Assembly: GCA_963798845.1 (NCBI GenBank) | Contig: CAWCUS010000006.1 | Location: forward strand, 1 to 64,000 | Direction of reading: 5' to 3' | From: an uncultured Gemmatimonadales bacterium | Lineage (GTDB): Bacteria > Gemmatimonadota > Gemmatimonadetes > Longimicrobiales > RSA9 | DNA length: 64,000 bases | In this document: positions 1-64,000 of the stretch, piece by piece | Numbering within the stretch: the stretch's first letter is position 1 | Layout: each line of letters starts with the position of its first letter | Translations under genes and position numbers: made by a program | The notes under the pieces: model-generated | Databases searched by the model: none | Seen by the model: only the letters and a program-made list of their open reading frames with translations | Told to the model about the DNA's origin: nothing

Positions 1-1519
1 GTTCCTGATGGGACAGAATCCGGCTGTCGGGGGTCAGAACGCGGGCTTCCAGCGTGAGGCGCTGGGCCGGCTGAAGTGGCTGGTGGTGCGCGACTTCTTC
101 GAAGTGGAGTCGGCGAGCTTCTGGAAGGACTCGCCGGAGGTACGTGCCGGGGAGCTGTCGCCCGAAGAGATCGGGACGGAGGTGTTCCTCCTGCCCGCCG
201 CAGGCGTGCCGGAGAAGAACGGCTCCTTCACGAACACGCAGCGACTGATCCAGTGGCACCACAGGGCCATCGAGCCGCCGGGCGACTGCCGCAGCGAAAC
301 GTGGTTCGTGCACAAGCTGATGTCGCGGCTCAAGGCCGCGTACGCCGATTCGACGGCTGAGAGGGACGAGCCGATCCAGGCGCTGACGTGGGACTGGCCC
401 ACCCGCGAGCCCCACGGCGAGCCGGACGTGGCGTACGTGCTGCGCGAGATCAGCGGCTTCAAGTGGGCGGAGAGCTGGGAGGACCGGGAGCAGCTCGATT
501 CATACAAGCAGCTGAAGGACGACGGCTCCACCGCCTCCGGCTGCTGGATCTACTGCGGGGTCCACAACGGCCGCAACCGCGCGGCCAGCCGGGACAAGGG
601 GAACGCGTGGGTGGCCGAAGACTGGGGCTTCGCCTGGCCGGGCAACATCCGCATGCTGTACAACCGCTGCTCCGCCGACAAGAACGGCCAGCCCTGGTCG
701 GAGCGGAAGCGGTACCTCTGGTGGGATGCCGAGCAGGGGAAATGGGCCGGCTACGACAACCCGGACTTCGTGGAGGACAAGGCCCCGAGCTACCGCCCGC
801 CGGAGGACGCCGGAGGATTGGCCGCGATACCGGGCAATGCGCCCTTCATCCTGAAGCCCCACGGCAAGGCCTGGCTGTTCTTCCCGTTCGGGATGAAGGA
901 CGGCCCCATGCCGTCGCACTACGAGCCCTGGGAGACGCCGATACACAACCCGTTGTACCGGATCCACGAGCGCAACCCGGTGACCAACCGCTGGCCGCGG
1001 CCGGGCAATCCCTACCACGACGTGGCCGACCCGCGTTTCCCGCTCGTGCTCACCACGTATCGGCTGACGGAGCACCACACGGGCGGCGGGATGACTCGCT
1101 GGAACTCGTGGCTCGCGGAGCTCCAGCCGGCGGCCTTCGTCGAGATCAGCCCCGAGCTGGCCGAGGAGAAGGGCATCGCGCCGGGCGGCTGGGTCACCGT
1201 GGTCACGGCGCGAGGCGAGGCCGAGGCGCGGGCCATGATCACCCGTCGCATGAAGCCGCTGGTGGTGGCCGGTCGAACGGTTCACCAGGTGGGCTTCCCC
1301 TGGCACTTCGGCTACGGCGGGATCGCCACGGGCGGAACCGCCAACGACGTGGTCTCCATCGTGGCCGACCCGAACGTCACGATCCACGAGGGCAAGGTCC
1401 TCACATGCGACATCCGCCCCGGCCGCTCGCGGCAAGGCAGGAAGGCCGGGCGCGGCTTCACCCGGACGGGCGGGAACGGCGCCGACAGCGACGCGAGCAG
1501 GAAGGGAGGAAACCAGTGA
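1..1519 (+). CDS. Formate dehydrogenase catalytic (alpha) subunit, C-terminal part; truncated by the window edge
   Basis: FdnG/FdoG-type motifs GQNPAV, EKNGSFTNTQRLIQW, SGCWIYCG and WGFAWP.N.R.LYNR; C-terminal molybdopterin-dinucleotide-binding domain (LTTYRLTEHH...ELQP..FVEISPELA); followed by an Fe-S subunit. Confidence 0.93.
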   Translation, partial: FLMGQNPAVGGQNAGFQREALGRLKWLVVRDFFEVESASFWKDSPEVRAGELSPEEIGTEVFLLPAAGVPEKNGSFTNTQRLIQWHHRAIEPPGDCRSETWFVHKLMSRLKAAYADSTAERDEPIQALTWDWPTREPHGEPDVAYVLREISGFKWAESWEDREQLDSYKQLKDDGSTASGCWIYCGVHNGRNRAASRDKGNAWVAEDWGFAWPGNIRMLYNRCSADKNGQPWSERKRYLWWDAEQGKWAGYDNPDFVEDKAPSYRPPEDAGGLAAIPGNAPFILKPHGKAWLFFPFGMKDGPMPSHYEPWETPIHNPLYRIHERNPVTNRWPRPGNPYHDVADPRFPLVLTTYRLTEHHTGGGMTRWNSWLAELQPAAFVEISPELAEEKGIAPGGWVTVVTARGEAEARAMITRRMKPLVVAGRTVHQVGFPWHFGYGGIATGGTANDVVSIVADPNVTIHEGKVLTCDIRPGRSRQGRKAGRGFTRTGGNGADSDASRKGGNQ

Positions 1520-2778
1520 ACACGCCGTTCGACGAGTACGTTCGGGGCGAGCGCCCGGACGGCCGCGCCTACGTGGGCGCGCCGCCCCACGCTGCCGCCT
1601 GGGACGTGGAGGCCGTGGTGCCGCTGCTCCAGGAAGCGCAGCGCACGGCGGGCGTCACCATCGAGCCGGGGCGCGCCTACGGGTTCTTCACCGACACCAC
1701 GCTGTGCATCGGGTGCAAGGCGTGCGAGGTGGCGTGCAAGCAGTGGAACCAGCTGCCGGCCGAACCGCCGCACCTCACCGCCCTCTCTTACGACAACACG
1801 CGCTCGTTCTCCGCCACCACGTGGCGGCACGTGCGCTTCATCGAGCAGATGGAGCCGGGCCGCTTCGGAGGCACGAAGGGAACGAAGGGAACGGAGGGCA
1901 CGAAGCGGTCGCCGGCGGGCGCCGACTCTTCCGCGGGCGCCGGTTCTTCCGGCAATGGCCATGTCCGCGGGCACTTCTACGGCGGCGGCCACCGCGGGGA
2001 GCTGCCGCAGCCCCGCGCGGCCGGGCTGGAAGGGCGGGAAACGGAGGTGGTCGGACGGGACCAGCTGCGGCTGGACGAGCCGGCGGGCGGGGCGACCCGG
2101 TCGGCGGCGTGGGCGAGGTCGCACATCCCGGCGTCGTTCGAGCCGTGGGGGAACCTGACGAGCAGCGAAGAGTGGGCGGACCCCGCGTCGCGCTGGCTGC
2201 TCATGAGCGACGTGTGCAAGCACTGCGTCCACGCGCCGTGCATGGAAGCGTGCCCCACCGGATCGCTGATCCGGACGGAGTTCGACAGCGTGTTCGTGCA
2301 GCAGGACGTGTGCAACGGCTGCGGCTACTGCCAGAGTGCGTGCCCGTTCGGCGTGATCGAGGTGGACAAGAAGGGCGACGGGAAGGCCCACAAGTGCACG
2401 CTCTGCTACGACCGGCTGAAAGACGGGCTCGAGCCGGCGTGCGCGAAGGCGTGCCCGACCGACTCCATCCAGTTCGGGGCCGTGGAGGACCTGCTGCAGC
2501 GCGCCCGCGTGCGCGTGGCCGAGCTCCGGGAGCGCGGCATTCCCGCGTACCTGTACGGCAGCGGCGGCGCCCTCGAGGACGACTGCGACACTTCGGACCT
2601 CGGCGGCCTCAACTGCTTCTTCCTGCTCGTGGATCGGCCAGAGGTCTACAACCTCCCTCCCATCGCGAAGCGGCCGTCGCACCGGACGGCGCCGGACCTG
2701 GCGTCCGGGCTGCTCACAGCCGCCGCCCTCACCGCGGCCACGTTCCTTGCCATGCGCGGAAAGGGAGAGGACGGATGA
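1516..2778 (+). CDS. Formate dehydrogenase Fe-S (beta) subunit, 4x[4Fe-4S], with a long internal insertion
   Basis: GTG start overlaps the alpha stop (GTGA) after a GGAGG RBS. Motifs DTTLCIGCKACEVACKQWN, CKHC...CMEACP, CNGCGYCQSACP and KCTLCYDR...PACAKACP; C-terminal hydrophobic helix. Confidence 0.92.
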   Translation: MNTPFDEYVRGERPDGRAYVGAPPHAAAWDVEAVVPLLQEAQRTAGVTIEPGRAYGFFTDTTLCIGCKACEVACKQWNQLPAEPPHLTALSYDNTRSFSATTWRHVRFIEQMEPGRFGGTKGTKGTEGTKRSPAGADSSAGAGSSGNGHVRGHFYGGGHRGELPQPRAAGLEGRETEVVGRDQLRLDEPAGGATRSAAWARSHIPASFEPWGNLTSSEEWADPASRWLLMSDVCKHCVHAPCMEACPTGSLIRTEFDSVFVQQDVCNGCGYCQSACPFGVIEVDKKGDGKAHKCTLCYDRLKDGLEPACAKACPTDSIQFGAVEDLLQRARVRVAELRERGIPAYLYGSGGALEDDCDTSDLGGLNCFFLLVDRPEVYNLPPIAKRPSHRTAPDLASGLLTAAALTAATFLAMRGKGEDG

Positions 2779-2827
2779 GCGCGCGCGGCGGCCGAGCCGG
2801 ACGGACCGCGGCGGGAGGAGGCGTCGC

Positions 2828-4069
2828 ATGAGGGAGACGCGCTGGGGAAGCAAGGTGCCATACGGGAAGCGGTCCATCGGACGGCTCCGGGTCCGCGACC
2901 GCGAGACGGACGCGCAGGTGACGGACGTGGGCCGATCGGGACCCATGGCGGGGAGCGACCACGCCACCTACCACGGCGTTCCCCCCGTGAAGCCGGCGCC
3001 GTTCGAGATCCCGTACATCCCGCTCTATTTCTGGGTGGGCGGGATCGCCGCGGGCAGCTGGCTGGCCGTGACCGCAGAGATTTGGACCGGCGACGACGAC
3101 CGGACGGTCGTCCGCGCCGGGCGCTTCGTTACCCTCGGATCCGTCCTCGCCGGGACCGGGCTCCTCATCACCGACCTGGGCAGGCCGGAGCGTTTCCTGA
3201 ACATGCTCCGCGTCTTCCGCTCGCGCTCCCCGATGAGCCTCGGGTCCTGGGCGCTGTCCACGTTCGGCGCATGCGCCGGTGCGGCCGCGCTCGTTCAAGC
3301 GGCGGAGGACGGCTGGCTCGGACGCGGCGCAGCGGCGCGCGGGCTCGCCGCGCTCTCCCGCGACGGGGCGGGACGCACGCTCCACCTCGCAGCCCTCCCC
3401 GCCGCACTCTTCGTGGGCAGCTACACGGGCGTGCTCCTCTCCGCGACGTCGACGCCGAGCTGGGCCACGCGCGCGGGGACGCTGTCCCGGCTGTTCGTGG
3501 CTTCCGCCACGTCCAGCGGGCTGGCCGCAGTGTCCGCTGCCCTCGAGCTCACGGGCGGCACACGCCCATCGACCGCCGGCCGTCTCGCCCGCGCCCAGGC
3601 CGCCAGCCTGGCCGCCGAGGGGGCGCTGCACCTGCTCGATGAGCGGAAGGCGAAGCGGGTCCCCTCGTTCCACGAGGCCGGTGCGGGGGACCGGGCGCTC
3701 CGGCTCGGCACCCTGGTGGCCGGCATCGCCGTGCCACTCGCCCTGAACGCGCTGGAAGCAAGGCGCTCGCCTGCGGAAGCGGAGGAGCACGCGGCCACCG
3801 GCGACGCGGCGGGCGGGGGATCTCGCCCGCGCCGCCGCTCCGTGACACGGCTCGTCGCCGCAGGCCTGGCGCTCGCCGGCAGCCTCGCGCTCCGCTTCAC
3901 GACCGTGAAGCAGGGCGACCGCTCCGCGAACACGCCGGAGGACACGTGGGCATATGCCGGGAACGGAGCCCGGACGAGGAACGGGGGCACCCCGGACGCC
4001 GGGGAACGCCCGAGCGCGCCGGCGCGCCTGACCGCGGCGGCGAAGGAGGATCGGAATGCCGAACCGTAA
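2828..4069 (+). CDS. NrfD/PsrC-family membrane anchor subunit
   Basis: Motifs IPLYFWVGGIAAGS, LITDLGRPERFLNML, SPMSLGSW and YTGVLLSAT..P.W; multiple TM helices; GGAGGAGG RBS before ATG 2828. Confidence 0.88.
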   Translation: MRETRWGSKVPYGKRSIGRLRVRDRETDAQVTDVGRSGPMAGSDHATYHGVPPVKPAPFEIPYIPLYFWVGGIAAGSWLAVTAEIWTGDDDRTVVRAGRFVTLGSVLAGTGLLITDLGRPERFLNMLRVFRSRSPMSLGSWALSTFGACAGAAALVQAAEDGWLGRGAAARGLAALSRDGAGRTLHLAALPAALFVGSYTGVLLSATSTPSWATRAGTLSRLFVASATSSGLAAVSAALELTGGTRPSTAGRLARAQAASLAAEGALHLLDERKAKRVPSFHEAGAGDRALRLGTLVAGIAVPLALNALEARRSPAEAEEHAATGDAAGGGSRPRRRSVTRLVAAGLALAGSLALRFTTVKQGDRSANTPEDTWAYAGNGARTRNGGTPDAGERPSAPARLTAAAKEDRNAEP

Positions 4070-4325
4070 ACGCAGCCGGTACAGCGCCCCGCCTCCCCCG
4101 CCGCCGCCGCGTGAGGGGACGCTCGAAGGGCGGATCAGCATCGTGCAGGAAGACCGGTTCCGTCTCATGGATGACGCCGGCCGCGGCTACCTGTTCGTCA
4201 CCCGAAAGCGGGCCGCGTCGCTCGAGGACCTGGAGGGATGGCGCGATACGCGAACGCGTGTGGCAGTGAGCTTCCACGGTGTCCCGGACATCGGTGCGCT
4301 GGCGACCCGGATCCGCCTTGCCTGA
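4056..4325 (+). CDS. Small hypothetical protein (89 aa), last gene of the fdh operon
   Basis: Overlaps the NrfD 3' end; AAGGAGG RBS; Pro-rich N-terminus followed by a beta-rich globular sequence. Confidence 0.7.
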   Translation: MPNRKRSRYSAPPPPPPPREGTLEGRISIVQEDRFRLMDDAGRGYLFVTRKRAASLEDLEGWRDTRTRVAVSFHGVPDIGALATRIRLA

Positions 4326-4401
4326 CGCTGGGCGTACGACCCGCTCGCACGGAGCTCGGGGACTCGGCGTGCACGGGCAGTAACGAGCCGGGCCGGGTCG
4401 G

Positions 4402-5838
4402 TCAGCCGGAACGCCGCGCCGTCTGGCGCCGGAGCACGGACCGTGCCCCGTAGTACCCGCACATGCCGTGCACTGCGCCGCCGGGGGGCGTGGCGGCGGA
4501 GCAGAGCCAGAGTCCCTTCGCCGGCGTGGCGTAGGGATCGAGCTTCGGGACAGGGCGGAAGAGGAACTGGATCACGTCCTGTACCCCTCCGTTGATGTCG
4601 CCGCCCACCAGATTGGCGTCGTGGTCCTCGAGCTGGCGAGTGTTCAAGGTGCTGCGCGCCAGGATCGTGTCGCGGAAGCCGGGGGCGAAGCGCTCGACCT
4701 GCCGCTCGATGGCGGCGGTCATGTCCACGATCGACCCGTGGGGGACGTGGCAGTACGCCCACGCCGTGTGCTTCCCATCGGGCGCCCGCGAGTGGTCGAA
4801 CAGCGACGGCTGCGCCAGCAGGACGAACGGCGAAGTGTCTTCGCGGCCGTTCCAGGCTGCGTCGGCCGAGTCCGCGATGGCCTCGGCGCTCCCGCCGAGG
4901 TGGAGCGTGCCGGCTCGGCGGCACCCCTCGGCGATCCAGGGGATGGGCTCCGAGAGCGCCCAGTCCACCTTGAATACGCCGGGCGCGTAGCGGTAGCGCT
5001 CCAGGCCGCGACGATAGCGCGGGGGCAGCCGGTGCCCGGCCACGCGCAGGACCTGGCGGGGGGTCAGGTCGAGAAGCGTGGCGCGCGCCGCCGGGAGGGC
5101 CGAGAGATGCTCCACCCGATACCCCGTGACGATCCGCCCTCCGTTGTCGCGGAGCACCCCGGCCAGCGCGTCGGCGATGGCCTGGGACCCGCCGCGGGCG
5201 ACCGGCCATCCGGCCCCGTGACCGGCCAGCGCGAGCACGATCCCGAACGCCGCCGATGGGGAGCGGTCCATGGGCAGGAGAGTGTGGGCGGCGATGCCGA
5301 CGAAGAACGCCCGGGCGGTGTCGCCGGAGAACATGCGCCGGGCGAGGCCCATGGCGGACTGAAAGCCCAGGAGCCCGAGCCGCGCCATGAGGAACGGGTG
5401 CCCGGGGAGGTGTATCGGCGGCGCGAGCGCGTCGTCGAGGAGCCCCTGCCATTGCCGCACGAAGGGATCCAGGAGCCGCTGGTACGCGCGGGCGTCCGGA
5501 CCCAGCGTCGCCCCGGTCCCGGCGGTCGACGGGAGCAGGAGCGCGGCCGTGCCATCGTCGAAGGGGTGCGCCATGAGCACGGGCGGGTGGATCCATTCCA
5601 GCCCGCGTTCGACCAGCGGCAGCCGCCGGAAGAACGGCGACCCCGCGCCCATGGGGTGCACCGCCGAGCAGACGTCGTGACGGAAGCCCGGGAGGGTGAG
5701 CGCTTCCGTCCGCGTTCCGCCCCCGATACGCTCCGCCGCTTCGTACACCACCACGTCACGGCCCGCCCGCGCCAGCGCGACGGCCGCGGCCAGCCCGTTC
5801 GGCCCCGCGCCGACGACGACTACGTCCGCTTCCGCCAC
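4402..5838 (-). CDS. Phytoene desaturase-like NAD(P)/FAD-dependent oxidoreductase
   Basis: Rossmann motif VVVGAGPNGLAAA, HDVCSAVHP and C-terminal TPPGGAVHGMCG; GTG start inferred, overlapping the upstream gene end. Confidence 0.88.
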   Translation of the reverse strand: MAEADVVVVGAGPNGLAAAVALARAGRDVVVYEAAERIGGGTRTEALTLPGFRHDVCSAVHPMGAGSPFFRRLPLVERGLEWIHPPVLMAHPFDDGTAALLLPSTAGTGATLGPDARAYQRLLDPFVRQWQGLLDDALAPPIHLPGHPFLMARLGLLGFQSAMGLARRMFSGDTARAFFVGIAAHTLLPMDRSPSAAFGIVLALAGHGAGWPVARGGSQAIADALAGVLRDNGGRIVTGYRVEHLSALPAARATLLDLTPRQVLRVAGHRLPPRYRRGLERYRYAPGVFKVDWALSEPIPWIAEGCRRAGTLHLGGSAEAIADSADAAWNGREDTSPFVLLAQPSLFDHSRAPDGKHTAWAYCHVPHGSIVDMTAAIERQVERFAPGFRDTILARSTLNTRQLEDHDANLVGGDINGGVQDVIQFLFRPVPKLDPYATPAKGLWLCSAATPPGGAVHGMCGYYGARSVLRRQTARRSG

Positions 5839-6335
5839 GCGCGCTTCGCCTGCTCTCGCAGCGTCCGATGCGGACCCAGCCCGTAGACGAGGGCGGTGGT
5901 CAGCCCGAATACCAGGGGCGCCGTGACCAGCACGGCCTCCATCCGCCACGGCCGATCCCGCGGGTGATCCTCCGTGCCCGTGATCACGGCCGCGCCCCAG
6001 CGCGGAAACGTGAGCAGGTGGATGGCGGCGGAGAGCACCGCACCTCCGAGCCACGGGCTCACCGGCTTCCGCTCGTACGCCAGCGCGTACGCCGCTCCCC
6101 ACACCGCGGCGTAGGAGAAGTGGAACGCGCTCGCCGCCAGCCACTTCGTGTCCTCGGGCAGCGGTCGCTTCAGTCTCTTCGCGACCGACTCGATGAGCCG
6201 CGGCCCGATGTCCGCCGACTCACGTTCTCGCAGGAAGAGCCGCTCTTCCAGCTTCGGCACCAGAACCTGCGGGACGCCTGCGATGAGGCCCGCTTCCACC
6301 CCCCGGCGCAGCACCTCGACCGTGCGCGCTTTCAT
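5820..6335 (-). CDS. Hypothetical membrane protein
   Basis: MKARTVEV... ORF with several hydrophobic helices and a HFSYAAVWGAAY motif; overlaps the start of the downstream oxidoreductase. Confidence 0.75.
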   Translation of the reverse strand: MKARTVEVLRRGVEAGLIAGVPQVLVPKLEERLFLRERESADIGPRLIESVAKRLKRPLPEDTKWLAASAFHFSYAAVWGAAYALAYERKPVSPWLGGAVLSAAIHLLTFPRWGAAVITGTEDHPRDRPWRMEAVLVTAPLVFGLTTALVYGLGPHRTLREQAKRAWRKRT

Positions 6336-6534
6336 GTTCGCTCCCGGTTCGTGGTCCCGTGCGAGCGCGCAAGAGCGGGACCGGACCGCCGGCAACGTCC
6401 AGGGCACGCCGGCTGCGGTCCACCGCAGCCGGCGGCGTCGAAGTCGTTCTGGCCCCGGGCGCAGCTTGGGACACACCGGCCGGCACGGGTCTTCCATCCG
6501 CCGCGCGAGTGCCCGCATTACGAGTAATCAGCCC

Positions 6535-7353
6535 ATGAACATCGATCTCGCAGGAAGAAGGGTCCTGGTCACCGGAGGCAACTCCGGGATCGGGCGGGCC
6601 GTGGCCGAAGCCTTCGGTGCCTCCGGCGCACGCGTCGCCGTCAACTACGTCGCCCATCCCGAGGCCGCCGAAGCCGTGGCCGCCAGCCTCCTGGCGCGGG
6701 CGGCCGCGGAGCCGGGGAGCCCGGTCGAGCCGGGGGCCGCCGACGCGATGGCCGTGGAGGCGGACGTCTCCGATCCGCAGGCGGTGGAGGCGATGTTCGC
6801 CGCCATCGACGAGCGCTGGGGCGGGGTCGACGTGCTCGTGAACAACGCCGGGATCGACGGGCGGCGGATGCTGAGCTGGGAGGCCGACCTGGCGACCTGG
6901 CGGCGCGTCATCGAGGTGGACCTGGTGGGCGCCTTCCTGTGCGCCCGCGAGGCGCTCCGTCGCATGGTGCCGCGCGGCGCCGGCGTCGTGCTCAACATCA
7001 CCTCGGTGCACGAGGTGATTCCGTGGACCGGATACAGCGCCTACACGGCCGCGAAGGCGGGACTCGGCATGCTGACCCGGACCCTCGCGCAGGAGGCGGC
7101 CCCCCACGGCGTCCGCGTGCTCGCCCTCGCGCCCGGCGCCGTCCAGACGGCCATCAACAAGGCCGTGTGGAGCGACGAGAAGATGAACCGGGACCTGCTC
7201 GACAAGATCCCGCTCAACCGCATCGGCCAGCCGGAAGAGATCGCACGCATGGCCGTGATCCTCGCCTCGGACGCCGCCAGCTACGTCACCGGCTCCACCG
7301 TATTCGTGGACGGCGCCATGACCGACTATCCCGACTTCGGACACGGCGGCTGA
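6535..7353 (+). CDS. Short-chain dehydrogenase/reductase (glucose 1-dehydrogenase-like)
   Basis: TGGNSGIG, NNAG, TSVHE.IPW, catalytic YTAAK and PGA..T.IN motifs. Confidence 0.92.
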   Translation: MNIDLAGRRVLVTGGNSGIGRAVAEAFGASGARVAVNYVAHPEAAEAVAASLLARAAAEPGSPVEPGAADAMAVEADVSDPQAVEAMFAAIDERWGGVDVLVNNAGIDGRRMLSWEADLATWRRVIEVDLVGAFLCAREALRRMVPRGAGVVLNITSVHEVIPWTGYSAYTAAKAGLGMLTRTLAQEAAPHGVRVLALAPGAVQTAINKAVWSDEKMNRDLLDKIPLNRIGQPEEIARMAVILASDAASYVTGSTVFVDGAMTDYPDFGHGG

Positions 7354-7359
7354 AGCCCG

Positions 7360-7382
7360 GCCGCTTCGCCCGGCGAAGCGGC
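7360..7382. terminator. Inverted repeat between convergent genes (possible terminator)
   Basis: GCCGCTTCGCC-C-GGCGAAGCGGC is a perfect 11-bp inverted repeat just after the SDR stop; no U-tract. Confidence 0.45.
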
Positions 7383-7434
7383 AGCGGGCGGGCCGCTCCG
7401 CCAGGGCGCGAGAGGGCCCGTCCTTCCGCTCCGG

Positions 7435-7824
7435 TCACCCGGCGCGAGTCGCCATGGAGCGGCGCCGGTACCACGTCCGGAGCGCGAACCACAGCAGCGC
7501 GGCCACCGTGAAGATCATGAGCCCGAAGAGCGTCGTGGTGAGCGCCACCTTGATGCCGCCCCACACCAGGCTGGCGGAAACGTCGCCCGCCGCTTCGATG
7601 GCGCCCGCCGCCTGGTACACGCCCACGAACGTTCCCAGGAGCCCGAGCAGCAGCGCCCACCCGCCCCAGAAGAGCGTGGCATCGATCCCGGTCTCGAGCA
7701 CAGGATCAGGCCCGGACACCGCCGGCAGCCTGTACGCGCTCCACGCCGCCAGCCCGAGCGTGAGCACCCCCACCACGACGAGCGGGTACATCATGTACCC
7801 GCCGGCGGCGATGTAATCGGTCAT
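7435..7824 (-). CDS. Small MotA/TolQ/ExbB-like 3-TM protein
   Basis: GG.MMYPL first helix, LLGLLGTFVG and GGIKVALTTTLFGL match the MotA/ExbB channel helices; the large cytoplasmic loop is absent. Confidence 0.8.
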   Translation of the reverse strand: MTDYIAAGGYMMYPLVVVGVLTLGLAAWSAYRLPAVSGPDPVLETGIDATLFWGGWALLLGLLGTFVGVYQAAGAIEAAGDVSASLVWGGIKVALTTTLFGLMIFTVAALLWFALRTWYRRRSMATRAG

Positions 7825-8582
7825 TGCACTCCCCCTTCCTCCTGCGAGAACCCCAGTGCGGCGGCTTGGAGTCGCTCGATCCCGGCGATCCGCACCGCCG
7901 CCAGCAGCCAGAACAACCCGGCACTGGCGGCCGTGAGCAGCGCGGCGCACATCAACGCCGAGCTCCGTCGCAGCCACGCCAGCACTTCCGGCGACTGCAC
8001 GCCGCCCGCCGCGCCCAGTCGCCCCGCAGCGCCGTACAGGTCCGCCACCACCCCGCCGAAGCCCACCACCAGCGCCGCAACGCCGAGCGCCACAAGCAGC
8101 GGCAGCCCGCGTCGGAGACGCGCACGGCCGTGCGGCGCCATAGCGAACAGCTGAAACAGCTTCGACCCGCCCGCCGTGACCACCAGCACTGCCACCGTCA
8201 GCACCACCCACAGCCACGGGGAGCGCAACGCAACGAGGTCGAGACCCCGCAGCGCGCCCAGACCCGACCCGAGCGCCACCAGCGCCAGAAGCCCCAGGAG
8301 CAGCCGCTCCGCCCGGCGCCGACCCGGCTCGGAGAAACGGTCGGCCAGCCTCTGGTACAGCGGGCGGTGCACTCCCCTCAGCTCCAACCCCACTTCCGCC
8401 GACGGGAGCAGCACGTCCAGGGCGCGCGTCCGCGCCTCTTCCTCCTCAATGCCTTCAGCACGGAGCGCCGCCGCCATCGCCTCCAGGTCCGAGCGCAGCT
8501 CGAGCAGCGTCCGCGAGCGCACGGGCTCCGGAAGGTCCAGCTCCGCCGCGACCGCCTTCAGCTCCGCCTCGAACCCCCTCAC
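7821..8582 (-). CDS. Membrane protein with an N-terminal helical HAAS/permease-prefix-like domain and a C-terminal ExbB-like TM region
   Basis: N-terminus 'LLELRSDLE.....LRAEGIEEEEARTRAL' resembles PadR-partner helical domains; four TM segments; 4-bp stop/start overlaps with both neighbours. Confidence 0.72.
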   Translation of the reverse strand: MRGFEAELKAVAAELDLPEPVRSRTLLELRSDLEAMAAALRAEGIEEEEARTRALDVLLPSAEVGLELRGVHRPLYQRLADRFSEPGRRRAERLLLGLLALVALGSGLGALRGLDLVALRSPWLWVVLTVAVLVVTAGGSKLFQLFAMAPHGRARLRRGLPLLVALGVAALVVGFGGVVADLYGAAGRLGAAGGVQSPEVLAWLRRSSALMCAALLTAASAGLFWLLAAVRIAGIERLQAAALGFSQEEGGVQ

Positions 8583-8905
8583 GCGTCGCCTCCCACCAGC
8601 CGCATCAGCGCTCCGAACGCCACCTCGATCTCCCGAGCCTGACCCCCCAGCTGCGCCCGCCCGGCCGCCGTCAGCTCGTACACCTTCCTGCGACGGCCCC
8701 CGTCCGCTTTCCAACGCCCCCGGATCCGGCCCTCCCGCTCCAGCCGGTGCAGGATCGGATACAACGTCCCGTGCTGGAACTCGTACACGCCCGCGGTCTC
8801 CCGTTCCACGTCCAGCGCGATCTGGTACCCGTGCTTCGGCCCCGCCCGCAACACCGCCAGGATCAGCACTTCGTGAATCGTCCGTCCGAGCGCCTGGATC
8901 TCCAC
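8579..8905 (-). CDS. PadR-family transcriptional regulator
   Basis: Motifs LILAVL..GPKHGYQI, GTLYPILHRLE.EG.I and RRKVYELT..GR; start codon uncertain. Confidence 0.92.
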   Translation of the reverse strand: MEIQALGRTIHEVLILAVLRAGPKHGYQIALDVERETAGVYEFQHGTLYPILHRLEREGRIRGRWKADGGRRRKVYELTAAGRAQLGGQAREIEVAFGALMRLVGGDA

Positions 8906-8941
8906 CTCGGCCTTCGCATCCGGGAACGCATGTGTCGACCA

Positions 8942-8965
8942 GCTATATATAGCAAGTCTATACAT
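8942..8965. promoter_or_regulatory. Candidate PadR autoregulatory operator
   Basis: AT-rich island with palindrome GCTATATATAGC (8942-8953) and inverted repeat ATATATAG-N5-CTATACAT (8945-8965), about 40 bp upstream of padR. Confidence 0.55.
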
Positions 8966-9362
8966 GATCGGAACCGTCGTCAACAGCCGGGCGCCACCGC
9001 CCACCCATCGCCCCGCCCGGCGCACCGCCCTCCCGCGCCCAGGGGTGCCGCCTAGTCCGTTGCTGCGGGCCGGAGACTGCGTCGGCGGGTCCGCGCGGGA
9101 AAGCGGTACTCCGATCCCCCACAGGCCTGCTCGCGAACTCCCACGACGAGAATGCGCGGTTTTCCTGATTGATCACTCCAGAATCCCCAAAGCATCTTTG
9201 TGGGTACGGATCGCCCCGATTTCACCCTGCCAGACCCGTCGCCGTCCTCCGGCGCCCGGGCCGATCCGCGAGATGCCGACGTAGACGCACCTGCTCGATA
9301 GATCGGCTCGCCATCCTCCTCGAGGATGTCGCGGTAGATGGTCCTCCACTCGGGAGGCGCGC

Positions 9363-10103
9363 ATGGGCTCGCCGCGCACTGAACCACGGCGTCAATTGTT
9401 CGGTTCCCTTTCCCCGTCGGAGCTCGGTCTGCCCGGCCAGGTGGCTGCGGCGTGGGGTGTGTTGGCGGGTGTGCTGGCGTGCGGGGTGGTAGCCGGCCAC
9501 ATGCTGGCGGGGAACCTGAGCTCGAGCATGGCGCTGATCACCGCCACGCTCTTCTACGCGGTAGCGTCGGTTCTGGGGTTCCTGCACGGGGGCCTGCTGG
9601 GGTATGCGGGGCGACCGGAGATGGAGTCGCGGGGCCGGGCGCTGCGGCATCTTGCGCTGGCGCTGCTGTATGCGGCACCGGTGCTGCTCCTCGGCTGGCT
9701 GCTTGGAATGCTGATGGTGATGTCGGCGGTGGCGTACCTCACTGGCCGCATTGGAACGCTGGTGGTCGGCGGGATCGGCTGGCTCGGCGCTCTGGCGGTG
9801 CTGGCGTGGGCGTGGGTCGCGTCGTCGGAGGCGCTGTCGAACCTGCTGAGGCGGTGGCCGCCGGCGCGGGCGCTGTTCGTGGCGCTGGGGCTGGGCTTCC
9901 TCGCCCTGCTGCCGCTCTTTCTGGCGACGCGGCCGTCGATCTGGGTCCTGGGAGTCCGCCCAACGCGCACCGCGGCAGCGATCATGGCGGCGGCGGCCAC
10001 CGCGTGGATCGGGGGACCGCTGGGCGTGCTGTCCCTCCTCGCGTTGCGGGCGTGGCGTCTCCGGCACCCGGGGTCCGAGGCCGAGAGAGGGCGCGCGGCA
10101 TGA
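9363..10103 (+). CDS. Hypothetical polytopic membrane protein, first gene of the cytochrome operon
   Basis: GGGAGG RBS; about 6-7 hydrophobic helices; ATGA overlap with the next gene. Confidence 0.78.
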   Translation: MGSPRTEPRRQLFGSLSPSELGLPGQVAAAWGVLAGVLACGVVAGHMLAGNLSSSMALITATLFYAVASVLGFLHGGLLGYAGRPEMESRGRALRHLALALLYAAPVLLLGWLLGMLMVMSAVAYLTGRIGTLVVGGIGWLGALAVLAWAWVASSEALSNLLRRWPPARALFVALGLGFLALLPLFLATRPSIWVLGVRPTRTAAAIMAAAATAWIGGPLGVLSLLALRAWRLRHPGSEAERGRAA

Positions 10104-10945
10104 AAGGCGGCCGGGTGCCCACGGCGGGAGTGCTGGTCGCTCTGCTGGCGGCGTGCGGCGGGGATTCGTCGGCCGGCGCGGCACCGGGACCCGATGCGGC
10201 GGAAGCTGCAGTGCCGACAGCTGCGGCGGTCGTCCGTGCGGCTACGGCTGACGCTCCGCCGGTGATGTCGCTGACGCTGCGGCAGGCTCTCGCCTCGGTG
10301 GACTACGCGTTCCCCCACAGCAAGCACGCGGGCGTCGACTGCCTTCGCTGCCACAGGCGGCCGACCAGCCACGTCACGCACCCCGAGGCCCCGTGCACGG
10401 CGTGTCACGGACGGCCGACGGTGCTGGCGTCGCTGCCGAGGCCGGACCGGATGGAGTGCCTGGGTTGCCATCACGCGAACGCCCCGGACCGTCCCTGCGA
10501 ACGGTGCCACGAGGCGGCGCCGCGCGACCCGATCCCGCAGCGCCTGGCCGTCATCACGGCCGGCGGCAGAGCGCCGCGCGCCCGTACCGTGCTGTTCGAC
10601 CACGCCCGTCACGCCGGCCGTGCGTGCACCGGGTGCCACACCACGCCCGTGACCCGCGCTTTCGGCGCCGGCTGCGGCAGCTGTCACGAGTCCCACCATC
10701 GAGCGGAGGCGGAATGCGCCACGTGTCACGACGGCCGGGGCATCGGCGCCCACACGGACCGGAGCCATCTCGGTTGCGCCGGGGCGGAATGCCACGAGGA
10801 TCGCACGGTCCTGGCGCTCGCCCCCACCCGGAACGTCTGCCTGATCTGCCACGGGGCGCGGATCGACCACTACCCGAAGCAGGAGTGCGCCACGTGTCAC
10901 GTCGGGTTCGGGGAAACCATCCGGAGCGCAACGGGGAGCCGGTGA
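10100..10945 (+). CDS. Multiheme c-type cytochrome lipoprotein (9 CxxCH + 1 CxxxxCH)
   Basis: Lipobox LAAC; heme motifs CLRCH, CTACH, CLGCH, CERCH, CTGCH, CGSCH, CATCH, CAGAECH, CLICH, CATCH; c3/c7-like FPHSKH and FDHARH motifs. Confidence 0.9.
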   Translation: MKGGRVPTAGVLVALLAACGGDSSAGAAPGPDAAEAAVPTAAAVVRAATADAPPVMSLTLRQALASVDYAFPHSKHAGVDCLRCHRRPTSHVTHPEAPCTACHGRPTVLASLPRPDRMECLGCHHANAPDRPCERCHEAAPRDPIPQRLAVITAGGRAPRARTVLFDHARHAGRACTGCHTTPVTRAFGAGCGSCHESHHRAEAECATCHDGRGIGAHTDRSHLGCAGAECHEDRTVLALAPTRNVCLICHGARIDHYPKQECATCHVGFGETIRSATGSR

Positions 10946-12270
10946 GAGCGCGTGCGTGGTCGCGCCGCGGAGGCGTGCGGGCGGGCGCGCTGCTCGTGGG
11001 GCTGGCGTGGAGCGTTGTGCCCCGGGCGGCCGCAGCCCAGCAGCACCCGTCGAGCGACGACTGCATCGCGTGTCACCTGACGCTCGACGAACCGCGCCTG
11101 GTGCAGCCGGCGAAGGATTTCCCGTCGGACATACACGCGGAGAAAGGTTTCGACTGCCTGGCCTGTCACGGGCGGGTGCCGGCAGGGGCGGGCGGAGGGG
11201 CGATGGACCCGTCCAAAGGATTCATCGCGCGGCCGACGCGGGCGCAGATCCCCGAGCTGTGTGGCAGCTGCCACTCTGACATCGAGTTCATGAAGCGCTA
11301 CAACCCGTCGCTGCGCGTGGACCAGCTCGCCGAATACTGGACGTCGCGCCACGGCAAGGCGCTGCGCGAAGGGGACCCCGACGTGGCCACCTGCGTCAGC
11401 TGCCACCCGGCACACTCCATCCGTCCGCCGTCGGACCCGGAGTCGAGCGTGTATCCCACGCACGTCGCGGAGCTGTGCGGGTCCTGCCATTCGGACGCGG
11501 CGATCATGGGTCCCCGCGGGCTGCCCACCGACCAGCTGGAGGAGTATCGGGGGAGCGTGCATGGACGCCAGATGATCGCGAAGGAGGACATCTCAGCGCC
11601 GACCTGCAACGACTGCCACGGCAACCACGGCGCGGCGCCGCCGGGGGTCGCCTCGGTCCAGCGGGTGTGCGGCCAGTGCCACGCGGTCATGGCGGACGAC
11701 TTCCACGGCACCGGCCACGACCAGGCGTTCAGCGACGCCGGCTACCCCGGCTGCGAGACCTGCCACGGCAACCACGGCATCCAGACTCCCAGCGACGCCG
11801 ACCTCCCCGTCCGGGCCCGCGAGGTCTGCAGCCGCTGTCACGAGCCCGGCGACACGGCGGCCGCCGCGTTCGACGTGATCCTGGTCCTCATCGATTCGCT
11901 CGAGGTTGAGAGGGCACGGGCGAAAGACGTGCTGGACCGGGCGGCGAACCTGGGAATGGAGGTGAGCCAGGCTCAGTTCGAGCTGCAGGACGTGAACAAC
12001 GCCCTCGCCCGCGCACGCGCGGCGGTCCACACCTTTTCCGCGGATCCGGTCCGCACGGAGGTGTCCGGCGGGCTGGAGATCGTGAGCCGGTCCATGAAGC
12101 GGGGAAACGACGCGCTGTGGGAGCACGGCTTCCGGCGCGCCGGTCTGGGGGTGTCCGCGCTCTTCATCCTCCTCTTCATGGTGGGCCTGGTCCTCAAGAT
12201 CCGGGAGATCGAGCGGCGGCCGGATTCCCGCGCCCCCTCCCACGACCCGCGCACGCGAGGGAAGTCATGA
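10942..12270 (+). CDS. Nonaheme c-type cytochrome with a C-terminal helical stalk and TM anchor
   Basis: GTGA overlap; signal peptide; heme motifs CIACH, CLACH, CGSCH, CVSCH, CGSCH, CNDCH, CGQCH, CETCH, CSRCH; C-terminal TM helix. Confidence 0.9.
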   Translation: MRARAWSRRGGVRAGALLVGLAWSVVPRAAAAQQHPSSDDCIACHLTLDEPRLVQPAKDFPSDIHAEKGFDCLACHGRVPAGAGGGAMDPSKGFIARPTRAQIPELCGSCHSDIEFMKRYNPSLRVDQLAEYWTSRHGKALREGDPDVATCVSCHPAHSIRPPSDPESSVYPTHVAELCGSCHSDAAIMGPRGLPTDQLEEYRGSVHGRQMIAKEDISAPTCNDCHGNHGAAPPGVASVQRVCGQCHAVMADDFHGTGHDQAFSDAGYPGCETCHGNHGIQTPSDADLPVRAREVCSRCHEPGDTAAAAFDVILVLIDSLEVERARAKDVLDRAANLGMEVSQAQFELQDVNNALARARAAVHTFSADPVRTEVSGGLEIVSRSMKRGNDALWEHGFRRAGLGVSALFILLFMVGLVLKIREIERRPDSRAPSHDPRTRGKS

Positions 12271-12839
12271 CGCAGCAACACTCCGATCAGGAAGCGACCC
12301 GGGGCGAAGCACCCGCGCGGCATGTTCCGGCCGGCTCCACCGGTCCCGGCGGGGATGCCCCCGGGACCGGCGAGGCAGACGCGGCGCGGGCTCTCCCTGC
12401 CGAAGGCAGCATGACCCGCTCCCGATTCCTGACCTACATGCTGGGGACGGGTGCCGGGGGACTGGCGGCCGCGGTGCTGTATCCGGTGAGCCGCTACATC
12501 GTACCGCCGGACGCGCCGGAAGCCACCGCCAACTCCGTCGTCCTCGGACTCGCGGGCGACGACATCCCGCCCAACACCGGCCGCATCTTCAAGTTCGGGA
12601 ACAAGCCCGGAATCCTGCTGCGCACGCCCGGTGGCGAGCTGCGCGCGTTCTCGGCGGTGTGCACGCACCTCCAGTGCACCGTCCAGTACCGCACGGACCT
12701 GACGCATATCTGGTGCGCGTGCCACAACGGGCACTACGACCTATCCGGCCGCAACATCGCCGGCCCCCCGCCCGCTCCGCTCACGGAGTACCAGGTGTTC
12801 GAGCGCGGAGAGACCATTGTCGTTACCCGGAAAGCGTAG
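12267..12839 (+). CDS. Rieske [2Fe-2S] protein of a Rieske/cytochrome b complex
   Basis: CTHLQC and CACHNGHYD boxes, GPPP.PL motif, Tat-like TRSRFL followed by a TM anchor. Confidence 0.93.
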   Translation: MTQQHSDQEATRGEAPARHVPAGSTGPGGDAPGTGEADAARALPAEGSMTRSRFLTYMLGTGAGGLAAAVLYPVSRYIVPPDAPEATANSVVLGLAGDDIPPNTGRIFKFGNKPGILLRTPGGELRAFSAVCTHLQCTVQYRTDLTHIWCACHNGHYDLSGRNIAGPPPAPLTEYQVFERGETIVVTRKA

Positions 12840-12842
12840 ACC

Positions 12843-14000
12843 ATGGCGACGACCACGACCATACCCCCCACGCCGCAGCCGACTCGCCAGCCTTCGCCGG
12901 AGGGGCCGCGGCGCGGCACCCGGGTGGGACGCCTTCTGCGCTGGCTCGACGATCGCACGGGCGCGTCCGCGCTCCAGCCGCTGGCCAGGAAGAAGCAGGT
13001 GCCGCTGCACCGCCACTCCTTCTGGTACTATCTCGGAGGGATGGCGCTTTTCCTCCTCGTGATCCAGGTGGCGACCGGCATCCTGCTCCTGTTCTACTAC
13101 CGGCCGAGCGCCGAGGGGGCGTACGAGTCCGTGCAGTTCCTGATGGCGGAAGTGAAGTTCGGCTGGCTGATCCGCTCGATCCACGCGTGGGGGGCCAACC
13201 TGCTCATCCTCACGCTCTTCGTGCACCTGTTCAGCACGCTCCTGCTCAGGGCCTATCGGGCGCCGCGGGAGCTCACGTGGATGACGGGCGTGGCGCTTTT
13301 CGCTCTCTTCCTCGGCCTCGGCTTCACCGGCTACCTCCTGCCCTGGAACGAGCTCGCCTTCTTCGCCACCCGCGTCGGCACCGAGATCCCGGCCACGATC
13401 CCCCTGGTCGGAGGCTTCATGCGCGACGTGCTGCGTGGCGGCGATGACGTCACCGGCGCCACCCTGACGCGCTTCTACGCGCTCCACGTCTCCGTCCTCC
13501 CCGGGCTCGCGATCCTCATCGTCGCCCTGCACGCGCTCCTGGTGCAGAAGCACGGCATGAGCGTGCCGGCCGGAGTGGAGCGGAAGGGTGGGGCCAAGCG
13601 GAGCGTGCCCTTCTTCCCGAACTTCTTCCTGCGGGACCTGGTCGGCTGGCTCGCCGCGCTCGCGATCCTCGCCTCGGCCGCCGCCTTCTTCCCCGCTCAC
13701 CTCGGCGCGAAGGCCGATCCGTTCGCGTCCGCCCCGGCCGGGATCAAGCCGGAGTGGTACTTCATGTTCATGTTCGAGACCCTCAAATTCCTGCCGAGCC
13801 ACATCCTGGGGGTGAACGGCGAGCTGGTGGGAGTCGCCGGCTTCGGCGCCGCCGCGCTGGTCCTCCTGGTCATGCCGTTCCTCGACCGCCCCGGCGCCGA
13901 CGGTCGGCACCGGCCGATCTGGCGCTACGTCGCCGTCTTCGCGCTCGTCTACATGCTGGTGCTCACGTACCTCGGGTACGCCATCGATCCGACGGGATGA
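12843..14000 (+). CDS. Cytochrome b (unsplit b6 + subunit IV-like) of a Rieske/cytochrome b complex
   Basis: Four heme-b His ligands (RSIHAW, FVHLF, ALHV, ALHA), GFTGYLLPW and the Qo-site IKPEWY motif. Confidence 0.95.
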
Positions 14001-14073
14001 CGCGCCGACGCGCCGCGGAGGCGCACGGAACGGCACGCCACGCCGCGTCCGGCAAGCGGGGCGAGGCGGCGAG

Positions 14074-17000
14074 CTAGCGGCCGCTCGCCACCCCCGTCTG
14101 CTCCTCGCCCCACTTCGCCAGCACCCGCTCGAGGCGAGCGAGGTACTCCACCCAGACATCGCGCGCGCCCTGCGTGGGCGCGTTGTCGGCGGAGGTGACC
14201 GCACCGTAGAGGCTGGTGAGCACGCCGGTAATGGCGCGCAGACCTTCGTTGCCGTTGCGCAGGTCGGCGAGGCGTCCGGCGGTATCGCGGTCGAACCGGG
14301 TGGTGTCCTGGAGGGCCGCGCCGATGGCGCGATCGGCGGCCACGGCCTTATGGAGCGCCCCCGCCATGCTGTCGGCGAGCGCGAGCTGTGCGCGGAGGTC
14401 CGCGTCCGGCACGTCCACGCGCGGGTCCATCTTCACCGTCAACGGCTGCGTGTACTCCTTCCCGCCGGCAGACAGCGTGACCGTGTAGTCGCCGGGCAGG
14501 ACGAGGGCGCCCTGCGGGTTGAGCGGCGTGCCCTTCCCCCATACCGCAGCGATCGAGTACTCGTAGCCCAGCGCGTCGGGCCGGTCCTGCCGGAGGTCCC
14601 ACACGAAGCGGTGCATGCCGGGCTCGTCCGACAGCCGCTGGGGCGACCCGACCCACGCTTTCTGGAAGTACCGGAACGCGGGCAGCGAGTCGGGGACGTC
14701 GGTGCTCGAGAAGCGGCGCACCACCTCTCCATCGGAGTCGCGGATCGTGAGCGACACCGGCCCGCCCGACGCCAGCACGTAGTCCAGCACCGCGCCCGTC
14801 GGCGGGTTCTCGCCAAGCGGCGTCTCGGGGGGCCAGGGCGTGTCCCGGTTCTCGTCCGCCCGGAGCCGGATGGCGGTGGCGGGGTGGTACAGGTGGGCCG
14901 GCTCGCCCGCCGCGACGGCGGTCGCCTGCCTCAGCGGCTCGATGTCGTCCATGGTCCAGATCGCGTGCCCGTTGGTGGCCGCGATCAGATCGCCATGATG
15001 GACCATGAGGTCGCGCACCTGCGCGGTGGGCATGTTCTTCCGGATCGAGCGCCAGCTCGCGCCATCGTCGAACGAGACGTAGACGCCACGCTGCGTCCCC
15101 GCGAACAGCAGCCCCGGCTTCACGGGGTCCGCCCGGATCACGAGCGTGTACTCGTCGCCCGGGATTCCGTCCGTGATGCGTGTCCAGCTCTGTCCCGCGT
15201 CCCGCGTCCGGAACAACAGCGGCTCGCGGCGGTCGATCCGGTGAAGGTCCACCGCCACGTAGGCCACACCCGCGTCGTCCGCAGACGCGGATATGGCGTC
15301 AATCCGTCCCCACGCCGGGATCCCGGGCGGCGTCACGTCCTTCCAGTGCGCGCCGCCGTCCGTGGTGAGGCGGACGTAGCCGTCATCGGTCCCGGCCCAG
15401 ATCGTGTTCTCGTCCACCGGCGACGGCTCTATGGCGTAGACCACTCCGAAGCCGCACACCCGCGCGGTCGTCCGGTCCGGATCGTGGCACGTCTCCGCCC
15501 CCGGGTCCTGCCGCGGCCCGGCCCCGGGGGAAGCGCCGCCCATGGCGCCGCTCAGGTCGGGCGAGATCTCCGTCCAGTGGGCGCCGTTGTCGTCTGAGCG
15601 GAAGATCATCTGCGCGCCCAGGAACACCGGGTGCGGCGGGAAGGGCGAGAACACGAGCGGCGTGATCCACGTGTAGCGGTACTTCACGCCCGTCGGCCGC
15701 GCCCCGTACGTGTTCACGGGCCACGGGGAGATCTCCGCGGACTGGCGCGTGACGTCGTCGTAGCGGGAGATGTGACCGCCGAGGCCGCTCCCGAAGACGG
15801 TGTCGGGGACGCCGGGCTTGGGCACCATGTCGTCGCGCTCGTCGCCGCCCACGGGGTGCCAGTCCCGCAGCTCGATGACGCCGTACGGCCCCCGACTCGC
15901 GATCTCCACGGTGCCGTTGTCCTGCTGGCCGCTGTAGATGTGGTACGGAAAGCGATCGTCGGCGCCCAGGTGATAGAACTGTCCGGTTGGCTGGTTGTAC
16001 CAGCTCGACCACGTCCTGCCGCCGTTCACGCTCACCGTGGCGCCCTGGTCCACCCCCGCCACCATCCGCTCCGGCGCCAGCGGGTCGATCCAGAAGTCGT
16101 GCCAGTCGTCGCCGCCCGGCGAGCCGTTCCACGGCTCCCATGTCCGGCCGCCGTCGGTGCTGATGCGGATCGACTGGCCCATCAGGAAGACCGTGTTCGG
16201 GTCGGTCGGCGAGACCGTGAGCCGGCCGAAGTAGTCGCTGGCCAGCTCGGCCCGGTCGCTCACGTGCGTCCAGCTCCCGCCGCCGTCGCCCGACCGCCAG
16301 ATCCCCGCCGCGTCCGTCGTGGCCTCGACCACGGCGTAGACGACGCGCCCGCCGGTCCCCCGGGCCACCCCGACGCCGATGCGCCCCAGGTCTCCGGACG
16401 GGAAGCCGCCGCCCGTCAGCCGCTTCCAGGTCGTGCCGCCGTCGGTGCTCTTCCAGACCCCGGACCCCGGGCCCACGCGTGGCTGGAAGTAGTCGAGCCA
16501 CGGGTGCATGGTCATCTGCCACGTGGCAGCGTAGACGGTTTGCGGTGCGGTGCCGTCCCGGGCCAGGTCGACCGCCCCCGTGCGGTCGTCCACCTTCAGC
16601 GCCTGCTTCCATGTGCCGCCGCCATCCGTGCTCCGGTAAACGCCACGCTCCACGTTCGGCCCGAACACGTGCCCGAGCGCCGCCACCAGCACCACGTCGG
16701 CGTCGTTCGGGTCCACCAGGATCTTTCCGACGTGCCGGCTGTCGCGGAGCCCCACATTCCGCCACGTCTCGCCGCCGTCGTCCGAGCGGTAGACGCCGTC
16801 GCCGGCCATGATGTCGTAGCGTGCAGCAACCTGCCCCGTGCCGGCGTACAGAACCGACGGGTCGGACGGCGCTACGGCGAGCCCGCCGATCGACTGCGAC
16901 GGCGCATCCTGCATCAACCCTCGCCACGTGCGCCCCGCGTCGTCGGTCTTCCACACGCCGCCGCCGGCCGTGCCCACGTAGAACGTCGTGGCCGACCCGG

Positions 17001-17247
17001 GAATCCCGGTGGCCACCGTGGCCCAGCCCGCGCGGAACGGCCCCACCAGCCGCCAGCGCATGTCCCGGTAGCTCGCCTCGGCCACCGGGCCGGCGCCCTC
17101 TCGCACGGCCGCTTCCGTCCGCGTCGCCTGGGCGCGCGCCACCGACGGCGCCGCAGGCACGAGGGCGGCGGCGACCAGGAGGAGGATGGGGACGGCGGCG
17201 GGGGAAACGAGGGCGGCCGAGAAGGGAGGTGTGGAGTGGCGGTGCAT
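14074..17247 (-). CDS. Secreted BNR/Asp-box repeat beta-propeller protein (VPS10/sortilin-like, putative glycosyl hydrolase)
   Basis: Signal peptide, WRLVGPFRAG and many S/TxDGGxTW Asp-box repeats; C-terminal Ig-like and helical region. Confidence 0.88.
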   Translation of the reverse strand: MHRHSTPPFSAALVSPAAVPILLLVAAALVPAAPSVARAQATRTEAAVREGAGPVAEASYRDMRWRLVGPFRAGWATVATGIPGSATTFYVGTAGGGVWKTDDAGRTWRGLMQDAPSQSIGGLAVAPSDPSVLYAGTGQVAARYDIMAGDGVYRSDDGGETWRNVGLRDSRHVGKILVDPNDADVVLVAALGHVFGPNVERGVYRSTDGGGTWKQALKVDDRTGAVDLARDGTAPQTVYAATWQMTMHPWLDYFQPRVGPGSGVWKSTDGGTTWKRLTGGGFPSGDLGRIGVGVARGTGGRVVYAVVEATTDAAGIWRSGDGGGSWTHVSDRAELASDYFGRLTVSPTDPNTVFLMGQSIRISTDGGRTWEPWNGSPGGDDWHDFWIDPLAPERMVAGVDQGATVSVNGGRTWSSWYNQPTGQFYHLGADDRFPYHIYSGQQDNGTVEIASRGPYGVIELRDWHPVGGDERDDMVPKPGVPDTVFGSGLGGHISRYDDVTRQSAEISPWPVNTYGARPTGVKYRYTWITPLVFSPFPPHPVFLGAQMIFRSDDNGAHWTEISPDLSGAMGGASPGAGPRQDPGAETCHDPDRTTARVCGFGVVYAIEPSPVDENTIWAGTDDGYVRLTTDGGAHWKDVTPPGIPAWGRIDAISASADDAGVAYVAVDLHRIDRREPLLFRTRDAGQSWTRITDGIPGDEYTLVIRADPVKPGLLFAGTQRGVYVSFDDGASWRSIRKNMPTAQVRDLMVHHGDLIAATNGHAIWTMDDIEPLRQATAVAAGEPAHLYHPATAIRLRADENRDTPWPPETPLGENPPTGAVLDYVLASGGPVSLTIRDSDGEVVRRFSSTDVPDSLPAFRYFQKAWVGSPQRLSDEPGMHRFVWDLRQDRPDALGYEYSIAAVWGKGTPLNPQGALVLPGDYTVTLSAGGKEYTQPLTVKMDPRVDVPDADLRAQLALADSMAGALHKAVAADRAIGAALQDTTRFDRDTAGRLADLRNGNEGLRAITGVLTSLYGAVTSADNAPTQGARDVWVEYLARLERVLAKWGEEQTGVASGR

Positions 17248-17345
17248 GGCTCAGGTCCTGTGGAACGGCTTCGTTTGCACACGGCGGGCGTCGTCGCGCG
17301 GGAGACCGCATGATACCGTGCCTCCCACCTGCGCGCGAGCGCAAC

Positions 17346-17573
17346 TCGAATCCCCGCGCAGCGGGGGCGAGCCGCGCAAGCGGCGAGCTTCGAATCCCCG
17401 CGCAGCCGGGGGCGAGCCGCGCAAGCGGCGAGCTTCGAATCCCCGCGCAGCGGGGGCGAGCCGCGCAAGCGGCGAGCTTCGAATCCCCGCGCAGCGGGGG
17501 CGAGCCGCGCTCAGCGGCGAGCTTCGAATCCCCGCGCAGCGGGGTCCCCGAGCCGCGCAAGCGGCGACGGGGA
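17346..17573 (+). repeat. Tandem array of five 44-45 bp double-hairpin (REP/BIME-like) units
   Basis: Unit TCGAAT-CCCCGC-GCA-GCGGGG-GCGA-GCCGC-GCAA-GCGGC-GAGCT starts at 17346, 17390, 17435, 17479 and 17524; no unique spacers. Confidence 0.92.
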
Positions 17574-17653
17574 TCGAACCTCGAAGGCCCGACCCCCGCC
17601 AACGCCTTCAACCCCGCAACGACCGGGCGGGCACACCCGCCCGGCCGACGCAC

Positions 17654-20182
17654 CTACGCGTCCGGGTCCAGCACCTTCGCGATCCGATGCTGCACCCCGA
17701 TCAGGTGATACCGCGTAGCCCTGTCCCCGGCTCTCGGGATGGCGCGCTGCACCTGCTGCTGGAGCGTGGTCAGCTCACCCCGCACCTGCGCCTTGGCGGC
17801 CTCGGAGAGCGGCTCCGGCCGGCGGAACCCCGGGAACGGCGACGTCTGGCTCGACTGCTCCGGTGGGTTCAGCTTCTGGTCCAGGATGTCCAGGAGCGTC
17901 ATCTGGAGGCCGCGGCGGTACGGATCGATCCGGATCTCCCGTGCGAGCGACACTTCCGAAAAGATGCCGCCGGTCACGTCGTCGAGGAGGTTCGTGAGGG
18001 TGTAGCTGCCACCCGGCGTCCGGCTCAACGCCTCGGTGTCGAGCAGACGGTTCAGCCGGTCGTCGCTGAAGAGCGTCCGCAGCACGGCCTGCTGTGCCCC
18101 GTTCACGCGCTCGATCATCGCGTCCGCCTCGATACGCCGCGCGATCTCCGGCTGGATCAGGTAGTCCTGCGTCTGGAACACGTTGTGGTTCAGGAACGCG
18201 ACCGCGGCCTGCTGCCGCGCGTGCGGAACCGGCGCGTACACCGCCCCCGGCTGGCTGCCGGACTTGTACTGCACCGTCCCGCCGCCCACCAGCGTGGCCA
18301 CGTGGCTCGCCTCCCTCGCCCACTGCCCCACGGTCCGGTCGTACAGCTCCGCCATCTCGCTGTTGTCCTCGCCCGCGTGCGTGGCGGCGGAGGGGATGTA
18401 GCGCATGACGCGCCGGATGTTGCGGAACCCGAGCTCCGTCGACGCGATCGGGTCCGCATCGCCCACGGCTTCGGACATGGTGCCGAAGCCCCCGAAGTCG
18501 TTGTTCGATGAGAAGCGGTACCACACCACGGTGTCCTGGACCATGGCCCAGCGGTCGAGCGTCGGCACTTCCTCCGCCGCCGAGCGAGCCGAGGGGATCG
18601 GCTTGTAGCCCCACATGATGACGAACTTGTCGTACGGCCCGATCCGCGGGACCAGGTCCGCCACCGCGAGGCTGTCCTCCGGCTGTGCCACGTAGTTGAA
18701 CCGGGAGTAGTCCATGATGCTCGGCGAGTGGCCCATCTTCGCCACCCACGTCGCGCTCCGAACGCTGTCCGCCGGGTACATGGAGCTGCCCAGCTGATCG
18801 TGCTGTAGCCCGATCGTGTGACCGATCTCGTGGGCGACAATGAACTCCAGGATCCGGCCCATGAGGCTGTCCGGCATCGGCAGGCTCCGGGCACGCACGT
18901 CCAGCGGCGACACCTGGGCGAAGTACCAGTCGCGGCCGAGATTGAGCACGTTCTGGAATATCCGCACCGAGCCGTTCAGGATCTCACCCGTGCGGGGATC
19001 GCTCACGTGCGGCCCCTGCGCGTTCTCGACCGTCGACGGCAGCCACCGGATCATCGTGTGCCGGATGTCCTCCGGCGACCAGCTCGGATCGTCGGCCGGC
19101 GCGTCCTTCGCGACAATGCCGCCCTTGAATCCGGCCACCTCGAATGCCGGCTGCCAGTCCTCGATCGCCTTCCGGATCCAGGGCTTCCATACGTCCGGCG
19201 TCGCAGGGTCCACGTAATAGACGATCGGCTTCTTCGGCACGCACATCTCCCCGACCCTCTCGTCGGAGCATTCCAGCCGGTACTTCGTGATGTACCGACG
19301 CTGGGCCGCGCCGTGCTCCTGGCCGAAGTTCACCTGCCGGATGCTGAAAAAGCCCAGCCGCTCGTCGAAGCGTCGCGCCATCATCGGCTCCTCCGGCAGC
19401 CGCACGAGGCTCCAGTGCCCCAGAACGGTCTGCGCCGGCGTGCTGCGCGCTCCCCCGGGCCGCCCGCCCAATGCGCTCCCGCCGCCGTTCCCGGCGGGCG
19501 TACCCGTCTGCGTGGCCTCGATCTCCACGTTGTCCGGGAACGCGCTCACGCGCTCAACGTACGAGCGCTTGTCATCAATGGTGCCCTGGATCGCCTGGAG
19601 CTGAGGCACCGACGTCGTGAACAGCTTCGTCACGTCCACCACCGGCGCGTGCTCGGCACCCCAGCTCTCAACCGGCAGCACGGCCACGATCGGCGGATAG
19701 CTCGAGTTCACCACCGCCCGGTACACCGGCAGCGTCGTGTCGGCCGTTACCGAGAACATCGGCGCCCGCACGATCACGCGCTCTCCCTGCAGGTCGAAGC
19801 GGAGCGTGCTCTCGGCGAACTGGTCCCCACCATACTCCCCGAACCCCGTCCTGCGCGGATCATTCGGGTCGAAAGCCGACGCCCGGGCGTATCGACCCAC
19901 CATCAGCATGTCCTTCCCGAGCTCCGCCAATGGGATCTCGAAATACAGCTTCTCGCCCACCTCGTGGACGATGAACATGCCCCGCTGCGTCTTCGCTTCC
20001 GACGTGATCACGCTCGCGTATGGCTTCGGCGCCGATTCCGCGCCCTGCTGTCGTCGTCCGCCCGGCGCTTCGCCCGCCTGCGGCCGCGCTTCGCCTCGAG
20101 GGGTGGGTGCCGCCGGAGCGGCGTGCGAGCAGCCGGCGCCCAGCAGCGCGGCCGCCAGGACCATGACGGTGGTTCGTTTCAT
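17654..20182 (-). CDS. Zinc-dependent metalloprotease lipoprotein (metzincin; DUF5117/DUF4953-like)
   Basis: Lipobox [15 protein letters not shown] zinc motif; Met-turn [13 protein letters not shown] motif. Confidence 0.9.
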
Positions 20183-20447
20183 CGCTCGTTCGGGGTTCTC
20201 TGGGATGGAGCGTGCGCGCCCATGCGTGGCCGCGGTCGGAGCCGGCCGGGGCCACGCACGGCAGACCCGTGCCCGCCTCTTCGCCACCCGACACGCCGAC
20301 CCGGCCACGATACGGACGGCGGGATCCATTTCATGGACGCGTCGGCCCGCGGGAACGTTGGGCGACGACGCCGACCCCTTCCCTCCGGGCGTCGCCCGAC
20401 TCCGGATCTCCCCCCTTGCGGCGGGAGGGTGGTCGCCCGAGGTTCTG

Positions 20448-20462
20448 TGAGAATGATTCTCA
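20448..20462. promoter_or_regulatory. Fur-type box
   Basis: Perfect 7-1-7 inverted repeat TGAGAAT-G-ATTCTCA, close to the Fur consensus TGATAAT-N-ATTATCA, directly upstream of an iron permease. Confidence 0.8.
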
Positions 20463-20515
20463 AACTCTCACGGGCCAACATGCACCGCGCGACCGGGACG
20501 GGGGACGGAACGGAG

Positions 20516-21670
20516 ATGGGGAACGACGGGGCCACGACGCACCACGCGGCCGGAGGTCGTCGCGACCGGCGGGCTGGACGCGCTCGGAGCCGGTCGGGGA
20601 CTGCGGGAATCGATGCGGGCAACGACGCGCGCTGGAGCGGACGTCGTCTGCTGGTGTGGGCGCTCGTTGGCACGGGCGTGCTGGGGGTGGCGGCGCTGGT
20701 GGCGTGGGCGACGATCTGGCGGGGCGGGAGCCCGGACCCGCTGGCCCCGGGGACGGGCCACCTGGCGGGTGTGGCGGACATCGGAGTGCTCGTCTTCCGG
20801 GAAGGGCTGGAGTGCATCCTGGTTCTGGCGGCGGTCACGGCGACGATGACGGGGCCGCGAGCGTCGCACCGGCAGCCGGTGGCGGTAGGGGCGGGGGTGG
20901 CGTTCGGTGCCACGCTGGCGACGTGGTTCCTGGTGGTGGGTGTCGTGGAGCAGCTGCTGGAGAGCGTGCCCGCGCTGCAGGTGCAGGCGGCGACGGGGCT
21001 GCTGGCGATCGTGGTGCTGCTGGTGGTGATGAACTGGTTCTTCCACAAGGTCTACTGGACCGGCTGGATCCGGATGCACAACGACCGCAAGAAGCGGCTG
21101 ATGGAGGAAGCGGATTCGGGCGGGGCCAGGGGTCACCTGCTGGTGGGGCTCGTGCTGCTGGGCTTCACGTCGCTGTATCGGGAGGGCTTCGAGGTGGTGC
21201 TCTTTCTCCAGAGCTACCGCCTGCGGCTGGGCGGGGTGCCCGTGCTGGAAGGCGTCATACTCGGTCTGGCGGGTGCATCGGTCGTCGCCGTGCTCACGTT
21301 CGTGGCGAACCGGCGGCTGCCGTACCGGAAGATGCTGGTATTTACGGGCGTCATGCTGGGAGGCGTGCTGCTGGTGATGGTGGGCGAGCAGGCGCAGGAG
21401 ATGCAGCTCGCCGGGTGGCTGACGACGACGAAGATCCAGGCGCTGGACGGGATGCCGGCCTGGCTGGGGCTCTGGTTCGCGGTATTCCCGACGGTGGAGA
21501 CGCTGGCGGCGCAGGGGCTGGCGGCGCTCCTGGTGCTCGGTTCGTACTTCCTCTCGCGCTTCCGCACGGTCAGGTCATCGAGGAAGGCGACGACGGGCGC
21601 GGCCAGGGTCACGTCCGCCGCATCCGGCAGCGCACCACGGGGCAGCGCGTCGGCGCTGGCGGACGCGTAG
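20516..21670 (+). CDS. FTR1/EfeU-family iron permease
   Basis: Two RExxE motifs (FREGLE, YREGFE) and about 7 TM helices; start may alternatively be ATG 20480. Confidence 0.9.
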   Translation: MGNDGATTHHAAGGRRDRRAGRARSRSGTAGIDAGNDARWSGRRLLVWALVGTGVLGVAALVAWATIWRGGSPDPLAPGTGHLAGVADIGVLVFREGLECILVLAAVTATMTGPRASHRQPVAVGAGVAFGATLATWFLVVGVVEQLLESVPALQVQAATGLLAIVVLLVVMNWFFHKVYWTGWIRMHNDRKKRLMEEADSGGARGHLLVGLVLLGFTSLYREGFEVVLFLQSYRLRLGGVPVLEGVILGLAGASVVAVLTFVANRRLPYRKMLVFTGVMLGGVLLVMVGEQAQEMQLAGWLTTTKIQALDGMPAWLGLWFAVFPTVETLAAQGLAALLVLGSYFLSRFRTVRSSRKATTGAARVTSAASGSAPRGSASALADA

Positions 21671-21705
21671 CCCGGCCGTGCGCGGACGGTGCTGCGAGCA
21701 GCCGC

Positions 21706-23622
<1,917 letters not shown>

Positions 23623-23771
23623 TGGCAGTAGGGGGCTCGGGACTGCAGCGACAACGATAGCTCCGCCGCTCTCCGCGGACCAGCAGGCCGGGGTACCGTG
23701 TCCCCGGACGTCTGTCCCTCGGGCCGTGGTGCGCTTGACACAGTGCCGCACCCGGACCCACCATCAGCATC

Positions 23772-24158
23772 ATGAAGGCCATTTTCCAGCGTGCGGCCGA
23801 TCGGCAGCGGCACCACGCGCATCACTTCTGGCTCTCGCGCGGCGGCGGCTTCTACGGCTTCGTCGCCGCGCTCACGTTCGTCTATCTCGAGGCCGTGGAC
23901 CTGGTAGGGGACATCGCGGGCCTCGCCGGCGTCCGAATCAATGTCGGCTACCTGGTCTCCTGGCTCGTTTCCAACGCCGTGGCCGCGCTGCTGAACGTGC
24001 TGCGGGCCACCCTGTGGCCGATCGCGTGGATGGGACATTTCGGGCTGGGCATTCGCTCCGGGCTCTTCCTCCTGGGCGCCTACCTCCTGTATCTCACCAT
24101 CCGCCCTCTCGCTCTACGCCTCCTCGGGGAGAAGCCCGGGATTCGGCACGTGGCGTAG
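23772..24158 (+). CDS. Hypothetical small membrane protein
   Basis: 128-aa ORF with 3 hydrophobic segments filling the intergenic space. Confidence 0.7.
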   Translation: MKAIFQRAADRQRHHAHHFWLSRGGGFYGFVAALTFVYLEAVDLVGDIAGLAGVRINVGYLVSWLVSNAVAALLNVLRATLWPIAWMGHFGLGIRSGLFLLGAYLLYLTIRPLALRLLGEKPGIRHVA

Positions 24159-24273
24159 CCCCGCCCCCGCCACGCTGCCTCGCCCCCGACATCGGTCAAG
24201 CGACGCACCCACACCATGACCTCGGCGGGCGAGCGCACCTCGATGGTCGCTCAGGCCGCCACGAGCTCCCCGG

Positions 24274-25830
24274 TCACGCGGGCTGGAGGGCGCTGGGGCG
24301 CAGCGCGGCGTCCAACTCCCGGCCCAGCCGGACGACGATCCCCGGGAGGGCGTCCACGTCGGCCTCGGTCGTGTTGAAGTTCACGATGCACGGCCGGAGC
24401 AGGTACCGGCCGTCGACCACGGCATTGGAAACGAAGGCTTCGCCGGAGCCTTGTATGCGCTCCAGAAGCGCTTCGTTCAGCGCGTTCAGGTACGAGCCCG
24501 CGGGCCCGCCTTCGTTGGACCCATCGAGGTCCGGCGGCACGTAACGGAAAGTGCAGATGCTGAGGGACTGGGTGAACGCCTGGAGCCCCGGGGTACGTCG
24601 GACGCGCTCGTGGAGCCGCTCGCTGAGCCGGATGTCATCGCTGATCATCTGCGCGTAGCCGCTTCGCCCCGCGTGCCGCAGCGCGAGCCACACCTTGAGC
24701 GCCCGGAATCCACGCGAGTTCTGTGGCCCGAAGTCCAGGTAGTTCACCGCTTCCTGGCCGAAATGGTAGTACGGCGGGTGGTACGAGAACGCGCGGCGGA
24801 GGGTGGCGGGGTCGCGCACCAGCGTGCAGCCGGCCTCCAGCGGCGCGTAGAGCCACTTGTGCGGGTCCACCGCCACCGAGTCGGCCAGCCCGAGCGCGCG
24901 CAGGTCGTCCGGCGTTCCCGGCACGGCGGCGGCGAAGGCGCCGTAAGCCCCGTCCACGTGCAGCCACACTCCGGCTTCCCGGCAGATTCCGGCGACCTCC
25001 CGAATCGGGTCCACGGCGCCGGTGCTCACGGACCCGGCCGTGGCCACGACCATCATCGGTTGCGCTCCGGCAGACTGGTCCCGCTCCATGGCTTTGCGGA
25101 GCGCGTTCGTATCCATCCGCTGGTCGGCTCCCGCCGGTATCCAGCGGATCGCATCGGTGCCGATCCCGGCCAGATCGGCCCCCTTTTGCAGCCACGTATG
25201 GGTCTCGACGGAAGCGTACACGCGCAGTGGCCGCGACCCGGCCCCGGCAACGCCGCCGGCACGGACGTCCCAGTCCGCGACGGCGGCTCGCGCGGCGAGG
25301 AGACCCACGATATTCGCCATGTTCCCGCCGCTCACGAGCAGGCCGCCGCATTCGGTCGAATAGCCCACGAGCTCGGCCATCCAGCGCACGGCCTGCGCTT
25401 CGATCTCGCTGGCCACGGGCGACAGCCGCCACGCCCCGCTGTTCGCGTTCACGGCCGCGGCCAGGAAGTCCGCGAGCATGCCGATGGGCGCAGGGGAGGA
25501 CGTGACGTAGCCGAAGAACCGAGGGTGGCCGTTGAAAAGCGAGTGCTCGAACAGAAGCTCCGCCGTCGTCCGCAGCAGCGCTTCCGCATCCTCTCCCTGC
25601 TCGGGCAGCCCGCGCTCCGCGCCGATCAGCGCCCGCACTGCCTCGGGCGATTCCGAAGGCGTGACCGGCCGTTCGGCGAGCCCGGCGAGGAAGTCGACCA
25701 CCGCGTCCACCAGGCCGTGGGCGACCCGGCGCATCTCCTCCGGCGCCATCCGAAGCGGCACGTCGCGCGTCGAGCGCGCTTCTGTGGGGGCTGGATGCCG
25801 GACATGCGCCTGCTCGTGGGGTGTTCCCAT
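24274..25830 (-). CDS. Group II PLP-dependent decarboxylase (aromatic amino acid decarboxylase-like)
   Basis: Motifs HPRFFGY, SGGNMAN, TAGSVSTGAVDP, WLHVDGAYG, PLP-lysine DPHKW and SRGFRALKVW. Confidence 0.92.
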   Translation of the reverse strand: MGTPHEQAHVRHPAPTEARSTRDVPLRMAPEEMRRVAHGLVDAVVDFLAGLAERPVTPSESPEAVRALIGAERGLPEQGEDAEALLRTTAELLFEHSLFNGHPRFFGYVTSSPAPIGMLADFLAAAVNANSGAWRLSPVASEIEAQAVRWMAELVGYSTECGGLLVSGGNMANIVGLLAARAAVADWDVRAGGVAGAGSRPLRVYASVETHTWLQKGADLAGIGTDAIRWIPAGADQRMDTNALRKAMERDQSAGAQPMMVVATAGSVSTGAVDPIREVAGICREAGVWLHVDGAYGAFAAAVPGTPDDLRALGLADSVAVDPHKWLYAPLEAGCTLVRDPATLRRAFSYHPPYYHFGQEAVNYLDFGPQNSRGFRALKVWLALRHAGRSGYAQMISDDIRLSERLHERVRRTPGLQAFTQSLSICTFRYVPPDLDGSNEGGPAGSYLNALNEALLERIQGSGEAFVSNAVVDGRYLLRPCIVNFNTTEADVDALPGIVVRLGRELDAALRPSALQPA

Positions 25831-26009
25831 GACCATCTCCGGGTTCGGGGGACCGTCGTGGAAAGGAACCCGGCGACGGCGCCGGCGTCCTGCCCGCATT
25901 CGTGCGGGTTCCTGCTATGGCAAGGGGCGAGCATGCCGCCCCGTCATCCCGGTGGGAAGCCGACAACGGGAGCCGATGATACGGCACCCACCCCCAGAAG
26001 TCCACGCCT

Positions 26010-26191
26010 TCGATCCCCGCGCCAGCGGGGCCGAGCGGCGAAGCCGCGAGCCTCGAATCCCCGCGCCAGCGGGGCCGAGCGGCGAAGCCGCGAGCCTCGA
26101 ATCCCCGCGCCAGCGGGGCCGAGCGGCGAAGCCGCGAGCTTCGAATCCCCGCGCCAGCGGGGTGGCCGAGCCGCGCCAGCGGCGACGGCCA
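26010..26191 (+). repeat. Second tandem array (four units) of the ~44-bp double-hairpin repeat
   Basis: Unit TCGAAT-CCCCGC-GCCA-GCGGGG-CCGA-GCGGC-GAA-GCCGC-GAGCY starts at 26010, 26053, 26097 and 26141; related to the 17346 array. Confidence 0.92.
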
Positions 26192-26286
26192 ACGCCCCTC
26201 GCCCTCCCGACCCCGATGCCCGTGCATTACGTTCAGTCCCCTGCAGCACCATACGAACGTGCACCACCCAACAGGCGAGGCGAGAG

Positions 26287-28668
26287 ATGGCGCGCGAAGG
26301 GGGAGCAGATACGGGCGGAGGCGGGCGGGCGCTCGAGCCGCGTGACTTCATCCGGGCCATTGTCGTGGAGGACCTGGCCACCGGGAAGCACGGCGGGCGA
26401 GTAGTGACGCGCTTCCCCCCGGAGCCCAACGGCTTTCTCCACATCGGTCACGCCAAGTCCATCTGTCTCAATTTCGGTCTGGCGCGGGAGGTCCCGGGCG
26501 CGCGCTGCCACCTCCGCTTCGATGACACCAATCCCGAGACGGAGGACATGGCCTACGTGGAGTCCATCAAGCGGGACGTCGCGTGGCTCGGCTTCGACTG
26601 GGAGGAGCACCTGTACTTCGCATCGGATTACTTCCCCGAGATGTACGCCTTCGCCGAGCACCTGATCCGCGAGGGCAATGCGTACGTGGACAGCCTGAGC
26701 GAGGAGGAGATCCGGGAAGGGCGGGGAACGGTGACGGAGCCCGGGAAGCCCAGCCCGTACCGCGACCGGTCACCCGAGGAGAGCCTCGACCTGTTCCACC
26801 GCATGCGCGACGGCGAGTTCCCGAACGGCGCCCAGGTGCTGCGCGGGAAGATCGACATGGCGTCGCCCAACATGCTGCTGCGCGACCCCGTGCTGTACCG
26901 GATCCGCCACGCGAGCCACTACCGCACCGGCGACGAATGGTGCGTCTATCCATTGTATGACTACGCGCACCCGATCGAGGACGCGCTCGAGGACATCACG
27001 CACTCCCTGTGCACGCTCGAGTTCGAGATCAACCGTCCGCTGTACGACTGGGTAGTGGAGAACATCCCGCTGGAGACGCGGCCCCGGCAGTACGAGTTCG
27101 CCCGCGGCAACCTCGATTTCACGGTCATGAGCAAGCGCAAGCTGCTCACCCTGGTCAGGGAGGGGCACGTCTCCGGCTGGGACGACCCGCGCATGCCCAC
27201 GATCGCCGGGCTGCGCCGCCGCGGCGTGACTCCCGAGTCCATCCGCGCGTTCTGGGACATGCTCGGTATCGCCAAGACGCAGAGCCGCGTTGACATGGGC
27301 AAGCTCGAGTTCGCCATGCGCGACGACCTGAACGCCCGCGCGCCCCGCGTCCTGTGCGTGCTCCGCCCGCTCCGCGTCGTCATCACCAACTACCCGCACG
27401 GCGGCTCCGAGGTCATCGAGGCCAGCTCCTGGCCCCACGACGTGGCGCGCGAAGGCTCACGCTCGCTCCCCTTCTCGGGCGAGCTCTTCATCGACGACGA
27501 CGACTTCCGCGAGGACCCGCCCGCCGACTGGAAGCGGCTCGCCCCCGGCCGGGCGGTCCGCCTCCGCCACGGCTACGTCATCCGTTGCGACGAGGTCGTC
27601 CGCGACGACGCCGGCGCCATCCGCGAGCTCCACTGCCGCTACGCGCCCGGGAGCCTCGACGGCGATCCTCCCGCCGAGTGGGAAGTGGGCGGCGCCATCC
27701 ACTGGGTGGACGCGGAGCGCTCCCGCTCGTGCGAAGTCCGCCTCTACGACCGGCTCTTCATGGTGCCGGATCCGGATGCGGAGGCCGCCGAGACCGGCCG
27801 CGACTTCACCGCCTTCCTCAACCCCGACTCGCTGGTCGTAGTGGAGAACGCCCGCATCGAGCCCTCGGTCCAGGCCGACCCGCCCGGCTCCCGCTACCAG
27901 TTCGAGCGGGTCGGGTACTTCATGAGCGATCCCGAGGACTCCTCGCCCGAGCGGCTGGTCTTCAATCGGACGGTCACGCTCCGCGACACGTGGACGCGCC
28001 GCACGGCCGGTGGCGTCGAAGCGACCGTGGTCTCGAGCGTCACCGCGAGCGGGACTGCCGGCGCGCCCGAGCTGAGCTCCGAGGAGCACCGGCGTCTGCG
28101 GCGGGCGGCGGCGCCGGACCGGTCGGCGGACCTGGAGGCGCGGCGTCGCCGGTACGAGGAGGAGCTGGGTGTCGGCGACGAGGACGCGGAGCTCCTCACG
28201 CGCGAGACGGCCCTGGCCGACTTTTTCGAGGCGGCGGTGGCCGCAGGTGGGTCGGCGCAGCGCGTCGCCAACTGGCTGATCAACGAGCTCCCGCGGGAGA
28301 TCGGGGACCGCACGCTGGAGAACCTGCCGTTCGGCGGCCGCGAGGTAGGGCGGCTGGTGGCGCTGCTCGAGGACGGCACCCTGTCCGGAAGCACGGCCAG
28401 GGACGTCCTCGCCGAGCTGGTGGCGTCGGGTGGGGAGCCGGACGCCATCGTGGACAGCAAGGGGCTGCGCCAGATCAGGGACGAGGCCTACCTCGCCCCC
28501 GTCGTCGCCCGCATCGTGGGCGCCAATCCGGGAAAGGCCGCCGACTACCGCGCCGGCCGCGCCGCCCTCATCGGCTTCTTCATGGGGCAGGTGATGAAGG
28601 AGACGGGCGGAAAAGCCGATCCGGAGCTGGCGAGAAGGCTGCTCGGGGAGCGGCTCGGGGAGGTCTGA
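26287..28668 (+). CDS. glnS: Glutamine--tRNA ligase with a C-terminal GatB/YqeY domain
   Basis: TRFPPEPNG.LHIGH, RFDDTNP, MSKRK, GWDDPRMPTI and QFER.GYF...FNRTV.L motifs; C-terminal ANWLINEL...GFFMGQVMKETGGKADP. Confidence 0.96.
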   Translation: MAREGGADTGGGGRALEPRDFIRAIVVEDLATGKHGGRVVTRFPPEPNGFLHIGHAKSICLNFGLAREVPGARCHLRFDDTNPETEDMAYVESIKRDVAWLGFDWEEHLYFASDYFPEMYAFAEHLIREGNAYVDSLSEEEIREGRGTVTEPGKPSPYRDRSPEESLDLFHRMRDGEFPNGAQVLRGKIDMASPNMLLRDPVLYRIRHASHYRTGDEWCVYPLYDYAHPIEDALEDITHSLCTLEFEINRPLYDWVVENIPLETRPRQYEFARGNLDFTVMSKRKLLTLVREGHVSGWDDPRMPTIAGLRRRGVTPESIRAFWDMLGIAKTQSRVDMGKLEFAMRDDLNARAPRVLCVLRPLRVVITNYPHGGSEVIEASSWPHDVAREGSRSLPFSGELFIDDDDFREDPPADWKRLAPGRAVRLRHGYVIRCDEVVRDDAGAIRELHCRYAPGSLDGDPPAEWEVGGAIHWVDAERSRSCEVRLYDRLFMVPDPDAEAAETGRDFTAFLNPDSLVVVENARIEPSVQADPPGSRYQFERVGYFMSDPEDSSPERLVFNRTVTLRDTWTRRTAGGVEATVVSSVTASGTAGAPELSSEEHRRLRRAAAPDRSADLEARRRRYEEELGVGDEDAELLTRETALADFFEAAVAAGGSAQRVANWLINELPREIGDRTLENLPFGGREVGRLVALLEDGTLSGSTARDVLAELVASGGEPDAIVDSKGLRQIRDEAYLAPVVARIVGANPGKAADYRAGRAALIGFFMGQVMKETGGKADPELARRLLGERLGEV

Positions 28669-28708
28669 GTCTCGTCGCCCGCGCGGGTGGCGGGGTCCGC
28701 AACGGCGC

Positions 28709-29179
28709 TCAGGGCACGTCGTAGCCTTCGGGGCTCAGCTCGAGCCTGTAGCGGGAGGGATCGTGCTGGAAGAAGAGCCCTCCGCGCCGGCTGGCTCCGG
28801 CGGGCACGAAGTGAAGGGTGGCGGTCCGCTTCTCGACGGTCCCGGTGTCGGCGACGAGCTCCCCCCGGATCTCCACTCCCCGTGCCGTGCTGCCCCCGCT
28901 GTTCCGGGCGACGAAGGTCACCACGTACCCGTGGTCCGTCGCCAGCACGGTGTCGCGCTGCACGGACAGCGCCGGCGGGGACGCGCGCGATCCGACGCCG
29001 AGGAGCACCAGGTAGCCGATGAGCGCGAGCACCAGCGCTGCGCTCGCCCCCGCCACGAGCCACTCCCAGACGGAGATCTCCTCTTCACCGCGTTTCCGCT
29101 CGCCTTTTCCGTCGCCGCCCCGCGCGTCCTTCTCCTCCTCTCGCCGGCGCTCCGTGTTGCGGTCCTCTCCATCGTCCAT
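28709..29179 (-). CDS. TIGR02588-like protein (single TM + Ig-like domain)
   Basis: WEW...S..LVL..IGYL, N.GG.TA..V.I.GEL, F...DP and GY..P pattern; adjacent to its TIGR02587-like partner. Confidence 0.78.
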   Translation of the reverse strand: MDDGEDRNTERRREEEKDARGGDGKGERKRGEEEISVWEWLVAGASAALVLALIGYLVLLGVGSRASPPALSVQRDTVLATDHGYVVTFVARNSGGSTARGVEIRGELVADTGTVEKRTATLHFVPAGASRRGGLFFQHDPSRYRLELSPEGYDVP

Positions 29180-29186
29180 GGTCACC

Positions 29187-30038
29187 TCACAGTACCAGTC
29201 GCGCCGCCGCCGCCCCGAGTCCGGCCGGGATCCCCAGAACCACGGCCCGCATCACCACCCATTCGAACGAGGCGCTCTCCAGCCTGCCGAACACCCAGAG
29301 CAGCAGGAGGCTCACGCCGAGCGCCACGCCATACGCCGGCCCGGTGAAACGGACCAGCGGGCTCCACCAGGGCGTCTCCTCCGCCGGCTGGGGCGCGCCG
29401 TGGAACTCCATGGAGTAGACGAAGGCGTGCATCACCACGAGGGTGAGGACCACGGAGCCGAGCATGTGCCACGGGTCGGTGGAGAAGGGCACCAGGTTCA
29501 TCTCCTGGGTGGCGGCCACGTTGAACGCCACGTACAGCGCGCCGGCGGTCATCAGGAACAGCTCCGCGGAGTAGGATCCACCGTGCTTCTGCCGCTTCCG
29601 CTGGTCCGCCTCCTCCTCGTGCCGCCGGTCGCCGCCGAGCTGGCTCCGGGCCAGCGACGCCCCGATCCCCGCCGGCAGTGCCTGGACGCCGATCTTCCCG
29701 ATCACGTCGGGCAGCGGGTCGGCGGGACCGAGAATGCCGAGGATGGCGAGGAGAGCGGCGCTGGAGATGATGCCGATGCCGTACGCCGTGAGCCCGCCGA
29801 TGACGGCCTCCCGGAAGCCGTGCGAGCGCTCCAGGCCCGAGACCGAGGCCAGGCCCACGAGCAGCGGGATCCCGATGCCGAGGAGTAGCGCCAGTCGCAG
29901 CGGACTCATGTAGAAGCCGAGCCACCACATCTCCATTGTGAGGAACAGCGGCAGCGAAAAGAGCAGCGCACCGCCGAACCCCCGGGCGACTCCCTTCCAG
30001 TAGCGCAGGGCGTCAGACGATTCGCCTTTCCCGCTCAC
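29187..30038 (-). CDS. TIGR02587/DUF2391-like integral membrane protein
   Basis: Motifs RGFGGALLFSLPLFLTMEMWWLG, GAL...FNVA.TQEM and VLG.PA.LGAAAARL. Confidence 0.82.
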   Translation of the reverse strand: MSGKGESSDALRYWKGVARGFGGALLFSLPLFLTMEMWWLGFYMSPLRLALLLGIGIPLLVGLASVSGLERSHGFREAVIGGLTAYGIGIISSAALLAILGILGPADPLPDVIGKIGVQALPAGIGASLARSQLGGDRRHEEEADQRKRQKHGGSYSAELFLMTAGALYVAFNVAATQEMNLVPFSTDPWHMLGSVVLTLVVMHAFVYSMEFHGAPQPAEETPWWSPLVRFTGPAYGVALGVSLLLLWVFGRLESASFEWVVMRAVVLGIPAGLGAAAARLVL

Positions 30039-31000
30039 GACTCCCGCCCTTTCTCCCGGCCCTCCCCGGCCACCCCGTCGTAGCAGAGGTACTCGAGCAG
30101 CCAGCGGTGCTGCCGGTCCCAGTCGACGTCGTCCACCTTCCCGGTGCCGACCTGGCCGCCCGGGACGAGGTGGGTGGGCACCTCGCGCAGGTAGTCGTCG
30201 AGCGCCCGGCGGAGGGACAGGAACGGTGAGCGACCGCGCAGCCAGCGCTGCTCGCGGGGCGCCGCTTCGACGGCGCGGACCCAGCGGATCAGCCGTCCCA
30301 CCTGGACGGGGAGCGCCTTGTCCGCGTTCCTGTGCCGGAAATAGTGCAGGATCGGGTACTGGCTGTTGGCGGTGGTGACGCGGGCGAGGCGGTGGGCGAA
30401 GTCGCGGGCGAGGTCGAAGGACCAGTCCAGCTCGTGCTCGCCGGGGTCTTCCCAGTCGAGGGTGTCGGCGCCCTCCAGGGCGTGCTGGATGTCGTCGGCC
30501 AGGGCGGTCTGCACCGACTGCTGCGTGTAGATGGAGAGCACGTACGTGATCCCCACGGAAAACAGGCCGAAGCCGATGAACGCTTCGACGATGGCGAGAA
30601 CGCGGAACAGGGGCGTCGTCGGGACCACATCACCGAGTCCGAGCGTCGTCGCCAGGTAACCGCTGTAGTAGAAGGCTTCGAGCCACTGCCCCTGCGGCGG
30701 CACGGGGCCGTAGGCGAAGGAGAGCACGAACGGCCACTGGATGAACGCGAACCCAAGGACCAGGAGAGTCACCCAGAGCACCGGCGTCAGCGCAGCGATG
30801 GCCGGGCCGCCCAGCGTCAGGATCCGGTCGTTCCGATGACCGCCGCAGCCGCCCACCATGCGGGTCACGCGCCACACCGCCCGGCTCTGGAGCCGTGTCA
30901 GCGGGCCCGCGTGCGCGGTCGGATGGAAGACAGTGAAGAAGACGTCCGCGAGCACCAGCGCCACCAGCAACCCGCCGACCAGGATCAGGAAAGTGGCCAC
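30035..31000 (-). CDS. Potassium-channel-family (Ion_trans_2) protein
   Basis: Pore helix and filter AFYYSGYLATTLGLGDVVP flanked by TM helices; cytoplasmic tail with YPILHYF; start uncertain. Confidence 0.82.
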   Translation of the reverse strand: MATFLILVGGLLVALVLADVFFTVFHPTAHAGPLTRLQSRAVWRVTRMVGGCGGHRNDRILTLGGPAIAALTPVLWVTLLVLGFAFIQWPFVLSFAYGPVPPQGQWLEAFYYSGYLATTLGLGDVVPTTPLFRVLAIVEAFIGFGLFSVGITYVLSIYTQQSVQTALADDIQHALEGADTLDWEDPGEHELDWSFDLARDFAHRLARVTTANSQYPILHYFRHRNADKALPVQVGRLIRWVRAVEAAPREQRWLRGRSPFLSLRRALDDYLREVPTHLVPGGQVGTGKVDDVDWDRQHRWLLEYLCYDGVAGEGREKGRES

Positions 31001-31151
31001 CGACACCCGTTCCCTGGTGCCCGATCGCGGCGTTCTGTCGGTATGACTGCCATGTGGCGGCTCCGGCTGCGTCCGCGTCGCTTCCGAAGCACATCGCGCG
31101 CCAGCGGCCATCGCGTGGGGAGCGCAGGCCGCCCGTGCACGCGCCGCCGGA

Positions 31152-32582
31152 TCAGGCCGTGGCGTCCCTCGCCAGCCGCACCGGCAGCCACACCTCGAAG
31201 CGGGTCCGGCCCGGCTCGGATTCCACGGTGATCCGGCCGCGATGGCGATTCACCACGATGTTGTGGGCCACGTGCAGCCCCAGGCCGGTCCCCGCCCCGG
31301 GCGCCCGGGTGGTGAAGAAGGGGTCGAAGATCCTCGAGCGGATCTCCGGCGGGATACCGGGACCGTCGTCGATCACCTCCACCACCACGTGGTCGGCGGA
31401 GTGCCGGGCGCGGAGGAGGATGCGGCCGTGGCCCTCCATCGCGTCGATGGCGTTGGCGATCAGGTTGGTCCAGACCTGGTTCAGCTCGCTGCCGTAGGCC
31501 TCCACCGGCGGCAGGTCGGGCGCGTAGTCGCGCTCGACGGTGACGCCCTCCCTGAGCCGGTGCTTGAGGATGAGGAGCGTCGTCTCCAGGGTGGCCGGGA
31601 TGTCCACGTCCTGCACCGGAGCCCTGTCCATGTAGGCATAGCTCCTGACAGCCTTGACGATCTCCGAGATCTGGCGGGCGCTGGCCTCGATCTCGTCGCG
31701 CAGCGCGCGAGCCCCCAGGCCGGCGCCGAGCCAGTGCAGCACCACCGGGAGCTGCCCGCTCTCCAGATGCTCGGCGAGCGCCGTCACACGCTCCACGGTC
31801 CAGCCGTAGGCGACGAGTGGCTCCGCGATTTCCCAGCCGGCTTCAACGTCCTGCGCTTCCAGCCAGTCCGCCAGTCGGTCCTCCTCCCGGCTGCAGGCCA
31901 GCGCATCCGTGCTTGCCGGACCGGGGCGGGAAAGCGCGTCCTCGAGCTCCTGCAGCGCGGCCGCCCCGGAAGCGTCGAGCTGCAGCGTGCCGAGCCGTGC
32001 CGTCCAGCGCTGCCATTCCACCAGCGTCTCCCCCAGCTGAGCCGAAGCCCGCTGGATCGCGGCGGCTGGGTTGTTCAGCTCGTGCGCCAGACCGGCCGCC
32101 AGCGTCCCGAGCGACGCCAGCTTCTCCTGCTCCATGAGCGAGGCCTCGGTGGAGCGGAGCCGTCCCGCCATGGTGCGGAGAATGGAGGCGGCGGCGTCGG
32201 GGCTGGCCGAGAGCAGCTCACGGAACGCCGCGGGCTCGATGATCAGGAGCTCGGTGGGCTCCACTGCGCGCACCGTGGCCGAGCGCGGCGCACGCTCGAC
32301 CAGCGACATCTCGCCCAGGAACTCGCCGGCCTCGCGCACCGCCAGAACCACGTCCGCCCCGGCCTCCCGCTTCGTCACCTCCAGGCGACCCTCAACAATG
32401 ATGTGCAGGCCGTCTCCCCGGGTGCCCTCCTCCATGACCATCTCCCCGGCCGCCACCTGGCGGCGGCGCGCCATCCGGCACAGCCGGCTCAGATCCTCCT
32501 CCGGGAGCTCGGCGAACAGCGGGAGACGGCGCAGGAACTCCTTGTTCGTGCGCACCCGCCCCAGCGCGCCCGTGCCGCTCAT
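31152..32582 (-). CDS. Cytoplasmic histidine kinase with an N-terminal cyclic-nucleotide-binding domain
   Basis: cNMP motif GEFLGEMSL...PRSATVRA; H-box LAHELNNP; NLIANAIDA, DDGPGI, FDPFFTT and GTGLGL. Confidence 0.93.
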   Translation of the reverse strand: MSGTGALGRVRTNKEFLRRLPLFAELPEEDLSRLCRMARRRQVAAGEMVMEEGTRGDGLHIIVEGRLEVTKREAGADVVLAVREAGEFLGEMSLVERAPRSATVRAVEPTELLIIEPAAFRELLSASPDAAASILRTMAGRLRSTEASLMEQEKLASLGTLAAGLAHELNNPAAAIQRASAQLGETLVEWQRWTARLGTLQLDASGAAALQELEDALSRPGPASTDALACSREEDRLADWLEAQDVEAGWEIAEPLVAYGWTVERVTALAEHLESGQLPVVLHWLGAGLGARALRDEIEASARQISEIVKAVRSYAYMDRAPVQDVDIPATLETTLLILKHRLREGVTVERDYAPDLPPVEAYGSELNQVWTNLIANAIDAMEGHGRILLRARHSADHVVVEVIDDGPGIPPEIRSRIFDPFFTTRAPGAGTGLGLHVAHNIVVNRHRGRITVESEPGRTRFEVWLPVRLARDATA

Positions 32583-34396
32583 CCGACCGACGCCGCCGCG
32601 GAGCGCGGCGCGAGCACCGGTCCGCTCAGGTGCTGGTGCACGAACTGCACGGCCATGGCGCCCTCTCCCACCGCCGACGCCACCCGCTTCACCGAGCGGT
32701 GGCGGACGTCGCCGGCCACGAAGATCCCCGGCACGCTCGTCTCCAGCCAGAGCGGGTCCCTCGCCGCGCTCCACCCGGCCGGACGCTCGCTCCCCGCCAT
32801 CACTTCCGGGCCCGACAGGATGAAGCCCCGCGCGTCCCTCCCCACCACGTCCCCCAGCCACTCGGTGCGCGGGACGGCGCCAATGAACACGAAGGCTGCG
32901 TGCGCGGGGAGCGTCTCGCGCCCGGGCGGTTCGGCGCTCTCCACCACGATCCGCTCCAGCCGTGCCTCGCCTTCCATCTCAACGGCTTCCGCCCCGGTGC
33001 GGACTTCGATGTTCTCCGTCTCCTCGATCTGGGCGATGAGGTAGTGCGACATGGTGGTGGCGAGTGTCGGCCCGCGAACGAGGAGGGTCACCGAGCGGGC
33101 GAAGCGGGACAGGTACATGGCGCCCTGGCCGGCGCTGTTCCCCGCTCCGATCACGAATACATCCTCGCCCGTGGCCTCCATGGCTTCCGTGATCGCGGCA
33201 CCGTAGTAGACGCCGACTCCGGCCAGCCGATCCGCACCGGGCACCTTCAGCCGGCGGTACGACACCCCGGTCGCAACCAGCAGCGCCTGCCCCGTGATCT
33301 CCGCACCGTCGGCGAGAGAGACCACGGGGTAGCCGTCGTGCAGTCGCAGCCCGATCGCTTCCGCTGGCGTCAGGATCTCCGCCCCGAAGCGGCGAGCCTG
33401 GGCCACCGCCCGGCGCGCCAGGTCGCCGCCGCTCAGCCCCACCGGGAACCCGAGGTAGTTCTCGATCCGGGAGCTCTGGCCCGCCTGGCCGCCCGGCGCC
33501 TCGCGCTCGATGAGGAGCGTGCGCAGCCCTTCCGACGCGCCGTACACGCCCGCCGCCAGCCCCGCGGGCCCCGCCCCCACGATCACCAGGTCGTACGCAT
33601 CCGCCTGAGCCTGGAGGCGCAGCCCGATCCGCTCCGCGATGGCGGCGTTGTCGGGACGGCTCAAGTGGGACCCGTCCGGGAACACGACCAGGGGGAGGAC
33701 CGCGGCAGCGGCCGGAGAGGCGGCCTCGGCGATCCCGGCGGACTCGGCCGAGCCGGGCGAAGCGTCGCCGGCGGGGGAGGCGCCGTTCCCGCCCGCGCTG
33801 CGGGCGCTGGGCTCCGGGGCGTCGTCGCCCTGGGTCGCAAGTGCGAGCAGTCGCCGTGCGTCGTCACTCTCCTCCACGTCCAGCCACTGGTAGGGCGTCA
33901 GGTTGCGGGCAAGGAAGTCCTTGATGCGGTGGCCGTCGGCGGACCATTCGTGGCCCACCACGCGCACGCCTTCGAAAGGCGGCCGGAACCGGGCGCGCCA
34001 CGTGTCGAGCAGGTCCGTGAGGACTGGGTACAGGTGCTCCTCCGGCGGGTCCCACGGCTTCATCAGGTAGTGGTCGAGCCGGATCTCGTTGATGGCGCGG
34101 ATCGCCGCGTCGGTGTCCGCGTAGGCGGTCAGGAGCACCCGCTTCGCGTCGGGGAAGAGGAGCATGGCCTCCCGCAGCATTTCGACGCCGGTCATGCCCG
34201 GCATCCGCTGGTCAGCCAGGAAGAGCGCCACGGGCTCCTCCTTCAGCTTCAGCTCGCGGGCGGCTTCCAGCGCCTCCACCCCGGAGGTGGCGCGCAGGAT
34301 CCTGTAGCTGGAGCCGTACTCCCGGCGCAGGTCGCGAGCGATGGCGCTCAGCACCGCAGGCTCGTCGTCCACGGTAAAGATGATGGGCTTGGTCAT
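32579..34396 (-). CDS. Response-regulator receiver fused to a thioredoxin-reductase-like flavoprotein
   Basis: REC motifs VDDE, LADQRMP and KPW; then GAGPAGL, IENYLGFP, GAGNSAGQ and GDVR..SVKRVASAVGEG. Confidence 0.93.
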   Translation of the reverse strand: MTKPIIFTVDDEPAVLSAIARDLRREYGSSYRILRATSGVEALEAARELKLKEEPVALFLADQRMPGMTGVEMLREAMLLFPDAKRVLLTAYADTDAAIRAINEIRLDHYLMKPWDPPEEHLYPVLTDLLDTWRARFRPPFEGVRVVGHEWSADGHRIKDFLARNLTPYQWLDVEESDDARRLLALATQGDDAPEPSARSAGGNGASPAGDASPGSAESAGIAEAASPAAAAVLPLVVFPDGSHLSRPDNAAIAERIGLRLQAQADAYDLVIVGAGPAGLAAGVYGASEGLRTLLIEREAPGGQAGQSSRIENYLGFPVGLSGGDLARRAVAQARRFGAEILTPAEAIGLRLHDGYPVVSLADGAEITGQALLVATGVSYRRLKVPGADRLAGVGVYYGAAITEAMEATGEDVFVIGAGNSAGQGAMYLSRFARSVTLLVRGPTLATTMSHYLIAQIEETENIEVRTGAEAVEMEGEARLERIVVESAEPPGRETLPAHAAFVFIGAVPRTEWLGDVVGRDARGFILSGPEVMAGSERPAGWSAARDPLWLETSVPGIFVAGDVRHRSVKRVASAVGEGAMAVQFVHQHLSGPVLAPRSAAASVG

Positions 34397-34429
34397 TGAG
34401 AGTCGGGGTGCGGTTGTCGCGTCGGCGGC

Positions 34430-37400
34430 CTAGCCGGACGCTGCCGGCGCGAGGTTCAGGCGTGCACGGATCTCGGTCGCGCGCTGGCGCGCGCGCTCGG
34501 CGTCCGCAGCGCGGCCGGCCTTCTCGTGGATGCGGGCTTCCAGCTCCAGCGCCCTCGCCTCGTAGGGCGAGGTCCGGGACGCCCGGTAGTACTGCATGGC
34601 GGTGGTGAGGCTCTGCAGAGCCTCGTCCAGACGACCGGCGCGGTAGTGAGCCCGCGCCAGCCGCTCCGACGCCGTGGCGGCCGAGTACTCGTCGTGGTCC
34701 GAGATGGCGTCGGCGATCGCCTTCTCCAGCTCCGCGATCGCTTCAGCCGATCCCCTCTCCACGCCCACAGAGGCCGTCCCCACGTTGATCCGGCTGGCGT
34801 ACCCGCTCCACCCGGCCCAGTGGGCGGCGTCGAAGAAGGTGCGGGCCCGGTCGAAGCTCCCCAGCGCCTGATCCAGCTCCTTCTTCTCCAGCTCGCCCAT
34901 CCCCACCACGTAGAACCCGGCGCAGGCGCACTCGATGGCGTGCTTCGAGCTGGCCAGCTCGGCGCCGAGCCGGGCGTGCTCCAGTCCTTGCTCGATCTCC
35001 CCCAGCTCGTAAAAGGCGCTCCCCACGATCAGGTGCACGTCCGCCTCCTTCACGGGGTGCCCTCCGCTCGGCGCGGCCGCCAGCGCTTCCGCGATCCGCT
35101 CCCTCGCCTTCTCGAACTCGCCCACCCGGGCGTAGGCGACGGCGCTCGAGGCCAGCGCGTGCCCCTCGATCTCCGGCATGTCGAATTCGCGCGCCATCGT
35201 GATCACGTCCTCGAACTGCTTCACCGCCTTGCCGGGATCCCGATCCGCCAGCGTCTCGGTGGCGAAGAAGAACGGCAGGAGGAGCAGCTGCTCGAGCCCC
35301 AGCTCCGCCGCCAGCGACGCGCTCTCCTGGATGTAGGGCGCGGCCTGGGAGGGGACGCCCATGACCATGTAGATGAGCGAGATCCACGACAGGATCCGGG
35401 CGAGCCGCACTTTGTCGCCGATCTCGCGCGCCCGCTTCTCCGCTTGCAGGAGGCGGTCCACCACGCCGTCGTACCGGGCCAGCTTGTAGCGCACCACGGC
35501 CCACCCGACGATGGCATCCAGGAGATCCTCGGGCGGCGCGTCCGGGAGCCGCGCCATCGCTTCGAACGCCCGCTCGAAGTGCGTGCTCGCTTCGGAGAGC
35601 GCATAGAGTGAGACGGCGCTCCTGGCGGCCTGTGCGGCGTAGCTGGCCGTGCGTTCGGGGTCGTCGCCCTGCCAGAAGTGATACGCGAGCACCGGCGCCA
35701 CCTCCTCGAGCCGATCCGCGTACAGCTCCTCCAGCGCCAGCCCCGCCCTCGCGTGCAGCTCCCGCCGCCGCTGCTTGAGCAGCAGTCCGTACGCCGCCTC
35801 CTGCGTCAGGGCGTGCTTGAAAGTGTATTCCCGCTCCGGCTCCCTCGACCGCTCCCGCACCAGCTCCTCGTACGTCAGCGTGCCCAGGTGCGGGTCCACG
35901 TTCTCGATCCGCTCCGGCGGCGGCGCGGACCGGCAAACGGACGTCAGCGCGCGGTAGTAGAACGTGCGCCCCAGGACCGCCGCCGTCTGCGCCACCCGCT
36001 TCGTCGCCTCGGGAAGCCGGTCGATGCGCGCGCTGAGGACGCCCGCGAGCGTCTCCGGGATCGAGACCTCTGCGATCTCACGGGTCGCCCGCCAGTGGCC
36101 GTCGTCCCGGACCACGTGGCCGGAGTCGATGAGCGCCCGCAGCACTTCCTCGAGGAAGAACGGGTTGCCTTCCGAGCGCTTGAGGATCAGCGTCCGGACG
36201 CTCGCGGGAAGATCCTCGATGTGAAGCAGGTTCGACAGCAGCTCGCTCGCCCCCTGCCCGTCCAGCGGCTCGAGGTCCAGCCGCATGAACGACGACCCCA
36301 TGGTTCCCGCCAGCCGGTCCAGCAGAGCCCAGCTCGGCGCGGCACGGTCCGGGCGCAGAACGCAGAGCAGGAGGAGTGGCTCGGAGAACGCCATGGTCGC
36401 GACCTGCGCGATCAGCTCCAGCGATGCCGCGTCCGCCCAGTGCAGGTCGTCGAACACCAGCACGTGCGGGCGCACGGCATCCGCCGCCGCGCCGGGCTCG
36501 CCCGCCGGCCCACCCTCCCCCGCCCGCGCGTGCATCGCCGCGCGAAGCGCTCCGGTCACCGCCTCCGAGATCCGCTGGACCCGCGTCTCACCCTCCACCT
36601 CCCCCACCATCCGGCGGCTTTCGGCCGTCTCCACGGACAGCATCGTCTCGAAGACCGGCACGACCGCCGGGTCGAGTGAGAAGCGGTCCACGAACGACGC
36701 GATCTGTTCCCGGACCGCGGCCGGGCCGTCCGGCTCCCTGGCCCCGATCATCTCGCGCCCCAGCTGCCGCCACGGCTGGTACGCAAGCGAATCTCCGTAC
36801 GAGACCGCCCGCCCCTCGTACCACGAGACGCCCACGTCCAGCGCCTTCGCCCGCAGCTCCGCCACAAGGCGCGATTTCCCGATCCCCGCCTCTCCCACCA
36901 CCGCCACGACGCGGCCCTCTCCCGCACGCAATGCCGAAAGCGCTTCCTCGAGCCGCGTCACCTCCGCCTGCCGTCCGACCAGCGGCGACGCCAGTCCCTC
37001 CGTTTCCAGCCCGCGCGTCTTCCCCGGGGTCGCCTTCACGCCCACGACCGTGAACGTCTCGACCGCTTCCTGTTTCCCCTTCAGCGCCACTTCCCCGCGT
37101 GGCTCCAGCTCGAACAGCCCCCGCACCAGCCGGCGCGTGTCCCCGCTGATCAGAAGCGTTCCCGGCAACGCCAGCGACTGTAGCCGGGCGGCCACGTTCG
37201 CCGTGTCGCCCATCGCCGTGTACTCGGCCTTCACCTCGTCTCCCATGTACGCCAGCACCGAGGTCCCGGAGTTGATCCCCACCCGCACCTGGAACTCCAC
37301 GCCGTAGCGGCGCCCGACCGTCGCTCCGTACTCCGATGCCGACGCCAGCAGCGCCAGACCCGCGCGCACGGCACGCTCCGCGTCGTCCTCGTGAGCCAAC

Positions 37401-37690
37401 GGCGCCCCGAACAGCGCCAGCACGGCATCCCCCATCAGCCGCGCCACGGTCCCCCCGAAGCGCGTCACGGCAGCGTTCATGAACGCGAAGCCGCCGTTCA
37501 TGATCGCCGCCCAGTCCTCCGGGTCCAGCTGCTCCGCCAGGGCGGTCGAGCGGACCACGTCCGCGAACAGCACCGTGGTCAGCTTGCGCTCGCCCTCCAC
37601 CGGGCGCGGGGCGCCCAGGCTGGCGCCGCACGTATTGCAGAATCGGGAACCGTCGGGATTCTCGGACGAGCAGCTGGGACAGACAGGCAT
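34430..37690 (-). CDS. Zinc-ribbon / class III adenylate-guanylate cyclase / AAA ATPase / TPR protein
   Basis: CPSC..CNTC zinc ribbon; LFADVV, MGDAV and GDTANVAARL cyclase motifs; Walker A GEAGIGKS, Walker B FDDLHWAD, GNPFF; TPR-like tail. Confidence 0.93.
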   Translation of the reverse strand: MPVCPSCSSENPDGSRFCNTCGASLGAPRPVEGERKLTTVLFADVVRSTALAEQLDPEDWAAIMNGGFAFMNAAVTRFGGTVARLMGDAVLALFGAPLAHEDDAERAVRAGLALLASASEYGATVGRRYGVEFQVRVGINSGTSVLAYMGDEVKAEYTAMGDTANVAARLQSLALPGTLLISGDTRRLVRGLFELEPRGEVALKGKQEAVETFTVVGVKATPGKTRGLETEGLASPLVGRQAEVTRLEEALSALRAGEGRVVAVVGEAGIGKSRLVAELRAKALDVGVSWYEGRAVSYGDSLAYQPWRQLGREMIGAREPDGPAAVREQIASFVDRFSLDPAVVPVFETMLSVETAESRRMVGEVEGETRVQRISEAVTGALRAAMHARAGEGGPAGEPGAAADAVRPHVLVFDDLHWADAASLELIAQVATMAFSEPLLLLCVLRPDRAAPSWALLDRLAGTMGSSFMRLDLEPLDGQGASELLSNLLHIEDLPASVRTLILKRSEGNPFFLEEVLRALIDSGHVVRDDGHWRATREIAEVSIPETLAGVLSARIDRLPEATKRVAQTAAVLGRTFYYRALTSVCRSAPPPERIENVDPHLGTLTYEELVRERSREPEREYTFKHALTQEAAYGLLLKQRRRELHARAGLALEELYADRLEEVAPVLAYHFWQGDDPERTASYAAQAARSAVSLYALSEASTHFERAFEAMARLPDAPPEDLLDAIVGWAVVRYKLARYDGVVDRLLQAEKRAREIGDKVRLARILSWISLIYMVMGVPSQAAPYIQESASLAAELGLEQLLLLPFFFATETLADRDPGKAVKQFEDVITMAREFDMPEIEGHALASSAVAYARVGEFEKARERIAEALAAAPSGGHPVKEADVHLIVGSAFYELGEIEQGLEHARLGAELASSKHAIECACAGFYVVGMGELEKKELDQALGSFDRARTFFDAAHWAGWSGYASRINVGTASVGVERGSAEAIAELEKAIADAISDHDEYSAATASERLARAHYRAGRLDEALQSLTTAMQYYRASRTSPYEARALELEARIHEKAGRAADAERARQRATEIRARLNLAPAASG

Positions 37691-38126
37691 GGCCAGGCCC
37701 GGGGATCCAGGGGGCAAGGGCGTCAATGTGAGTATGGCAATATTGCGGCTCCGAGCATGGCCGTACAAGGCCCGTCGGTGCACCGTGTCAGGGATGTCCC
37801 TACGTAACCTCGTCCCGGCCTGCCTCCTCGAAGTGGGGCTATCCCCTACCAAACGCCGCCGCCAGCGCTGCTGGCGCTCGACGGGACAGCTCTGCTTCCG
37901 GACACGTCCTGGCCCGCCCTCCGTCACGACCGAGCGGACGCGGGCGTCTTCATCCTGCGCCAGCCGCTGTGCGGCCAGCCAGCCGCGACTCGTGAACGTA
38001 TCCACGGCCCGGTGTCGCGCCCGGGCTCGGGCGGCATTGGGGCCGCGGGCCCGCGTGCGGCCTGGAAGCGAGCAGGGTCTCCGTCTACATTGGGCGTCCA
38101 CTCCACTCTCCGAGGAGACGAACATC

Positions 38127-38828
38127 ATGAGCCCCATCCGCATCACCACGGCCGCGGCGGTCGTGCTCACGCTGGCTGCGTCCAGCACCCCCGTGACCGG
38201 ACAGGAAGTCGACCGTTCGGTCGAGAATGGCGGCATCACGGTTCCGGGCTGGGAAGGAAAGGTGGATGACCGGGCGGCCGCGGCGGGCCAGACCGTGGAG
38301 GACTCCCGCCTGGCGAAGGAAGGAGAGGCGCTCCACATCACCACGGGGCCGGCCACGACGTACTGGAATCCGGCCAACACGGCTTCGGGCGACTACACGG
38401 TCACGGCCACGTTCTCCGAGCCGCGCTACATGAACCGGAACGACCATCCGCACCCGTACGGGCTCTTCATCGGCGGCCAGGACCTGGGCACGGACCAGGA
38501 GAAGCTCCTGTACTGCGAGGCGTACGGGAACGGGACGTACATCGTGCGAGGGTTCGGACCGAAGCCGTTCCAGATGAACGGCCGGGGCGAGAAGAGCGAG
38601 GCGGTGCACCAGGCGGGCGCGGCAGGCGAGCCGGTGACGCAGCAGATCTCCATGTCGGTGAAGGGGGACCAGGTCCAGTGTGCCATCAACGGGACGGTGG
38701 TGGCCACATACCCCAGGTCCGAGGTCGTCGGGGAAGGCAAGCTGTCGACCACCGATGGCGTGTACGGGATCCGCTTCGCCCACAACACCGAAGGGATGGT
38801 GACCGGGCTGAAGGTGACGAAGCCGTAG
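38127..38828 (+). CDS. Secreted hypothetical protein (beta-sandwich-like)
   Basis: GAGGAG RBS, signal peptide and beta-strand-rich mature region. Confidence 0.8.
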   Translation: MSPIRITTAAAVVLTLAASSTPVTGQEVDRSVENGGITVPGWEGKVDDRAAAAGQTVEDSRLAKEGEALHITTGPATTYWNPANTASGDYTVTATFSEPRYMNRNDHPHPYGLFIGGQDLGTDQEKLLYCEAYGNGTYIVRGFGPKPFQMNGRGEKSEAVHQAGAAGEPVTQQISMSVKGDQVQCAINGTVVATYPRSEVVGEGKLSTTDGVYGIRFAHNTEGMVTGLKVTKP

Positions 38829-38854
38829 TTCCGCCGTTTTCACGGGCGAAAAGC

Positions 38855-38941
38855 CGGGCGCCGGCCGCGCATCCGACCGGCCGCCCGGACCTGCCTCGAA
38901 GGGGCGGTCCGGGCGCCGGTCGCTTACCGGTCCGGCGCCCG
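38855..38941. terminator. Long interrupted hairpin between convergent genes
   Basis: Nested stems CGGGCGCCGG/CCGGCGCCCG, GACCGG/CCGGTC and CGCCCGGACC/GGTCCGGGCG with a C(GAA)G apex. Confidence 0.5.
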
Positions 38942-38975
38942 CCTCCGATTGAGCGACGGGGCTGCAGCGACGGCC

Positions 38976-41900
38976 TCAGCCGCCGCCGGCCGCCGGGGCG
39001 GGATCGGCGTGGGAGCCGCCCTCCGGCGGGGCACTCGCCACGGCCGCCGTCGTCTCGAGCCCGAGGGTGCGCCCTTTCGTCGTGGCCGGGATCCCTTCCG
39101 TCATCCACACCGGCGCCGGCGCGCCCTTGAGGTAATGGTCGAAGAACTGCTGCATGCGGATGTTCCAGTCGCGGATGTCCGCCGCGGTCGTGGGCCAGTG
39201 CGGTGCGTCGTTGTAGACGATCATCCACGCCGGCTTCTCCAGGCGGCGCAGCCCGAGGAACAACTCGATCCCCTGTTCCCACGGCACCGCGCTGTCGTGG
39301 TCGTTGTGCATGATGAGGAGCGGTGTCTTCACCTTGTCCAGGTGGAAGAGCGGGCTGTTCTCGATGTAGCGCGGAGTGTCGTTCCACAGTGAGCCGCCGA
39401 TCCGGCTCTGCGTCCGCTCGTACTGGAACATCCGGCTCATCCCGGTGCCCCAGCGGATGCCCCCGTACGCGCTCGTCATGTTGGAAACGGGAGCGCCCGC
39501 CTCGGCGGCGGCGAAGAGGTCCGTCTTCGTCACCATGTACGCGATCTGGTATCCGCCCCACGAATGCCCCTGGACGCCCACGTGCCTGGCGTCCACCCAC
39601 GGCTCTGCGGCGAGCTTCAGCACGCCCGGCATGACCGCGTCCATGGCGCTTTCGCCAGGATAGCCGTCCTCGTAGACCACATCGGGCTCGAAGACGATGT
39701 AGCCGCGGCTGGCGTAGAAGGTGGGTCGGATCACCGACCGGTGCGGGAGCGGCGGCGCGTGCGCGTGCAGCTCGTCGCTGCTCCGCTCGTAAAACGTCAC
39801 CATCATCGGGTACTGCTTCGTCGGGTCGAAGTCCTCCGGCTTGTACAGCAGCCCGTCGAGCGGAATGCCATCGGTCGACAGCCAGTGCACGAGCTCCACC
39901 GTCGACCAGTTGTACTCCGCCTGCTGGGGGTTGGCGTCGCTGACGCGATGCGCTCCGCCGAACGACGCGTCCGCGACCCAGAGGTCGGGGAACTCGGACA
40001 CGTCCTCGCGCGTGTACAGCAGCACGTCGGCATCGCGCGCCCGGTCGACACGGCGGTACAGCTTCGGCTCGTACACCAGGGGCTCGGGCGTGGCGCTCCC
40101 CGAGACGCGGTCGCGGAAGAAGCCGGCGTCCCTGGTCTCCAGCTGGAACGCCGACAGCAGCAGCGGCGCGTCGGCAGGGACTGCGTCCCCGTCCGGATCC
40201 AGGTCCAGGTAGCGCAGGCGCAGCTCGTTCTCCCGACCGTACTGCTCGGTGATGGCCCGGGGCGAGCCCCGCCCGTCGGGTGAAACTGCCCAGATGTCGT
40301 AGCGGTCGTAGATCAGCACCGCCCGGTCGCCCTCGGTCCACCCTGCCATCCCGTACGGGGAGGGCATCATGGGATGGTCGTCGTCCTCGTCCCAGAGCGG
40401 GTACGGGATCTTCGACGTGACCGCCGCCGGCGCGTCCCCGTCCACCGGCATCGCCATCCACTGCCGCGCGCGGTAGTCGTACCAGGCGACGTGCTTCGCC
40501 TCCGGCGACAGCGCCATTCGCGACACCTGCCCGTCCTCCAGCACCCGCCGCCGCTCACCCGAGCGCACGTCGATGATCCAGATGTCCGCGTGCTCCGGCG
40601 CGTCGATGCCCACGAGGTGGCGGTACGGCACCCCCGTCTCCGCCACTGCAACGTCGGCGTCGCCCTTCCCGCCCACTTCCACTTCGGGCATGGCTTCCGT
40701 GGCCAGCTGGACGATGGCGCCGCCGCGGTCCAGGAGCGCCACGGCCCGGTACGTCCGCTTCCGTTCGCGGTCCGCCTCGAGCTTCTGCATCGGCTGGATC
40801 AGCGGGTCCTGCCAGTTCCACACGTCCAGCTCCACCTTCTCGTCGTCCAGAAGCGTGTCCTCCGGCTCGGGCGCGGGCCGGGGCGCGGTCCCGAAGAAGA
40901 GCCGGCGGCCGTTCTCGGAGAACGTCACCTCTCCGTTCCGGCTCACCCACCATCCCGGTGGGATCCCGTCCGCCCCCTCGGCGACCAGCCGCCTGGCCGC
41001 CTCCTCGCCCTCCTTCCAGTGGTACAGCGCGAACGAGGGCTGGTCGGCCTCGACGTCGTCCCGGTCCGTCACGAACGCCAGCTGGCGCCCGTCCCCGCTG
41101 AGCGCCATCCGCTCGTAGGCGCCCTCACCCGCGAGCACCATCCGGCTCTCCCCCGTCGCCGTTTCGACGACGTACACCCCGTCCCCGCTCCCATCATCGC
41201 TCGACGCCGCGTACGCAGCGCGCCGGCCATCGTCTGCCAGCGCGTACGACGTGACTCGCTCGAACCGGCGCTCCGCCCCGGTGGCAAGGTCCCGCAGCAC
41301 GAGCGTGAAAGTGTCCGGCTTCTTCCGCTCCTTCCCGGATTCCGCCTTCTCCTCCGGGGCCGCGGGCGCGGCCTCCGGCTGGACCGGCTCCGGTGCCGCC
41401 TGCCCCGGCTCCGCGTCGTCCGCCTCCTTCCGCGCCGGCTTCTCCGGCTCCTGGAGGTACGCGACCATGAAACCGCCCTCCTCCGGCAGCGTCCAGGATT
41501 CGAGCCCCGCCACGCGCGTGACCTCACCCGTCGCCAGGTCGAGGATCCCCAGCGTATCGGGGGGCATGGCGTCCTTCTTCGTCTTGGCCAGCTTCAGCAC
41601 CCGCACGGAGTCGTGGGCAGGGACGATCGTGAAGACCACCGTGCGGGAGTCGGGCGCGAAAGCGGCGTCCCCGACCCGCTCGACCCGGACCCGGGCCGCC
41701 GATGCGGTCCCCGCCGGCGCCACCACCAGCGCCGCATTCCCCACGCGCGGCTCCAGGCGGTAGAGCACCCACGCGCCATCGGGCGAGATCCGCTCTCCGC
41801 GGATAGTCTTCCAGATGTCGTAGGCCCCGTGGTCCAGCACTTTCTTCTGGGCCGAGGCGCCGCCCGCGAGCGTCAGCGTCGCAAGCAGTGAAATGGCGGC

Positions 41901-41990
41901 CGTCGCGGCCGCGGAGCGGAGCGCGGTGAACGCGGCGGGTGCCCCGCGGCGTCCCGCGGCTGGTGTCGCAGCGGAAATGGAAGCCTTCAT
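38976..41990 (-). CDS. Secreted S9-family (prolyl oligopeptidase/acylaminoacyl) serine peptidase
   Basis: Signal peptide, beta-propeller region, nucleophile GHSWGG, D in NDHDSAV and H in APHW. Confidence 0.92.
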   Translation of the reverse strand: MKASISAATPAAGRRGAPAAFTALRSAAATAAISLLATLTLAGGASAQKKVLDHGAYDIWKTIRGERISPDGAWVLYRLEPRVGNAALVVAPAGTASAARVRVERVGDAAFAPDSRTVVFTIVPAHDSVRVLKLAKTKKDAMPPDTLGILDLATGEVTRVAGLESWTLPEEGGFMVAYLQEPEKPARKEADDAEPGQAAPEPVQPEAAPAAPEEKAESGKERKKPDTFTLVLRDLATGAERRFERVTSYALADDGRRAAYAASSDDGSGDGVYVVETATGESRMVLAGEGAYERMALSGDGRQLAFVTDRDDVEADQPSFALYHWKEGEEAARRLVAEGADGIPPGWWVSRNGEVTFSENGRRLFFGTAPRPAPEPEDTLLDDEKVELDVWNWQDPLIQPMQKLEADRERKRTYRAVALLDRGGAIVQLATEAMPEVEVGGKGDADVAVAETGVPYRHLVGIDAPEHADIWIIDVRSGERRRVLEDGQVSRMALSPEAKHVAWYDYRARQWMAMPVDGDAPAAVTSKIPYPLWDEDDDHPMMPSPYGMAGWTEGDRAVLIYDRYDIWAVSPDGRGSPRAITEQYGRENELRLRYLDLDPDGDAVPADAPLLLSAFQLETRDAGFFRDRVSGSATPEPLVYEPKLYRRVDRARDADVLLYTREDVSEFPDLWVADASFGGAHRVSDANPQQAEYNWSTVELVHWLSTDGIPLDGLLYKPEDFDPTKQYPMMVTFYERSSDELHAHAPPLPHRSVIRPTFYASRGYIVFEPDVVYEDGYPGESAMDAVMPGVLKLAAEPWVDARHVGVQGHSWGGYQIAYMVTKTDLFAAAEAGAPVSNMTSAYGGIRWGTGMSRMFQYERTQSRIGGSLWNDTPRYIENSPLFHLDKVKTPLLIMHNDHDSAVPWEQGIELFLGLRRLEKPAWMIVYNDAPHWPTTAADIRDWNIRMQQFFDHYLKGAPAPVWMTEGIPATTKGRTLGLETTAAVASAPPEGGSHADPAPAAGGG

Positions 41991-42139
41991 CGGTCTCGCT
42001 TCGGCTCGGGTGCGCTCGGGTCGGTCCGGCCATGGGAGCGGCCGGGCGGAGAGGGGCTGCGCCGAAAGTGGCGGGTGAGCCCGTGTCCGGTCAACGGGGC
42101 GTCGTCGTCCGGGCGAGACCGCATCGCGGCGGTCCTGCG

Positions 42140-44503
42140 CTAAAGAGTCCTCGCGGTCCGGCGAGGCAGGCGCAGGGTGAACGTGCTGCCTTCGCCGGGC
42201 GTGCTCCCCGCAGTGACATCACCGCCCAGGAGCCGGGCCTGGCGGCGGGCGATGGTGAGCCCGAGACCGGTACCCCCCTTCTCCCGTGTGCTGGACGAGT
42301 CCAGCTGCACGAAAGGCTCGAAGATCTCTTCGAGACGGTCGGGGGGGATGCCCGGGCCGGCGTCCCGCACGCGCACCTCGACCCATGCTTCGTCCCCGCC
42401 GACCTGGACGTCCACATCGCCTCGGGAGTGCTTCTCGGCGTTGCCGATCAGGTTGACCAGGATCTGTCTCACCTTCCCCTCGTCGGTGAACGCCGGGATG
42501 GGCTCCTTTGCACCGTGCAGGTGGATGCCTGCGGGCTCGCCTGAGGCCGGGGCGAACATGCCGAAGGCGTCCCGCACCACGGCCGCGAAGTCCACATCCG
42601 CGAGCCGCATCTGCTCCTTCCCCGCCTCCGAGCGAGAGAACGTGAGGATCTCGTCGATGATGTGGACGAGGTGCCAGGCACTCCGCCGGATCCGGTCGAG
42701 CGCCACCTTCTGCTTCACCGACATCTCCCCGAGCACTTCCGTCTCCAGGAGGTCGGACATGCCGATGACCGCGGTGAGCGGCGTGCGCAGCTCGTGGCTC
42801 ATGGTGGAGAGGAACTGGCTCTTCACCCGGCTCGCCTCCTCCGCCGCGTCTTTCGCCGCCCGCAGTCCCTCTTCCGCTTCCTTCCGCTCCGTCACGTCCG
42901 TGGCCGCCCCGACCCACTCCACCACCTCACCCAGCTCGTCCAGGAGCGGCACCGCGCGCGAGAGCAGCCATGCCGTGCTACCGTCCGCGCGCCGAACGCG
43001 GTGCTCCTGCTCGAACACGCTCTTCGCCTCCATCGCCACGAGGACGGCCGCCGCCACCGCGGCCCGGTCCTCCGGATGGACGAATTCGCTGATCCAGAGC
43101 TCGCCCCGCTCGCCCGGATTCGCCAGCGACGCAGGCCCGCCGAGCGTGCGCACCTCGGTCCAGTCGTGGTTGATCCGGAAGACCACCTCCGAGCTCGCGG
43201 TCACCAGCGCACGGAAGCGTTCCTCACTCCTGCGCAGCGCCTGCTCGGCCGCGAGCCGCTCCGTGACGTCCAGCAGCGCCCCCACCGCCCCCACGATGGC
43301 GCCGCTATCGCCGTAGATCGGGGAGACGTTGTTGAGGTAGTAGCGACGCTCGTCGGTGTCGAACTTCTGGTTGCGGACCAGCTCGTTGCGCGTGTGCTCG
43401 CCGTGGTGCAGCGCCCGCGCCATCGCCCACTCCTCTGCGGTGATCCGCTCGCCCGTTTCCGGCCACCAGCCGACCCATTCGGCGTAGCTCTCCCACGATC
43501 CGGTCTCCGGCGGCACACCCCACAGCTCGCGGGTGGCGGCGTTGTCGCGCACGATCCGCCCCTCGGAGTCCGCGATGACGACGCCGACCGGGAGCGCCTC
43601 CAGGATCACGTCCAGCATCGTCCGCTCCTGTTCGAGCGCTTCCACCGTGTCCCTGAGTGCCGCCTCCGACTTCTTCCGCGCCGTCACGTCTTCCGCCACG
43701 ATGATCGCCCCCAACACCGCCCCGTCCGCTCCGAGGTACGGCGTAGCCGTGACGCGCACCCACCGCTCTCCGCCGTCGCCCAGCGTCCGCAGGAGCTCCA
43801 CGCCCGGCCGGACGGCTTCGCCTCGCAGCGCACGCGCCCCCGGCCATTCCGACGCGTCCAGCGGCCGCCCATCTTCGCTCCAGCCGCGCCAGCGCGGACC
43901 CGCCTCCGGGTCCGTGGCTGCCAGCTTCCCGGGCGCGAGCCTGTCGAGCACGGGGTTCTTGAAGATCCAGTTCCCGTTGGCGTCCACCATCCCCGCGCCC
44001 ACCGGCAGCTGGTCCAGAAATGCCTGGAGACGCTCCTGGCTCCGCCGCCCCGCCTCGTGCGCCGCCCTGCGGGCCGTCGTGTCCTGGAAGTAGACCGACA
44101 GCCCCGACTCCCCCGGGTAGATGCGCACGTCCATCCACATTTGGAGCGTCGGGGAGAAGGTCTCGAACGACACCGGCTCGCGCTGGTCGGCCGCACGCTG
44201 GTGCATTTGGAAGCCTTCCGCCTCATCCGGCTGCGGGAAGAGCTCCCACAAAGAGCGACCCAGCAGATCTTCCCGCTTCTGACCCCAGAGCTCCTCCGTC
44301 CTGCGATTCACGTACGTCAGGCGCCAGTCGTAGTCCACCGCGTAGAACGCGTCCGTGATGCTCTCGAGGATCTCGACGGTGCGCTGATGCGCGGCACGCA
44401 GTTCATCCTCGGCGGACACGTCGCCGGCCACCGATCCTTCGGTGGGGTCCGGCGCACGCACCGCATCCGACCCGGTTCCTTCCCGGTGGTCCTTCCCTGC
44501 CAT
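42140..44503 (-). CDS. Cytoplasmic multi-PAS sensor histidine kinase
   Basis: About four PAS/PAC repeats (D.T.RK/ER), MSHELRTP, NLIGNA, DAGPGI and GGTGLGL. Confidence 0.93.
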   Translation of the reverse strand: MAGKDHREGTGSDAVRAPDPTEGSVAGDVSAEDELRAAHQRTVEILESITDAFYAVDYDWRLTYVNRRTEELWGQKREDLLGRSLWELFPQPDEAEGFQMHQRAADQREPVSFETFSPTLQMWMDVRIYPGESGLSVYFQDTTARRAAHEAGRRSQERLQAFLDQLPVGAGMVDANGNWIFKNPVLDRLAPGKLAATDPEAGPRWRGWSEDGRPLDASEWPGARALRGEAVRPGVELLRTLGDGGERWVRVTATPYLGADGAVLGAIIVAEDVTARKKSEAALRDTVEALEQERTMLDVILEALPVGVVIADSEGRIVRDNAATRELWGVPPETGSWESYAEWVGWWPETGERITAEEWAMARALHHGEHTRNELVRNQKFDTDERRYYLNNVSPIYGDSGAIVGAVGALLDVTERLAAEQALRRSEERFRALVTASSEVVFRINHDWTEVRTLGGPASLANPGERGELWISEFVHPEDRAAVAAAVLVAMEAKSVFEQEHRVRRADGSTAWLLSRAVPLLDELGEVVEWVGAATDVTERKEAEEGLRAAKDAAEEASRVKSQFLSTMSHELRTPLTAVIGMSDLLETEVLGEMSVKQKVALDRIRRSAWHLVHIIDEILTFSRSEAGKEQMRLADVDFAAVVRDAFGMFAPASGEPAGIHLHGAKEPIPAFTDEGKVRQILVNLIGNAEKHSRGDVDVQVGGDEAWVEVRVRDAGPGIPPDRLEEIFEPFVQLDSSSTREKGGTGLGLTIARRQARLLGGDVTAGSTPGEGSTFTLRLPRRTARTL

Positions 44504-44889
44504 TGGCACCTGCTCAGAAACAGGGACTCGCTTCCGCTACGCCCGGACGAAGTTCGAAGATACACCGAACCCGGCCGACGATGGAGCCCGGTCCCACCGC
44601 TCCCCCGCAGATCCGCCTTCCATCCGCCGCCGATCGCCGTCCACCCGAGGCGGTTCCACCCGGGCATCGCCGGGTCCCCCGTGGTGGCTCACTCCGCGAC
44701 AGGGTCTGTCCCGGTGCGAGACGATCGGCGGGTTGGCTGCCGTGGCGTCCGGGGACGGAGGTAGCGGCCGAGACGCGCCGCACGCCATGATTCGGGGGTC
44801 TCCCCGGCCCCCCTCGCCGGTGCCGGCCCGGATGCTGCACACCCCCTGTTTCGGTGGCCTCCGCCACCGCGGGACGACCTGTGCCGGAC

Positions 44890-44946
44890 GTTTCAGGGTT
44901 GAAACAGCTTCCTTTGGATGCGCCGGGACTCGATGTATTATCGAGT
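44890..44946 (+). promoter_or_regulatory. Candidate sigma70-type promoter with two palindromic operators upstream of the L,D-transpeptidase
   Basis: GTTTCA-N4-TGAAAC (44890-44905); TTTGGA-N17-TATTAT (44913-44941); ACTCGAT-N5-ATCGAGT (44928-44946). Confidence 0.5.
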
Positions 44947-44983
44947 GGGGGTTGTCCGCAGTTGCCGAGCGTGGAGGCAGTGC

Positions 44984-45793
44984 ATGGCCCGTCCGGGACC
45001 GGTGCCGATCCGAAGCGATGGCCCCGTCCGTCCGCGCCCGATCCCGGGCGAGGCGGTCGCGGGTCGTCGTACGACCGGCAGCGGCCTCCACGGGCTCCTC
45101 GTCTGCCTGGCCGCATGCCTGGCCGCGTGGGCCGTCCCGTCCGCGCCGCTGTCGGGGCAGGCCGTGGCGCCCGCGCCACGGGATGAGGCGGCCGGGCAGC
45201 GGATCGTCGTATCTCTCGACGCCCGTGAGTTGTGGCTCGTGGAGGGCGCGGACACGGTGTTCAGGGCCCCGGTCGCGGTGGGGCGGGACGAGGTTTTCCG
45301 GTTCGCGGGAACGACCGTGGTCTGGAGCACGCCCCGGGGCGAGCGGCGGGTGCTGGCGAAGCGGAGCGATCCAGTGTGGACGGTGCCGGAGTGGCACTAC
45401 TACGAGCGTGCCTCCGAGCAGGGGCTGCGGGTGGTCCGGATGAGGAGGGGCGGCGATTACCCGTTGCCGGACGGCTCCAGCCTCATGGTCCGCGGGGCCA
45501 ATGTGGTGCGCGTGCTGGGCGACCGGTTCTGGAAGGTGCCGCAGGGTAGCGAGATCATCATCGATGGCAAGCTGTACGTTCCTCCGGCTGGCACTGTGCA
45601 GCGGCGCATTCCCGGCGCGCTCGGCACGCGCGCGCTCGACCTGGGCGACGGCTACCTGATCCACGGCACGACGACGTACAACCGATCATCGATCGGCGCG
45701 GAGGCGAGCCACGGCTGCATCCGGATGGGTACGGCGGACATAGAGCGACTGTTCGACCTGGTCGCGGAGGGGACGCCCGTCCTCATCAAGTAG
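44984..45793 (+). CDS. L,D-transpeptidase (YkuD family)
   Basis: GGAGG RBS, N-terminal signal/TM segment, STPRG, P.W..P and catalytic YLIHGT...SHGCIRM. Confidence 0.92.
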   Translation: MARPGPVPIRSDGPVRPRPIPGEAVAGRRTTGSGLHGLLVCLAACLAAWAVPSAPLSGQAVAPAPRDEAAGQRIVVSLDARELWLVEGADTVFRAPVAVGRDEVFRFAGTTVVWSTPRGERRVLAKRSDPVWTVPEWHYYERASEQGLRVVRMRRGGDYPLPDGSSLMVRGANVVRVLGDRFWKVPQGSEIIIDGKLYVPPAGTVQRRIPGALGTRALDLGDGYLIHGTTTYNRSSIGAEASHGCIRMGTADIERLFDLVAEGTPVLIK

Positions 45794-45825
45794 GCGAGGC
45801 CGACCGTTGACGAAGGCAGGGGAAC

Positions 45826-46380
45826 ATGACGAAAAAGAAGAAATTGCTGGTGCTTGCGCTGGTCGCGTCGTCGGTGGGCGGGGCGACGGGAGTGCGGTTC
45901 CTGCACGCCCGTCACGGGCGCGGCCTTGCCTTCGGTGAAGAGGCCGAGGCGCTCGCCATGGCCCGACCGCAGCCCGACGGGTGGAGGAGCGTGCGACACG
46001 CCGTCCAGGTGGACACGCCACCCCCCCTTCAGCAGGCGCCCGGCTGGCCGTTCGAGGCGCTCCCGAGCGTCGACAAGTTCACCAGCACCGTGCCGGCGAT
46101 CCATCTCGCCAACTCCCTGACGGATTACTGGCACGAGCCCCTGCTGCGTGACGTGACGCCGTTCACGCAGCTGCTCGCCATGGAAAGCAGCGGACCGTCC
46201 GCGGCGTGGGCACTCCCCCCGCTCGCCGCAGCCGGCGGGCTGGCACTCGGCTCGCGGGAGAGCTCGATCACGCACCCGCCCACGGTCGTCCCGGAGCCTT
46301 CCACGATCCTGCTCCTGGCCACCGGGCTGCTGCTCGTGGCACTGATAGCGGCGCGCAGAAAGCGAACGGAAAGGGGCTGA
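45826..46380 (+). CDS. PEP-CTERM sorting-domain protein
   Basis: Signal peptide; C-terminal VPEPSTILLLATGLLLVALIAARRKR. Confidence 0.85.
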   Translation: MTKKKKLLVLALVASSVGGATGVRFLHARHGRGLAFGEEAEALAMARPQPDGWRSVRHAVQVDTPPPLQQAPGWPFEALPSVDKFTSTVPAIHLANSLTDYWHEPLLRDVTPFTQLLAMESSGPSAAWALPPLAAAGGLALGSRESSITHPPTVVPEPSTILLLATGLLLVALIAARRKRTERG

Positions 46381-46490
46381 ACGGCGGCCCGCCCGCGCCG
46401 CGCGTGCAGTGCGGCCGTGAACAGGCGCGCCCGGGCGGGTTGCCCCGGCGCGCCTTCGTGCGCTCGGAAGAGCCGGCGCCGCAGTGCGCG

Positions 46491-47120
46491 CTAGGGCGCG
46501 GCGGTGCCGCCCTCGGTCTCGGTCCGGTGCGCGGACAGGGCCAGGGCCGCACCGAGGCTCAACGTCAGTGAGGACACGCTCGTGCTGGATTCCTGCCCGT
46601 CCACGGTCACGCTGAAGGAGTAGCGCCGGTAGCGCGCCGTGGGGCGGATGAACAGCGAGCGGCCCGCGACGGCGATGTCGAGCCCGACGCCGCCCTCGAG
46701 CGTCCTGATCCCCTTCGTGTCCTCGCTCGAGAACGCGCCTCCTGCGATCAGTGGATCGAGGTCGTGCCAGCCGACGCCGAGCCGGACCCACGGCTGCACG
46801 CGCGCGTCTTCACGCATCGGAACCCAGAGCTGCGCTCCAACGCCCACCCCGGAGTCCACCCAGCTGTCGTCCCCGCCGCTGGCCGCGGAGTCGTCCAGCC
46901 CGAACGTGAGCCGCTCGTACGACGCGTAGGCGCCGAGCACGCGGGTGATCCGGACCGAGGCCGACGCATTCACCATCCAGCCGGTGTTGGCGCCGTCGTC
47001 GGCGAAATCGCCCAGCGGGATCGCGACGCCCCCGCCGGCGCCGAGGATCAGCGCAGGCGCTTTCTGAGCGACGGCGGAGTTGGCGACGAGCAACAGCCCG
47101 AGTGCGAGCGCGTAACGCAT
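46491..47120 (-). CDS. Outer-membrane beta-barrel protein (OmpA-like 8-strand type)
   Basis: Signal peptide AVA-Q; alternating amphipathic strands; QPWVRLGVG motif. Confidence 0.8.
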   Translation of the reverse strand: MRYALALGLLLVANSAVAQKAPALILGAGGGVAIPLGDFADDGANTGWMVNASASVRITRVLGAYASYERLTFGLDDSAASGGDDSWVDSGVGVGAQLWVPMREDARVQPWVRLGVGWHDLDPLIAGGAFSSEDTKGIRTLEGGVGLDIAVAGRSLFIRPTARYRRYSFSVTVDGQESSTSVSSLTLSLGAALALSAHRTETEGGTAAP

Positions 47121-47286
47121 GGTTTCGTCTCCGGTGGGTCCCGACGCGGAGCGCCGGCCAGGCCGTGTGGCCCGCGCAGGGTCGGGCGCGGCGGCGCAGT
47201 GATGAGTGAACGTTGCACTACTCGGGCCACGACCCGACGCACCGACTCTGTCCATGCTGCGACCCTAGGCGCAGGCAATGGGGCTG

Positions 47287-49395
47287 TCAATACGGATTGC
47301 CGGCCGGCTCGCTCTCGAGCGTGAGCACCTGGAACGGCCCGAGCTCGAATGCGTGGGGCCGCCCGGCGCGCACGGGGATCGCCTCTGCCCGTCCGCCCTC
47401 CCGCCACGGACTCGAAAGCGCGTATTCCGCGCCCGCCCCCTCCGGCAGCTCGAACGCGCTCCCCACGTCCAACTCGATGGTCTGCGGCGAGGACGAGGGG
47501 TTTCGCAGCGTGAGGATGCCCCGGCCCGGTGACCAGGCCGCCCAGCCGTACGGCTCGAGCGAACCCGGGTCGCCACCGACCCAGTGGCTGTCCACGAGCG
47601 TCCCCGCGTTCCGGCGAGCCCAGCGCGCCGCCTCGGCGATCGCAGCCCAGTCGCCCGGTCCGAGCAGGGACGGGGTGATGTACATCTCCTGGAGCTGCGT
47701 GCCCGAGCCGAAGTAGGACCGAACCTCGCTCGTGAAGTCGTGGCCGGGGTCGTCGCTCAACCCCTTTGCGTGCCGGGCGAAGATCAGCCCGTGCAGCATG
47801 AGCGCGTTGAGCGGGTAGAGCGGCCCGTTCCGGACCACTCCGGCGAAAGTGGCCGCGTCGCGGTAGGTGATCCACTGTTGCCGGGGGCTCCCGACGCCGG
47901 TGAAGGCATGGTCGTCCCCTCCGCGCCAGGTGGAGTCGGCGTAGCGGAGCCAGAACGGCGAGGGGTAGGTGCCGGTGGTGAGGTTGACGTACAGCTCGGG
48001 CTCGGCCTCCCGAAGCCGCTCGATCAGGTGGATCGCGGCGTCGAAGTCGCTGTCGAAGCGGCTTCCGCGCACGGCATGCCCGGTGTCCCCGGTGCCATCC
48101 AGCTTGAACTGGTTGATCCCGTACTTCTCCACCATGTCCAGGCAGACGCTCTCGAAGCGCGGGTAGTACTTCGGCCCGGAGAGCGCGAGACCGCCCTCGT
48201 TGATCTCGAAGCCCTGGGCGCGGGCGCTGGCCAGCCTCTCCTGGCGCGGGTCGCCGTAGCCGCCCCACGGCGACAGCCACACCCCTGGCGCGGCCCCGTA
48301 CGAAGCCGCCGCCGCGCGCAACCGCGAGAAGCCATTGGGGAAGCCCGGGCTGAAGCGCCAGAGGTCGTGGTGGTCGTCCCAGCCGTCATTGAAGAGGAAC
48401 GAGCTCAGCACCACGCCGCGCCGCTCGTGGAGCTCGCGCCCGAAGGCGTGGATCCGGTCCAGGGCCCCCGCTTCGTCGTACGGGCTGAAATAGCCGAGAT
48501 CGTACCAGGAGTTGTAGTGCAGGAAAGGCCGGTACGGGTGGGCGCGCTCGCGCTCGAGGTAGTCCAGGAACCCTCGCCGCAGCTGGCCCGTGGGCACCAC
48601 GCCGGCCACGGAGGACACGGTGGTCGGCGCTCCCGGCCGAAGGGGGAGCTCGCGGGCCAGCGTGCAGCGGACGCGGGCGGACGCGGCGTCGCCTTCGACA
48701 CGGCTCTCGCTCAAGGGGTGCTCGAAGCCCAGGAACAGGTCTCCGGCGACGACGGGCGATCCCCGCACGCTCCCGCGCACGCTCGCACCCGGAAGGACGA
48801 GGTCCCACAGCACGATCTCCCGAACCGGGACGTCTCCCCGCAGCGCCTCCAGCTCCAGCGACTGCCGCACGTGACCCGCCCCGTCTCGCAGCTCCGCCCG
48901 CCACGTGGCCCGCAGCCGCCCGTCGGGGTCCTCCAGAACGGCCGTGATCCGCCGTCCCGCGCCCCGGCTCGCCAGCCGGGACGCCCGCGGCTCCGGCGCG
49001 AGACGCTCCAGCCGCGGCCCGGACGCGAGCTTCAGCTGGGTCGCTGACAGCGACGAGCCATCGTCCAGGCGGAGGCTGAAAGCGTCCCCGGCGAGCGCCA
49101 CGTCCCGACCGTGCAGCCGGTCCCGCAATCGGACGGGGCGCAGCCGGTCCTCGTCGAAAGCCCAGGCCAGGGAGATGGCGTCGCCGGTGAGAGCGAGCTC
49201 GCGGCCCTGCCGGACGATCCGAGCCCCGCCACCCTCAGCGGCGGGGCTCGCGGACGCGCCCGGCGCACCGGCCAGCCCGAGCACTCCGGCGGGCGCCAGC
49301 GGAAGCAGAGCCAGCCCCGCGGCGCTTTCCGCCGCCCGGCTCAGGAAGTCGCGCCGCGTCAGCGTGTCGCAGCCGGCCCAGCCTCGTGCCGTCAT
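47287..49395 (-). CDS. Tat-exported clan GH-D / GH36-like glycoside hydrolase
   Basis: Tat motif TRRDFL; LHYNSWYD, NDGWDD, FPNGF, GVWLSPWGGY and nucleophile-type FKLDG. Confidence 0.8.
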   Translation of the reverse strand: MTARGWAGCDTLTRRDFLSRAAESAAGLALLPLAPAGVLGLAGAPGASASPAAEGGGARIVRQGRELALTGDAISLAWAFDEDRLRPVRLRDRLHGRDVALAGDAFSLRLDDGSSLSATQLKLASGPRLERLAPEPRASRLASRGAGRRITAVLEDPDGRLRATWRAELRDGAGHVRQSLELEALRGDVPVREIVLWDLVLPGASVRGSVRGSPVVAGDLFLGFEHPLSESRVEGDAASARVRCTLARELPLRPGAPTTVSSVAGVVPTGQLRRGFLDYLERERAHPYRPFLHYNSWYDLGYFSPYDEAGALDRIHAFGRELHERRGVVLSSFLFNDGWDDHHDLWRFSPGFPNGFSRLRAAAASYGAAPGVWLSPWGGYGDPRQERLASARAQGFEINEGGLALSGPKYYPRFESVCLDMVEKYGINQFKLDGTGDTGHAVRGSRFDSDFDAAIHLIERLREAEPELYVNLTTGTYPSPFWLRYADSTWRGGDDHAFTGVGSPRQQWITYRDAATFAGVVRNGPLYPLNALMLHGLIFARHAKGLSDDPGHDFTSEVRSYFGSGTQLQEMYITPSLLGPGDWAAIAEAARWARRNAGTLVDSHWVGGDPGSLEPYGWAAWSPGRGILTLRNPSSSPQTIELDVGSAFELPEGAGAEYALSSPWREGGRAEAIPVRAGRPHAFELGPFQVLTLESEPAGNPY

Positions 49396-49509
49396 GCCCT
49401 CCTCCGGTGCCCGCAGACGCCATCCGGGATGCAGGGGAGAATGGGATCGGCGCTGGGACGCGGCAAGCTGACCGCGGCACAGACGCGAGCCGGCGCCGAA
49501 GGACCCGAC

Positions 49510-51613
49510 TCAGCGCATGAGGGCGCGTCCCACCTCCACCGCCACGAAGACCGCGATCCCCGCGTACGCCGACCGCCTGGCCGCATCGCCGAATGAGCGC
49601 TGCTTCGGGTAGCCGCCCACGAGAGTCAGGAGGGCGAGCAGCGCCCACAGGACAGGGAGCACGATGAACGCCGCGGCGTTCAGGCCGAGGATCACCCATC
49701 TCCACCGGGGGCGTCGTGTCCAGGATCCCCGGCCTTCCCCGGGTGCTGAAGCAGTCGAGCTGCAGCTGGGAGATGGTGGTGCCGGCGCGCTCGGAGCTGC
49801 GGGCGCCGCAGTCCGGACAGCGGTGGGTGGCACGGTTGGCGTCGGCGTCGGCGTCGCCTGCGTCGTCGATGGGGTCGAGCCGGACGCTCCCGCACCGGGG
49901 GCACGCCTTGCGGAAGAACGCCTTCCTCAGCGCCCAGGCGCCGGCGAGAAAGGCGAGGATGAGGAAGATGAAGGTCGCGCGCTGGTCGCCGACGGGCAGG
50001 TGGAAGAACCCGGTCGGGCGCCAGATCCCCATCGTCATCAGGATCCCCGGATCCCCTCCTCGGACGGCCATGGCCAGGACCACGGCCAGGGGCAGCAGCG
50101 GGAAGAGGAGGGTGGGCGTGGTGTTCGAGGTGCTCGCCCCGACCTTGGAGCTGTGGCTCGTGTAAACGGCCGGATAGCTGGTGCGGAGCCAGTCGGCGTC
50201 CCCGAGCAGCGCCTCACCGCAGCGGCGGATGTGCTGCTTGTGGTCCGCCTCCATCCGGTCTCCCATGGTCGCCGCGAAGTACAGGCAGTCGACCACCTTG
50301 CGCCGGACCGACTCGTCGAACCGGTTGAGGAACTCGAGGGCGAGCGTCTTCCCCAGCTCGGGATGGAAGGAGGGGATGTCCTGGAACGCCTCATCATCCA
50401 GGAGCCGCTCGTGGATCTCCAGGCTGAAGAGCTCCCCCTCCAGCTCGTTCATCAGGTGATGGTAATGCTCCTGCGCCCGCTCCTTGTCGTCGTAGTCGCG
50501 CTTGTGCGCCAGGATCGGGTGCAGCAGCAGGATCACCGATGCCGTGTACTGCTCGTGAGGGGTGTAGCCCTCGAGGCGATCGATGATCGCGTCCCACTCC
50601 TCTTCCGGCACTTCCGGGAAATTCTCCCGGTCCACCGAGTACCGGTGGTTGACCGCGAACTGGAACCGCTCCTCCAGCCGGTCCGCATCCGTCAGCACGA
50701 GCGTCCGTCCGGCGACCTGGACGAACGGGATGGGGTTGAGGGAGAAGTAGCCGATTCCGAAGTCGTCGGGGATGGTGAAGCGGAAGTCGGTGTCGAGGGC
50801 CACCTGCGCGTGCGGGCCGATGTCCTCGTCCTCGTTGTCGTGGATGTCGCCCTCGAACGCCACCGCGTCGGGCTCCACCACCACCCCCGTGCGGAACGGT
50901 GCGGGGATCGGGATCCCGTACTCGTTGTCCATGAGCACGCTGGTTATGGTGAAGCAGCTGCCGGCGGTGAAGATCCCGTTCTTGCGGGTGCCGTCGTCCT
51001 CGATCGATACGGTGCTCGGGTTGAGGCCGCAGCCGCCGTCCAGGTACGGCATGCCGTCGATCTGCGCCACGTACTGCCGCTTTCCGGGCTGCCCTGACGG
51101 GCCGTTGATGCCGAAGGGATCACCCTTCCCGCCCAGTCCGCCGCTGCCCGCAGCCGCGGACAGGCGGACCGAAGGCAGGAGACGCGGATCCTCGGCCCTC
51201 ACCAGCACGGACCCGCCGTTGCCGCCCCGCCCCCCGTTGCCGCCCCGGCCGTCCTTCCCACGCCGCCCGGGCGGGTTGCCCGCGCCGCCCGCCCCACCCG
51301 AACCACCGTCCCCGCCGTGTCCGCCATTGCCGCCCGATACGTCGATGTAGACCGCGCCCGTCACCTCCTGCCGGTGCTCACCGCTGATGAGGAAGATGCC
51401 GCCATCCTCCACCACCAGATCGAAGCCCACGTCCTCCCCGTCGGTGGCGTGCGTGCCGTCCGTCGCGTCCGTGCCCGGCCGGCCGGGCTCCCCCTCCTTC
51501 TGCTCCTCCTGCCCCGTATGCGGGTTCAGGACCCTCCGCCCGGCCGCCCCAGCGTGCCCGCTCGTCCCGCTGAGGCCCCGTCGCCCGTCGTTCCCACGGA
51601 AATTGAGCTGCAT
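49510..51613 (-). CDS. Multidomain hypothetical membrane protein (Gly-rich repeats, TerB-like helical region, Zn ribbon, TMs) with an apparent frameshift at 49707-49711
   Basis: GGGGAG RBS; GxxGxxG tracts; CPRC..CPDC; removing one base of a C5 run joins it in frame to a 2-TM tail ending at 49510; as written the ORF runs to 49235 and overlaps the next gene. Confidence 0.7.
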
Positions 51614-51850
51614 TGCTCCCCCTGAACCACGTCAGGAGATCATGGACCCGGGACTGCGGCCCACACGGGAGGGGGCATCTGGACGGGCGCATCATAGGCC
51701 ACCACCTACCGGGCTGGCAACCTGAGCGCGACGGAGGCCGCGCTCTCGGCGGGCGCCCCGGCGGCGCGGGTCCGATGGCGTGGTCGCGAGGCCGACCGGC
51801 GGGGGCGCCCTGGCACCCCCGCCGGCGTGGCCTCCGTCAACTCGCCGGGG

Positions 51851-54800
51851 TCAGGATCCCACCCGCTCCAGCAGCGTCTTCACGGCAGCCTCGAGCTGCT
51901 GGTCGCGGCCGCGGCTCACCACGTCGTAGTCGTTCCAGACGGGCACATCCACCTCGGTCTGCCAGTTCTCGAGGTAGCGGCCCGTGTCGGCGTCCTTGAC
52001 GCCCATCCCGGGCACACCCCACACCACCCCGTCCTGGAGCATCTCCCACCCCGCGAACGTGCACGTCCCGGGCACGGGCTGGCCGACCAGCGGTCCGATC
52101 CCGAGGTGGCGGTACGCCCACGCGTAGCAGTCGCCGTCGCTGTACGCCGCCTCGTTCACGATCGACACGCTCGGCTTCGTCCAGCGGAAGTTCGGCTCGA
52201 ACCCGGTGCTCCGGGTGTCGGTCGTGTAGTTGAAGAAGCGCTTGCCGCTGAGGAACATGGCGAGGTCCGCCACCAGGTCCCCGCCCCCGTTCCAGCGCTC
52301 GTCCACGATGAGCCCTTCACGGTTCGGATACTTCCCCATGACCTCCTCGAACGTGGAGCGGTACGCCCCGTCGTTCATCCCCGGCACGTGCACGTAGCCG
52401 AGGCGGCCATGGCTGAGGCTGTCCACCTCCGCTTCGTTCCGCTCCACCCAGCGCCGGTAGAGCAGCTGGCCCTCTTCCCGCGGCGTGATTGGCTTCACCA
52501 CGAGACCCCGGACGGCGCGCGCGCCCGGATCGCGTACGGACAGGAGCACGTTCTTCCCGGCCTTGCGGTTGAGCTGGGCGGCGAAATCCACGTCAGCGCC
52601 GATCTCCTCGCCGTCGATCGCCGTGACGACCGCACCCGGCCGCACGTCCATACCCGGCCGATCGAGCGGACCCCCCTTCATCACCTCCACCACTTCCACG
52701 CCGGGGTCCGTCCGGGCGTAGTCGTAGAAGATCCCCAGCGAGGCGGTCTCGTCACCGTCGTCGGCCTGGCTCCGGAACCGGGCACCGCTGTGGCTCACGT
52801 TCAGCTCGCCCAGCATCTCGCTGAGCAGGTCGGCGAAATCGTACTCGTCGCCCACGCCGGACAGGTACTTCTCGTACTGCGGCCCGAGCGCCAGCCAGTC
52901 CACGCCGTGGTAGCCGGCGGTGTAGAACGTGTCGCGCGTGCGACGCCACACCCTGTCGAACAGCGCGACGCGCTCGGCATCGCCGTCCACCACCATCTCT
53001 CCGCGCACCTTGATGCTCTCGCGCTTCGCGCTGGACGGATCCACGAGCGACATGCCGCCATCGGACACCAGGAAGATCTTCTTCTGGGCGCTGTCCCATG
53101 CCATGGTCGCCCCGTTGGCGTTCAGCGCCAGCACCATCTTCGTCTCCCTGGTGCGCAGGTTGGTGGACCACAGGTTCATTCCCTTCTCGAACCGCGCCAG
53201 GTAGTACAGCGTCTCCCCGTCCTCGCTCACGAGCGCCCCACCCATGCGCGAGGAGTGGATCGTCAGCCTCGCCTTCCGGTCCTGGACACCGGCCAGCTCC
53301 AGCGCCACCGGCGGCGGCGGCGCGGCCTTCTGCTCCGCGTCCTTCCCGCCATCCTTCCCCTTCCCCTTCTTCGCTGCCGCTTCCGAGTCCTTCAGCAGCG
53401 CGTAGTCCGCCTCGCTCAGGTTGTAGCGGTCCCAGCCGTCGCGCGTGAAGAACATGGCATAGGCATCCGTCTGATCCCCGCCGGACATCGCCATGGACCG
53501 GAGGCCGTCACGGTCGCTCTGCCACAGCATGGCCTTCCCGCCCAGGATCCACGTCGGCGCGAAGTCGTTGAACCCGCTCTCCGTCAGGTTGATGGCCGGC
53601 TCGCCGCCCGCAGCCTTCACCAGCCCCGCCTCCCCGGGCGCCAGCCCCGGCATGGCATAGTCGAACAGGATCCACTGGCCGTCCGGGCTCCACTCGAAGT
53701 GCTGCCGCGGCCCGGTTCCGAACAGCTCCTCCTCCGTCAGGAGCGTGCGCGTCCGCCCGTCGGCCACGTCCCGGACCCGAAGGCGGTCGTAATCCTCGAT
53801 GTACGCGATCGACCTGCCGTCCGGCGAGTACTGCGGCTGGAAGTTCTGGTGCTCGTTTACGATCACCGGCGCCTCCGCCAGCACCGTCGAAGCGAAGAAG
53901 TAGGGCTCCTCCTGGCGCGTCCGCGCGGCCTGGTAGATGCCCCATTTCCCGCCGCGCTCCGAGGCGTACAGCAGCGTCCGGCTGTCGGGAGAGAAGACGA
54001 CGCCGGTCTCCGCTTCCGGCGTTCGCGTCACCTGCTTCGTCGTGCCGCCTTCCACCGCCGCCACGAAGACGTCTCCGCGGTAGACGAACGCCACCTCCTT
54101 GCCGTTGGGTGCCAGCACCGCCTCCCGCGCGTCACTGCTGAACGACTCGACGCGTGTGGCGTTGGTGGTGGCGTCGCCGGCGATGGTCACGTGGACCTGC
54201 TTCGGCTCGCCACCGGGCGCCAGCGTGAAGAGGCGCCCCGCATGCGCGAACGCCAGAGTGCCCTGATCCGACCGGCTGAGGAACCGGACCGGCCCGCCCT
54301 CCGTGAAGTGCGTCACCTGCGTGGACGGACCGCCCGAAGCCGGCATCCGGTGCACGTTGAGCGTACCGCTCTGCTCGCTCAGGTAGTAGACCGCGTCGTC
54401 TGCGTCGGCGAAGACCGGGTCACGGTCCTCGCCCTCGAAACTGGTCAGCCTCCGGTGGGTACCCGAGGCCGCGTCGTAAGCCCAGATGTCGCGCGCCACC
54501 GAGGACGTGTGGTGCTTCCGCCAGGCGTTCTCCTGCCCCTTCCGGTCCTCGTACAGCATCACCCGGCCGTCCCCGCTGAACGCCACCTCCTCCGCCGGGG
54601 ACGTGAGCAGCTGACGCGGGCGACCGCCATTGACGGACACGCTGTACAGCTCCGGCTGCGCGCCGGTGGGAAAGAGCCGGCTGTTCCCCACGTCGAGACG
54701 GGCGGCGCCGTATACGACGCTCGCGCCGTCCGGCGCGAACGCGTACGGGTACTCGTCCGCGCTGTGCACCGTCAGCCGCCTCGGCTCCCCGCCCTGCGCC

Positions 54801-55081
54801 GGCATCACGTAGACATCGAAGTTCCCGAAGCGGTCGCTGGCGAACGCGATCTGGAGGCCGTCACGGCTCCACACGGGCATGAAGTCGTGCGCCGTGTGGG
54901 CCGTGAGCCGCGTGGCCGCCCCGCCCGCGCTCGGGACCCGGTACAGGTCCCCCCGGTAGGCGAACACGAGCGTGGCGCCGTCCGGCGAAAGGGCGGGGTA
55001 GCGCAGCCACAGGGGCTCCTGCTGCGCGGTGGCGGGAACGGCGCAGAACAGGGCTGCGGCGAGCAGACAGATCCGGACCAT
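51851..55081 (-). CDS. Tricorn-like S41 peptidase (secreted)
   Basis: Signal peptide, PD40-type repeats (PALSPDG, PVWSRDG), ELNVSH, PDZ, D.RWNGGG and catalytic YSDGD. Confidence 0.93.
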   Translation of the reverse strand: MVRICLLAAALFCAVPATAQQEPLWLRYPALSPDGATLVFAYRGDLYRVPSAGGAATRLTAHTAHDFMPVWSRDGLQIAFASDRFGNFDVYVMPAQGGEPRRLTVHSADEYPYAFAPDGASVVYGAARLDVGNSRLFPTGAQPELYSVSVNGGRPRQLLTSPAEEVAFSGDGRVMLYEDRKGQENAWRKHHTSSVARDIWAYDAASGTHRRLTSFEGEDRDPVFADADDAVYYLSEQSGTLNVHRMPASGGPSTQVTHFTEGGPVRFLSRSDQGTLAFAHAGRLFTLAPGGEPKQVHVTIAGDATTNATRVESFSSDAREAVLAPNGKEVAFVYRGDVFVAAVEGGTTKQVTRTPEAETGVVFSPDSRTLLYASERGGKWGIYQAARTRQEEPYFFASTVLAEAPVIVNEHQNFQPQYSPDGRSIAYIEDYDRLRVRDVADGRTRTLLTEEELFGTGPRQHFEWSPDGQWILFDYAMPGLAPGEAGLVKAAGGEPAINLTESGFNDFAPTWILGGKAMLWQSDRDGLRSMAMSGGDQTDAYAMFFTRDGWDRYNLSEADYALLKDSEAAAKKGKGKDGGKDAEQKAAPPPPVALELAGVQDRKARLTIHSSRMGGALVSEDGETLYYLARFEKGMNLWSTNLRTRETKMVLALNANGATMAWDSAQKKIFLVSDGGMSLVDPSSAKRESIKVRGEMVVDGDAERVALFDRVWRRTRDTFYTAGYHGVDWLALGPQYEKYLSGVGDEYDFADLLSEMLGELNVSHSGARFRSQADDGDETASLGIFYDYARTDPGVEVVEVMKGGPLDRPGMDVRPGAVVTAIDGEEIGADVDFAAQLNRKAGKNVLLSVRDPGARAVRGLVVKPITPREEGQLLYRRWVERNEAEVDSLSHGRLGYVHVPGMNDGAYRSTFEEVMGKYPNREGLIVDERWNGGGDLVADLAMFLSGKRFFNYTTDTRSTGFEPNFRWTKPSVSIVNEAAYSDGDCYAWAYRHLGIGPLVGQPVPGTCTFAGWEMLQDGVVWGVPGMGVKDADTGRYLENWQTEVDVPVWNDYDVVSRGRDQQLEAAVKTLLERVGS

Positions 55082-55320
55082 GAATCGCTTCCGCGTTCGG
55101 GTGTCGAGGGAGGGGCCGAACGGAGAATATGAGGCACGCCGGAGCACCCGTCTACCGGCGCGCGGCGGCCTTGGGCGGGCAGTGGCCGGCCAGGCCAGCA
55201 GGGAGGTCACGCCCCGGCGCGACGTTCGCGGCTCGCCGTTCCGCTGACGGCCGCGACGTGCCACATTCCGGGGATCCGACGGGGCCGCGGCCCCTCTGCC
55301 ACTCCCGATCCCTACGAATC

Positions 55321-55884
55321 GTGAAGATCGCGTTCATCGGAAGTCACGGCGTGGGCAAGACCACGCTCTGCTTCGACGTGGCCGCGCGCCTGAAGCGGCT
55401 CGACCTCGCCGTCGAGCTGGTGAAGGAGGTGGCGCGCGCCTGTCCCCTGCCCATCAACCGCAACACCACGGTCGAGGCCCAGGCCTGGATCCTTCACTCG
55501 CAGATCGCCGAGGAGATCGTCGCGGCGGACCGCTACGACGTCGTCGTGAGCGACCGCTCCGTCCTCGACAACTACGCCTACCTGGTCCACCAGGCCGGGC
55601 GTCACCCCGCGTACGCCCCGCTCGTCCGCGAATGGATGGCCACCTACGACGCCGTGTTCAAGGTGCCGATCGTCGAGCCGCCGGCCTTCGACGGCACCCG
55701 CGACACCAGCGAGACCTTCCAGCTCGAGGTGGACGCTCTGATCGAGCGGCTGCTCGACGAGTTCGGGATCGCCTGCCACCGCCTCGACCCGTACGACCGG
55801 CCGTCATGGCCCGACACCGTCGTGCGCACCATGGGCCTGCCCACCACCCCTGCCCAGATGGACATCTTCACCGCGGCCGGGTGA
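55321..55884 (+). CDS. P-loop NTPase (AAA_28 / NadR-Ttd14-like kinase)
   Basis: KIAFIGSHGVGKTT, E.AR, DRSVLDNYAY and DG.R motifs. Confidence 0.85.
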   Translation: MKIAFIGSHGVGKTTLCFDVAARLKRLDLAVELVKEVARACPLPINRNTTVEAQAWILHSQIAEEIVAADRYDVVVSDRSVLDNYAYLVHQAGRHPAYAPLVREWMATYDAVFKVPIVEPPAFDGTRDTSETFQLEVDALIERLLDEFGIACHRLDPYDRPSWPDTVVRTMGLPTTPAQMDIFTAAG

Positions 55885-55894
55885 GCGCGGTGCG

Positions 55895-56782
55895 CTACGC
55901 CACGGAAGCTTCGTAGATGCTCCGGATCGACGCATCCAGCGCCGCGTCGAACTCCTCGTCGCTCTGCTGGGCGGTGAGCCCTTCCGTGAGCGCACGGGAG
56001 AAGCTGGCGACCACGCCCGGGTTCCGGGCGAGACGGGCGTTCGCCTCGTCGCGGCTGTAGCCGCCCGAGAGCGCCACCACCTTGAGCACTTTCGGGTGCT
56101 CCACCAGGTCGCGGTAGAAGTCGTCCTCGTCCGGCAGCGTCAGCTTGAACATGAGCGGGAGGTCGGCGCCGACGCCTTCGAGCCCGCGCAGCAGCGCGTC
56201 CCGCAGCAGCGCCTCCGCCTCCGCCTTGTCGGGCGCGTGTATGTCGATCTCGGGCTCCAGGATCGGGACCAGACCGCGGTCCATGATCCGGCCACCCACT
56301 TCGAACTGCTGACGCGCGATGGCATCCACGCCCGCGTCGTTGGCGCGCTTGATCACCGACCGCATCTTCGTGCCGAACATCCCGTTGGAAAGCGCGCGCT
56401 CGAGCACGCCATCGAGCCCCGGCATCGGCTTCATGACCCGCACGCCATCCGACTCTGCTTCCAGCCCCTTGTCCACCTTCAGGAACGGCACCACCCGCTT
56501 CTCGGACCAGAGATACTCCGCGCTGCCCCGGCCTTCGATCTCGCGATCCATCGTGTTCTCGAACAGGATCGCGCCCATGATCCGGTCGCCGCTGAACGCG
56601 GGGCTGGTGATGATGCGCGTCCGCATCTCGTGGATGCGGTCGAACATTTCGGTGTCGTTCGAGTACTCGTCCTCGCCGACGCCGTACGTCAGGAGCGCCT
56701 TGGGTGTGCTCCCACCGCTCTGGTCGAGCGCGGCGATGAAGCCATCCCCTTCGCGCACCTTCTCGTATTGCTCTCGATTCAT
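55895..56782 (-). CDS. Fructose-bisphosphate aldolase, class I (bacterial type)
   Basis: GFIAALDQSGGSTPKAL, VPFLKVDKGL, GTKMRSVI, PILEPE and ALSGGYS motifs. Confidence 0.95.
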   Translation of the reverse strand: MNREQYEKVREGDGFIAALDQSGGSTPKALLTYGVGEDEYSNDTEMFDRIHEMRTRIITSPAFSGDRIMGAILFENTMDREIEGRGSAEYLWSEKRVVPFLKVDKGLEAESDGVRVMKPMPGLDGVLERALSNGMFGTKMRSVIKRANDAGVDAIARQQFEVGGRIMDRGLVPILEPEIDIHAPDKAEAEALLRDALLRGLEGVGADLPLMFKLTLPDEDDFYRDLVEHPKVLKVVALSGGYSRDEANARLARNPGVVASFSRALTEGLTAQQSDEEFDAALDASIRSIYEASVA

Positions 56783-56896
56783 GGCCCGGCCTCCAGGTCG
56801 TTAAGGTCGTGAATGCGGACAAGATAGGCGCGCGAGCGCCCCGGCCCAAAATCCCCTCGCGCCGGGGCCGCCCGGCACGTTCCGCCGTCCTGCCCA

Positions 56897-57439
56897 TCAG
56901 TTCATGGAGGGGTCGTACGGCATGCGGGAAAGGGAGTGGTAGCGCGGGCCCTTCCGTTCCAGGACACGGCGCCACAGGGCGTCGGGCGCGGGCGTGAAGG
57001 CATCGTCCGCGCGCGCGGCCTCGACGATCCACGCACCGCTCTCCATCTCGGCGTCCAGCTGACCGGGTCCCCATCCCGCGTGGCCCGCGAAGACACGGGC
57101 GCGGCGGATCGCGCCCTCCGCGTGAGGGGGCACATCGCCCGTGAGGAAGCCGACTGACCCGAACACCACCAGGTTCAGCATCTCCGGGTCGGCCACCTCG
57201 GCCAGCAGGACTGGCTGGCGCGGCTCCACGGGCCCTCCCTCGAAGAGCGCCGCACCGGGCTCGACGAGCCCCGCCAGCGTCGGGACCGCTGCCTCGACGG
57301 TCACGTCCATTGGGCGATTCAGCACGATGCCTACTGCGCCGTCCACATCATGACCGCCGATCAGCACGACGGTGTGCCTGAAGTTCGGGTCGAACAGCCC
57401 GCCGCTCGAAATGAGCAGCTGCCCCTGCAGGCTCTCCAC
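56897..57439 (-). CDS. YqgE/AlgH (UPF0301) family protein
   Basis: DPNF..TV, G.VLNRP, GGPV, G.AGWGPGQL..E...G.W and P...W motifs. Confidence 0.92.
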   Translation of the reverse strand: MESLQGQLLISSGGLFDPNFRHTVVLIGGHDVDGAVGIVLNRPMDVTVEAAVPTLAGLVEPGAALFEGGPVEPRQPVLLAEVADPEMLNLVVFGSVGFLTGDVPPHAEGAIRRARVFAGHAGWGPGQLDAEMESGAWIVEAARADDAFTPAPDALWRRVLERKGPRYHSLSRMPYDPSMN

Positions 57440-57480
57440 GCGCTCCTCCCCTCCGCGTCAGGACGACGGCGCCCCGCTGC

Positions 57481-57711
57481 TCACTCGCTCTTCCCTTCGG
57501 CTTCCGACACCTGAACCCGCATCTGCTCCGCCACCCGCACCGCCTCCGCCACGGCCAGCTTCGCCCTGCCGATAATCGCCAGGCGCCGCCCCGACGTCGA
57601 TTCCTGCCCCGCGCCCTCCAGCGCCTCCAGTGTCTGCAGGTTCATCTGCACGGCCGACAGGGCGTCACGGAGGTCGTGCTGGAGCGGGCGGGGATCGGGG
57701 TCGGATGTCAT
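57481..57711 (-). CDS. Small stand-alone HisKA/DHp-like protein
   Basis: H-box-like LQHDLRDALSAVQMNLQTL in a two-helix 76-aa ORF; no ATPase domain. Confidence 0.55.
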   Translation of the reverse strand: MTSDPDPRPLQHDLRDALSAVQMNLQTLEALEGAGQESTSGRRLAIIGRAKLAVAEAVRVAEQMRVQVSEAEGKSE

Positions 57712-57769
57712 CGCGGATCACGGTATGGTTGTCGAGCGGCTCCCCTCAACAGACTGGCGGATCGGCCGC

Positions 57770-57785
57770 AGGGACGCATTTTGCA
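57770..57785 (+). promoter_or_regulatory. Possible sigma-54 (-24/-12) promoter
   Basis: AGGGACG-CATT-TTGCA has the GG-N10-GC spacing and resembles TGGCACG-N4-TTGC; about 50 bp upstream of the receiver gene. Confidence 0.35.
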
Positions 57786-57837
57786 TCATCCTGTCGCGGC
57801 CCGCCAGTTTCGTCTTGTTGCGAACGTCGAGGTGTTG

Positions 57838-58263
57838 TTGTCCATCCGCGTCTACATTGTCGAGGATCACCCGGTGATGCGGGAGACGCTCCGGGATTAC
57901 CTGGCGCTGACCGAGGACCTCGAGCTGTGCGGGATGGCGGACGACGCTGAGAAGGCCTCGATCGCGCTGGAGACGGCTGAGCCGGACGTGGTGGTCGTGG
58001 ACGTCGCGCTGCCGGGCCGCAGCGGTCTGGACCTGCTTGTGGAGATCCAGGCGCGGTGGGGCACGCCGTGCGTGATCCTGTCCGGCCACGGCGAACGGAG
58101 CTACGTGGGGCGTGCATTCGCGGCCGGCGCCCGGGGCTATGTCCTGAAGGGCAACCCTCTGGACCTGCCCCTGGCCATCCGTCGCGTGATGGAGGGCGAG
58201 GTGCACCTCTCGGAATCGCTGCGCGACAGGCTGGACTACGGAACGGAAGAAACTGGCGCATAG
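57838..58263 (+). CDS. Single-domain response regulator (NarL-type receiver without HTH)
   Basis: IVEDH, VVDVALP, LSGH and GYVLK motifs; ends right after the receiver; TTG/GTG start uncertain. Confidence 0.88.
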   Translation: MSIRVYIVEDHPVMRETLRDYLALTEDLELCGMADDAEKASIALETAEPDVVVVDVALPGRSGLDLLVEIQARWGTPCVILSGHGERSYVGRAFAAGARGYVLKGNPLDLPLAIRRVMEGEVHLSESLRDRLDYGTEETGA

Positions 58264-61200
58264 GCGACCACGTACGTCCCCTCGCCGGGCGCCGAACGCA
58301 CCTCGAGGTCGCCGCCGCGGAGCCGGAGACGCTCCCGCGCGCTGAACAGGCCCAGGCTGCCCCTGCGCCGATGGCCGTCCAGCGACGCCGGGTCGAACCC
58401 CAGGCCGTGGTCCCTCACCGTCACCTGTACCCGGTCGTCCCCGCGGGTCACCTCCACCACTGCGTGGCCGGTTCCCGCGTGCTTGGCCACGTTGAAGAGC
58501 AGCTCCCGCGTGACCTGGAAGAGGAGGATCCGGAGGTCGGCCGGTGGAATCACCACCTCCTCGTCGGCCTGGATCTCCACCTCGAGGCCGTGCATGTCGC
58601 GCATCTGGGTCCGCAGCCACTCGATGGCGCCGACCAATCCCTCGCCCTCCAGGATCGGAGGGTTCAGGTCGACCGTGAGCTGCCGCGTGCGGGTGATCGC
58701 CTGCCCGAGCAGGTCGAGGCTCTGCCGCGCCTGCTCGGCGGCGCCGGCGAGCTCTTCCCGCCGCGCCTGCTCCAGCGCCAGGCTGACCTTCATCTGGATG
58801 CCATAAAGCAGCTGCTGGAGGTCGTCGTGGAGCAGGTGCGACAGGCGTTGCCGCTCCTCCTGCTCGGCCACGGACAGCATCTCGGCAAGCCCCCGCACTT
58901 CCTCGGTGCGTTCCTGGACACGACGCTCGAGCTCCTCCTCCTCGTGCTTGCGATCGGTGATGTCGCGGATCCCCAGCAGGATGCGCTGGACCTTGTCGAG
59001 GCGGCGGGCGTTCAGCAGCATCACTCGCTCTCCGAGATCCTCGAACGCGTGGCGGACCTCGTAGTCGTTGAAGACTTCGTTGTCCGGCAACACGTCCTCG
59101 AGGAGCATGCGCAGCTCGGGGATGTCCCACTCGCCGCTGCCCAGGTCGTAGATACGGTGTCCGACGGTCTGTCGCTCCCGGACCAGGAAGTGGTCGTAGA
59201 AGGCCTGGTTGACCCGCTGCACCCGCAGTTCCGGATCCAGGACGAGCAGCGGCTCGTGCAGCGTCTCGAAGATGCTCTCGGCGTAGTCCCGGGCCTCCCG
59301 CAGCTCCTCTTCCGCCCGCTTCCGCTCGGTGATGTCCACGAACGTGGCCACCACGCCCTCGATCCGGTCGTCGTGGCTGCGGTAGGGAAGCACGCGTGTC
59401 AGGTACCACCGGCCGCCCTCATCGGACACCTCCCGCTCGACGGGGATCAGCCGCTCCAGAACCCGGCGCGCGTCCTCCTGAAGCTCGGCGTAGCGAAGCC
59501 GGTGCGTCAGGTCCCCGACGGGTCGTCCCCGATCCGCCGCTCGCACGTTGAACAGCTCGGCGACACGCGGGGTGTAGCGCATGATGCGAAGCTCCCGGTC
59601 CAGGAACAGCGTGGCGATGTCGCTCGCGGCCAGGAGGTTCTGGAGATCCCCGCTCAGCTGCGAAAGCTCCTCCACTCTGTGGCGGTTCTCCTGGTTCACC
59701 GTGTGGAGCTCCTCGTTCATGCTCTGGAGCTCCTCCTTGCTCGTCTCCAGCTCCTCCAGGGTGGAGCGGAGCTCCTCGTTCGACGACTGCAGCTCCTCGT
59801 TCGACGCACGCAGCTCCTCCTGGCCCGCCTCGTACTCCTCGATGATGCCCTGGAGCTGCTCCCGCGTCTGCCGCAGCTCCGCCTCCAGGCCGGCCACCCG
59901 CTCCGCGTCCGACCACGAGGCGACCGCCGCTCCGGGCGATCCTGCCGCACTCTCACCGTCACCGCCGATCTCCTGCCCGGCGCGTCCGGCCGCGGCGGTG
60001 TCCCGCCGCTCCGCTGCTGGCCGCTCTGTGAAAAGCACGAGAGCGAACCCCTCCTGACCCGGCTCGCCGGCAGGGCGAACGTCCATGGTCACTTCGGCGA
60101 ACTCGCCGTCGAAGCGCACCGCCTGCGGCCGCGTCCGCACGGACGCCTCCCGCTTCCTCGCCTCGTGCAGCGCCGATCGCAGCTCGATCCGGAGCTCCTC
60201 CCGGAGCAGCCTGTAGACACTGGACGTCAGCTCACCGCCCGGATGGACCAGGTACCGGCCAGCGTGCTCGGAGAGGTGGACCACGCGGTCGTCGGGGCTC
60301 ACCAGGAGGCCCGGCGGGCCGTACCGCTCGACAATGCGCTGGTGCATCTCCCCGTACGCAAGCGGTTCCGCGTCCGCCCGCCGGCGCTCCCCGGCTGCGT
60401 CCCGGCGGGGGTGCGTGACCGGGAAGACGGGGAGGCGCGGCTCCGGAGCCGAGACGTTGCGTCGTCGGTAGATGGACCTCTTTTCGTCGGCGACGCTGAA
60501 CAGATCCTGGGTTTCGACAGTTTCGGAGGTGCCCAGGACCAGGAAGCCGGCGGGACGAAGGGCGTAGTGGAAGATGTCGACCACGTCGCGCTGTACGCCG
60601 CGGCCCAGGTAGATGAGGACGTTGCGGCAGGAGATCAGGTCGATGCGTGAGAACGGCGGATCGGCGAGCAGGTTGTGGGGCGAGAACACCACCATCTCCC
60701 GCACCTGCGGACGGATCCGGTACCCGCCGTCCTCCTCGATGAAAAAGCGGCGCAGCCGCTCCAGGCTGACGTCCGTGGCGATGTCGCCCGGATAGAACCC
60801 TTCGCGCGCCTTCTCCAGAGACCCGTCGTGCAGGTCGCTCGCGAAGATCTGGATCCCGGGCGGCGCATTGCGCCGGGCGGCTTCCTCCACGAGCAGCATG
60901 GCGAGAGAGTACGCCTCCTCGCCCGTCGCGCACCCCACGCTCCAGACCCGGATCGTGTCGTCGGGGCCACGGCCCTCGAACAGGGCCGGGACCACCTCCT
61001 CCCCCAGCGCCTGCCAGACCTCCGGGTCCCGGAAAAAGCTGGTCACCGTGATCAGCAGGTCGGCTGCCAGCTCCCGCACCTCTTCGCCGTGCTCGCGCAG
61101 CAGCGTGACATACGCCTCCAGCTCCTCCACCCGGCGAATCCGCATCCTGCGCCCGATGCGCCGAAGGATCGTGCTCCGCTTGTAGTCGGTGAAATCATGC

Positions 61201-61920
61201 CCCGTGCGCTTCCGGATCTGGGCGAACACCGCCACTAGCAGCTGCGCCTGGTCCGTCTCCGGGGGCTCGTCCGAGTCCGGGATCGAGACTCTCGGCCGCG
61301 TGTGGGAGAACCCCAGTATCGCGTCGGCCATGGCGGCGATCGGCAGGATCGAATCCACCAGCCCAGTGGCGATGGCGCTCTGGGGCATGCCGTCGTACTC
61401 CGCCTCTCCCGGGTCCTGGACGATGGTGAACCCGCCCTTCTCCTTCACCTCCCGCAGCCCCAGCGTGCCGTCCGAGCCGGTCCCCGTCAGGATCACGCCC
61501 ACGGCATGGCCATCGTGGGTCCGCGCCAGCGTCCGGAAGAAATGGTCGATCGGCGCGCGCTCACGCCGACTCTCCTCCAGCTCGCTCAGCCGCAGGTGCG
61601 TGTCGATCGTGCTCAGGTTCGCGTTCGGCGGAATCACGTACACCCGGTCCGGCTCCAGCAGGACCGTCTCGCTCACCTGCTGCACGGGCAGCCGCACGTG
61701 AGGCTGGAGCAGCTCCGCCAGAATGGCTCTCGTGCTCCGGCGACAGGTGCACCACCACCACCCAGGCCAGCCCCGTCTCCGCCGGCACCTCGGCGAAGAA
61801 CGACTTCAGCGCGGCGAGCCCGCCCGCAGACGCGCCGATGCCGACGACCGTGGCGTGCTCCGCCGCATTGAAGCCCGCGTCCACGGCGCTGCTGTCGGGT
61901 GCGTGCCTGTCTTCAGCCAT
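58236..61920 (-). CDS. CheB-CheR-PAS-histidine kinase fusion with an apparent frameshift near 61722
   Basis: CheB motifs GASAGG, VVHL and GSDG; CheR motifs WSVGCATGEEAYS and SCRNVLIY; coiled coil (SNEELQS); PAS; HisKA_3-type LHDDLQQ; NVAKH and D.GLGF. Confidence 0.88.
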
Positions 61921-62043
61921 GGGAGGTCCAGCCTCGGGTGATTGTGAGGACCGAGCGGAGCGCGACTTCGCTAGGGCTGTTCAAAGATAGGTACACGCCC
62001 AGAACGCCGCACGAGGACGCCCCGCTCCGCCGGGGCCGGCCGC

Positions 62044-62832
62044 TCAGGGGAGCCTTGTGTAGCTGACCGTGACGCCCAGTGTGTAGCCGGTCCTTGCCTG
62101 GAAGATCCGCCGCAGCCCGAGGTGAACGTCGAGCCCGCGCGTGGCGAGCTGCTGCACACCGACGCCGAGGCCGGTGAAGAACGCCAGCCCCGTGGATGGC
62201 GCGGCCGCAGAGCAGCGGATGTCCAGCATGGCGCCCGGCGAGATGAAGGCGGCGAGCCGAACGCTCTGCAGCATGGCCACGGAGAAGGGGGCGGCGGCGT
62301 CGACGGTGCAGGCATCCACGCCGGGTCGGATCCCGGGTGCGTAGCCAAACCCGATCTCGGTGCCCAGCGTGCTCGTGGCGGTGTAGTCGCCGATCACGGA
62401 CGCGATCGTGGGGCCGGACGTGATGAAGTTGAGCCGGGCACGGGCGCCGAACATCGGGTGGCCCCGGCAGTCGGCCGCCGCCGTCCCGCACTTGCGCTGG
62501 ACGTAGCCGGCTGTCAGGCCAAACACGGAGCCACCGCGCCACTGGAGGTCGATCCCCCCGCCCAGGGCGAGAGGGTTCGCCCCGCTGCCGCGGAGCTGGC
62601 CGACTGCCAACCTCGCCGCCCAGTAGTTGTGGTTCCGGCTCGCGGGCATCGGGAGGGCGAGGGGCGGCAGGGCGCCCAGTGGGGTGGAGAGCAGTCGCGC
62701 GGCCCGGATCGCCGCGGTCGATTCCTGTGCCGGGGCCCGCTCTGCTCTGGAGAGCAGCGCCACCAGCGCGAAAGCGAGCGCTGCGATCGTCAGTCGAGGG
62801 CGGCCTCGACGGCCCGGCATTCGGCTATTCAC
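62044..62832 (-). CDS. Hypothetical exported protein, probable outer-membrane beta-barrel
   Basis: Signal peptide, amphipathic strands, paired Cys residues and terminal LGVTVSY strand; overlaps the upstream gene stop. Confidence 0.7.
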   Translation of the reverse strand: MNSRMPGRRGRPRLTIAALAFALVALLSRAERAPAQESTAAIRAARLLSTPLGALPPLALPMPASRNHNYWAARLAVGQLRGSGANPLALGGGIDLQWRGGSVFGLTAGYVQRKCGTAAADCRGHPMFGARARLNFITSGPTIASVIGDYTATSTLGTEIGFGYAPGIRPGVDACTVDAAAPFSVAMLQSVRLAAFISPGAMLDIRCSAAAPSTGLAFFTGLGVGVQQLATRGLDVHLGLRRIFQARTGYTLGVTVSYTRLP

Positions 62833-63907
62833 GGGCCTCGAGCCAGCGCGTGTAGGCGAGCCCGCCGACGCCGTGGCGGTCGTAGCGGTAAACGCGCAGG
62901 AGGACGCCGCGCGGCTTCAGGATGTCCAGGCGCATGAAGCCGAGGCTGTTCTGCGCCACGTAGTAGCTCTCGCGCATCCACACCGCACACGAGGTCTTCG
63001 AGCCCGCACCGCTCACCAGGAGATACGGCACCGTGCGGCCGCCCCGGAGCACCTGGAGCACGTGCTCGTGCCCGGCGGCGTACACCAGCGGGGCGTGCTC
63101 GGAGAACGCGCTCTCGATCGAGTCACGCATGGTGCGGTTGGCGCGGGAGATGATGTCCTGGCTGCGCCCGCCGAACCGGTGGAAGGGTGCGGTGGCACCG
63201 CAGTACCCTCCGTGCGGTCCCCCCGTCATCAACGGGTGGTGCCCGGCAACGACCGTGACCTGGTCGTCGCGATGGGGCACGACGACGGCGCGCAGCCGCC
63301 GGGTGACCGCCCCGGGGTCGAGAGTGCAGCCGGACCGCTCGTCGTGGACGATGTATTCGTGCAGCCACCACTCCGTGTCGAGCACGACCACGCGCAGTCG
63401 CCCGGTGTCCACTGCCACGGGCCCGGGGCAGCCCTCGCCCGGCAGCATCTGGATGTCCCGTCCGGTCGCCAGCGATCGGAGCATCCCCTGCTCCAGCCGG
63501 ACCGAGTTGAGGCCGAACACGCCCCCGCCCGCCCAGTCGTGGTTCCCGGGAAGGAAGATCGCCCTCGCGCCGGGCGGAACCGCATCGATCTGCGCACGCA
63601 GGCGACGCCGCGCGTCCGCCCGCTCTGCAGCACCCTCTTCCCGGGCTCCGAGCGGCTGGACCCCGTCCGGATAGACGTTGTCTCCCAGGAAGAGGATCAG
63701 CGAGCGTTCAGGGGCCACGGCGGCCTGCCGCGCCAGCGAATCGAGCGGTGGACCCAGCCGGAGCCGGGGGTCGGGCGCGCCTGCGTCGCCCACGAGGAAG
63801 AGCGTCGTCTGAATCGATGCCGGCTCCGGCTCGACCGGCCGCACGCCGCCGTGGCAGCCCGCCAGGGCGGCCGGCAGGAGCGCAAGGGCGAGCAGGTCAC
63901 GGTTCAT
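62825..63907 (-). CDS. Calcineurin-like metallophosphoesterase lipoprotein
   Basis: Lipobox LAGC; GDAG, GDNVY, GNHD, HHP and GHEH motifs. Confidence 0.9.
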   Translation of the reverse strand: MNRDLLALALLPAALAGCHGGVRPVEPEPASIQTTLFLVGDAGAPDPRLRLGPPLDSLARQAAVAPERSLILFLGDNVYPDGVQPLGAREEGAAERADARRRLRAQIDAVPPGARAIFLPGNHDWAGGGVFGLNSVRLEQGMLRSLATGRDIQMLPGEGCPGPVAVDTGRLRVVVLDTEWWLHEYIVHDERSGCTLDPGAVTRRLRAVVVPHRDDQVTVVAGHHPLMTGGPHGGYCGATAPFHRFGGRSQDIISRANRTMRDSIESAFSEHAPLVYAAGHEHVLQVLRGGRTVPYLLVSGAGSKTSCAVWMRESYYVAQNSLGFMRLDILKPRGVLLRVYRYDRHGVGGLAYTRWLEARE

Positions 63908-64000
63908 TTCACGCGGGGTCCGGTGATCCGCCGGGCGGCTGCGCACGTTCCGGACCAGCGGTCGAAGGCGCCGCCACCGCCCTCCACCGCTGGTTCGCGG

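What the first reader, a model, noticed from the sequence alone, without database searches (positions are those of the whole stretch)
26010..26191. Structured repeat array 2: compensatory stem changes relative to array 1 point to selection on structure
Seen: same orientation, 44-bp period, linker and hairpin A stem as array 1. Hairpin B is GCGGC-GAA-GCCGC instead of GCCGC-GCAA-GCGGC, so pairing is retained. Loop lengths are swapped (4+3 versus 3+4) and the period is unchanged. The terminal cap is TGGCCG-A-GCCGC-GCCA-GCGGC-GA-CGGCCA versus TCCCCG-A-GCCGC-GCAA-GCGGC-GA-CGGGGA, with two compensatory pairs and identical A/GA bulges. Units are homogeneous within arrays but differ between them. It lies in the divergent region upstream of glnS. 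Inference: a functional element with fixed architecture (n units plus a cap) amplified locally. The 44-bp period is about four helical turns, consistent with phased protein binding. This is the strongest non-coding signal in the window.
Basis: partly seen in the sequence, partly recalled or inferred. Interest (0 to 1): 0.75.

Follow-up and report, generated by a model that had tools for sequence, protein, structure and literature searches.

The report
Hairpin repeat array upstream of glnS
The 44-base repeat array before the glutaminyl-tRNA synthetase gene is real and its hairpins do covary, but it is one copy of a lineage-restricted family of small self-amplifying hairpin repeats that also sits between other genes and even in frame inside enzymes, a new variant of a known kind of bacterial repeat.

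Summary
Window 26010-26191 has three 43-44-nt units plus a 51-nt cap. Hairpin B is swapped, the two loop lengths are exchanged, and the cap has two compensatory pairs relative to array 1 (17346-17573).

It is not a private regulator of glnS. It belongs to a family of about 26 loci in this Gemmatimonadota genome. There are 66 covariance-model matches, and 67 distinct units were collected.

Each unit has three parts:
- a TCGAAT tag;
- hairpin A, with a GNA or GNNA loop;
- hairpin B: outer stem, tandem G.A, inner stem, then a GNA or GNNA loop.

In a model-guided alignment of 51 distinct units, 98% of cells pair and 13 of 17 pairs change on both sides. Unit length ranges from 30 to 58 nt, so the reading of phased protein binding every four helical turns fails.

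Evidence on how the family behaves:
- It lies in frame inside metH (two arrays) and queG.
- A congener has fewer units at the same sites, or only the cap.
- A second species has 66 matches, and 17 other genera of the family have none.
- All 10 homogeneous arrays have the stable-hairpin strand on the lagging-strand sequence.

Best reading: a REP/BIME/BOX/RPE-like selfish structured repeat that expands locally by slippage. It lacks the GTAG and CGTC tags and has no flanking RAYT gene. This scan reported the same kind of repeat, but not this family, in other genomes.

The parts
26010..26052 (+). Array 2, unit 1 (43 nt). The tag is degenerate (TCGATC). Hairpin A is CCCGC-GCCA-GCGGG(G) and hairpin B is GCGGC-GAA-GCCGC.
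   Evidence: The covariance model R1 gives only 14.2 bits.
26053..26140 (+). Array 2, units 2 and 3 (44 nt each): TCGAAT, then hairpin A CCCCGC-GCCA-GCGGGG, CCGA, hairpin B GCGGC-GAA-GCCGC, and GAGC.
   Evidence: R2 scores each unit at 43.1 bits.
26141..26191 (+). Array 2 cap unit (51 nt): TCGAAT, hairpin A, then the long hairpin B, T-GGCC-GA-GCCGC-GCCA-GCGGC-GAC-GGCC-A.
   Evidence: R2 61.9 bits, E 2.7e-9. Folds at -23.6 kcal/mol. The orthologous cap in congener G152 has the outer stem TGCCC/GGGCA.
17346..17583 (+). Array 1: four 44-45-nt units, a 50-nt cap unit (17524-17573), and the terminal motif TCGAACCTCG.
   Evidence: R2 gives 65.7 bits for the cap. In congener G152 this site holds only a solitary cap hairpin.
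25976..26004 (-). Sigma-70-like promoter match, TGGACT-17-TATCAT, facing the decarboxylase gene. Its -35 hexamer lies 6 nt from the 5' edge of the array. A similar TATCAT motif lies beside array 1.
   Evidence: 1 site found against a mean of 0.0 in 50 shuffles. The shared flank motif was read. This is a consensus match only.
26224..26243 (+). GCATTACGTTCAGTCCCCTG, a stretch between the cap and the glnS start. It is conserved in congener G152 and partly conserved in G151, which has no array. It is probably glnS promoter or leader and not part of the repeat.
   Evidence: by reading the three upstream regions.
26287..28668 (+). glnS (glutaminyl-tRNA synthetase with a C-terminal GatB/YqeY domain). 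It starts 95 nt downstream of the cap.
   Evidence: Pfam tRNA-synt_1c at 1.6e-100 and GatB_Yqey at 4.3e-40. The ATG was read.
24274..25899 (-). PLP-dependent decarboxylase gene, divergent from glnS. It is absent from this position in congener G152, where synteny breaks at the 5' edge of the array.
   Evidence: Pfam Pyridoxal_deC at 1.5e-59. Synteny.
14074..17247 (-). BNR/sortilin-repeat protein gene. Its start is 99 nt from array 1.
17654..20011 (-). Met-zincin (DUF4953) gene. Its stop is about 70 nt from the end of array 1.

Best explanation
Array 2 is one locus of a lineage-restricted family of small structured DNA repeats that behaves as selfish or near-neutral DNA. It works like REP/BIME clusters, pneumococcal BOX elements and Rickettsia palindromic elements.

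**The unit (shown).** A single-stranded TCGAAT tag is followed by hairpin A (5-6 bp, with a G-N-A or G-N-N-A loop). Hairpin B follows, built of an outer stem, a tandem G.A internal loop, an inner stem and a G-N-A or G-N-N-A loop.

**How a locus grows (inferred).**
1. A locus begins as a single cap unit with a long hairpin B.
2. Further units are added head to tail on its 5' side. This happens by replication slippage or unequal exchange between the tags.
3. Growth is easier when the strand with the more stable hairpins is the nascent lagging strand. This makes units alike within an array and different between arrays.

**Why pairing is kept (inferred).** Either only units that still fold are amplified, or the two arms are corrected against each other. 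Both routes give compensatory changes without any benefit to the host.

**Tolerance and spread.** The host tolerates the elements in spacers next to promoters and terminators, and in disordered protein loops where they are read in frame. How the element reaches new sites is open. The RAYT-like HUH/Y1 proteins of the genome are candidates without direct support. Any effect of array 2 on glnS or on the divergent promoter would be incidental.
For: **Family.** The own genome has 66 matches to model R2 at E<=1e-3, among 150 candidates scored. They fall in about 26 loci, none of them tied to one gene class.

**Structure.** In 51 distinct units:
- 98.0% of 740 cells pair, against 80.7% in shuffles (0 of 500 shuffles reach the observed value);
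- partners slid by 1-3 columns pair in only 43-58% of cells;
- 13 of 17 pairs change on both sides, in 93 cells.

**Strand asymmetry.**
- Hairpin A loops are GNA in 39 of 67 distinct units and TNC in 6.
- Hairpin B loops are GNA in 26 and GNNA in 16, with TCC in 1.
- G.T pairs number 9 cells against 3 A.C cells.
- The top strand folds more stably as DNA in 46 of 67 units.

**Not gene-specific.**
- In the Gemmatimonadaceae MAG G151, metH is one open frame with both arrays in phase.
- Against Thermus MetH (8g3h), query 1-429, 516-866 and 953-1077 align to chain 260-689, 693-1020 and 1041-1177. The two 86-residue unaligned stretches face 3 and 20 chain residues.
- Pfam Met_synt_B12 is split at profile positions 113/118 in the own genome.
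- queG carries one unit in frame after its CPWN motif.
- Genic units are 45, 48 or 51 nt long, apart from two that break the frame at G6 and G7 runs.

**Turnover at orthologous sites.**
- Congener G152 has about two different units plus the cap before glnS, and only a solitary cap at the array 1 site.
- G152 has a degenerate single unit or a remnant in metH.
- G151 has no array before glnS.

**Patchy spread.**
- G151 has 66 matches, G152 has 2, and 17 other genera of the family have 0.
- 1 weak match was found in 150 sampled genomes of the phylum.

**Orientation.**
- The top strand lies on the strand with negative GC skew at 19 of 26 loci (p 0.029).
- All 10 arrays with adjacent units at least 94% alike are in that orientation, against 9 of the other 16 loci (Fisher p 0.023).
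Against: **No insertion event was caught.** There is no filled site paired with an empty site and a target duplication. Mobility is inferred only from the patchy distribution.

**Long persistence with pairing intact.**
- Arrays sit at the same two metH loops in G000 and G151, although the closer relative G152 has only remnants there.
- The glnS cap differs between G000 and G152 by a compensatory change in the outer stem.
- Both points fit long-term purifying selection on pairing, which a host function would also explain.

**No link to the RAYT-like genes.**
- The three RAYT-like genes have no family unit within 1.5 kb. The best score is 11.3 bits at E 0.27.
- Their homologues occur in 5 of the 17 family genomes that have no repeats.

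**Weaknesses in the statistics.**
- Orientation relative to replication is confounded with orientation relative to genes.
- The loci are not independent: five are head-to-head pairs.
- The covariation alignment was fitted to the model.

**Missing data.** No expression data could be obtained.
Confidence: 0.6

Rival explanations
1. The arrays are functional RNA or transcription elements. When transcribed, the GC-rich hairpin stacks would act as terminators, insulators between neighbouring transcription units, or 3'-end protectors of mRNA, as proposed for many REPs. Selection on that role would keep the pairing.
For: - Several arrays fill the whole spacer between convergent genes. At C2:220225-220429 the gaps are 6 and 24 nt. 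At C6:490665-490906 the gaps are 5 and 15 nt.
- Array 1 follows the stop of the Met-zincin gene.
- Array 2 abuts a promoter-like site.
Against: - There is no orientation preference relative to genes: 12 antisense against 8 sense in tandem or genic contexts, p 0.50.
- The loop and G.A asymmetry favours one strand, yet that strand is often not the transcribed one.
- Arrays inside metH and queG cannot be terminators.
- G151 has no array before glnS, and G152 has only a cap at the array 1 site.
- Rfam gave no match, at gathering thresholds or at E<=1.
- With RNA energy parameters the top strand is not clearly more stable: 38 units against 28, p 0.22.
Confidence: 0.15
2. The units are REP-type targets of the RAYT-like HUH/Y1 proteins of the genome. 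These proteins would recognise the hairpins and the TCGAAT tag on single-stranded DNA at the replication fork, then cut and rejoin them. That would both disperse single units and build arrays. This overlaps with the best explanation and differs only in the engine.
For: - Three paralogues of 321-375 aa carry an HUH motif. They match NF047646 (REP-associated tyrosine transposase) over nearly the whole profile, at 50-73 bits.
- The element shows a strand asymmetry and a bias relative to replication, as expected for single-strand transposition.
- Homologues are present in both other carriers, G151 and G152.
Against: - All three scores are below the curated cut-off of 80 bits.
- No unit flanks these genes.
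- There is no conserved GTAG or CGTC tag.
- Homologues occur in 15 of 40 other genomes of the family. These include 5 of the 17 with no repeats, while G152 has two copies but only 2 units.
- The stable-hairpin strand lies on the leading-strand template. From memory, IS608-type elements use the lagging-strand template.
Confidence: 0.2
3. The array is a double-stranded DNA platform on which a protein binds in phase every 44 bp (four helical turns) to regulate the divergent glnS region.
For: - Arrays 1 and 2 share the 44-bp period.
- TTCGAA in the linker is a palindrome, as dimer binding sites often are.
- Array 2 lies directly upstream of a promoter-like site.
Against: - Complete units range from 30 to 58 nt. 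The lengths 45, 46, 48 and 51 are each as common as or commoner than 44.
- The variable parts covary as hairpins, which points to single-strand pairing and not to a duplex recognition site.
- The element occurs inside coding regions and in every spacer type.
- Copy number differs between congeners, and the array is absent before glnS in G151.
Confidence: 0.04

Closest known systems
REP elements and their BIME clusters, including GTAG- and CGTC-tagged REPs and intragenic REPs (Di Nocera et al. 2013, PMC3733652, abstract and passages read). REPIN/RAYT papers PMC3116915 and PMC3337134 were seen only as search listings and abstract starts.
   Same: - Short GC-rich stem-loops in high copy, mostly between genes.
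- They form clusters, with a constant tag beside a variable stem.
- Abundance is patchy between related genomes.
- Some copies lie inside genes.
- The genome holds HUH/Y1 transposase-like genes.
   Different: - The tag is TCGAAT or TCGACT (59 of 67 units), not GTAG or CGTC.
- A unit holds two different hairpins, the second with a tandem G.A internal loop.
- Units stand head to tail and end in a cap, and do not form inverted doublets.
[quoted passage not shown]
BOX elements of Streptococcus pneumoniae (boxA, boxB repeated n times, boxC). Croucher et al. 2011, PMC3049150, was seen as a search listing and abstract start. The module order is recalled.
   Same: A modular build with a variable number of one internal module and a distinct terminal module. 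The DNA is strongly folding, lies in intergenic positions, and varies in copy number.
   Different: There is no sequence relation and the host phylum is different. Here no separate 5' module was recognised. Units are half hairpin A and half hairpin B, and the cap is an extended form of hairpin B.
Rickettsia palindromic elements (RPE), as described in the MITE review PMC10969869 (passage read).
   Same: Palindromic repeats that are also found in frame inside unrelated housekeeping genes, where they add a peptide without breaking the gene. Here the genes are metH (two sites) and queG.
   Different: RPEs are about 150 bp and occur as single elements. Here the inserts are tandem arrays of 45-51-nt units. 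In G151's MetH each array leaves an 86-residue stretch that does not align to the Thermus enzyme. Only 3 of about 26 loci lie inside a gene; a fourth only overlaps the 3' end of a gene.
Structure-prone tandem repeats whose expansion depends on orientation to the replication fork (triplet-repeat work in E. coli and yeast; recalled, no paper read here).
   Same: All recently amplified arrays carry the more stable hairpin strand on the lagging-strand sequence. In those systems this is the orientation that favours expansion.
   Different: That behaviour was shown by experiment for 3-nt units. Here it is only a genomic correlation for 40-52-nt units.

Membership tests
REP (repetitive extragenic palindromes; GTAG/CGTC super-families) | Short GC-rich stem-loop units in many copies, mostly extragenic | tested here: met
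   66 model matches in the own genome. About 26 loci, of which 22 lie between genes, 3 lie inside genes and 1 overlaps the 3' end of a gene. Folds.
REP (repetitive extragenic palindromes; GTAG/CGTC super-families) | Conserved GTAG or CGTC tetranucleotide at one end of the stem-loop (PMC3733652) | tested here: not met
   GTAG occurs in 5 of 67 distinct units and CGTC in 8 of 67, at scattered positions. The constant tag is TCGAAT (50 of 67) or TCGACT (9 of 67).
REP/RAYT system (REPtron) | A RAYT gene flanked by the REPs that it is thought to mobilise | tested here: not met
   Three RAYT-like genes score 50-73 bits on NF047646, below the cut-off of 80. No unit lies within 1.5 kb on either side of them; the best score is 11.3 bits at E 0.27 with filters off.
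REPIN | Two REPs in inverted orientation forming one larger hairpin as the mobile unit | tested here: not met
   Units stand head to tail. Five loci hold two arrays head to head, but 60-110 nt of unrelated sequence separates them.
BOX-like modular repeat | A variable number of one internal module closed by a distinct terminal module | tested here: met
   18 arrays or single units end in the long-stem cap. 15 of those are followed directly by TCGA. This is a likeness in build only, and sequence relation to BOX was not tested.
RPE-like intragenic palindromic element | The repeat lies in frame inside conserved protein genes, in a loop, with the flanking domains intact | tested here: met
   - G151's metH is one open frame of 1078 aa. 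Its two 86-residue unaligned stretches face 3 and 20 residues of Thermus MetH.
- The own queG ORF is continuous through the unit.
- In the own genome's metH the frame breaks at two homopolymer runs. Whether that is sequencing error or real is not known.
Rfam RNA families | A match to a curated covariance model | tested here: not met
   0 matches at gathering scores over the whole window. 0 matches at E<=1 on 25950-26300.
tRNA-derived element (the TTCGAAT linker resembles a T loop) | A T stem around the loop, or a tRNA-like fold | tested here: not met
   ARAGORN finds no gene in 17000-26600. The bases on either side of TTCGAAT do not pair in arrays 1 and 2.
VNTR/MIRU-type intergenic tandem repeat | Copy number differs between close relatives at the same locus | tested here: met
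   - Before glnS: 3 units plus cap in G000, about 2 units plus cap in G152, and none in G151.
- At the array 1 site: 4 units plus cap in G000, and the cap only in G152.

The most novel reading that the evidence does not exclude
The family is a new class of self-expanding two-hairpin DNA module with three properties.
- A solitary cap hairpin seeds a locus.
- Units are then added only when the G-N-A/G.A-stabilised strand is the nascent lagging strand. Array growth would then directly record hairpin formation on Okazaki fragments in vivo.
- The same module is translated as inserts that add some 65-85 residues inside MetH, and as a shorter insert inside QueG.

A bolder form holds that the TCGAAT tag plus hairpin is the substrate of the RAYT-like proteins that carry a C-terminal helix-turn-helix. 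That would define a third REP tag class beside GTAG and CGTC.
Probability: 0.2. Interest if true: 0.65.

Novelty: new variant of a known kind. Interest (0 to 1): 0.5.

Why it matters
For annotation, these arrays should be masked as repeats. They should not be called regulatory RNAs or glnS operators. Genes such as metH that appear split or frameshifted around them should be checked before they are called pseudogenes.

For biology, the family offers three things:
- a compact natural case in which hairpin covariation arises in what looks like selfish DNA, a warning for covariation-based RNA discovery;
- a set of loci in three related genomes (cap only, few units, many units) that shows how such arrays grow;
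- a testable link between hairpin strand, replication direction and repeat expansion in a GC-rich bacterium.

It also adds Gemmatimonadota to the phyla in which palindromic repeats are read in frame inside housekeeping enzymes.

Tried and rejected
- **Rfam.** No match at gathering scores on the window or at E<=1 on the array.
- **tRNA-like origin of TTCGAAT.** ARAGORN found nothing.
- **Alignment method.** The plain MAFFT alignment of 24 units (A1) put hairpin B out of register and was not used. I built a two-seed model. Its model-guided alignment A4 was used for the pair counts and for model R2.
- **Gene caller.** My first version ran glnS through the array. A log-odds version replaced it. 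Both are home-made, and gene starts are approximate.
- **Sequencing runs.** None was listed for 25500-26800, so expression and the metH homopolymer frameshifts could not be checked.
- **Pattern scan of genome contigs.** 4 loci were found. Two are true arrays in one Gemmatimonadaceae MAG. The Patescibacteria and Planctomycetota hits are single sites without arrays.
- **Pattern scan of metagenome contigs.** 11 single sites were found, at 31.4 bits or less with R2, and no arrays. The pattern only sees the CCCCGC/GCGGGG form of hairpin A.
- **Common flank motif.** None was found across arrays. The motif shared by arrays 1 and 2 reads as a -10-like TATCAT of the leftward genes.
- **RAYT-like genes against repeat presence.** No clear link.
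- **Phased binding at 44 bp.** Rejected because unit length varies.
- **Limit on the phylum-wide search.** The searches scored only 39 candidates per genome, and 150. Weak or divergent copies may therefore have been missed.
Full report
**1. The observation**

Tandem Repeats Finder reports two arrays of period 44 on the + strand:
- array 2 at 26013-26162, with 3.4 copies and 99% matches;
- array 1 at 17346-17567, with 4.9 copies and 94% matches.

- The linker TCGAAT and hairpin A stem CCCCGC/GCGGGG are shared.
- Hairpin B is GCGGC-GAA-GCCGC in array 2 and GCCGC-GCAA-GCGGC in array 1.
- The loops are 4+3 nt in array 2 and 3+4 nt in array 1.
- The caps are TGGCCG-A-GCCGC-GCCA-GCGGC-GA-CGGCCA and TCCCCG-A-GCCGC-GCAA-GCGGC-GA-CGGGGA.

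As single DNA strands the units fold into exactly these two hairpins, at -14 to -15.5 kcal/mol. The cap units fold at about -23.6 kcal/mol.

This is more than chance. Across the genome, TCGAAT is followed by a perfect hairpin at 67 of 778 sites (8.6%). The other TCGANN hexamers give 1.0-2.8%.

The array lies between a PLP-dependent decarboxylase gene (-) and glnS (+, ATG at 26287).

**2. It is a family, not a pair**

The window is contig C6:1-64000 of a 4.26-Mb, 70% GC genome in six contigs. The only outside carriers I found by pattern are labelled Gemmatimonadaceae.

How the family was collected:
- TRF on the whole genome, and a scan for the linker followed by a hairpin, turned up many more arrays of the same build.
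- I built a covariance model from two caps of identical geometry.
- I used it to align the units and rebuilt the model from that alignment (R2).
- R2 finds 66 matches at E<=1e-3 in the own genome, among 150 candidates scored.
- The matches fall in about 26 loci.
- Within the window, only arrays 1 and 2 match well.

The common plan is TCGAAT (50 of 67 distinct units) or TCGACT (9 of 67), then two hairpins:
- Hairpin A has 5-6 bp and many different stems: CCCCGC, CGCCGC, CCGCGC, CCTCGC, CCGGC, CCCCC and GCCCGC.
- Hairpin B has an outer stem of 0-7 bp, GA on the 5' side facing GA or GAN on the 3' side, an inner stem of 2-7 bp, and a loop of 3-4 nt.

Arrays end in a unit whose hairpin B has a long outer stem, the cap. 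18 terminal units have it, and 15 of those are followed directly by TCGA, often as TCGAACCTCG. Some arrays are homogeneous and others are mixtures of quite different units.

**3. Covariation**

On the model-guided alignment of 56 matches (51 distinct rows), one search gives:
- 98.0% of 740 cells form standard pairs, against 80.7% in column shuffles (0 of 500 shuffles reach it);
- 43-58% of cells pair when partners are slid by 1-3 columns;
- 13 of 17 pairs show changes on both sides, in 93 cells.

Two cautions apply. The alignment was fitted to the model, and units within an array are copies. The effect is nevertheless plain by eye between loci.

The other test is failed. Complete units are 30-58 nt long, with 44, 45, 46, 48 and 51 all common. 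A 44-bp helical phase is therefore not a property of the element.

**4. One strand is special**

On the TCGAAT strand the loops are mostly G-N-A or G-N-N-A:
- Hairpin A has GNA loops in 39 of 67 units, and the complementary TNC type in 6.
- Hairpin B has GNA in 26 and GNNA in 16, against 1 TCC.

The internal loop is a tandem G.A on that strand, which would be pyrimidine mismatches on the other strand. G.T pairs outnumber A.C pairs by 9 cells to 3.

With DNA energy parameters the top strand is more stable in 46 of 67 units, less stable in 18 and equal in 3. The mean difference is 0.33 kcal/mol. With RNA parameters the difference is not clear, at 38 units against 28.

From memory, C-GNA-G triloops and sheared tandem G.A pairs are classic stabilisers of DNA mini-hairpins. 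No paper was read on this point.

**5. Where the elements sit**

Most loci lie between genes, in all arrangements: tandem, convergent (sometimes filling the whole spacer) and divergent. Three lie inside genes.

*metH.*
- In the own genome, two arrays interrupt metH.
- One lies in the cap of the B12 domain.
- The other lies in the activation domain, where Pfam Met_synt_B12 is split at profile positions 113/118.
- The reading frame changes from 2 to 0 and back to 2.
- The changes fall exactly at a 58-nt unit with a G6 run and a 47-nt unit with a G7 run. All other genic units are 45, 48 or 51 nt.

*metH in G151.*
- In the Gemmatimonadaceae MAG G151, both arrays lie at the same two places and the whole gene is one open frame.
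- Against Thermus MetH (8g3h), residues 1-429, 516-866 and 953-1077 align with chain residues 260-689, 693-1020 and 1041-1177.
- The two 86-residue stretches in between face 3 and 20 chain residues.

*queG.*
- The own queG carries a single unit in frame after its second iron-sulfur motif.
- Conserved sequence lies on both sides.

All three genic insertions are antisense to the gene and are read in the same phase of the unit. A fourth locus supplies the last residues and the stop of a glycoside hydrolase-like ORF.

**6. Comparison with relatives**

| Genomes searched with R2 | Matches | Call |
|---|---|---|
| Own genome (G000) | 66 | 56 |
| G151 (Gemmatimonadaceae MAG) | 66 | 55 |
| G152 (the only other genome of the genus held) | 2 | 56 |
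| 17 other genera of the family | 0 | 56 |
| 12 further genomes of the same order | 0 | 56 |
| 150 sampled genomes of the phylum | 1 weak | 34 (only 39 candidates scored per genome) |

One of the 17 family genomes, G168, is flagged unpublished.

Exact-pattern scans added little:
- The scan of 185,579 species genomes found only G151's two metH arrays and two isolated sites.
- The scan of the metagenome collection found 11 isolated weak sites and no arrays.

At orthologous sites the picture is one of turnover:
- Before glnS, G152 has about two units of different sequence and the same cap. Its outer stem is TGCCC/GGGCA where the own genome has TGGCC/GGCCA, a compensatory change.
- Synteny with the own genome breaks at the 5' edge of the array.
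- G151 has no array before glnS.
- At the array 1 site, G152 has only a solitary cap hairpin followed by a TCGAACCTCG-like motif.
- In metH, G152 has one degenerate unit at the second site and a remnant at the first.
- G027 and G156 have unrelated short linkers at those metH sites.

The cap thus looks like the old, stable part, and the units like later, lineage-specific additions on its 5' side. This is an inference.

**7. Orientation**

dnaA lies at C6:473.5 kb. It sits on the plateau of the cumulative GC-skew minimum, and the maximum is near 1,280 kb.

Relative to replication:
- The TCGAAT strand lies on the strand with negative 200-kb skew at 19 of 26 loci (two-sided binomial p 0.029), and at 11 of 12 loci on contig C6.
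- All 10 arrays that hold adjacent units at least 94% alike are in this orientation.
- The 7 loci in the other orientation are small, mixed arrays with adjacent identity of 0.66-0.87 (Fisher p 0.023).

Relative to transcription there is no clear bias: 12 antisense against 8 sense.

Two cautions apply. The loci are not independent, since five are head-to-head pairs. Gene direction also correlates with replication direction. As far as I recall, a structure-prone strand on the nascent lagging strand is the orientation that favours expansion of triplet repeats.

**8. What drives spread**

The genome has three RAYT-like genes with an HUH motif and a C-terminal helix-turn-helix. They score 50-73 bits on NF047646, below the cut-off of 80.
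- No family unit lies within 1.5 kb of them.
- Homologues occur in G151 and G152.
- Homologues also occur in 15 of 40 other genomes of the family. These include 5 of the 17 that have no repeats.

The link is open. The GTAG and CGTC tags that define the two REP super-families (PMC3733652, passages read) are absent.

**9. Verdict**

Its compensatory changes do reflect a constraint on pairing. But the element is a dispersed, structured, locally amplifying repeat of the REP/BIME, BOX and RPE kind.
- It is not a device of the glnS region.
- Its period is not fixed.
- It is a new variant of that kind, distinguished by four features:
  - the two-hairpin unit;
  - the TCGAAT tag;
  - the G.A internal loop;
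  - the cap, with growth that depends on orientation.
- I found nothing about it in print. A search for Gemmatimonas with 'palindromic' and 'repeat' gave 7 papers, none on this as judged by title and abstract start. The REP survey PMC3733652 does not mention the phylum in its main text.
- Earlier reports of this scan describe the same kind of thing in other genomes, but not this family.

Any effect on the adjacent promoter-like site at 25976-26004 remains untested.

Noticed in passing
G000:C6:1183000-1186600 (locus L015), outside the window: metH is interrupted by two arrays. A third and a fourth array, in inverted orientation to each other, bracket a four-helix-bundle gene (23S rRNA intervening-sequence protein family, PF05635 / TIGR02436). 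That gene lies between metH and a homocysteine S-methyltransferase-domain gene. In the own genome the metH frame breaks at G6 and G7 runs inside the arrays. This may be sequencing error, a pseudogene, or slippage.
   Followed up: partly
Whole genome, e.g. C1:6440-6680, C2:28544-28756, C4:95053-95319, C6:243729-244010, C6:1003838-1004126: A second, unrelated family of tandem arrays with units of about 25 nt. Each unit has two small hairpins, of the CCTC-GCA-GAGG type and the GGCC-loop-GGCC type. There are at least a dozen arrays.
   Followed up: no
window 17248-17345 and 25940-26009: Arrays 1 and 2 share a flank motif on their 5' side, GGGAG..CCG.ATGATAC.G..CC.CCCACC. On the minus strand it reads as a TATCAT -10-like box for the leftward genes. 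The scan calls a promoter-like site only at array 2.
   Followed up: partly
window about 20000-26000 compared with G152:C6:217499-221590: In the congener, the Met-zincin gene and glnS are only about 0.7 kb apart. The four genes that lie between them in this genome (about 20654-25899) are missing there. The breakpoint on the glnS side coincides with the 5' edge of array 2.
   Followed up: partly
G000:C1:549763-550686, C5:284192-285106, C5:398621-399583, C2:166604-167350: Three full paralogues and one partial paralogue of a RAYT-like HUH/Y1 protein with a C-terminal helix-turn-helix. Homologues are present in 15 of 40 other genomes of the family. Their own flanking repeats, if any, were not examined.
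   Followed up: partly
window 59707-59862: A 42-nt (2 x 21) tandem repeat with 62% matches. It is probably coding and was not examined.
   Followed up: no
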